NCBI GenBank assembly: GCA_035603475.1
Contig: DATNKH010000499.1
Location: 1 to 33,267 of the forward strand
Origin: Thermoanaerobaculia bacterium
GTDB taxonomy: Bacteria > Acidobacteriota > Thermoanaerobaculia > Multivoradales > UBA5704
Direction: 5' to 3'
DNA length: 33,267 bases
A program made the translations under genes and the position numbers. Shown here piece after piece: positions 1 through 33,267 of the stretch. Below the pieces are notes generated by a model that was given only the letters and a program-made list of their open reading frames with translations, ran no database searches and was not told where the DNA came from. Within the stretch, counting starts at the first letter, position 1. Each line of letters begins with the position of its first letter.

Positions 1-405
1 GACCTGGCGGTAGCGGTCGAGCTCCGACCACGTCGTGGTCGAGCCTCCCGTGATCTGCATCCCGTAGGCCGTATGGCTGTAGACCGGTGCCGCGGGCGCG
101 TGCTCGACACGGATGCGGCTCCAATCGCCATCCAGCTCCTCGTTGAGCAGCATCGGCAGGGTCGTCCAGATGCCCTGGCCCATCTCGGAGTGGGCGAGGA
201 GCACCGTGACGCTCTCGTCGCTGCCGATCCTCAGGAAGGCGTTGGCGGGCGGCAGAGCCGGCGGCGCCGCGGCGGCACCCTGGGCGAACGCCAGGCGCCG
301 CATGCCGGCCGGCACGAAGAAGCCGACCACCAGGCCGCCGCCGAGGACCGCCGAGGTCTGCAGGAACGCGCGCCGGGAGAGGCCGGTGCCGGTACGGGAT
401 CGCAT
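1..405 (-). CDS. Molybdopterin-binding large (beta) subunit of an IorAB / aldehyde-oxidoreductase-type enzyme, N-terminal fragment (gene continues past window start)
   Basis: Own translation of the minus strand from ATG 405-403: MRSRTGTGLSRRAFLQTSAVLGGGLVVGFFVPAG...FLRIGSDESVTVLLAHSEMGQGIWTTLPMLLNEELDGDW. Twin-arginine signal SRRAFL. Starts 3 nt after the stop of the 2Fe-2S subunit gene. Absent from the ORF track because it has no stop inside the window. Confidence 0.8.
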   Translation of the reverse strand, partial: MRSRTGTGLSRRAFLQTSAVLGGGLVVGFFVPAGMRRLAFAQGAAAAPPALPPANAFLRIGSDESVTVLLAHSEMGQGIWTTLPMLLNEELDGDWSRIRVEHAPAAPVYSHTAYGMQITGGSTTTWSELDRYRQV

Positions 406-408
406 GGC

Positions 409-864
409 TCACCCCTCCTGGAGCTCTGCCGCGCGGTGCACGGCGCTGCGGATGCGCTGGTAGGTCCCGCAGCGGCAGAGGTTGCCGCTCAGGGCGGCGT
501 CGATGTCGGCGTCGGTGGGGCTCGGCTTGGCGCGCAGCAGGGCGACCGCGGCCAGAATCTGGCCGGACTGGCAGTAGCCGCACTGCACGACGTCGATCTC
601 GGTCCAGGCCCGCTGCACCGGGTGGTCGCCGCGCGCGCCCAGGCCCTCGATGGTGGTGACCGCCCGTCCCGCGATGGCGGCGGCCGGGCGCACGCACGAG
701 CGGATCGGCTGGCCGTCCACCAGCACGGTGCAGGCGCCGCACAGGGCCATGCCGCAGCCGTACTTGGTGCCCGTCAAGCCGAGCACGTCGCGCAGCACCC
801 AGAGCAGCGGCATGTCCTCGGCAACGAAGACCTCGTGCTCGGTGCCATTGACCAGCAGCTTCAT
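409..864 (-). CDS. (2Fe-2S)-binding small (alpha) subunit of an IorAB / xanthine-dehydrogenase-family oxidoreductase
   Basis: 151-aa ORF with the Cys clusters typical of [2Fe-2S] small subunits ([28 protein letters not shown]). SD GGGAGGT lies 6 nt upstream of ATG 864. Confidence 0.9.
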
Positions 865-937
865 CGTCGCACCTCCCGGACCTTCAAAAGGGCTTCGGAT
901 CTTTGGTCTCGAGGCTCTTCAGGAGCTCTCGCACCAT

Positions 938-1369
938 TCAAATTTTTTGTTTTGGCGACAAGCCTGCTGCTGGCGGAAACTTGTCTCCGAACATTGGCCG
1001 GCCGCTCTTGGACGATTCGCGGGTGGCCTCGTCTTCGATCACGTCCCAGTGCTCGACGAGGACTCCGTCTTTGATGCGCACGATGTCCGCTGCGATCCAG
1101 TTCACCGGCAAGCCCATGCCCGAGAAGCGCCCATGCACGATGACGAGGTCGCCCTCCGCGACGATCTCTCCAGGTTCATACTTCAGAGTTGGCGGGATGC
1201 TCTTGATGAGGTTGAACAGGCCATCGCGACCAGGTTCGATATGAGCGCTGTGCTGAATGTAGGCAGGCGACCAATAGCGCTCGGCCGCCACGTAGTCGCG
1301 CTTGTTGAACAGCGTGTCGAAAGCTTCCAGGACGAGCGTCTTGTTCTTCTCTTCAAGCGTCTGACTCAT
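938..1369 (-). CDS. SnoaL-like / NTF2-fold protein (predicted ester cyclase family)
   Basis: MSQTLEEKNKTLVLEAFDTLFNKRDYVAAERYWSPAYIQHSAH...VEHWDV is a typical SnoaL-like pattern. ATG 1369 is preceded by GGAGGACGAAAA. The ORF stays open to 1567, and an alternative ATG at 1513 would add a hydrophobic signal-like N-terminus. Confidence 0.7.
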   Translation of the reverse strand: MSQTLEEKNKTLVLEAFDTLFNKRDYVAAERYWSPAYIQHSAHIEPGRDGLFNLIKSIPPTLKYEPGEIVAEGDLVIVHGRFSGMGLPVNWIAADIVRIKDGVLVEHWDVIEDEATRESSKSGRPMFGDKFPPAAGLSPKQKI

Positions 1370-1743
1370 TTTTCGTCCTCCGTCCCCGATTCCCCCTGCC
1401 GCGATCGAAGGCAAGAGGGCCGCCAGAGCGAGTGCCGCGAACAGGGTGGCCGTGTACAGGCCGGGCTGGCTCGTGCTCGATGCCATACTGCGGGTTGACG
1501 TTGCGCGGATCATGATTGCTCCTCTCTGGCCACGGATTCTCCCGCACCGCCGGACGGAGGGCGTCACGAGTCCGAGTTATCTTCTGTTACCTACGAGGTG
1601 GGGATCGGGCGTACCACGATCGTTGTAGACACTGCGGGCATCGACGTTGCGGCTCGAGCCGTGACTGCAACAGGTCCGAGCCGACCGCACGGCCCCGGGC
1701 GAGAAGGTGATCGCCCGCGGACGGGGGTGATAATCTCGCGCTC

Positions 1744-4700
1744 ATGGGAGGTCCTGGACGGCGCGGCTGTCTGGCTCCGCTGGCTCTACTGGCGGCTGGC
1801 TTGACGATCGCAGTTCCGGCCAACGCGCTCGACCCGCAGAAATCGCTCAGCCAGTTCTCGCACACGTCGTGGTCCGCGAAGGACGGCATTCCCGGGCCTG
1901 TCCGCGCGATTGCTCAGGGCCGCGACGGCTATCTGTGGCTGGGCACGGAAGCCGGCCTGTACCGATTCGACGGCCTTCGTTTCATTCCGTGGGAGCCGAC
2001 TGCCGGCGAACGGCTCCCCAGCTCCGCGATCTGGTCGATGTGCACCGCCCGCGATGGCAGCCTGTGGATCGGATTTGGCTCGGGCGCGGTCAGCCGCCTT
2101 CGCGATGGCCGCTTGCGGAACTATTCGCCCGCAGAGGTGGTGCGCGGCGGCGGCATCCTATCGCTGGCAGAAGATGGCAACGGCGCGGTGTGGGCGGCGG
2201 CACGGTACGGGTTCAGCAGGTTTTCCGGCCGCAAGTGGCAGGGGGTGGGAAAGGAACTGGGTTATCCCGCCGCCGCGGCCCAATCTCTGCTGGTGGATCG
2301 CCGCGGCAACCTCTGGGTGGCCACCGACGGCTTGAACTTCGGGCTCGGCAGCGACCCGGTGCGCGCCAACACCATCCTCACTCTCGCCCCGGGCGCCAAA
2401 CGCTTCGCCGCCACGGGCCAAGCCGTAGGCATGGTCTGGACGATGGCCGAGGCGCCGGATGGCGAGGTGTGGATCGCCGACACCACCGGCCGGACGGCGA
2501 GGCCGCTCGACGGCCGGCGCAGGCCGCAGGCCGCCGTCGCGACGGGCGCGGAGTCGATGTGCCTGCTCTTCGACGGCGACCGGAGCCTCTGGATCGGGCT
2601 CATCGAAGGCGGGATCCGCCGCAGCGCCGACCGCCAACGGCTGGACGGCGCCGCCCTCGACCGGTTCCAGACCAGCGACGGGCTCTCCGGCGGCCTGGTC
2701 TACGCCGCTTTCAAGGACCGGGAAGGCAACGTTTGGTTCGGGACGGCCGGGGGCCTGGACCGCTTTCGCGAGAATCGAGTCACGTCCTTCTCCGCGGCGG
2801 AGGGCCTGGTGCCGGATCAACAGCTGGCCTTGGCCGCCGCCAGGGACGGCAGCGTCTGGATCGTCAGCAATGCGCGTGACGTCGTGCAGCGGGTCCTCTC
2901 GGGGCGGATCGTGGCCACTCGGCTCCCGGCCTACTCGCGGTCGGACTCGGCGCGCATCCTCAGCCTCTACGCCGACAGGAACGGAGAGATCTGGCTGGGA
3001 GGCAATTTCAAGCTGGCCAGGGAAACCGGCGGGCGGTTCTCCTATGTGCCGGGCGCGGACAGCGATCACCAGGCGATGGTGGATGCCATCGCCGACGACG
3101 CCGCCGGCAATCTCTGGATCACCCAATTCGGAGGCGACAGCGCCCCGCCGCATGTGCTGCGGCTGCGACATGGCGCTTGGACGGCGTTCGGCGCCAGCTC
3201 GGGTCTCCCCGGCTACCGGTGCCGGGCCGTCCATGGCGATGCGGCCGGGCGCGTCTGGCTGGGATTCGAGGATGGTGAGGTCGCGGTCTACGAAGGCGGG
3301 GCCTTCCGCGTGTATGCCGCGAAGGACGGCCTTCCCGACGGCAGGGTGCTGACGATCACCAGCGACCGTGCGGGCCGCGTCTGGATCGGCGGCGAAGGAG
3401 GACTGAGCCGCTTCGATCACGGACGTTTCGTCACGCTGACGCGGGACAACGGCCTGCCGGGAAGCTCGGTGGCGGGAATCGTCGAGGACGACGACGGCTT
3501 CCTCTGGCTCGCCGGCTCGCTCGCCATCCTCCGCGTGCGGCCGCAAGAGCTGGAGAAGGCGGCAACGTCTCTCGCCTATCGGCTGCACGGTGAAGCTTTC
3601 GACGCGACCGATGGGCTGCGTGGCCTGCCGCGACAACGCGAGCCCTATCCGACGGCGGCGCGAGCAGCCGACGGCCGGCTCTGGTTCGCCACCACCGGCG
3701 GCGTGGCCGTGATCGATCCGCGGCGCCTGCCCAGGAACCTGGTGCCGCCGCCGGTCACGATCGAAGCGGTCGCGGCCGATGCGCAGATGCTGGCCGCCGT
3801 TCCCGGCTTGCGCCTGCGGCCCCACACCCGGGAGCTCGAGTTTCACTACGCGGCTCTCAGCTTGACCGCTCCGGAACGCGTCCGCTTCCTCTACAAGCTC
3901 GAAGGCTATGACGACCGCTGGCACGGTCCAATTGGCTCCCGAGAGATCAGGTTCACCAACCTGGCACCTCGGAGCTATCGGTTCCGCCTCGTCGCCTGTA
4001 ACAACGACGGCGTCTGGAACGCCGCCGGAGCCGCGCTCGGCTTCAGCATCATGCCCGCGTACTACCAGACCGGCTGGTTCGGTCTCCTGTGTGCCATCGC
4101 CGCCGGGTGCCTGGCCTGGGCGGGCTATCGCTGGCGGGTGCGGCAACTCGCGGCGCGCCTCGACCTGCGTTTCGCGGAGCGGCTCGCCGAACGCACGCGT
4201 ATCGCACAGGACCTGCACGACACGCTGTTGCAGGGATTGCTCAGCGCCGCCATGCAGCTGCACGTAGCCCACGACCAGGTGGCCCCGGAGTCGCCGGCGA
4301 AACCTCTCGTCGCCCGCGTGCTCGAGTTGATGCGGCGGGTCAGCGACGAGGGCCGCAACGCCGTTCGCGGCCTGCGCGCGCCCGCCAGCAACTCCCTCGA
4401 TCTCGCCGAGGCCTTCGCCCGGGTCCCGCAACAGCTCGGCGGCGAAGCGGCAATCGGGTTCCGGGTCATTGCGGCAGGCCAGCAACGCCCGCTGCAACCG
4501 CTGATCCGCGACGAGGTCTACCGCATCGGCTGGGAAGCGCTGGCCAATGCGTTCCGGCACTCCCAGGCGAGCGAGATCGAGGTCGAGCTCGACTATGCGG
4601 CCCATCACCTGCGCCTCCTGGTCCGCGACAACGGCCGTGGGATCGACGCCTCCGTGCTGCGCGCGGGCCGTGACGGCCACTGGGGCTTGTCGGGGATGCG

Positions 4701-4959
4701 CGAGCGGGCGGAAGCTCTCGGCGCCAGCTTCAAGGTCTTGAGCCGTCCTGCCGCGGGGACCGAGATCTTGCTCTCCGTCCCCGGCCCGATCGCCTTCCAG
4801 CACCGCCCTCCGGACCGCCGCCTTGCGGACCGCCTCGGCAGGTGGTGGCGCGGACTCTACCCGCGCCGGGCGGGAGCAGGCGATGCCGCCACCGGCAAGC
4901 GTCCAGCAAGAAGTGCCGCGACTGGCGACAGGCGGAGCCGCGGCCGAGCGGGCCGATGA
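1744..4959 (+). CDS. Sensor histidine kinase with periplasmic two-component-regulator-propeller / Y_Y_Y type sensor, HisKA_3 and HATPase_c
   Basis: 1071-aa ORF. Signal peptide, repeated propeller motifs (DGxLWxGTxxGLxRFDG-like, several copies), one TM (WFGLLCAIAAGCLAWAGY), H-box RIAQDLHDTLLQ and ATPase motifs DNGRGID / GLSGMRERA. Stop TGA overlaps the regulator start (ATGA at 4956-4959). Confidence 0.9.
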   Translation: MGGPGRRGCLAPLALLAAGLTIAVPANALDPQKSLSQFSHTSWSAKDGIPGPVRAIAQGRDGYLWLGTEAGLYRFDGLRFIPWEPTAGERLPSSAIWSMCTARDGSLWIGFGSGAVSRLRDGRLRNYSPAEVVRGGGILSLAEDGNGAVWAAARYGFSRFSGRKWQGVGKELGYPAAAAQSLLVDRRGNLWVATDGLNFGLGSDPVRANTILTLAPGAKRFAATGQAVGMVWTMAEAPDGEVWIADTTGRTARPLDGRRRPQAAVATGAESMCLLFDGDRSLWIGLIEGGIRRSADRQRLDGAALDRFQTSDGLSGGLVYAAFKDREGNVWFGTAGGLDRFRENRVTSFSAAEGLVPDQQLALAAARDGSVWIVSNARDVVQRVLSGRIVATRLPAYSRSDSARILSLYADRNGEIWLGGNFKLARETGGRFSYVPGADSDHQAMVDAIADDAAGNLWITQFGGDSAPPHVLRLRHGAWTAFGASSGLPGYRCRAVHGDAAGRVWLGFEDGEVAVYEGGAFRVYAAKDGLPDGRVLTITSDRAGRVWIGGEGGLSRFDHGRFVTLTRDNGLPGSSVAGIVEDDDGFLWLAGSLAILRVRPQELEKAATSLAYRLHGEAFDATDGLRGLPRQREPYPTAARAADGRLWFATTGGVAVIDPRRLPRNLVPPPVTIEAVAADAQMLAAVPGLRLRPHTRELEFHYAALSLTAPERVRFLYKLEGYDDRWHGPIGSREIRFTNLAPRSYRFRLVACNNDGVWNAAGAALGFSIMPAYYQTGWFGLLCAIAAGCLAWAGYRWRVRQLAARLDLRFAERLAERTRIAQDLHDTLLQGLLSAAMQLHVAHDQVAPESPAKPLVARVLELMRRVSDEGRNAVRGLRAPASNSLDLAEAFARVPQQLGGEAAIGFRVIAAGQQRPLQPLIRDEVYRIGWEALANAFRHSQASEIEVELDYAAHHLRLLVRDNGRGIDASVLRAGRDGHWGLSGMRERAEALGASFKVLSRPAAGTEILLSVPGPIAFQHRPPDRRLADRLGRWWRGLYPRRAGAGDAATGKRPARSAATGDRRSRGRAGR

Positions 4960-5585
4960 ACGAACCCACCCGCATCCGTGTCCTCAGCGTGGATGATCAT
5001 CCACTCCTGCACGAGGGGCTCGCCACCGTCCTCGACCATCAGCCGGACATGCTGCTGGTGGCCGCGGCGGCCAGCGGCCACGAGGCCATCCAGCGGTTTC
5101 GGGAGCACCAGCCCGACGTCACCCTGATGGACCTGAGGCTGCCGGACATGAGCGGCATCGATGCCTTGATCGCCATCCGGACGGATTTTCCCGGCGCCCG
5201 CATCATCATGTTGACGACCTTCGAAGGTGACGTCGACATCCAGCGTGCCCTGGCCGCGGGAGCGTCCGGCTACCTGCTGAAGAGCATGCCGCCGGGAGAC
5301 CTGGTCGAGGCGATCCGCCACGTCCACGCCGGGAAGAAGCGCATCCCTCCCTGGGTCGCCGCCCAGCTCGCGGAACATTTCAGCGACGAGACCTTGACCA
5401 GGCGCGAAGTCGAAGTGCTGCAGCAGCTCGCCTCCGGGAGCCGGAATCGCGAGATCGCGGACCGCCTCGGCATCACGGAGGAGACCGTCAAGGTCCATGT
5501 CAAGCACGTCATGGAGAAGCTGGGCGCCAAGGATCGCACCGCGGCGGTGGCGATCGCGATCCGCCGCGGAATCATCCAGCTGTAG
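4956..5585 (+). CDS. NarL/FixJ (LuxR-type HTH) response regulator
   Basis: Internal ATG of ORF 4842..5585 gives MNEPTRIRVLSVDDHPLL..., a REC domain (DVTLMDLRLPDMSG) and a LuxR HTH (LTRREVEVLQQLASGSRNREIADRLGITEETVKVHVKHVMEKLG). ATGA overlap with the kinase gene. Confidence 0.92.
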   Translation: MNEPTRIRVLSVDDHPLLHEGLATVLDHQPDMLLVAAAASGHEAIQRFREHQPDVTLMDLRLPDMSGIDALIAIRTDFPGARIIMLTTFEGDVDIQRALAAGASGYLLKSMPPGDLVEAIRHVHAGKKRIPPWVAAQLAEHFSDETLTRREVEVLQQLASGSRNREIADRLGITEETVKVHVKHVMEKLGAKDRTAAVAIAIRRGIIQL

Positions 5586-5674
5586 AGCGGCCTACCCCGC
5601 GCGGCCTACGACAAAAGTGGTACGCACCCATCCCCCGGCACGGGGATGCGCTCGAGGAGCGCAGCCCTCATGCT

Positions 5675-6124
5675 ATGCGAGAGGCGGCGAGGAGATCGAA
5701 TCTGCAAAGGCCTTTTTTCGTGTTTCCCGGCGGGTGGCCCGGCACCGGTCTGCTGCTGTTGCGGGCGACCGTCGGCCTCACCGCGGTCATCCAGGGAGTA
5801 AGTCTGCTGGCCGGCCGCGCCTCCTCGGCACTGGGGCCGCTGGCTTTCGGCCTGGCGGCGACGGTGGGCGGAGCCGCGCTCCTGGCCGGGCTTCTCACAC
5901 CGGTAGCCGGCGCCCTGGTGGGGCTGGGAGCGATCGGCAAACTGCTCTCGGGGCCGCCGGTATCCATCGCCAACCTCATGGACAGCAGGCTGGCGGTCGT
6001 TTTCCTGGTGATCATGACCGCCGCCGTCGTTCTCCTGGGGCCGGGCGCCTGCTCGCTCGACGCCCGGCTGTTCGGGCGCCGCGAGATCGTCATTCCTCGC
6101 GCTGACCGGGCGCCGAAGGCCTGA
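5675..6124 (+). CDS. DoxX-like small integral membrane protein
   Basis: 149 aa with 3-4 hydrophobic helices. GLLLLRATVGL near the N-terminus and LLGPGACSLDARLFG near the C-terminus resemble DoxX-family signatures. Start codon uncertain. Confidence 0.6.
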   Translation: MREAARRSNLQRPFFVFPGGWPGTGLLLLRATVGLTAVIQGVSLLAGRASSALGPLAFGLAATVGGAALLAGLLTPVAGALVGLGAIGKLLSGPPVSIANLMDSRLAVVFLVIMTAAVVLLGPGACSLDARLFGRREIVIPRADRAPKA

Positions 6125-6267
6125 CCGTGAAGTCAAATCGGACCGAGCCCCGGTCGCCGGAGAGAGGTATTGCCAGGGAGGGGGGAGGGCAGGGACCGCG
6201 GTCGGGCTAAGATCCGGCCTGACGAAGATCGATCTGTGGATCAACCGCACCAACCCGGAGAGAAACC

Positions 6268-7008
6268 ATGCCCGTGACCCAACATCGCAACCTGCAAGAC
6301 CAGAAGGCCCTCGTGACGGGCGCGACGTCCGGCCTCGGCCGCGCGATCGCATTGCAACTGGCCCGCGACGGCGCCGAGGTCGTCGTCCACGGCCGCGACG
6401 AGGCACGCGGCGCCGAGACCGTCGAGGCGATCCAGGCCGGCGGTGGGCGCGCCCGGTTCGTGGCGGCCGATCTCGCCGATCCCGCTCATATCAAGCGCCT
6501 GGCGAAAGAGGCCGGCGAGATCGACATCCTCGTCAACAACGCCGGGTTCTCGGTATGGGGGCCGACCGCAGATTTCGACATCGCGAGCTTCGATGCCATG
6601 TTTGCCAGCAACGTCCGCGCACCGTTCTATCTCGTCGCCGCGTTGGCGCCGGCGATGGCAGCCCGCGGCACCGGCAGCATCATCAACATCAGCAGCATGG
6701 CCGGCCGTCTCGGCCTGTCCGGCGGCGCGGCTTACGGGGCCACCAAAGCCGCCCTTGCATCGTTGACGCAAGCATGGGCCGCTGAATTCAGCCCACACGG
6801 CGTCAGGGTCAACGCCGTCGCAGCCGGCCCGATCTACACGCGAGCCGCGGCACGCGAGCTGTTCGACACCCTCGGAGCCACCACGCCACTCAAGCGCGCC
6901 GCCGACCCCGCGGAAATTGCCGAGGTCGTGGCATTCCTGGCCTCACCCCGCGCAAGTTATGTCACCGGCGCCATCGTCGCCGCCGACGGCGGTCGCACCG
7001 CGATCTAG
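6268..7008 (+). CDS. Short-chain dehydrogenase/reductase (SDR, FabG-like)
   Basis: TGATSGLGRAIA (TGxxxGxG), NNAG and YGATK (YxxxK) motifs. GGAGAG SD upstream of ATG 6268. Confidence 0.9.
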   Translation: MPVTQHRNLQDQKALVTGATSGLGRAIALQLARDGAEVVVHGRDEARGAETVEAIQAGGGRARFVAADLADPAHIKRLAKEAGEIDILVNNAGFSVWGPTADFDIASFDAMFASNVRAPFYLVAALAPAMAARGTGSIINISSMAGRLGLSGGAAYGATKAALASLTQAWAAEFSPHGVRVNAVAAGPIYTRAAARELFDTLGATTPLKRAADPAEIAEVVAFLASPRASYVTGAIVAADGGRTAI

Positions 7009-7095
7009 GACGATCGAAACGAGACGGAACGAGCCTAACACGCGTCTCGGCAGCAGCTGTACCATGATGGCCTCATTCAGAACGGGAGCCCAGAC

Positions 7096-8013
7096 ATGCG
7101 AAGGTTCGCCCAGGTAACACTCAGCGCCTCGCTCCTCGCCATGCTCGCGATGCCCGCGCTGGCTCAAGTCCAGCCGTTCCCTCCCGGCTTCAAGAGCGAG
7201 ACGATCTCCACGAACGGCACTCGCATCTTCGTGCGGGTCGGCGGCCATGGGCCGGCGGTCGTCCTGCTCCATGGCTATGGGGAGACCGGGGACATGTGGG
7301 CGCCGCTCGCCGCCAAGCTCGCGCACGACCACACTGTGATCGTGCCGGACCTGCGTGGCATGGGCCTCTCCTCCCATCCGGCCGGCGGTTACGACAAGAA
7401 GACGCAAGCCGCTGACGTCGCCGGCGTGCTCGACGCGTTGAAGGTCGACAAGGTCGAGCTCGTCACTCACGACATCGGCAACATGGTCGGCTACGCCTTC
7501 GCGGCGGAGCAGCCCGCTCGCGTCACGAAGTTCGCCCTGCTGGACGCCCCGCTGCCGGGCGTGGGCCCCTGGGACGAGATCCTCAAGAGCCCGCTGCTGT
7601 GGCACTTCCGCTTCGGCGGTCCGGACATGGAACGGCTGGTCAAGGGCCGCGAGCGAATTTATCTCGACCGCTTCTGGAACGATTTCTCTGCCGATCCGAA
7701 ATCGTTCGACGAAGCCTCACGCCAGCACTACTCCAAGCTCTATGCCCGCCCCGGCGCCATGCATTCCGGCTTCGAGCAATTCAAGGCTTTCGACCAGGAC
7801 GTTATCGACAACAAGGCGTACCTCGCGAAGGGCCCGCTCCCGATGCCGGTCCTGGCCATCGGCGGCGAGAAGTCGTTCGGCTCGACGATGGCCGTCGTCA
7901 TGCGCGCCGCCGCCACGAATGTCCAAGAAGTGGTCATTCCCCAGTCGGGGCACTGGCTGATGGAAGAGAAGCCGGCGGCGACGATCGCGGCCATCACGGA
8001 GTTCCTCCAATGA
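7096..8013 (+). CDS. Secreted alpha/beta-fold hydrolase (epoxide hydrolase / dehalogenase-like, Asp nucleophile)
   Basis: Signal peptide MRRFAQVTLSASLLAMLAMPALA, HGYGET oxyanion region, nucleophile elbow THDIGNMVGY (Asp nucleophile type) and a C-terminal SGHWLMEE His motif. Confidence 0.88.
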   Translation: MRRFAQVTLSASLLAMLAMPALAQVQPFPPGFKSETISTNGTRIFVRVGGHGPAVVLLHGYGETGDMWAPLAAKLAHDHTVIVPDLRGMGLSSHPAGGYDKKTQAADVAGVLDALKVDKVELVTHDIGNMVGYAFAAEQPARVTKFALLDAPLPGVGPWDEILKSPLLWHFRFGGPDMERLVKGRERIYLDRFWNDFSADPKSFDEASRQHYSKLYARPGAMHSGFEQFKAFDQDVIDNKAYLAKGPLPMPVLAIGGEKSFGSTMAVVMRAAATNVQEVVIPQSGHWLMEEKPAATIAAITEFLQ

Positions 8014-8077
8014 CCGCGCCCGCAAGACCTCGGACCTGCGGCCTTCGCCCGCCGCGCCTCCACCTGAAACGAAGAAA

Positions 8078-8737
8078 TCATGTGGGCCGCCGGCGCCTTT
8101 CCGCGTCGAGCCGCATCGCTGCGGCGACGAGCGGCTTGGCCCAGGTAGGAGTGGCCCTCAGGTCGCGGGGAGCCACGATCCTCCCGCGCCTCGAGTGGAG
8201 GAGGAGCACCGGGACCGGCGCGGCGCCGAGGTCGGGATCGGCGTTGGCACTGTTGTCGTAGACGCGCAGCTCCGTCAGCTTGGGAAGGAGACGAATCACG
8301 TTCAGACGGCCCGTCTCCCAGCGCCGGCGGATATCCGCCTCGGGGATGTCGTGCCCGCCCTTGGCGACCCGAGCGCGAACTCGCTCGAGATGCAGTTCTG
8401 GGCTGCTCAAGCCCACGTACCAGACGCGCACCTCGATGCCGAGCGAAGCCGCGCCGGCGAGAAGTGCCGGAATCGTAGTCGCCCCAAGAGTCGATTCGAA
8501 GGCGAGGTCGAGCCGCTCGGCGATCGCTCGCTCCAAGAGCCGCTTTCCCTGGCGCCACGCGGCGCTGTTCGCGTCATCCTGGGTGACGCGCGGATCTGCG
8601 GAGCGGATTCGGCGCGCCGCCTCGTCCGGGTTGAAGTAGTCCGCGCCGGTCTCGCGCAGCATGGCCCCGGCGATGCTGCTCTTCCCGGCCCCGTTCGTTC
8701 CGGCGAGAACGTAGATCCGGGAAGGCCGGCTAGCCAC
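8078..8737 (-). CDS. Zeta-toxin-family P-loop kinase (COG4185-like), type II toxin
   Basis: The conserved part starts at GTG 8737: VASRPSRIYVLAGTNGAGKSSIAG (Walker A) ...DLAFESTLG... The GTG overlaps the stop of the upstream Phd-like gene by 8 nt. The longer ORF to 8884 is antisense-overlap extension. Confidence 0.8.
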   Translation of the reverse strand: MASRPSRIYVLAGTNGAGKSSIAGAMLRETGADYFNPDEAARRIRSADPRVTQDDANSAAWRQGKRLLERAIAERLDLAFESTLGATTIPALLAGAASLGIEVRVWYVGLSSPELHLERVRARVAKGGHDIPEADIRRRWETGRLNVIRLLPKLTELRVYDNSANADPDLGAAPVPVLLLHSRRGRIVAPRDLRATPTWAKPLVAAAMRLDAERRRRPT

Positions 8738-9035
8738 GCTTCTTCGCCGCCGCGACCGCGGCCCGGCCGAGCCGAGCGGGCGTGGCGTTGAAGGCGTCTG
8801 CCATCCCCCGGCGTGCCGTCGATGTCTGCATGCGCGCGAGGAGCTCGTCGAACTCGCCGGTGAGTGTGTCGAGCGTCCGCTCACCGGCCGCGACCAGCGC
8901 GTCGAACTCGCCGATCGCCAGCAGCACTGCCTTCGGGGCGTCGTGCCGGGTGATCACGACGGCGCCCTTCTCGAGGGCGGTGTCGAGGACGCGGCCGAAC
9001 TCGTTCTTGGCGTCCGTCGCGGTGAACGTCGGCAT
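8730..9035 (-). CDS. Phd/YefM-family type II antitoxin
   Basis: MPTFTATDAKNEFGRVLDTALEKGAVVITRHDAPKAVLLAIGEFDAL is the canonical Phd/YefM N-terminal fold pattern. The ORF is also open from ATG 9080 (15 extra residues), so the start is ambiguous. Confidence 0.8.
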   Translation of the reverse strand: MPTFTATDAKNEFGRVLDTALEKGAVVITRHDAPKAVLLAIGEFDALVAAGERTLDTLTGEFDELLARMQTSTARRGMADAFNATPARLGRAAVAAAKKRG

Positions 9036-9082
9036 CGCTGCCCGTTCGCCCCCGCGGTGGTGGGAGATCGGTTTAGCCATGG

Positions 9083-9099
9083 TTGGCTATTATAGCCAA
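9083..9099 (-). promoter_or_regulatory. Perfect 8+1+8 palindrome TTGGCTAT-T-ATAGCCAA containing a consensus TATAAT on the minus strand; probable autoregulated TA promoter/operator
   Basis: Base-by-base pairing of 9083-9090 with 9092-9099 checked. On the minus strand it reads TTGGCTATAATAGCCAA, with TATAAT at 9094-9089. It lies 2 nt upstream of ATG 9080 and 47 nt upstream of ATG 9035. No good -35 seen. Confidence 0.45.
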
Positions 9100-9242
9100 T
9101 CTGGACGAGGGGGAACGGTCGCCGAAGAGCCAGTTTGCCGGAGGGAGCAGGTCCGCCACCCGCGGCCCTGCCAGAGGGGGGTTCCCGGAGGCTAGCGAGC
9201 CAAAGAGTAGATCCAAAGTCCAAGAACTTGCGACGCGACCGC

Positions 9243-11270
9243 TCAGGCTGGCTTCTCTCGACTGCGCACGTCCCAGGCACGCAGTCCATCATAGCTGAAG
9301 CCTACAAAGCATGAGATAGCCGCGTTCTCGTGGCGCCCTTTGGAGAACTCGCCGCGCCCAACCCGTCCGGCGGGGACAAAAAAGGCAAATACGCCACCGT
9401 CGAGCTCGATTTCGCCCGATTGAGGTGCCTCTATCTTTGAAATCCTACCGTCGAGTCGTTTCAGTCGCTCCGTTGATGACCAGAAATCAAGATCCTCTCT
9501 CCACTCTCCAAGCTCAGCCTGATGGACCAAAGCGAGAGGACCCGCCCCTTTCCCCACCCACTCGAAGCTCTTCGTTCGATTGCGACGGCCGCGTGCGATT
9601 TGGCGACATTCTGCCATGAATAACTCAGCTTCATCACGGTGCAGCTTCGAACCTTCCAAGGCTAGAATTGTGTGTAGTACGTATAAGTAATATACGGCAT
9701 CAAGAGCGCCAGACTTGGTCTTCCAGTACGCCACACGCTCTATTGCAGTTTCGATCGGAAGAGGCGCTGGAGCGTAACGAGCTGCCTGCAGCCAAAGCCT
9801 CAGATCGCGATCATTGTACGGATCTTCCTCGAGATTATCGTTGAGCAGTTGAAGGCTCCGCTTCACCTCCTTCGGGCTGAGCTTACTCCACGTCCGCTCG
9901 TGTCTAGCCAAGTACGTCCTGATGATCTGGCGTCGCAGGGGCGGCCGATAAGCGCCCGGCTGCGCCAGGAGGCCATCCCACGCTTGCAGGGCCCGCTCGT
10001 GGTCACCGTATAAGGCATCTAGTTTTGCCCGGCATTCGACTTCGAACAAGCTTGCGCGATCACCCTCGCGATTACGCCGGACCTGCTCTAGGAGATCTTC
10101 GGCTTTTTCTAGAAGCTCGCGCATCGCTGGATCAACTGACTCGCCCTTAAGGTAACTAAACGATCCACGCTGTGAGCTGCGACCTGCATAATCCATGAGC
10201 TTCGCTATAACCTGAACCTCGCTGATATAGCCATGCTCGTCATCAGGTTCAAGAACCCGGGCTCGCTCGAAGGACTCCCGAGCCGCTTTCGCTGACAAAG
10301 TGACCGCCTCGAGCTTTTCCTTTTCCATAATAAGTTGTTCCATTTCCTTGCGAAAGACCATTCCTTTCATGTGATGAAGTAGATGATCAGTGGGCTGCAA
10401 TGCGATGGCCTTATCGAGGCATTCGAGTGCCCGGATCGGATCGCGCATCTCAATTGAGTAAAAGCGCCCGAGATGTGCTAGAAAATGCGGCTCTTCAGGA
10501 CACTGGCGAACCAACTCTTGTAAAACCCTGAGACGCCCGTCCCTGGCTGGGATATCCTCCAGCAAGTGAGAGAACTTATTGATGGCGGCAACCTCGGAGC
10601 CGATAATGTTGCTACTGTCACGGTAGACGAACATGCGTCGGAGAATCTCCAGTGGCTCTTCGCCCACAGGCCCATCGCTCGCACTGCAGAGCTCCATGAA
10701 CTCAATAGCCCTCTGTGAGACTAATTGCTTCCAAAGGCGGCGATCAGACCCCGCGGGGGCAAGCAGCTGTTCTATAATCTCCAGTGCGATAAGTTCGTGA
10801 ATCGTTCTCCAATGCCCGTGCTTCTCCTCCAGTAACAATTCCAGGGAACCGGTGGGAAGAGCAACGTCAAGACGTACTGGGTGTGTGCCTACCAGCTTCG
10901 CAAAGAGGTCCACCGGAATAGCTCGTTGCGCATAGTGATGTACCAGCGATAGATACACGAGCATTCGCTTCGCTGACGGCTCCACTTCATTAATTCTGTT
11001 ATTTACATATGACGACAGCCCGCGGAAATCCCTGCCGAAGGCAGTCAAGCCGAAATAGAAAGCAGTCTTCTGCTTGGTCTCAGTGGTCGTCGCAACTTCC
11101 TGGAGCTTCGCGCGTTTCGAGGGAGCTATTTGGGAAAACATATCGACGAATCGTCTTACTTCAACTGAATCTAGCGTGGCGGGCAGGATATGCGAGATCG
11201 TTCGTTGAACCTCTCCGAAAGTATACCTGTTGTTGTCGGAGAAACTTTCCAAAGTCCTTTCTCGGAACAC
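9243..11270 (-). CDS. Large winged-helix-like + TPR-repeat protein with a C-terminal OB/cold-shock-like beta module; no NTPase motif
   Basis: 675-aa ORF from GTG 11270 (alternative ATG 11141). N-terminal KRMLVYLSLVHHYAQRAIPVDLFAKLVG resembles the WH segment of STAND proteins. TPR-like repeats are present (e.g. AHLGRFYSIEMRDPIRALECLDKAIALQP). C-terminus is GRISKIEAPQSGEIELDGGVFAFFVPA...AISCFVGFSYDGLRAWDV. No GxxxxGK[ST] found. Confidence 0.75.
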   Translation of the reverse strand: MFRERTLESFSDNNRYTFGEVQRTISHILPATLDSVEVRRFVDMFSQIAPSKRAKLQEVATTTETKQKTAFYFGLTAFGRDFRGLSSYVNNRINEVEPSAKRMLVYLSLVHHYAQRAIPVDLFAKLVGTHPVRLDVALPTGSLELLLEEKHGHWRTIHELIALEIIEQLLAPAGSDRRLWKQLVSQRAIEFMELCSASDGPVGEEPLEILRRMFVYRDSSNIIGSEVAAINKFSHLLEDIPARDGRLRVLQELVRQCPEEPHFLAHLGRFYSIEMRDPIRALECLDKAIALQPTDHLLHHMKGMVFRKEMEQLIMEKEKLEAVTLSAKAARESFERARVLEPDDEHGYISEVQVIAKLMDYAGRSSQRGSFSYLKGESVDPAMRELLEKAEDLLEQVRRNREGDRASLFEVECRAKLDALYGDHERALQAWDGLLAQPGAYRPPLRRQIIRTYLARHERTWSKLSPKEVKRSLQLLNDNLEEDPYNDRDLRLWLQAARYAPAPLPIETAIERVAYWKTKSGALDAVYYLYVLHTILALEGSKLHRDEAELFMAECRQIARGRRNRTKSFEWVGKGAGPLALVHQAELGEWREDLDFWSSTERLKRLDGRISKIEAPQSGEIELDGGVFAFFVPAGRVGRGEFSKGRHENAAISCFVGFSYDGLRAWDVRSREKPA

Positions 11271-11631
11271 ATGGGCCTAGGCGATCGGGCAGAATCTCAA
11301 TTACGCCGAAAGAGCGACCGTCACATGCCAAGGGATAATAGGCGAACCGTGGCACAGGATGAACTCTATCCGTGAATTGCTGCTGGAGGAGAGAATCATC
11401 TGGATGCGTGTCAACTCCCAGGAGTTCGGAGACGCCGTCAGCACTCCGCCGTACCCCGGTAATGATGAAGGCCGATTTATCGCGTGGAGTGTTCGCCATG
11501 CAGATGACGTCCTTAACCAACGTAAGGCCACTGTCATCGCCATGCGATAAGGGATATGAGGTCGACTTGAAATCGAGAGCCTCACCTTCGGGCATACTAA
11601 GGAGATCAAAGAAGTCTCTCTCGGTCAACAT
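11161..11631 (-). CDS. AlbA_2 (Schlafen-core-like) domain protein
   Basis: ATG 11631 is preceded by GGGAGGG; the track ORF starts at TTG 11643. AlbA_2-type pattern: EGEALDFKS..., LVKDVICMANTPRDKSAFIITGVRRSADGVSELLGVD, ...IEILP..., QQVYFRRGSTNDLA. Confidence 0.75.
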   Translation of the reverse strand: MLTERDFFDLLSMPEGEALDFKSTSYPLSHGDDSGLTLVKDVICMANTPRDKSAFIITGVRRSADGVSELLGVDTHPDDSLLQQQFTDRVHPVPRFAYYPLACDGRSFGVIEILPDRLGPCVPRKDFGKFLRQQQVYFRRGSTNDLAYPARHARFS

Positions 11632-11906
11632 TGGCCCTCCCAAGGTGTGACCCTCGGACTTTGGAGCGGCGAGGGCCGATCACGGACGTTCCTATATTCT
11701 CATCGAGTGACGGTTGCAAGCAATGGTATTGAGTAATTGCGATGTGCCAATGTCTCTTGAGCCGCGATCGGCGGCGCTCCTCGCTCTCCGACATTTACAG
11801 TAGGAGAGGCGCAGCAGTCCTATCAACGCGAGATGATCGGCGAGCGCAACGGAGGTCTCCAAGGATCTCCGCCGCGCGAGGCCCGTTCGGAGGGATTCGC
11901 CGGAGG

Positions 11907-14045
11907 TCACGCCGGAGGCATGCGGCAGGTGTCGCCGCCGGCCGCGGGGATGTAGCACTCCTGGACGTAGTCCATCACCATACGGTCGGCGTTGTAGCGC
12001 CAGGCGAGGGTGCGGATGGCCCGCTTGACCCTGGCGATCCAGCCGCGGGGCAGGCCGGTGTCGTCGCGGCTGTAGTAAAGCGGGATCACCTCGCCCTCGA
12101 GCAGCTCGAACAGCGCCTGGGAGTCGCGCTCGTCCTGCACGCCGGGATCGGCGTGTGACTCGGCGGCGCCGATGGCGAAGCCGTTGCTGCCGTCGAAGGC
12201 CTCGGCCCACCAGCCGTCGAGGATGGAGATGTTGAGCGCGCCGTTGAGGATGCACTTCTGGCCGCTGGTGCCGCACGCCTCGAGCGGCCGGCGCGGCGTG
12301 TTGAGCCAGGCGTCCACGCCCTGCACCAGCTGGCGGCCGATGAACATCGAGTAGTTCTCGACGAACACGATGCGGCCGGCGAAGCGCGGGTCCTCCTCCA
12401 GGCGGACGATCTGCCGGGCGAGCTCCTTGCCGCCCTCGTCCTGGGGATGGGCCTTGCCGGCGTAGATGATCTGCACCGGGCGCTCCGGGTCGCCGACCAG
12501 GCGCGCCAGCCGGTCGAGGTCCCGCAGCAGCAGGTCGGCCCGCTTGTAGGTGGCGAAGCGGCGGGCGAAGCCCAGGGTGAGCGTCTCGGGGCCGAGCGGC
12601 GGCGCCGCCGGCTCGGGCAGGCCCAGGCGCCGGTGGCGGTCGGCGAGACGGCGGCGGACGAACGCCATCACCTGCGCCTTGAGCACCTGGTGCACCTCCC
12701 AGAGCTCGGCGTCGGGAATGATGTCGATCTGTTTCCAGGTCTCCGCGCTGGCGAGGTTGTCGAGCCACCGTCTGCCCAGGTAGTGGCCGATGAGGTCCTG
12801 CATGTCGCCGGCCAGCCAGGTGCTCACGTGGACTCCGTTGGTGATGTGGCCGATCGGCACCTGCTCTTCGCGGAGGCCCGGGTAGAGCACCTCCCACATC
12901 TGGCGCGACACCCGGCCATGGAGCGCCGAGACGCCGTTCGCGCGATGGCAGAGCCGCAGCGCCAGCAGCGTCGGTCCGAAGGTGCCGGCCGGATCGAAGG
13001 GAGGCTCCGATCCCAGGGCCATCACCTCGGCGATCGGCAGGCCGAGGCCGGCGGCGAGCGGCTCGAGGTGCCGCTGCGCGAGGTCGGGCGCGAAGCGGTC
13101 GTGGCCGGCGGGGACCGGGGTATGGGTGGTGAAGACGCTGGCCGTCCTCACCTCACGCAGGGCGGCCGCGGCGGCGAGGCCGTCCTCCTCGACCCGCTGC
13201 CGCGCCCACTCGAGCAAGGCAAAAGCCGAGTGCCCTTCGTTCAGGTGCAGCACCGAGGGGCGGATGCCGAGCCGGCGCAGGGCGCGAAAGCCGCCGACCC
13301 CGAGCAGGATCTCCTGCTGGATGCGGGTCTCCTGGTCGCCGCCGTAGAGCCGCCCGGTGAGCTCGCGGTCGGTGGCGGAGTTGGCGTCGTCGCGGGCGTC
13401 GAGAAGCAGGAGATCGCTGCGCCCCACCTGCACGTGCCAGACGCGCAGGTAGACCTCGCGGCCGGGCAGCTCGACCGGGAAGCGCAGCTGCTCGCCGTCC
13501 GCTCCCAGCCAGGGGTCGACCGGCAGCTCCTCGACGGCGATCGGCTCGTAGAGGTCCTGCTGCCAGCCGGTGGCGTCGATCTGCTGGTGCACATACCCCT
13601 CGTGGTAGAAAAGGCCGACGCCGACCACCGGCACCCCCAGGTCGCTCATGCTCTTGAGGTGATCGCCCGCCAGCACGCCGAGGCCGCCGGAATAGATCGG
13701 GATCGAGTGGTGCAGGCCGAACTCGGCGGAGAAGTAGGCCAGCGGCCGGGCGAGCAGCGGGCCGGCGTTGGCGATCGCCCAGTCGGCGCCGCCGCGCAGG
13801 TACTCGCCGAGCCGGCGGTGGGCCTGGTTGATGCGGGTCTGCATCTCGAGATCGTGCACGCGGCGCGAGATGTCGTCGCCCTCCATGCGTTCGAGCAGGG
13901 CCACCGGGTTGTGGTAGACCGCGCTCCAGATCTCCGGCGCCAGCTCGCGGAAGATGGCGCGGATGTCCGGCTGCCAGGACCACCACAGGTTGCGTGACAG
14001 CTCGCGCAGCTTGCGCACGACGTCGTTGGTGCTCGAGTCGGTCAT
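11907..14045 (-). CDS. glgP: Alpha-glucan (glycogen/maltodextrin) phosphorylase, GT35
   Basis: 712 aa. LWWSWQP N-terminal motif of the short alpha-glucan phosphorylase family, YSGGLGVLAGDHLKS, and PLP-lysine region EACGTSGQKCILNGALNISILDGWW. Confidence 0.92.
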   Translation of the reverse strand: MTDSSTNDVVRKLRELSRNLWWSWQPDIRAIFRELAPEIWSAVYHNPVALLERMEGDDISRRVHDLEMQTRINQAHRRLGEYLRGGADWAIANAGPLLARPLAYFSAEFGLHHSIPIYSGGLGVLAGDHLKSMSDLGVPVVGVGLFYHEGYVHQQIDATGWQQDLYEPIAVEELPVDPWLGADGEQLRFPVELPGREVYLRVWHVQVGRSDLLLLDARDDANSATDRELTGRLYGGDQETRIQQEILLGVGGFRALRRLGIRPSVLHLNEGHSAFALLEWARQRVEEDGLAAAAALREVRTASVFTTHTPVPAGHDRFAPDLAQRHLEPLAAGLGLPIAEVMALGSEPPFDPAGTFGPTLLALRLCHRANGVSALHGRVSRQMWEVLYPGLREEQVPIGHITNGVHVSTWLAGDMQDLIGHYLGRRWLDNLASAETWKQIDIIPDAELWEVHQVLKAQVMAFVRRRLADRHRRLGLPEPAAPPLGPETLTLGFARRFATYKRADLLLRDLDRLARLVGDPERPVQIIYAGKAHPQDEGGKELARQIVRLEEDPRFAGRIVFVENYSMFIGRQLVQGVDAWLNTPRRPLEACGTSGQKCILNGALNISILDGWWAEAFDGSNGFAIGAAESHADPGVQDERDSQALFELLEGEVIPLYYSRDDTGLPRGWIARVKRAIRTLAWRYNADRMVMDYVQECYIPAAGGDTCRMPPA

Positions 14046-14340
14046 GTTCTCTCCAACCGGCAGCGGCAGACCTCCCTGTCGGCCGGCGGTGCCGCCGGAG
14101 CCGGTGGATCGACGGACGGAGACGGTTCAGACCACGGCGCGGGGCGCCTAATATAACCCGAAGCCCCCGCAAGTGAAAACGGTTTCAGCGGACCCATCCG
14201 GCAGGCGATCCGGCGGCCTCGCGCGGAGCCGGGAAGGCGCCGCCGGCACAGGCTGTGCATTTTGCTGCGGCGTGCCCGCCAGGACGACGCCAGAGGTAGA
14301 CCAAGCCACGGCCGCCGGGCGACGATCGCCGGGAGCTTCG

Positions 14341-14412
14341 GCAGCGCTGGGAGCGCCGGGAGCGCCGGCAGCGCTGGGAACGGCGGGAGCTCCGGCAGCT
14401 CCCGGAGCTCCG
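14341..14412 (+). repeat. 27-bp tandem repeat, about 2.7 copies (gcagcgctgggagcgccgggagcgccg)
   Basis: Copies at 14341-14367 and 14368-14394, plus a partial copy at 14395-14412. In the treZ frame they read AALGAPGAP / AALGTAGAP / AAPGAP. Confidence 0.85.
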
Positions 14413-14424
14413 GCAGGCCGCCGG

Positions 14425-16575
14425 TTGCCGGTCGGCGCCGAGGTGGTGCCTGGCGGCGGCGTGCACTTTCGCGTCTGGGCCCCGGCCCGGCGCCGCGTCG
14501 AGGTGGCGTTCTCGACGCCCGGCGGCCGGCCTGCCGGTCTCGAGCTCGAGCGCGAGGCCGGCGGCGGCTACTTCTCTGGCTTTGCCAACACCGCGGTGGC
14601 CGGCGACCTCTACCGCTTCCGCCTCGACGGCGGCGACGCCTTCCCCGACCCCGCCTCGCGCTTCCAGCCGGACGGCCCTCACGGCCCCTCGCGGGTGGTG
14701 GACCCGGCGGCCTATCGCTGGCGCGACGCCGGCTGGCGTGGGGCGGTGCGGCAGGGGCAGGTGATCTACGAGATGCACGTCGGCACCTTCACCCGCGAGG
14801 GGACCTGGGCGGCGGCGGCGCGCCGGCTAGCCGGCCTCGCCGCTCTCGGCATCACGATGCTCGAGGTGATGCCGGTCGCCGAGTTCCCGGGGCGCTTCGG
14901 CTGGGGCTACGACGGTGTCGACCTGTTCGCTCCCACCCGTCTCTACGGCGAGCCGGACGACTTCCGCCGCTTCGTCGACGGCGCGCACCAGCTCGGCCTC
15001 GCGGTGATCCTCGACGTGGTCTACAACCACTTCGGCCCCGACGGCAACTACCTCGAGCAGTTCTCGCCCGACTACTTCACCGATCTGCACGAGAACGAGT
15101 GGGGCAGGTCGGTCCACTTCCACGGCGCCCCGGAGGTGCGCGAGCTGTTCGTCGCCAACGCCGCCTACTGGATCGACGAGTACCACCTGGATGGCCTGCG
15201 GCTCGACGCCACCCAGAGCATCCACGACCGTCCCGGCGGCGACCTCCGCCAGGACGGCCCTGCCGGCCACGGCCGGGAGCACATCCTGGCCGCGATCGGC
15301 CGCGCCGCGCGACGGGCCGCGGCGGCGCTGCCGCCCGGCCGCTCGGTGCTGCTGGTGGCGGAGAACGAGCCCCAGGACAGCCGCCTGATCCGCCCGCCGG
15401 AGCAGGGCGGCCACGGTCTCGACGCGATCTGGTGCGACGACTTCCATCATGCCGCCAGGGTGGCGCTGACCGGCCGCGATGAGGCCTACTACGGCGACTA
15501 CCGGGGATCGCCGCGGGAGCTGCTGGCGGCCGCCAAGTTCGGGCCGCTATACCAGGGGCAGCGCTATCGCTGGCAGCGGCGGCGGCGCGGCACGCCCGCC
15601 CTCGACCTCCCGCGGTCCGCTTACGTCTTCTATCTCGAGAACCACGACCAGGTCGCCAACTCGGCGCGCGGTGAGCGCCTCCACCGTCTCGCCAGCCCGG
15701 GCTGCTACCGGGCCCTGACCGCGCTGCTGCTGCTCGGTCCGGCCACTCCCATGCTCTTCCAGGGCCAGGAGGCCGCCGCGGCGGCGCCCTTCGTCTTCTT
15801 CGCCGATCACCAGCCACCCCTGGCCAGCGCCGTGCGCCGCGGGCGGCAGGCGTTCCTGGCCCAATTCCCGAGCCTCGCCGACCCGGCGGTGCAGGCCGCG
15901 ATCCCCGACCCCGCGGCGCCGGCCACTTTCGCGCTCTGCAAGCTCGATCCGGACGACGGGGACGACTCCGGCGTCCCGGGAGGCTCCGGCTTCCCCGGCG
16001 GCCCGGGAAGCTCCGCCCGGCTTCGCCAGCGCCGGCAGGAGGCCGCGGCCGCCCTGGCGCTGCATCGCGACCTGCTGCGCCTGCGCCGCGAGGACCCGGT
16101 CTTCCGGCTGCAAGCGGCCGCCGGGATCGACGGCGCGGTGCTCGGACCGGCGGCCCTGGTGCTGCGCTGGTTCGCGCCGCCGCCGGGAGAGAGTGGCGGA
16201 GCCGGCGAGGGCGGCGGGGCCGGAGGGGCCGGCGAGGCCGACGGCGGCTCGGCCGGCGATCGCCTGCTGCTGATCAACCTCGGCGCCGACCTCGAGCTCG
16301 ACCCGGCGCCGGAGCCGCTGCTGGCGCCTCCCGCCGGTGCGCGCTGGCAGGTGCTGTGGTCGAGCGAGGACCCGCGCTACGGCGGCACCGGCGCGCCGCC
16401 GCCCGAGGACGCCGCGGGCGGCTGGCGCCTGCCCGGCCAGGCCGCCGTCGCTCTCGCTCCGGCGCCGCGAGAGCCGTACCGGGAGAACGACGAGCGCGAC
16501 GACCGCGACGACCGCGACGAGAGGGGCCAAAGGGGAGCCGCGAGGGATGGGAAGGTCCCTGGAGGGCGGGCGTGA
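14425..16575 (+). CDS. treZ: Malto-oligosyltrehalose trehalohydrolase (GH13)
   Basis: VHFRVWAPARRRVEV, YEMHVGTFT, GWGYDGV, VILDVVYNHFGPDGNY, GLRLDA, AENEPQD, YLENHDQ. The ORF is open from GTG 14173, but the first 84 codons are Ala/Gly/Pro repeat. In-frame TTG 14425 gives a canonical TreZ N-terminus. Start uncertain. Confidence 0.85.
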   Translation: MPVGAEVVPGGGVHFRVWAPARRRVEVAFSTPGGRPAGLELEREAGGGYFSGFANTAVAGDLYRFRLDGGDAFPDPASRFQPDGPHGPSRVVDPAAYRWRDAGWRGAVRQGQVIYEMHVGTFTREGTWAAAARRLAGLAALGITMLEVMPVAEFPGRFGWGYDGVDLFAPTRLYGEPDDFRRFVDGAHQLGLAVILDVVYNHFGPDGNYLEQFSPDYFTDLHENEWGRSVHFHGAPEVRELFVANAAYWIDEYHLDGLRLDATQSIHDRPGGDLRQDGPAGHGREHILAAIGRAARRAAAALPPGRSVLLVAENEPQDSRLIRPPEQGGHGLDAIWCDDFHHAARVALTGRDEAYYGDYRGSPRELLAAAKFGPLYQGQRYRWQRRRRGTPALDLPRSAYVFYLENHDQVANSARGERLHRLASPGCYRALTALLLLGPATPMLFQGQEAAAAAPFVFFADHQPPLASAVRRGRQAFLAQFPSLADPAVQAAIPDPAAPATFALCKLDPDDGDDSGVPGGSGFPGGPGSSARLRQRRQEAAAALALHRDLLRLRREDPVFRLQAAAGIDGAVLGPAALVLRWFAPPPGESGGAGEGGGAGGAGEADGGSAGDRLLLINLGADLELDPAPEPLLAPPAGARWQVLWSSEDPRYGGTGAPPPEDAAGGWRLPGQAAVALAPAPREPYRENDERDDRDDRDERGQRGAARDGKVPGGRA
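16489..16524 (+). repeat. 9-bp tandem repeat x4 (gacgagcgc gacgaccgc gacgaccgc gacgagagg) in the treZ C-terminal tail
   Basis: Read directly from the sequence. Encodes DER-DDR-DDR-DER. Confidence 0.85.
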
Positions 16576-16624
16576 GCGCCGAGACGCGAGCGACGGAGAC
16601 GGCCATGAGCGAGGAGAGCCGGAG

Positions 16625-18982
16625 ATGAATCCGCCCGACCTGCGGCAGCCCGCGGCAAGCTCCGGCGAGGCCGGCGGCCCGGCTCCCGCCGCCGATCCCG
16701 CCGTGCCGGCGGACGAGCGCGACTTGCCGGACCGCAGCATGCCCTGGCCCGAGGAGCTGGTCGAGGAAGCGCCCGCTGCCCAGCCGGCGGCGCTGGTGCG
16801 CCGAGAATGGCTGGTCACCAACAGCCTCGGCGGCTACGCCTCCGGCACCCTGGCCGGCATCCCCACGCGGCGCTACCACGGCTTGCTGGTGGCGGCGCTG
16901 CCGGCGCCGGTCGGCCGCACGCTGATGCTCGGCCAGCTCTCCGAGGTGCTGCGCCTGCCCAACGGCCTGATCGTCCGGCTGGGCGGCGATCGGCTCGGCG
17001 GGGCGGGGATCGAGCCCCCGGGCGCCGGCCACCTGCGCGAGTTCCGCCTCGAGGCCGGGCTGCCGACCTGGCGCTACGAGGTGGGGGACTACGCCGTCGA
17101 GAAGCGCGTCTTCCTGGCGCACCTGCAGAACACCGTCTACGTCCTCTACCGGCTGCGCCGGGGTCCGGAGGCCGTCCGCCTGGAGATCCACCCCACCGTG
17201 CATTTCCGGCCGCACGACTCCCCGGTCTCGACGCCGCTCGGCACGCCGTACGTGCTGACCGTGACCGACGGCCGCTACGAGCTCGCCTCGTCCTGGCCGG
17301 CGCTGCCGCCGCTGCGGCTGTGGCTGGCCGGGGCGGAGCCGACCTTCACCGTCGCCGGCCGCCTGATCACGGGGGTGCGCTACGAGGTGGAGGAGAGACG
17401 CGGTTACGAGTCGGTCGGCGACCTCTGGTGCCCCGGGTTCTTCGCCGCCGACCTGGCGGTGGCTGCCGCGGGCGAAGCGGGCCAGGAGGCCAGCCTGATC
17501 GCGTCGACCGAGTCCTGGGAGATCCTGCGCGCCCTGCGGCCGCGCGAAGCGCTGGCGGCGGAGATCGAGCGGCGGGAGCGGCTGCTGGCGACCGCCGATC
17601 CTCGCGCCCGGGAAGGGACGGCGGCGGAGCTGACCCTGGCCGCCGACCAGTTCGTGATCGCTCCGCCGCGCAGCGAGGACGCCGCGCGCGCCCGCGCCGC
17701 CGGCGACGAGGCGCGCACCGTCGCCGCCGGCTACCACTGGTTCACCGACTGGGGGCGGGACACCATGATCGGGCTCGAGGGGCTGACGCTGGTGACCGGC
17801 CGTCACATCGAGGCCGGTTACATCCTGCGCACCTTCGCCCGCCACGTGCGCGACGGGTTGATCCCCAACCTCTTCCCCGAGGGCGGGCGCGAAGGCCTCT
17901 ACAACACCGCCGACGCCTCGCTCTGGTTCTTCCACGCCCTCGACCGCTACCTGGCCGCGACCGGCGACCGTGACACGCTCGAGCTGCTGCTGCCGGTGCT
18001 GCTCGACATCCTCGATCACCATGTCGCCGGCACCCTCTTCGGCATCGGGATGGATCCGGACGACGGCCTCCTGCGGCAGGGGGCCCCCGGCTACCAGCTC
18101 ACCTGGATGGACGCCAAGGTGGGTGACTGGGTGGTGACGCCGCGCCGGGGCAAGGCGGTCGAGATCAACGCGCTCTGGTACAACGCGCTCTGCCTGCTCG
18201 AAGGCTGGCTGCGGTCGGGAGCCGCGGGTAGCGGCGATGGTGGCCAAGGCGATGCTGGAGCCGCGGGCAGCCGCGATGGTGGCAAAGGCGATTCCGGCGA
18301 TCCTGCGGTTGGTTCCAACCCAGACAGGGAGCGAGCTGAAGGCGCCGCCCGCGCCGATCGGATCGGCGAGCTCGCCCGGCGCGCCCGCGAGTCGTTCAAC
18401 CGCCGCTTCTGGCACGCGGCGGGCGGCTATCTCTACGACGTCGTGGACGGCGAGCACGGCGACGATGCCGCCTGCCGGCCCAACCAGATCTTCGCGCTGT
18501 CCCTACCGCATCCGGTGCTGGCGCCCGAGCGCTGGCAGGCGGTGTTCGAGACGGTGCGGCAGCGGCTGCTGACGCCACTGGGCCTGCGCTCGCTGGCGCC
18601 CGGCGAGCCCGAGTACAAGCCCACCTACGACGGCGACCTGCGCGCTCGCGACGCCGCCTACCACCAGGGCACCGTCTGGGCCTGGCTCATCGGCCCGTTC
18701 GTCGACGCCTGGCTGCGGGTGCATCCCGGCGACCCGGCGGGTGCGCATGCCCTGTTGCAAGGCTTCGTGCCGCACCTGGGCGAGGGCTGCCTCGGCACCA
18801 TCGCCGAGATCTTCGACGCCGAAGCGCCGTGGATGCCGCGCGGCTGCGTGGCGCAGGCCTGGAGCGTCGCCGAGGTGCTGCGGGCCTGGATCGCCACCGC
18901 CCCGTCGCGGCCCCAGGCCGCCGCCGCGGCGGCACGGGAGCCGGCGGCGGAGGCCACCGTGCCCACCGCGTCGCGCGTTTGA
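16625..18982 (+). CDS. Glycogen debranching enzyme (GDE_N_bis + amylo-alpha-1,6-glucosidase six-hairpin domain)
   Basis: EWLVTNSLGGYASGTLAGIPTRRYHGLLVAAL, GYHWFTDWGRDTMIGLEGL, QLTWMDAKVGDWVVTPRRGKAVEINALWYNAL, YHQGTVWAWLIGPF. ATG 16625 has GAGGAGAG upstream. In-frame alternatives are ATG 16547 and ATG 16739. The track ORF start at 16337 overlaps treZ and is unlikely. Confidence 0.87.
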   Translation: MNPPDLRQPAASSGEAGGPAPAADPAVPADERDLPDRSMPWPEELVEEAPAAQPAALVRREWLVTNSLGGYASGTLAGIPTRRYHGLLVAALPAPVGRTLMLGQLSEVLRLPNGLIVRLGGDRLGGAGIEPPGAGHLREFRLEAGLPTWRYEVGDYAVEKRVFLAHLQNTVYVLYRLRRGPEAVRLEIHPTVHFRPHDSPVSTPLGTPYVLTVTDGRYELASSWPALPPLRLWLAGAEPTFTVAGRLITGVRYEVEERRGYESVGDLWCPGFFAADLAVAAAGEAGQEASLIASTESWEILRALRPREALAAEIERRERLLATADPRAREGTAAELTLAADQFVIAPPRSEDAARARAAGDEARTVAAGYHWFTDWGRDTMIGLEGLTLVTGRHIEAGYILRTFARHVRDGLIPNLFPEGGREGLYNTADASLWFFHALDRYLAATGDRDTLELLLPVLLDILDHHVAGTLFGIGMDPDDGLLRQGAPGYQLTWMDAKVGDWVVTPRRGKAVEINALWYNALCLLEGWLRSGAAGSGDGGQGDAGAAGSRDGGKGDSGDPAVGSNPDRERAEGAARADRIGELARRARESFNRRFWHAAGGYLYDVVDGEHGDDAACRPNQIFALSLPHPVLAPERWQAVFETVRQRLLTPLGLRSLAPGEPEYKPTYDGDLRARDAAYHQGTVWAWLIGPFVDAWLRVHPGDPAGAHALLQGFVPHLGEGCLGTIAEIFDAEAPWMPRGCVAQAWSVAEVLRAWIATAPSRPQAAAAAAREPAAEATVPTASRV
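18221..18298 (+). repeat. 39-bp in-frame tandem duplication (33/39 identical) inside the debranching-enzyme gene
   Basis: 18221-18259 aligned by hand against 18260-18298. Encodes AAGSGDGGQGDAG / AAGSRDGGKGDSG. Confidence 0.9.
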
Positions 18983-19069
18983 CTCCCCTCGGAGCAAGGA
19001 GTAACGTGATCGCTCCCAGGTTGAAACGGGGCACCACCTTCGGTCAGGAGCACCTTCAGGCCCTTCAGG

Positions 19070-20944
19070 ATGAGCGAGCCACAGGACGATCCCACGAGCT
19101 CGGCAGCTGTTTCGAGACTCCTCGACTACTTGAAGGGGAGCCGCGGGTTCGACTTCGGCGCCTACAAGGTCACCGGCCTGCTGCGGCGCGTCCAGAAGCG
19201 GATGCACGAGGTCGGCGCCGCCTCGTATGCCGAGTACCTCGAGTACCTCGAGGTCCACCCGCAGGAGTTCGCGCCGCTCTTCGACGCCGTCCTGATCAAC
19301 GTCACCAGCTTCTTCCGCGACCCTCCCGCCTGGGAGTACCTGGCCGAGCACATCCTGCCGCGAATCGTCGAGGAGCGCGCGCCCGACCAGACCATCCGGG
19401 TGTGGAGCGCCGGCTGCGCTTCCGGCGAGGAGGCGCTCAGCGTCGCCATGCTGTTCGCCGAGCTGCTGGGGGAAGAGCGGCTGCGCACCCGCGTCAAGAT
19501 CTACGCCACCGACGTCGACGAGGAGTCCCTGGCCGAGGCGCGGCGCGCCACCTACGACGCGCGCCAGGTCGAGGGCGTGCCGGCGCCCCTGCTCGAGAAG
19601 TACTTCGAGAAAGCCGAGAACCGCTGGGTCTTCCGCCCCGACCTCCGGCGCTGCCTGATCTTCGGCCGCCACGACCTGACCCAGGACGCCAGCATCTCCC
19701 GCCTCGATCTGCTGGTCTGCCGCAACACCCTGATGTACTTCAACGCCGAGGCGCAGGAGAAGATTCTGGCGCGCTTCCACTTCGCCCTGAACCGCTCCGG
19801 CTACCTGTTTCTCGGGCGCGCCGAGACGCTGCTCACCCACAGCAACAGCTTCCGTCCGGTGGACCTCAAGCACCGGATCTTCGCGCGCGCCGCGGTCAGC
19901 GACATGCGCGATCGCCTGCTGGCCTTGTCGCCGGTGCCCGGTCCGTCGCCGGTTGCCGCCCGGCAGCCGCGGCCGCGGCTGCTCGAACTGGCCTTCGACC
20001 AGGGTCCGGTGGCGCAGATCGCCGTCGACGATCGCAGTTGCCTGAGCGTCGCCAACGAGAGCGCCCGCCGGCTGTTCGGGCTCGGCTCCGGCGACCTTGG
20101 CCGGCCGCTGCAGGACCTCGAGCTCTCCTACCGGCCCCTCGAGCTGCGGTCGCTCATCCAGGAGTCCGCCAAGACGCGCGCCCCGGTGAAGGTCGCGGAC
20201 GTCCCGTGGCCTGCTCCTGGCCGTGAGCAGCGCCACTTCGAGGTGCAAATCTTACCGCTCGTCGATCCGGCGGGAGCGATCCTCGGTGCCGCCGTCTCGT
20301 TCCTCGACCTCACTCAGGCCCGCCAGCTGCAGGCGGAGCTGGGGCGCGCCCACGAGCGGCTCGAGGCCGCCTACGAGGAGCTGCAGTCGGCGAACGAAGA
20401 GCTCGAGACGACGAACGAGGAGCTGCATTCCACGGTCGAGGAGCTGGAAACCACCAATGAAGAGCTGCAGTCGGCGAATGAAGAGCAGGAGACGATGAAC
20501 GAGGAGCTGCAGTCGACCAACGAGCAGCTGAGCGCCTTGAACCGCCGCCTGGAGCAGGGCTCCCTGGATCTCGAGCAGGCGAACGGCTACCTCCGCGCCA
20601 TCCTCGCCAGCCTGACCTCGGCCGTCGTGGTCATGGATCGAAACTTGCACGTCAAACTTTGGAACGAGAAGGCGGAAGACCTCTGGGGGCTGCGCAGCGA
20701 TGAGGCGGTAGGTCGGCCGTTCCTCGAGCTCGACATCGGGCTGCCGGTCGGAGCGTTGCGCGAGCCTCTCCGCCAAGGCTTGGAGGGAGGCAATGGCAGC
20801 AACGAGCTGGCCCTCGACGGCGTCAACCGCCGCGGCCGCCCGATGCGCTACCAGGTGCGCTCGACCCCGCTGCGCGGACCGCGCGGCCCCGAGGGGATGA
20901 TCCTGCTGCTCGAAGGGCACCCCCGCGAGGACCAGGGAGGATGA
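19070..20944 (+). CDS. CheR-type SAM methyltransferase fused to PAS, an acidic heptad coiled coil and a second PAS
   Basis: FFRDPPAWEYL, IRVWSAGCASGEEALSVAML, VCRNTLMYF (CheR fold); then a PAS-like region, the NEELxxx heptads and a second PAS (LRAILASLTSAVVVMDRNLHVKLWNEKAEDLWG). Confidence 0.9.
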   Translation: MSEPQDDPTSSAAVSRLLDYLKGSRGFDFGAYKVTGLLRRVQKRMHEVGAASYAEYLEYLEVHPQEFAPLFDAVLINVTSFFRDPPAWEYLAEHILPRIVEERAPDQTIRVWSAGCASGEEALSVAMLFAELLGEERLRTRVKIYATDVDEESLAEARRATYDARQVEGVPAPLLEKYFEKAENRWVFRPDLRRCLIFGRHDLTQDASISRLDLLVCRNTLMYFNAEAQEKILARFHFALNRSGYLFLGRAETLLTHSNSFRPVDLKHRIFARAAVSDMRDRLLALSPVPGPSPVAARQPRPRLLELAFDQGPVAQIAVDDRSCLSVANESARRLFGLGSGDLGRPLQDLELSYRPLELRSLIQESAKTRAPVKVADVPWPAPGREQRHFEVQILPLVDPAGAILGAAVSFLDLTQARQLQAELGRAHERLEAAYEELQSANEELETTNEELHSTVEELETTNEELQSANEEQETMNEELQSTNEQLSALNRRLEQGSLDLEQANGYLRAILASLTSAVVVMDRNLHVKLWNEKAEDLWGLRSDEAVGRPFLELDIGLPVGALREPLRQGLEGGNGSNELALDGVNRRGRPMRYQVRSTPLRGPRGPEGMILLLEGHPREDQGG

Positions 20945-20975
20945 CCCCGGACCGCCAGGGAGGATGACCCCGGAC
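20932..20975 (+). repeat. Perfect 21-bp direct repeat ccagggaggatgaccccggac x2 (2-nt spacer) spanning the CheR-PAS stop codon
   Basis: Copies at 20932-20952 and 20955-20975, followed by a degenerate third copy (ccagagatgacgg). Confidence 0.9.
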
Positions 20976-21000
20976 AGCCAGAGATGACGGCAGGTCTTGA

Positions 21001-22929
21001 ATGTCGAAGAGGGTTACCAGCAGCGCGAAGCGCGAGCGCGGCGCCGACGCTCCCGCGCGGCCGCCCTTGATGTACCAGGCCTCGCAGCAACGCCTGAGCG
21101 ACGCCCACGAGGCGTTGCAGCGCACGCTCGAAGAGGTCGAGCTCGCCGAGCGTGAGCTTGCCCAGCAGAACGAGGAGCTGATCGCCGCCCGCGAAGCGCT
21201 CGAGGTCGAGCGCCACCGCTATCGCGAGCTCTTCGAGCTGGCGCCGGACGGCTACGTCATCTCCAACGCCCAGGGCATCGTCGAGGAAGCCAACCAGGCC
21301 GCGGCGGCACTGCTCAACACATCCGAGATCGCCTTGCGCGGCAAGCCTCTCGCCGTGTTCGTGGCATCGCCCGGCAGGCAGGCGTTCCGGTCGCTGCTGC
21401 GCGAGGTGGCCACGGCCGGACGGCGGGTGCAGAACTACGAGCTGCAGCTGGTGCCGCGGCCGACCGCGGCAGCCTCGGCGTCGTCGGCAGCCTCGGCACA
21501 CGCCGCGGCCTCGGCGCCCGTGGCGGTGGCGGCGGCGGCCGGCGAGGGGGCGCCGGCGCCGCCTCCGGTCAAGGTGGTGCAGCTCACCGTGGTGCGCGAC
21601 GAGGAGCGGCCGGACCGTCCTGCCCGCCTGCGCTGGACCCTGCGGGACGTGTCGGACCGCAAGGCAGCCGAGGAGGCGCTGCGCGCCAGCGAGGAGCGGC
21701 TGCGCCATTCCCAGCGGCTCGAGTCCATCGGGCGCCTGGCCGGCGGCATCGCCCATTCCTTCAACAACCTCCTGGCGGCGGTCGGCTTCCACGTCGACCT
21801 CCTGCTCGAGCGCACGGGAAGCGAGGAGTTCCGGCGGCGCCACGGCGAGGAGATCCGCAAGGCGGCGGACCGGGCGGCGGTGCTCGCCCGGCAGCTGCTC
21901 GCCTTCAGCCGCAAGCAGGTGCTGCAGCCGGAGCGCCTGAAGGTGGGGCAGGCGGTCGCCTCGATGCTGCCGATGCTGCGCCGCCTGATCGGCGAGCACA
22001 TCGAGCTCGCGACCCATCTCGCCGCGTCGGCGGGTGCGGTGCACGCCGACTTCGGCCAGCTCGAGCAGGTGATCCTCAACCTGGTGGTCAACGCGCGCGA
22101 CGCGATGCCCGACGGTGGCTGCCTGGTGTTGCGGGTGACCGATGGTGAGAACGGCGAGAACGCCGACAGCGCCGTGAGCGGCGCGGGAGTCGAGGCGGCG
22201 GCGGCCGGCCTCGAGCTGCCGCCGGGTCCCTACGTCGAGCTGACGGTCAGCGACACCGGTTCCGGGATGACGCCGGAGGTGAAGGCCAGGCTGTTCGAGC
22301 CCTTCTTCAGCACCAAGCCGCCCGACAAGGGGACCGGCCTGGGGCTCGCCACGGTCCACGGCATCGTGCGCCAGAGCGGCGGCGACATCAAGGTCGAGAC
22401 CGAGCCCGGGCAGGGATCGTCGTTCCACGTCTTCCTGCCGCGGCTGGCGGACGCCGGCGAAGAGGCGGAGCCACATCCGTCGGCCGCGGTCCACGACCGC
22501 GGCACCGAGGTCCTGCTGCTGGTCGAGGACGAGGACAGCATTCGCGAGCCGGCGACGGAGATCCTGGAAAGCCGCGGCTACCTGGTGCTGCCGGCGAGCG
22601 GCGGCGCCGAGGCGCTGGCGGTCGCGCAGGCCCACGCGGGCCCCATCGACCTGATGATCACCGACGTGGTGATGCCGGGGATGAACGGCAACCAGCTGGC
22701 CGAGGAGCTGCGCTCGTCGCGGCCCGGCATGCGCGTGCTCTACATCTCCGGCTATCCGGAGGACGCCATCGCGCACCACGGCGTGCTGGATGCGGGCAAG
22801 GCGTTCCTGCAGAAGCCCTGCCCCGCGGCGGTCCTGCTGCGCACCGTCCGCGAGGTGCTGGATGCCGGCCGCGAGGCGTCCGCGGCCGACGCATCGGGCG
22901 GTGCCGGGCCCGCGGCGGCGGCGTCATGA
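21001..22929 (+). CDS. Hybrid sensor histidine kinase / response regulator (coiled coil, PAS, HisKA, HATPase_c, REC)
   Basis: H-box SIGRLAGGIAHSFNNLL; DTGSGMTPEVKARLFEPFFSTKPPDKGTGLGLATVHGIV; REC domain VLLLVEDEDSIRE...DLMITDVVMPGMNG. TGA overlaps the next start (ATGA at 22926-22929). Confidence 0.9.
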   Translation: MSKRVTSSAKRERGADAPARPPLMYQASQQRLSDAHEALQRTLEEVELAERELAQQNEELIAAREALEVERHRYRELFELAPDGYVISNAQGIVEEANQAAAALLNTSEIALRGKPLAVFVASPGRQAFRSLLREVATAGRRVQNYELQLVPRPTAAASASSAASAHAAASAPVAVAAAAGEGAPAPPPVKVVQLTVVRDEERPDRPARLRWTLRDVSDRKAAEEALRASEERLRHSQRLESIGRLAGGIAHSFNNLLAAVGFHVDLLLERTGSEEFRRRHGEEIRKAADRAAVLARQLLAFSRKQVLQPERLKVGQAVASMLPMLRRLIGEHIELATHLAASAGAVHADFGQLEQVILNLVVNARDAMPDGGCLVLRVTDGENGENADSAVSGAGVEAAAAGLELPPGPYVELTVSDTGSGMTPEVKARLFEPFFSTKPPDKGTGLGLATVHGIVRQSGGDIKVETEPGQGSSFHVFLPRLADAGEEAEPHPSAAVHDRGTEVLLLVEDEDSIREPATEILESRGYLVLPASGGAEALAVAQAHAGPIDLMITDVVMPGMNGNQLAEELRSSRPGMRVLYISGYPEDAIAHHGVLDAGKAFLQKPCPAAVLLRTVREVLDAGREASAADASGGAGPAAAAS

Positions 22930-24089
22930 CGGAGCACTCGCCCGAGCCCGCGGCCCTGCTGGTGCTCGGGGCCTCGGCGGGAGGTGTCCAGGCGCTCTGC
23001 GAGGTGGTGCGGGCGCTGCCGGCGCGCCTCGACGCGGCGGTGTTCGCGGTGCTCCACGTCTCGCCCTACGGGCGCAGCGCGATGCCGGCGATCCTCAGCC
23101 GCTGCGGGCCGCTGACGGCGGTGCATCCCGCGGACGGCGAGGCGATCCGTCCCGGCTGCATCTACGTGGCGCCGCCGGACCTGCACATGCTCGTCGAGCG
23201 CGGCGTCGTGCGGCTGTCGCGGGCCGCCAGCGAGAACGGCTTCCGGCCGTCCGTGGACGTGCTCTTCCGCAGCGCCGCGCGCAGCTACGGCGCGCGGGTG
23301 GTGGCGGTGGTGCTCACCGGCAACCTGGACGACGGCACGGCCGGCCTGGCGGCGGTCAAGCGGCACGGCGGCGTCGCCGTGGTGCAGGACCCGGCCGAGG
23401 CCGACTATCCCAGCATGCCGGCGAGCGCGGTGCGCAACGTCGACATCGATTACGTGCTGCCGCTGGGCGAGATCCCCGTCGTCCTGGTGGCTCTCTGTGA
23501 CCGGCTGGCCGCCGCGGCCGAGGCGGTGCCCGCGGTCGAGGCCGCCGTGGTGGCCGCCGGAACTGCCGGCAGCACCGTAAGGGCCGGAAGTGCCGGAAGT
23601 ACCGTAAGTGCCGGAGCCACCGCCAGCATGGGAGCCGGCGGAGGTCCCGGCGCCGCCGGCGCCGCCGGAGATCCGGGGCATGCCGGAGGAGATGGAGGGG
23701 CCGCGGTGATGAAAGAGCAGCTCGAGCGCGGCGCCGACCGCGAGGCCGGCTCCCGGCCTTCAGGATTCACCTGCCCGCTCTGCGGCGGCTCGCTGTGGCA
23801 CAACGAGGAAGGCAGTCACGAGCACTTCCGCTGCCGCACCGGCCATGCCTTCTCGCCCGAGAGCCTGTACGCGCTGCAGTCGAAATCGACCGAGACGGCG
23901 CTCTGGGAGGCACTGCGCGCGCTCGAGGAGAACGCGGCCCTGTCGGGCCGGCTGGCGCGGCAGACCCGGGGCGGACCGCACGCCGCCGACCAGGAGCGCT
24001 TCCGCATGCGCCAGCGCGCCGCGGAGCTGCACGCCGAGGAGCTGCGCCGCATCCTGATGCGGCCGGACGGTCTCAGCGACGGAGCATGA
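22926..24089 (+). CDS. CheB-type methylesterase domain protein without REC, with Ala/Gly linker and C-terminal Cys/His zinc-ribbon-like plus helical domain
   Basis: LLVLGASAGGVQAL (Ser), AVLHVSP (His), LTGNLDDGTAGL (Asp), then FTCPLCGGSLWHNEEGSHEHFRCRTGHAF. Confidence 0.87.
   Translation: MTEHSPEPAALLVLGASAGGVQALCEVVRALPARLDAAVFAVLHVSPYGRSAMPAILSRCGPLTAVHPADGEAIRPGCIYVAPPDLHMLVERGVVRLSRAASENGFRPSVDVLFRSAARSYGARVVAVVLTGNLDDGTAGLAAVKRHGGVAVVQDPAEADYPSMPASAVRNVDIDYVLPLGEIPVVLVALCDRLAAAAEAVPAVEAAVVAAGTAGSTVRAGSAGSTVSAGATASMGAGGGPGAAGAAGDPGHAGGDGGAAVMKEQLERGADREAGSRPSGFTCPLCGGSLWHNEEGSHEHFRCRTGHAFSPESLYALQSKSTETALWEALRALEENAALSGRLARQTRGGPHAADQERFRMRQRAAELHAEELRRILMRPDGLSDGA
23562..23615 (+). repeat. 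27-bp in-frame tandem duplication (23/27 identical) in the CheB-like linker
   Basis: 23562-23588 aligned by hand against 23589-23615. Encodes TAGSTVRAG / SAGSTVSAG. Confidence 0.85.
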
Positions 24090-24108
24090 GCCCACCTGTC
24101 CCTCCGGA

Positions 24109-24137
24109 TTGGACGCGGGGCAGAAAGATGATATGAA
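24109..24137 (+). promoter_or_regulatory. Sigma70-like promoter candidate TTGGAC-17 nt-TATGAA (with TG 1 nt upstream, extended -10 like) for rhodanese-sufE
   Basis: Hexamers located by eye at 24109-24114 and 24132-24137. About 55 nt upstream of GTG 24192. Confidence 0.3.
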
Positions 24138-24191
24138 TGGTCACAAATAGCGGTTTCCCGTCCGCCCGGGCGTGAAAGGAGAGCCGACACC

Positions 24192-25055
24192 GTGAGCGAA
24201 ATCGAGAGCCGAGGCTATGTCAACCCGAACGTGCTGGTGTCCACCGAGTGGGTGTCCCAGCACCTGCAGGACCCGAAGATCCGTATCGCCGAGTCGAACG
24301 AGGACCCACTGCTCTACGGCACCGGCCACATCCCGGGCGCCGTCGAGATCGATTGGACGCGTGACCTCAACGACCAGGTGAAACGCGACTACCTCGACCA
24401 CCAGGGCTTCTCCGCCCTGATGCGCCGCCTGGGGATCACCAAGGACACCACCATCGTCTTCTACGGCGACCGCAACAACTGGTGGGCCACCTACGCCTAC
24501 TGGGTCTTCCAGCTGTTCGGCCACGAGCGGGCCAGGATCATGGACGGCGGCCGCATCAAGTGGGCGCAGGAGAACCGCCCGCTGAGCCGCGAGGTGCCGC
24601 AGTATCCTCCCTCGGACTACCAGGCGGCGCCGCGCGACGACAAGAAGATCCGGGCTTTCCGGCAGCAGGTGCTCGACCATCTGCAGGCCAAGGGGCACCT
24701 CATCGACGTCCGCAGCCCCGCCGAGTACACCGGCGAGCGGCTGCACATGCCCGAGTACCCGAACGAGGGCGCGCTGCGCGGCGGCCACATCCCGGGCGCG
24801 GCGAACGTGCCGTGGGCGCGGGCGGTCAATCCCGATGACGGCACCTTCAAGTCGGCCGCCGACCTGAAGGCGATCTACGAGGGGGAGGCGCACCTGTCGC
24901 CCGACGACGACGTCGTCGTCTACTGCCGCATCGGCGAGCGCAGCAGTCACACCTGGTTCGTGCTCACCCACCTCTTGGGCTATCCCAGGGTGCGCAACTA
25001 TGATGGCAGCTGGACCGAGTGGGGCAACCTCGTGGGAGTTCCCATCGAGCGCTGA
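24192..25055 (+). CDS. Thiosulfate/3-mercaptopyruvate sulfurtransferase (tandem rhodanese)
   Basis: 287 aa. GTG start with AAAGGAGAG SD. Two rhodanese domains, active-site loop [12 protein letters not shown] and a C-terminal YDGSWTEWG. Confidence 0.92.
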
Positions 25056-25084
25056 CGCCCTGACGCCCTGACGCCCTGACGCCG
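25053..25084 (+). repeat. 8-bp tandem repeat TGACGCCC x4 (last copy TGACGCCG) beginning with the rhodanese stop codon
   Basis: Copies at 25053, 25061, 25069 and 25077. The period is not a multiple of 3, so the TGAs fall in all three frames. Confidence 0.9.
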
Positions 25085-25099
25085 ACGAATGGCGGCCCC

Positions 25100-25570
25100 G
25101 TGACCCTTATGCCGCGGCTTCCCGAGAAGCTGGAAGAGACGCTGGAGCTGCTCGACCTGGTCCCCGACCGGGCCGAGCGCATCCAGCTGCTGATCGACAT
25201 CGCCGACCGCTTCGAGGAGGTGCCGCCGCAGATCGCGCGGCGGCCGTTCTCGCTGGACAACCAGGTGCCCGCCTGCGAGTCGGAGGCGTACGTGTGGGGC
25301 GAGCGGCGGCCGGACGGCACGCTGGACTTCCACTTCGCGGTCGAGAACCCGCAGGGCATCTCGGCCAAGTCGCTGGCCGTGATCCTGGACGAGGGGCTCT
25401 CGGGGGCGCCGCTCGAGCAGGTGGCGGCGGTGCCGCAAGACCTCGTCTACCGGGTCTTCGGCCGCGAGCTGTCGATGGGCAAGTCGATGGGCCTGATGGG
25501 CATGGTCTCGATGGTCGCCTCGATGGCAAAGAGTCTTCGGGGAATCCCCCTCCGACCCGGGCCGCAGTAG
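25100..25570 (+). CDS. sufE: SufE-like cysteine desulfuration / sulfur acceptor protein
   Basis: DRAERIQLLIDIADRF...NQVPACESEAYVWGE (conserved Cys) ...GISAKSLAVIL... Start is either GTG 25100 or ATG 25109. Confidence 0.87.
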   Translation: MTLMPRLPEKLEETLELLDLVPDRAERIQLLIDIADRFEEVPPQIARRPFSLDNQVPACESEAYVWGERRPDGTLDFHFAVENPQGISAKSLAVILDEGLSGAPLEQVAAVPQDLVYRVFGRELSMGKSMGLMGMVSMVASMAKSLRGIPLRPGPQ

Positions 25571-25681
25571 GCGGATCTCCTTGCCACCTCCCTTTGGGCG
25601 AGGGCCTGAACGCAGGCCGGCGGAGGACTTCGCTGGCCTCGCCCAAAGGTCGGCGGCAAGGAGATCCGCCTACCGCGGCCC
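25559..25681. repeat. 123-nt near-perfect inverted repeat (long hairpin) overlapping the sufE stop codon
   Basis: Hand pairing with i+j=51240. 7 bp (25559-25565 with 25675-25681), 1 mismatch, 19 perfect bp (25567-25585 with 25655-25673), a small internal loop, 13 perfect bp (25591-25603 with 25637-25649). The apical region holds a further GGCCTG-aacg-CAGGCC stem. Confidence 0.85.
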
Positions 25682-25759
25682 TGGCTCTCCTCCCCTCCGG
25701 CTGCCAAGCTCTCCGGCCACCCTTCCGGTCATGTACGCCCTCAGCCGCTGTCCCACATG

Positions 25760-25808
25760 ACTTTGTGACACAAAGTACTTGACGGGGGGCGATCCCGGCC
25801 GGTAGAGT
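25760..25808 (+). promoter_or_regulatory. Perfect 8+1+8 palindrome ACTTTGTG-A-CACAAAGT followed by promoter-like TTGACG-18 nt-TAGAGT
   Basis: Palindrome 25760-25776 checked base by base. TTGACG at 25779-25784 and TAGAGT at 25803-25808. GTG 25816 follows 7 nt later. Confidence 0.45.
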
Positions 25809-25815
25809 TGCCGCC

Positions 25816-26448
25816 GTGAACCTGCCGACTCGCGCTCGCACGCCGCTTTCCTCCGTTGCCGGTCCGGCCGAGCCGCCCGCGCTTCACCTGCGGGCGATGG
25901 ACAACCTGCGGTTCATCCGCCAGACGATGGAGGACGCGGTGTATTTCACCGCCGTCTCCGGCGTCGGCGAGATCGCGGTCGGCCTGACGGCGCTGGCGGC
26001 CGCCTGGTTGGCGGCCAGGCAGGCGACGGCGCAGGGGTGGCTGACGGTCTGGCTGGCGGAGGCGTTGGTCGCCGCCGTGGTCACCGGCGGCGCGGTCGTC
26101 TGGAAGGCGCGGCAGGCCCGGCTCAGCCTGGTGTCGCGGCCCGGGCGCCGCTTCGCGCTCGGGCTGGTGCCGCCGCTCGTCGCGGGCGCGCTGCTCAGCG
26201 TGGCGCTGTTCGCCGCCGGCGAGCGCGCGCTGCTGCCCGGCATGTGGCTGCTGCTCTACGGCACGGCGGTGGTCACCGGCGGCGCGTTCTCGGTGCGCAT
26301 CGTGCCGATCATGGGGCTGGGGTTCATGGCGTTGGGCGGCGCCGCGCTGTTCGCTCCGGTCCGCTGGGGCGACGCCTTCCTGGCGGCGGGGTTCGGCGGC
26401 CTGAACCTGCTCTTCGGCCTGTTCATCGCCAGGCGCCACGGCGGTTGA
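25816..26448 (+). CDS. Integral membrane protein of unknown function (5-6 predicted helices), co-oriented with the wHTH regulator
   Basis: 210-aa ORF from GTG 25816 (alternative ATG 25897, MDNLRFIRQTMEDAVYFTAVSG). Strongly hydrophobic helices throughout. Confidence 0.7.
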   Translation: MNLPTRARTPLSSVAGPAEPPALHLRAMDNLRFIRQTMEDAVYFTAVSGVGEIAVGLTALAAAWLAARQATAQGWLTVWLAEALVAAVVTGGAVVWKARQARLSLVSRPGRRFALGLVPPLVAGALLSVALFAAGERALLPGMWLLLYGTAVVTGGAFSVRIVPIMGLGFMALGGAALFAPVRWGDAFLAAGFGGLNLLFGLFIARRHGG

Positions 26449-26477
26449 CTCCAAGGCATTGCCGAGGATGGCAACTC

Positions 26478-26867
26478 ATGGCTAGGATCGCCAAGCACAG
26501 CCAGCTCCCGGGCGACGGGCACCATGGCGCCGTCACTCCGAGCGCGCCTCCCCCGGAAGGCACCACCCGCGCCGCTCTCGAGCTCGACCGCCTGATCCAC
26601 GAGCGCATGCGGCTGGGGATCGTCTCGGCGCTGGCCGTCGACGAGCGGTTGAGCTTCAACGACCTGAAGAGCCTGCTGCGCACCACCGACGGCAATCTCA
26701 GCGTGCACGCGCGCAAGCTCGAAGAGGCCGGTTACATCCAGTGCGACAAGTCGTTCGTCGGCCGCCTGCCGAAGACCGAATACCGCCTGACCGCCGCCGG
26801 CAAGCGGGCGCTCGAGCGTTACCTCGATCACATGGAAGCCATCATCCATGCCACGCGGGACGCCTGA
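26478..26867 (+). CDS. Winged-helix transcriptional regulator (HTH_34 / ArsR-MarR-like)
   Basis: Internal ATG of ORF 26037..26867. LDRLIHERMRLGIVSALAVDERLSFNDLKSLLRTTDGNLSVHARKLEEAGYIQCDKSFVGRLPKTEYRLTAAGKRALERYLDHM. GAGGA lies 9 nt upstream. Confidence 0.8.
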   Translation: MARIAKHSQLPGDGHHGAVTPSAPPPEGTTRAALELDRLIHERMRLGIVSALAVDERLSFNDLKSLLRTTDGNLSVHARKLEEAGYIQCDKSFVGRLPKTEYRLTAAGKRALERYLDHMEAIIHATRDA

Positions 26868-26892
26868 GCACCGCGGGCCAACGATGGCCATG

Positions 26893-26928
26893 CCTGCGAC
26901 ACCGGCGACACCGGCGACGCCTGCGACG
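26893..26928 (+). repeat. 9-bp tandem repeat x4 (cc[t/g]gcgac[a/g]) in the regulator-uppS intergenic region
   Basis: cctgcgaca ccggcgaca ccggcgacg cctgcgacg. It sits inside a 15-codon mini-ORF ATG 26884 .. TAA 26931 that reads MAMPATPATPATPAT. Confidence 0.85.
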
Positions 26929-27012
26929 TAAGTTCTTCATGCAACCAGTTTTCAGCTCGAGGAGGGATGGGCGCATGGCCCACGAGAGACGGATCGGGAT
27001 CGGGAGCCCGGT

Positions 27013-27867
27013 GTGGGCGGCGGCGGGAGGCAGGCGTTGAGCGGCCTCCATGCCGCCATCATCATGGATGGCAACGGCCGCTGGGCCGTGGCGCGCGGCA
27101 AGTCGCGGACCGCGGGGCACCTGGCGGGAGCCGACGCGGTGCGGCGGACGGTCGAAGGCGCTCCGGGTCACGGCATCGACATCCTGACCCTGTACGCGTT
27201 CTCCTCGGACAACTGGCGGCGGCCGCCGGAGGAGGTGGGCGCCCTGATGCGGCTGCTGCGCCGCTACCTGATGGCGGAGACCGGGCGCTGCGTCGAGAAC
27301 GGCGTGCGCATCCAGGTGATCGGCAGGCGCGACCGCCTCGCCTCCTCGCTGGTGCGGGAGATCGAATCGGCCGAGCGGGCGACCTCGCGGGGCCAGAAGC
27401 TCTGGCTGCGGATCGCCATCGACTACTCGGCGCGGGACGCCATCCTGCGCGCCGCCTGGCGCCTGAGCGCCGGCCAGCTGCCCCCGGGCGCCCCGATCTC
27501 GCGCGAGGAGTTCTCGCGCCTCGTCGCCGAGTGCCCGGAGCAGCGCGCCCACGACGTCGACCTGCTGATCCGTACCGGCGGCGAGAAGCGCCTCTCGGAC
27601 TTCCTGCTGTGGGAGTGCGCCTACGCCGAGCTCATCTTCACCGAGCGCATGTGGCCCGACTTCGGCGCCGCCGACCTCGAGGACGCGGTGCTCGAGTTCC
27701 GGCACCGGGAGCGGCGCTTCGGCACCGTCCCGGCCGCCGCCGCGGCGCGGTCGGCCGCGGCAAGCTCGGCGGCCCCGGCAACCCCGGCGACCATTGCGAT
27801 CACCGGGGTGCGGGACGGCGGCCGAGCCCATCCCGACGCCGAGATCGCCGCCCTGGCGATGCCATAG
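27013..27867 (+). CDS. uppS: Isoprenyl transferase (undecaprenyl-diphosphate synthase family)
   Basis: [61 protein letters not shown] 27013 has GGGAG 6 nt upstream. About 45 aa Ala-rich C-terminal tail. Confidence 0.9.
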
Positions 27868-27898
27868 TGCCCAGGCGGCGGCGGCGAGCTGCCGATCT

Positions 27899-29866
27899 CT
27901 AGATCCCGCGGGCCATCAGCTCGGCGACGGCACGGTTGAAGCGGGCCGAGTCGGGCAGCTCGGACCCTTCGGCCAGCAGGCCGTAGCCCAGCAGCAGCTC
28001 GGCGTACTCGGCGATCAGCGGATCCGCGGCGTCGCGGTCGAAGTGCTCCTTGAGGCCGGCCAGGATGCGGTGGCCGGGGTTGAGCTCCATGATGCGGCGC
28101 TGCTTGGGGCCGCCGCCCTTGCCCTTCTGCAGCAGCTTCTCGAGCTGCGGGCTGTAGTCGTGCTCGGCGCCCACCAGGCAGACCGGCGAGGCGGTGAGGC
28201 GGCTCGTCAGGCGCACCTGCTTGACGTGCTCGTCGAGCTTCTTCTGCAGCAGCTCGAGCAGCGGCTTGAGCTCCTCCTCCCTGGCCTTGAGGTCCTCCTC
28301 GGCATGCTTCTTCTCCTCGTCGCTGCCGAGCGAGACCGTGCCCTTGCCCACCGACTTCAGCCGCTTGCCCGCGTACTCGTTCAGCGACTGAGTGAGCAGC
28401 TCGTCGACCGTGTCGACCAGGTACAGCACCTCGTAGCCCTTCTCCTTGATCGCCTCGAGGTGGGGCGAGTTCTCGACCTGCGAGCGCGACTCGCCGGTGA
28501 GATAGAAGATCTCGTTCTGCCCTTCCTGCATCCGCGCCACGTAGTCCTTCAGCGAGGCGAGCTTCTCGGGATCGTGCGACGACTCGAAGATCAGCAGCTC
28601 GAGCAGGCGGTCCTTGTTCTCGTAGTCGGTGCTGACGCCTTCCTTGATGGCGCGGCCGAACTCCTTCCAGAACTTGAGGTAGGTCTCGCCCTCCGACTCG
28701 CGCATCTCGTCCAGCGTGTCGAGCACCTTCTTGGTCAGCCCCTTGCGCATGGTCGTGATGTGGCGGTCCTGCTGCAGCATCTCGCGCGAGACGTTGAGCG
28801 AGAGGTCGGGAGAATCGACGACGCCGCGCACGAAACGCAGGTACTGCGGGAGCAGGTCCTCGCATTTTTCGAGGATCTGGATGCGCTTGACGTACAGCTG
28901 AAGGCCGGGCTTCGAGGCGACGTAATACAGGTCGTAAGGCGCCTGCGCCGGCACGAACAGCAGCGCCTGGTACTCGATGCGGCCCTCCGCCTTGAAGGAG
29001 ATCACTCTCAGCGACTCGGTCCAGTCGTGCGCGATGTGGCGGTAGAACTCGTTGTACTCCTCGGCGGTGACCTCCGACTGCGGCCGCGTCCAGATCGGCT
29101 TCATCGAGTTGAGGATCTTCTCCTCGAGGGGCATCTTCGGCTTCTCGCCGGTCTCCTTCTCCTTCGCCAGGTCCTCGATCTCGGGGTCCTTCTCGGCGGT
29201 GAGGATGATCGGGTAGGAGACGAAGTCCGAGTAGCGGCGGACGATGCGGCTGATCACCCAGCGGTCGCTCCAGTCCTCGACGCCGTTGTCGCGGTCCTCG
29301 GGCTTGAGGTGAAGGGTGATCGAGGTGCCGCGCCCGGGCAGGTGCTCGGCATCGACCTCCGAGATCTGGTACGTGCCGTCGCCGGTCGACTCCCAGCGGG
29401 TCGCGGCGGACTCGCCGGCGCGGCGGCTCACCAGCTCGACGCGCTGGGCGGCCATGAACGAGGAGTAGAAGCCGACGCCGAACTGGCCGATCATCTCGGC
29501 GATCGCCTGCTTCGACTCGCCCTGCCGGAGACGCTCGACCAGCTCGCGGGTGCCCGACTTGGCGATGGTGCCGATGTTGGCGACCACCTCCTCCCGGTTC
29601 ATGCCGATGCCGTTGTCGCGCACGGTCAGGGTGCGGTGCTCGCGGTCGGCCTCGATCCGGATCTCGAGCTTCTCGTCGCCCGCCATCAGCTCCGGCTGGG
29701 TGACCACCTCGAAGCGCAGGCGGTCCAGAGCGTCGGAGGCGTTCGAGATCAGCTCGCGCAGGAAGATCTCCTTGTTCGAGTACAGCGAGTGGATCATGAT
29801 GTCCAGCAGCTGCTTGGTCTCGGCCTGGAAGGGCAGAGTCTCGGTCGGGGCCGTGGTGGCGGTCAT
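27899..29866 (-). CDS. htpG: Molecular chaperone HtpG (Hsp90)
   Basis: 655 aa. FQAETKQLLDIMIHSLYSNKEIFLRELISNASDALDRLRF, DNGIGM, IGQFGVGFYS. Full-length colinear Hsp90 pattern. Confidence 0.97.
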   Translation of the reverse strand: MTATTAPTETLPFQAETKQLLDIMIHSLYSNKEIFLRELISNASDALDRLRFEVVTQPELMAGDEKLEIRIEADREHRTLTVRDNGIGMNREEVVANIGTIAKSGTRELVERLRQGESKQAIAEMIGQFGVGFYSSFMAAQRVELVSRRAGESAATRWESTGDGTYQISEVDAEHLPGRGTSITLHLKPEDRDNGVEDWSDRWVISRIVRRYSDFVSYPIILTAEKDPEIEDLAKEKETGEKPKMPLEEKILNSMKPIWTRPQSEVTAEEYNEFYRHIAHDWTESLRVISFKAEGRIEYQALLFVPAQAPYDLYYVASKPGLQLYVKRIQILEKCEDLLPQYLRFVRGVVDSPDLSLNVSREMLQQDRHITTMRKGLTKKVLDTLDEMRESEGETYLKFWKEFGRAIKEGVSTDYENKDRLLELLIFESSHDPEKLASLKDYVARMQEGQNEIFYLTGESRSQVENSPHLEAIKEKGYEVLYLVDTVDELLTQSLNEYAGKRLKSVGKGTVSLGSDEEKKHAEEDLKAREEELKPLLELLQKKLDEHVKQVRLTSRLTASPVCLVGAEHDYSPQLEKLLQKGKGGGPKQRRIMELNPGHRILAGLKEHFDRDAADPLIAEYAELLLGYGLLAEGSELPDSARFNRAVAELMARGI

Positions 29867-29994
29867 GGGCGTCTCCTCTTCGCTCCTGCTGCTTCCTGGG
29901 TCTCTGGTCGATGGACCGGGGAACCCGCCCGAGCAGCGAAAACTTCCCGGCAGCGGCCTCGCGCACGAGATCGCCGCGGCCGTCCGCCAGTCTT

Positions 29995-30337
29995 CGTGGA
30001 ATTAGATAGTCGTCGACGGCACGCAGATTTTCAAGCGCCTTCACTCTTCGCATCTGCTGTATGTCCGCTCAACCCTGCATCCCGGGACAGCTCGAAGCCG
30101 CCGGGAGCGGGCGCGAGCGCCTTTCGCCGCCCTGCCCCGTCTTGGTCGGGCTCCGCCGCGGCCGTCCTCCTACGCGAGCTTGCCTGGTACCGCCTGGGAG
30201 GCGAGGTTTCGGACCGGCAATGGCAGGACGTCCTTGGCATCGTCCGCACGCGGGCCGGCCGCCTCGACCGCAGCTACCTCCGCACCTGGGCCACCATCTT
30301 GGGGATCGCCGACCTTCTCAAGCGCGCGCTGGCCTGA
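29995..30337 (+). pseudogene. Probable remnant: only the C-terminal ~55 aa of a small conserved hypothetical (nucleotidyltransferase-like) family is recognisable
   Basis: The tail of the spurious 847-aa antisense ORF reads LLRELAWYRLGGEVSDRQWQDVLGIVRTRAGRLDRSYLRTWATILGIADLLKRALA*. I recognise this pattern (KLEWYRLGGE-S-RQW-DV-G...LD--YL--WA--LG) as the C-terminus of a widespread ~180-200-aa family. The upstream part is degenerate. GTG 29995 is the only nearby in-frame start. Confidence 0.4.
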
Positions 30338-30398
30338 GCCAGCACGGTCAGAGGCACCGAGGACCCTCCCGGGCGAGCGAAACCTTACTCGCTAACGC

Positions 30399-31580
30399 TT
30401 ACCGGGCTGGCGGTCGCAGCACCGCGTCCGGAACCGGCTCCCACCTGGCGTCTTCCAGCTGCTGCCAGCTGACGCGCCAGATCGGTTCTCCCAGCCCGCG
30501 CTCCCCGATGTAGAGACCGTCGTGGCCGGCCGCCAGGGCAATGCGGCCGGGCCCCGGCTCGAGCGCGGCGAGCCGCAGCCGAACGAGCGTCTCGCCGTCC
30601 CAGCGGTCGAGGGCCAGGCCCTCCGGTGCGTCCACGACGAGGTACACGCGGCGATCCTGGCTGGTGAAACCGCGGATGACCGGGACCGCGCGCGCCTTGC
30701 CGAGCATGGTGCGATTGAGCTGCATGCCAACCTGCTGCGCGCCCGCACGCTGCGCCCGCTTTTCGAGGGCTTGCCATTCCTCCTCGGACCGCTCCTTCCA
30801 CTGGACGGTGCCGCCACCCACGGCCACAGAGTCCTCCTCGACACCCAGGCTCGAGTAGTGGGTGAGGAGGTACGCATTCTGCTTCGCGACCCACACCGCA
30901 TCCTTACGATCCGGTGCCAGCCTCGTATCGCGTTCCCCCTTGAGGTCCACCAGCGACATCACCACTTCCGGTGGCCGCTCATTGCGCTTGTCCTTCGGTG
31001 TGACGGGTTTCTGTGTAGCCAGGGTCTGCCATGTCTGGTCATGCAGTTGCAGAATAAAGGGAGGAACACCTTGCTTGACGTGCGATCCAGATGCCGCTCC
31101 CACTGCCGAAACCGGCAACACCGCGATCATCGGTCCGTCGCCGGTATAGGCCAGCGCCGAGACCAACCAGCCGGCCGCCGGCAGCTCGTGGTGGTCATCG
31201 CCATGGAGGATGCTGAGATGATCAGGCGGGCTGAGAAGCAACCAAGAGCTCCCATCCGGGCTGACGACCGCCTCGATCACCGGCTGCGCAGCGGCCGCAG
31301 CCGCCTCGCCATCATGGGAGGCACGCTGGACGACGACCTTTCCGGAGGGCAGGATCTGGTCCACCTCGAGATTGTCGCCGTGCAGGAGAAAAACCCTCCC
31401 CTTGGCGTCTGCTTGGAGGAATTGAGGCGTGCGCGAGTTCTCGTGTGCCGGGTCGCCTGCGACGCGCTCGGGCGTGAGGCGGGCGTACGGCGCATTTCCC
31501 GCCGCGCGCCCACGGATCGCTAGCGCCACCAGCAGCAGAAGGGATGTGGTCGCGGCCCTGCTGAACCCTTGTTGACGCAA
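30399..31580 (-). CDS. Secreted hypothetical protein (393 aa), translationally coupled to the upstream Cys-rich peptide gene
   Basis: TTG 31580 is preceded by AGGAGGG (overlapping the peptide stop TAG) with a 7-nt spacer. Signal peptide MRQQGFSRAATTSLLLLVALAIRGRAAG. Protein-like, non-repetitive composition. No family recognised. Confidence 0.7.
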   Translation of the reverse strand: MRQQGFSRAATTSLLLLVALAIRGRAAGNAPYARLTPERVAGDPAHENSRTPQFLQADAKGRVFLLHGDNLEVDQILPSGKVVVQRASHDGEAAAAAAQPVIEAVVSPDGSSWLLLSPPDHLSILHGDDHHELPAAGWLVSALAYTGDGPMIAVLPVSAVGAASGSHVKQGVPPFILQLHDQTWQTLATQKPVTPKDKRNERPPEVVMSLVDLKGERDTRLAPDRKDAVWVAKQNAYLLTHYSSLGVEEDSVAVGGGTVQWKERSEEEWQALEKRAQRAGAQQVGMQLNRTMLGKARAVPVIRGFTSQDRRVYLVVDAPEGLALDRWDGETLVRLRLAALEPGPGRIALAAGHDGLYIGERGLGEPIWRVSWQQLEDARWEPVPDAVLRPPAR

Positions 31581-31592
31581 GGCAGAGCCCTC

Positions 31593-31835
31593 CTATGGGA
31601 ACTTGTCCCAGCAATCAGGTTCGCCCCAGACCTCCGAGTAGATTTCGCCGGTTACCGTATCGAAGCAGTATGCGCAGTGCTGTGACCAGCACGTGTAGGC
31701 GTCGCACGAACGAACGTCGTAGCTCCGGCATTGGATCGCTGCCTCCGCAGGCGGGGCCCAGAGGCCCACCCATCCAGCGAGAGTTGCGACTGCGACAAGC
31801 ACCCGACGAATCCTCCGACTCCACCTTGGCTTCAT
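31593..31835 (-). CDS. Small exported cysteine-rich peptide precursor (80 aa; predicted 48-aa mature part with 6 Cys)
   Basis: ATG 31835 is preceded by AAGGAGGG with a 7-nt spacer. Leader MKPRWSRRIRRVLVAVATLAGWVGLWAPPAEA (SRR-containing, AxA cleavage site), then AIQCRSYDVRSCDAYTCWSQHCAYCFDTVTGEIYSEVWGEPDCWDKFP. Confidence 0.65.
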   Translation of the reverse strand: MKPRWSRRIRRVLVAVATLAGWVGLWAPPAEAAIQCRSYDVRSCDAYTCWSQHCAYCFDTVTGEIYSEVWGEPDCWDKFP

Positions 31836-31925
31836 GATCGAGCCCTCCTTGAGCCGTGCCACACCTCGACGGCTCTCGGCTTCACCATCATCCGCCCGTT
31901 TATACTTCTCATGGAAAACTCGCGT

Positions 31926-31943
31926 TATAGTAGCGCTAATATA
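31926..31943. promoter_or_regulatory. Imperfect 18-bp palindrome TATAgTAGCGCTAaTATA in the AT-rich divergent intergenic region
   Basis: Core TAGCGCTA (31931-31938) is perfectly palindromic. The flanking TATA arms pair, with one mismatched pair. It overlaps TAATAT (31937-31942), a -10-like box for the plus-strand gene. Confidence 0.35.
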
Positions 31944-31958
31944 GAGGGAGTGTCAACT

Positions 31959-33267
31959 GTGGATCGCCAGGATCGGCAGGTCGCTCCGGCATCAGTGAAG
32001 GCGGCAGTCCAGGCCGCGCGGACGGAAGCGTCTTGGCCGACGAACCGCGAGGCCGAGGCCGGAGGGGATCAGCCGGCAGGCGCTCGCATCTTCCTGGGCA
32101 CCGCCCTCATGGCCGGTGCCATGGTGGCCGTGGTTGCGGGCCTCCCGGCCGGTCAGCTGCCCGCGCCGCCCATACCGGGAACGCCGCCGGCGGCCACCGC
32201 AGGCGCCTGGGCAGTCGATCCTGGCCACCCTGGCCCCAACCTGCCCCCGATGGGCCGATCGCTGTTCGACCAACTCATTGAGGAATTGTCGACGGGTGGC
32301 AACTGCCTGCCTCGCGAAGATGCGGCGCCGGTCGGTGTGACCTTTTCCTGCCGGGTGCCGTTTCCGTTCGCCGCGCTGGTGCGCAGGCTCGAGGAGTGGC
32401 TCGGGGCGGACCCGCAGAGTGATGCGCCGTTGCGGCGGCTGCTCATCCCTTTCAGCCGGTCGCTGCAGCGCAACGCCGCCAGCCCGGAGTTCTGGAAGTA
32501 CCCACGCGCCGTCCTCGCCGTTGACAGCGAACGCGCTCCGGAACCAGCGCTCGTCGCCAGGCCGCTGCTCAAGGACAGGCTCTTCCTCGCCTATCAGGAG
32601 AAGGCCGGAGTGCTCGAGGTGATCAGCTACAACGAGGAGGCCGGGCGCTTCGAGTTCCAGGTGGTGCGCAACTATAGGGGAGGGGCGGCACCGCAGCTGT
32701 TCTACGCTCAGCGCGCGCTCTGCACTGCCTGCCATCAGAACGCAGCGCCCATCTTCCCGCGGCAGCTCTGGGACGAGACCAACGTCAACCCGCGCATCGC
32801 CCTCGAGCTGCACCGCCAGGGACGTGGCTTTTATGACTTCCCGATTGAGCCAGGGGTCGATGTCGCTCTGGCGTTCCAGGCTGCGGCGGACCGGGCGAAC
32901 CTCCTGGCGGTCTACCAGCTACTCTGGCGCCAGGGCTGCGGCCAGATCGGGAGCGTGCGCGGGAGATCCTGCCGCGCCACCCTCGCAACTGCCGTGCTGC
33001 AACAGGGGCTCACCGGCGGCCAGCGTTTCGACGCCACAACGCCGGCCTTCCGCCGGCGCCTGGCGGAGCCGTTCACCGCCGCCTGGCACGCGCGCTGGCC
33101 CCAGGGGCTCGCGATCCCAGATCCCGATCTCCCGAACCGTGATCCCATGGCCGCACCGCCGCGAGTGCTGCAGCAGGTGAGTATCCCCCGGCGGCTCACC
33201 TCCTCGGATGCCGAGCTGCTGGCCGACGTGGTTCGCCGGTCCGCTGTGCCGGCGCGGCTCGAGCCGC
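31959..33267 (+). CDS. Membrane-anchored hypothetical protein with a CxxCH haem-c-type motif, 5' part (runs off window end)
   Basis: Own translation; not in the ORF track because it has no stop in the window. GTG 31959 has GAGGGAG 8 nt upstream (in-frame ATG 31911 also possible). Open for 436 codons to 33267. TM ARIFLGTALMAGAMVAVVAGL; ...VPFPFAALVRRLEEWLG...LFLAYQEKAGVLEVISYNEEAGRFEFQVVRNY...ALCTACHQNAAPIFPRQLWDETN (CTACH at 32721-32735). Confidence 0.7.
   Translation, partial: MDRQDRQVAPASVKAAVQAARTEASWPTNREAEAGGDQPAGARIFLGTALMAGAMVAVVAGLPAGQLPAPPIPGTPPAATAGAWAVDPGHPGPNLPPMGRSLFDQLIEELSTGGNCLPREDAAPVGVTFSCRVPFPFAALVRRLEEWLGADPQSDAPLRRLLIPFSRSLQRNAASPEFWKYPRAVLAVDSERAPEPALVARPLLKDRLFLAYQEKAGVLEVISYNEEAGRFEFQVVRNYRGGAAPQLFYAQRALCTACHQNAAPIFPRQLWDETNVNPRIALELHRQGRGFYDFPIEPGVDVALAFQAAADRANLLAVYQLLWRQGCGQIGSVRGRSCRATLATAVLQQGLTGGQRFDATTPAFRRRLAEPFTAAWHARWPQGLAIPDPDLPNRDPMAAPPRVLQQVSIPRRLTSSDAELLADVVRRSAVPARLEP

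Follow-up and report, generated by a model that had tools for sequence, protein, structure and literature searches.

The two overlapping reading frames described here, ORF1 and ORF2, are very probably the remains of a single Avs9-type gene that was acquired horizontally and then inactivated by an internal out-of-frame deletion, which would make the locus a recent pseudogene. They lie in a stretch of 33,267 nucleotides from a Thermoanaerobaculia bacterium (contig DATNKH010000499.1, positions 1 to 33,267), referred to below as the window. The features under discussion are:

11161..11631, minus strand: ORF1, what remains of the gene's 5' end; 156 aa from ATG, or 160 aa from a TTG at 11643
11270-9243, minus strand: ORF2, 675 aa
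11176..11196, minus strand: deletion junction, placed most probably between nt 11185 and 11186 (+/- ~10 nt)
11187..11270, minus strand: out-of-frame 5' extension of ORF2, a wrong-frame reading of the end of the AlbA_2 coding region, with no match in relatives
10554..11186, minus strand: helical and winged-helix-like segment (ORF2 residues 29–240), the counterpart of the stretch immediately following the NTPase in intact relatives
9591..10553, minus strand: TPR-like helical repeats (ORF2 residues ~240–560; paired helices over residues 243–558 in the AF2 model)
9243..9590, minus strand: beta-rich, OB-like C-terminal module (ORF2 residues ~561–675 and the stop codon)
11723..11750, minus strand: sigma-70-like promoter match 5' of ORF1 (TTGGCA, 16-nt spacer, TACCAT; 9 of 12 consensus positions)
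9200..11700, unstranded: low-GC islet of 53–59% GC that coincides with the remnant, in a contig of ~70% GC

Structure of the two remnants

Residues 1–149 of ORF1 constitute a complete AlbA_2/Schlafen-type domain. The Pfam family SLFN_AlbA_2 is matched with an E-value of 8.2e-12 (46 bits; cut-off 25.3) over positions 1–115 of its 118, and the AF2 model (pLDDT 85) is matched by Foldseek to the AlbA_2 structures 3lmm and 2kyy and to the tRNase domain of SAMD9 (9o0d), so that the AlbA_2-type assignment made in a first-pass annotation of the sequence stands. ORF1 also matches the PADLOC profile PDC-S50 (E = 3.5e-13), the match being confined to the AlbA_2 part (positions 12–147 of the 387-position profile). 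The residues E15-x4-D20-F-K and K40-D41, conserved across all aligned relatives, are retained. The Avs9 residues E14, D19, D45 and E65 were mapped to ORF1 by spacing only, and the fourth of these positions is seemingly non-acidic (GVRR). The protein ends with about seven unrelated residues (ARHARFS) followed by a TGA stop, the product of a frameshift.

A Shine-Dalgarno-like GGGAGG is located 4 nt 5' of the ORF1 ATG. A promoter consensus scan of the region gave three sites where 1.4 are expected, which is weak evidence; the match at 11723..11750 is the one candidate promoter that the remnant has, and a weak one.

The start of ORF2 depends on the gene caller (GTG 11270, TTG 11252 or ATG 11141), and cluster members of 675, 669 and 632 aa correspond to these three starts. 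Its first 28 residues have no homologue, and the pLDDT is below 50 over residues 1–29. The AF2 model (overall pLDDT 85) consists of helices with a small beta-hairpin over residues 35–240 (helices 35–127; strands 146–148 and 153–156; helices 159–239), helical repeats of ~320 residues at 243–558, and a beta-rich portion at 570–670 (strands 570–573, 581–583, 606–631 and 651–670). The TPR-like repeats followed by a beta-rich, OB-like end that had been proposed from the letters alone are thus seen in the model. Pfam gave TPR matches below threshold only (residues 264–308), no PADLOC profile matched ORF2, and a search of NCBIfam with ORF1 and ORF2 returned nothing useful. The TPR-like region is presumed to be the sensor. 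In the alignment, the winged-helix-like segment begins at a conserved L-x-x-x-L-S-x-x-E-x-x-R-F motif, and ORF2 retains every one of the 34 columns that are invariant in an alignment of 25 sequences.

The deletion junction

ORF1 and ORF2 match opposite ends of the same proteins, which are ~1,150–1,180 aa long, with 43–56% identity to full-length relatives over both remnants. In BLASTP, residues 7–145 of the relative P0051 align with residues 13–153 of ORF1 (56% identity), and its residues 572–1157 with residues 29–612 of ORF2 (44% identity; 55% over 647 aa for a second relative, P0002). In tblastn, the first of these segments falls on 11607–11185 in frame −1 and the second on 11186–9435 in frame −2; P0002 and a third relative, P0067, show the same frame switch. 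P0051 residues 146–571, comprising the SIR2-like domain and the NTPase, have no tblastn match anywhere in the window, including a check for translocation. What is missing amounts to ~420–426 codons (~1.26–1.28 kb), i.e. the SIR2-like domain and the P-loop NTPase. Homology ends in ORF1 at RRGSTNDLAYP and, in the alignments, resumes in ORF2 at LPATLDSVEVRRF, directly after the NTPase; the ORF2 start, likened earlier to the post-NTPase part of STAND proteins, is that very region. In relatives, the interval missing here is occupied by the SIR2-like block (..FDFDPxSD..), the Walker A motif HxPGAGGTT and the Walker B motif hhhhDG.

A regular-expression search confirmed the earlier statement that neither ORF1 nor ORF2 contains a Walker A motif of the form GxxxxGK[ST]. 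Such a search is unable to show that the NTPase is absent, because the P-loop of intact relatives, HxPGAGGTT, also lacks GK[ST]; its absence from the window was shown by homology search.

The two frames overlap by 110 nt and are out of register. On sequence grounds, this out-of-frame overlap, with the homology hand-over inside it, marks a deletion; an operon junction would not look like this. Apart from it the two remnants are sound, with no further stops or frameshifts. As the conserved residues are also kept, either the deletion happened very recently or selection still acts on the pieces.

Two other interpretations of the junction region were rejected. The string QRTIS in the ORF2 frame (residues 22–26) was considered as upstream homology, two relatives reading RERTIS or AERTTS at this position; the same bases encode the invariant RRGSTNDLA in the ORF1 frame, and the resemblance was taken to be a coincidence. 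It is the reason for which the uncertainty of the junction was widened to ~10 nt. A programmed +1 frameshift where ORF1 stops (..TTC AGT TGA A..) was dismissed on the sequence alone, the site having neither a slippery or prfB-like context nor an upstream Shine-Dalgarno stimulator.

Family assignment

The relatives are single polypeptides of ~1,200 aa with the order AlbA_2, SIR2-like, P-loop NTPase, TPR and OB. In Pfam, full-length relatives match nSTAND_NTPase5 (PF25199) in addition to SLFN_AlbA_2, and 'GGT' replaces 'GKT' in their Walker A motif. A P-loop with GGT/S in place of GKT/S, together with an upstream histidine, is a signature of the SAMD9 family (PMC5445408). A profile built from 13 full-length relatives matches human SAMD9 with an E-value of 4.3e-38; the match spans the SIR2-like, P-loop and TPR regions and includes a collinear OB stretch. 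The SIR2-like block of the relatives aligns to SAMD9 residues 271–570, the helical and winged-helix-like segment of ORF2 is also covered by the alignment, and the C-terminal module of ORF2 is collinear with the second stretch, to SAMD9 residues 1332–1448 (...YLGFSxxG...). A cold-shock-like OB fold occupies the C-terminal position in the SAMD9 family (Mekhedov 2017, PMC5445408).

Structural comparison points in the same direction. The top seven PDB matches of the ORF2 model in Foldseek are SAMD9 cryo-EM structures (best E-value 3e-17, TM ~0.57), followed by generic TPR proteins. The human proteins SAMD9, whose tRNase domain is matched by the ORF1 model, and SAMD9L differ nonetheless: identity is ~15%, the SAM domain is not found in the bacterial family, and the bacterial AlbA_2 domain is shorter. 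It has been argued that AlbA_2 domains joined the bacterial and human lineages independently (Legrand et al., PMC12680541).

By sequence, then, the two ORFs belong to the bacterial SAMD9 family, which was described by Mekhedov, Makarova & Koonin in 2017 (PMC5445408) and named Avs9 by Legrand et al. in 2025 (PMC12680541). The kinship with STAND/Avs antiphage proteins that the first-pass annotation had proposed for the effector and sensor is borne out by this homology; its view that the composition was undescribed is not, both papers having described it. The relatives show the domain order published for Avs9, including the GGT Walker A motif and upstream histidine, and occur in diverse phyla, apparently often adjoining known defence genes. 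[quoted passage not shown] The locus was filed as a remnant and not as a functional Avs member because the central STAND NTPase is deleted.

Other known systems are less similar. Avs5 and Avs6, which carry SIR2 or PNP effectors, have a STAND core and sensor that the literature describes as structurally SAMD9-like, but they have no AlbA_2 effector; the PADLOC models detected no AVAST family in the full-length relatives at E <= 0.01. Prokaryotic Schlafen defence proteins (Nat Microbiol 2026, PMC13056530), bNACHT34 and the PADLOC candidate PDC-S50 combine an N-terminal antiviral AlbA_2/Schlafen effector with variable sensor modules, but their C-terminal partners are others (Ig-like, NACHT and others).

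Conservation of the layout

The layout seen in the window is not conserved. Among 73 related loci, each from a different species, 58 encode the C-terminal part together with the SIR2-like and NTPase parts in a single open frame of 1,123–1,575 aa, 48 of them under a strict filter. Contig ends truncate three others, and the remaining 12 show visible degradation. A clean AlbA_2 gene beside an NTPase-less TPR gene was found in none of the 73. An exhaustive search yielded 149 representatives, those most similar in their AlbA_2 domain. Of these, 71 are of Avs9 type, complete or partial; in the other 78, no SIR2-like, NTPase or TPR-OB part could be detected following AlbA_2. In none of the 149 is AlbA_2 joined directly to TPR-OB. 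The NTPase-free design originally envisaged for the locus is not upheld, the absence of the NTPase being due to the internal deletion and frameshift. The missing switch reflects gene decay and not invention, and a defence-like pair that appears to lack a core domain should first be checked against full-length relatives for an internal deletion.

The NTPase has also been lost in two other copies, in frame in P0047, and in L068 in frame with an additional interruption by a transposase ORF, which indicates decay and not a new architecture. Scattered domain losses across the family have been reported (Legrand et al. 2025, PMC12680541).

Around 35 intact loci, the 139 nearest-neighbour ORFs include strong PADLOC matches to BrxHI, GajA, type III and IV restriction enzymes, RmrA/T, SngC, AbiEi and HEC-06, counted without a background control. 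Large ORFs adjoining some of the homologues were tested as possible paralogues, and are not.

Probable horizontal acquisition

The low-GC islet, which coincides with the remnant, indicates that the gene was acquired horizontally and recently. GC at third codon positions is 0.53 and 0.58 in the remnant, compared with 0.83–0.95 in all flanking genes, the TA pair included. A search of the island borders found neither a tRNA gene nor convincing direct repeats flanking the remnant. An imperfect inverted repeat of 13 nt lies on either side of it, probably by chance. Ten other large ORFs of the window were scanned, and all belong to housekeeping families except for one Phd/zeta-like TA pair.

Avs9/SAMD9-like genes appear to be mobile and often inactivated, as seen from their occurrence in many phyla, the foreign GC content here and the visible breakage of ~12 of the 73 species-level copies. 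Such mobility and frequent breakage fits costly abortive-infection genes.

Functional implications

The mechanism of the intact protein can be inferred from SAMD9/9L and from other Avs proteins. Its TPR/OB end would bind an infection cue, the nucleotide-bound STAND module would oligomerise, and oligomerisation would free the AlbA_2 nuclease to cut tRNA and shut down translation, resulting in abortive infection. At the present locus, an internal deletion of ~1.26–1.28 kb took out the SIR2-like and NTPase domains and put the rest out of frame. A ribosome beginning at the original start would now stop seven codons beyond the junction and yield ORF1, a bare AlbA_2 domain, and the remaining 647 codons, in ORF2, would stay open only as a leftover that lacks its own start signal. 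Since the oligomerisation module is lost and effector and sensor lie on separate polypeptides, the signalling chain is presumably broken, and we infer a loss of function, with a pseudogene as the most likely state of the locus.

Several observations count against a pseudogene. Both remnants are free of further damage, ORF1 has a promoter-like site and a Shine-Dalgarno motif of good quality, re-initiation at ATG 11141 could yield a sensor fragment, NTPase losses are also seen in P0047 and L068, and NTPase-less effector-sensor proteins such as Dsr1 exist.

It is improbable, though conceivable, that ORF1 alone is expressed, as an unregulated stand-alone Schlafen-type nuclease with a toxin-like or low-level effector role, ORF2 being untranslated debris. 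The original start, its Shine-Dalgarno motif and the promoter-like site are all kept and the AlbA_2 domain is complete. In addition, the AlbA_2 domain of Pseudomonas fluorescens Avs9 was by itself sufficient to kill E. coli (PMC12680541), although this is the only Avs9 with demonstrated toxicity, and the study had yet to demonstrate that Avs9 acts against phages; human SAMD9L truncations that lack the C-terminal half are gain-of-function alleles (PMC10246899). However, a constitutive nuclease should be counter-selected and nothing nearby resembles a dedicated inhibitor, the expression and activity of ORF1 are predictions, and the apparent non-acidic residue at the position equivalent to E65 of Avs9, mapped by spacing only, also speaks against it. 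In this naturally occurring allele, an AlbA_2 domain that is complete and still has its start stands alone. The corresponding Avs9 fragment was lethal, comparable SAMD9L truncations are gain-of-function, and how the host tolerates ORF1 would be a small, testable question.

It is very unlikely that the two genes form a functioning defence module independent of an NTPase, with the WH-TPR-OB protein (ORF2) exerting control in trans over the free AlbA_2 nuclease (ORF1). Both ORFs are intact and keep the residues conserved in the family. The ATG at 11141 sits 20 nt beyond the ORF1 stop, so that coupled translation is possible and a 632-aa sensor fragment could arise by re-initiation. NTPase-less proteins that share an Avs sensor are known, as for Dsr1 and Avs7 (PMC13581612), and the family includes the NTPase-less copies P0047 and L068. 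Yet the layout is found in the sequence of one strain only, being absent from the 73 loci and the 149 representatives, the out-of-frame overlap with its hand-over of homology is what a deletion leaves, ORF2 has neither a conserved N-terminus nor a conserved start, and the further disruption of L068 by a transposase ORF points to decay. Dsr1, whose sensor is common to Avs7, demonstrates that a STAND-type sensor works when fused to an effector without an NTPase (PMC13581612); it is a conserved single-polypeptide family, whereas the arrangement in the window is a one-off product of an out-of-frame deletion.

There is a similarly slim chance that the locus is a living split derivative of Avs9, with ORF1 as a free nuclease that the WH-TPR-OB protein made from ATG 11141 restrains or releases in trans. 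If true, it would parallel in bacteria the truncation alleles of human SAMD9L and the relationship between Avs7 and Dsr1.

Finally, an artefact of assembly or sequencing, the real gene being intact or the deletion being in frame, is highly improbable: the contig is of metagenome type, and mis-assembly can yield internal deletions and a one-base error can alter the frame, but the junction contains no repeats or long homopolymers and is 100% identical, with the surrounding 4.5 kb, in the Logan assembly of ERR1700724 (4,545 nt) and also in a JGI contig from sample 3300001150 (924 nt), which come from different pipelines. The three assemblies with identical sequence may stem from related samples. 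All other copies of the remnant are 100% identical, and the next relative is 55% identical. An exact-sequence look-up of ORF2 (P0001 and the 675-aa version) returned no contig, and the look-up of ORF1 did find one.

Identity and domain content of the two ORFs

The two overlapping ORFs at this locus are the N-terminal and C-terminal remnants of one gene, a degraded member of the Avs9/bacterial SAMD9 family:

11643/11631–11161, minus strand, ORF1, 160 aa from a TTG or 156 aa from an ATG
11270–9243, minus strand, ORF2, 675 aa

The ORFs lie in different frames and overlap by 110 nt, and a GGGAGG motif precedes the ATG of the 156-aa ORF1. The stretch is compositionally foreign, with a GC content of 53–59% (compared to ~70% for the contig) and GC3 values of 0.53 and 0.58, whereas every flanking gene, the neighbouring toxin-antitoxin pair included, falls between 0.83 and 0.95.

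ORF1 is a genuine domain of the AlbA_2/Schlafen type. It matches Pfam AlbA_2 (PF04326; E = 8.2e-12, 46 bits, cut-off 25.3) and the N-terminal third of the PADLOC candidate-system profile PDC-S50 (E = 3.5e-13), and its AF2 model (pLDDT 85) has structural matches to the AlbA_2 entries 3lmm and 2kyy, as well as to the tRNase domain of SAMD9 (9o0d). ORF2 yields only sub-threshold TPR matches in Pfam; its AF2 model (pLDDT 85) begins with a helical/winged-helix part, continues with helical repeats over ~320 aa and ends in a beta-rich module at the C-terminus. A pattern search found no GxxxxGK[ST] motif in ORF1 or ORF2. The first-pass annotation, which had proposed this domain content and the lack of a Walker A motif in either ORF, was therefore accurate as a description.

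An internal out-of-frame deletion

The ORF2 search retrieved 84 homologues, whose complete members are 1,150–1,180 aa long and carry both AlbA_2 and nSTAND_NTPase5 (PF25199) according to Pfam. ORF1 and ORF2 match opposite ends of the same proteins. In the homologue P0051, residues 7–145 align with ORF1 residues 13–153 (56% identity) and residues 572–1157 with ORF2 residues 29–612 (44% identity), while another homologue, P0002, is 55% identical to ORF2 over 647 aa. By tblastn, the two P0051 segments map to 11607–11185 (frame −1) and 11186–9435 (frame −2), a pattern repeated with P0067 and P0002; the intervening 420–426 residues of the homologues have no tblastn match anywhere in the 33-kb window.

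In the alignment, the homology of ORF1 ends with the invariant ...YFRRGSTNDLAYP, followed by seven unrelated residues and a stop, and that of ORF2 starts at LPATLDSVEVRRF, a motif located directly after the NTPase in relatives. Between these points, the relatives contain a segment of ~280 aa that includes a conserved ..PW..V.DFDP.SD.. block, and then the NTPase (Walker A HxPGAGGTT, Walker B hhhhDG). Residues 1–28 of ORF2, modelled with pLDDT <50 and lacking any homologue in the alignment with relatives, result from wrong-frame reading of the last part of the AlbA_2 coding sequence, and three gene callers place the start of ORF2 differently (675, 669 and 632 aa). Such a pattern is characteristic of an out-of-frame deletion inside the gene, ~1.26–1.28 kb long and with a junction near nt 11186, whose position is uncertain by ~10 nt because of chance similarity in the ORF2 frame.

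Relationship to SAMD9 and Avs9

Human SAMD9 cryo-EM structures occupy the first seven places among the PDB matches of the ORF2 model (best E = 3e-17), the closest four with TM-scores of 0.56–0.58 over ~745 aligned columns; generic TPR proteins come next (E ~1e-6). A profile of 13 full-length relatives matches SAMD9 across its SIR2-like, P-loop and TPR regions (E = 4.3e-38), aligning LYHePGaGGTT with LYHHPGCGGTT, and a second, collinear stretch of the profile corresponds to the C-terminal OB fold. In all full-length homologues the P-loop reads HxPGAGGTT, with a glycine at the position of the Walker A lysine (profile ~470–485), exactly as in animal SAMD9; the GxxxxGK[ST] pattern thus fails to detect the NTPase of intact members as well.

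The composition regarded as undescribed in the first-pass annotation had already been reported. A core of AlbA_2, variant Sir2, STAND-like P-loop, TPR and OB domains, with an unusual GGT/S Walker A and a conserved upstream histidine, was defined by Mekhedov, Makarova and Koonin in 2017, together with bacterial members (PMC5445408), and the relatives of the window gene share exactly this architecture. The bacterial AlbA_2-bearing proteins were named Avs9 by Legrand et al. in 2025, who found them associated with defence systems (PMC12680541); the name is also used in a 2026 survey of STAND defence proteins. The P. fluorescens Avs9 is lethal to E. coli, as is its AlbA_2 domain on its own, but mutation of D45 abolishes the killing (PMC12680541), and an antiphage effector role of Schlafen-type nucleases is established (PMC13056530). 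In a rough check around 35 intact loci, strong matches among the 139 closest neighbouring ORFs included BrxHI, GajA, type III and IV restriction enzymes, RmrA/T, SngC, AbiEi and HEC-06.

Conservation of the domain layout

A scan of one genome per species gave 73 loci, from Acidobacteriota, Chloroflexota, Planctomycetota, Cyanobacteria, Proteobacteria, Actinomycetota, Bacteroidota and others, in which four modules were placed by tblastn and open frames checked. The SIR2-like, NTPase and C-terminal parts share one open frame of 1,123–1,575 aa in 58 loci (48 passing a strict filter), most with an N-terminal AlbA_2; in the actinomycete copies and a few more, the N-terminus is longer and of another kind. 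Three loci are cut by contig ends and 12 are degraded by frameshifts or fragmentation. A clean AlbA_2 gene adjoining an NTPase-less TPR gene occurs at none of the 73.

When ORF1 was searched exhaustively with HMMER against 1.84 billion representatives, 1,667 matches were obtained (E ≤ 1e-3). Among 149 new top matches, full Avs9-type proteins account for 36 and fragments compatible with this type for 35; in the remaining 78 no SIR2-like, NTPase or TPR-OB part could be detected downstream of AlbA_2, and these presumably are fragments or have other partners. AlbA_2 is fused directly to the TPR-OB part in none. In these two sets, the NTPase-less layout is not conserved. Very similar N-terminal AlbA_2 domains (40–57% identity) occur in proteins of 250–540 aa and 1,030–1,524 aa without the SAMD9-type SIR2-like, NTPase and TPR-OB parts (P0090, P0105, P0164, P0200 and others), and thus the same effector is fused to other partners.

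Nearest to an NTPase-less layout among the 73 is a degraded homologue in a Vicinamibacterales MAG (L068; OZ242279.1, 9407–12536). [quoted passage not shown] A second NTPase-less copy, P0047 (L077, 434–3373; JGI 3300009709), known from a single 3.5-kb metagenome contig only, is a complete 979-aa gene that has lost the NTPase core in frame, from just before Walker A (..RVNLYH) to the equivalent of ORF2 residue 135. In a Hormoscilla MAG (6.9 Mb chromosome; L001, 6331–10070, also L041), the homologue is interrupted within the NTPase domain, leaving two ORFs 170 nt apart, one of 499 aa with AlbA_2 and one of 689 aa; this is a pseudogene caused by a frameshift or else an error of long-read sequencing.

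At 14 loci (actinomycete L053–L059, L062, L065, L071 and L073; L040, L042 and L046), 820–900 aa precede the C-terminal region. AlbA_2 is undetectable in these except L046, which keeps the domain inside a longer open frame. Among these loci are presumably the kinase-bearing actinomycete members described by Mekhedov et al. (PMC5445408) or other N-terminal variants from that study. One homologue resides on a cyanobacterial plasmid (L018). The spread over at least eight phyla and the ~12 frame-broken or fragmentary species-representative copies suggest frequent transfer and frequent loss, and part of the breaks may stem from errors in long-read MAGs.

State of the locus

By analogy with SAMD9/9L and Avs proteins, the TPR/OB end of the intact protein would sense an infection cue, the nucleotide-bound STAND module would oligomerise, and the AlbA_2 nuclease, once released, would cleave tRNA and halt translation. 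The window copy lacks the oligomerisation/regulatory core, and its frameshift uncouples effector from sensor. The locus is very probably a recent pseudogene. Four points speak against this: both pieces are otherwise pristine (34 of 34 invariant alignment columns retained), the start signals of ORF1 are kept, an ATG 20 nt past the ORF1 stop could allow re-initiation, and effector-sensor proteins without an NTPase are known in other families (PMC13581612).

A stand-alone ORF1 nuclease is very improbable. A complete, start-equipped AlbA_2 domain left alone is the one mildly interesting angle of this locus; the lone AlbA_2 fragment is toxic in the one tested Avs9 (PMC12680541). Slightly less probable still is a functional split system. 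The internal deletion and the unconserved layout argue against the new switch-less system of the first-pass annotation, of which the ORFs, domains and missing motif stand. An artefact is highly improbable, since the sequence, including the junction, is 100% identical in the ERR1700724 Logan assembly (4,545 nt, window 12012–7468) and in a JGI contig from sample 3300001150 (924 nt), and an error confined to one assembly is therefore unlikely; the samples may be related.

Genomic surroundings

Of ten other large ORFs scanned, eight match housekeeping families in Pfam (two-component system, alpha-glucan phosphorylase-like, alpha-amylase-family glycoside hydrolase, debranching enzyme, CheR, hybrid kinase and HtpG). 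The two without a match and the toxin-antitoxin pair are:

5675–6124, plus strand, 149-aa ORF, high GC3, no Pfam match (E ≤ 1e-5)
30399–31580, minus strand, 393-aa ORF, high GC3, no Pfam match (E ≤ 1e-5)
8730–9080, minus strand, Phd/YefM antitoxin gene (Pfam)
8078–8662/8884, minus strand, zeta-toxin/AAA_33-like P-loop kinase, the partner toxin (Pfam)

The GC3 of the toxin-antitoxin pair (0.83–0.90) is native, and the pair was therefore not acquired together with the low-GC remnant. The window contains no tRNA gene, the ORFs scanned include no integrase, and no convincing repeats flank the remnant. A 13-nt inverted repeat (12 of 13 positions complementary; 9212–9224 and 11653–11665) lies just outside both remnant ends and may be due to chance. 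Upstream of the antitoxin gene is a perfect 17-nt palindrome, TTGGCTATAATAGCCAA (9083–9099), probably an operator or promoter; it contains a TATAAT only 8 nt before the antitoxin ATG, and the antitoxin mRNA may be leaderless.
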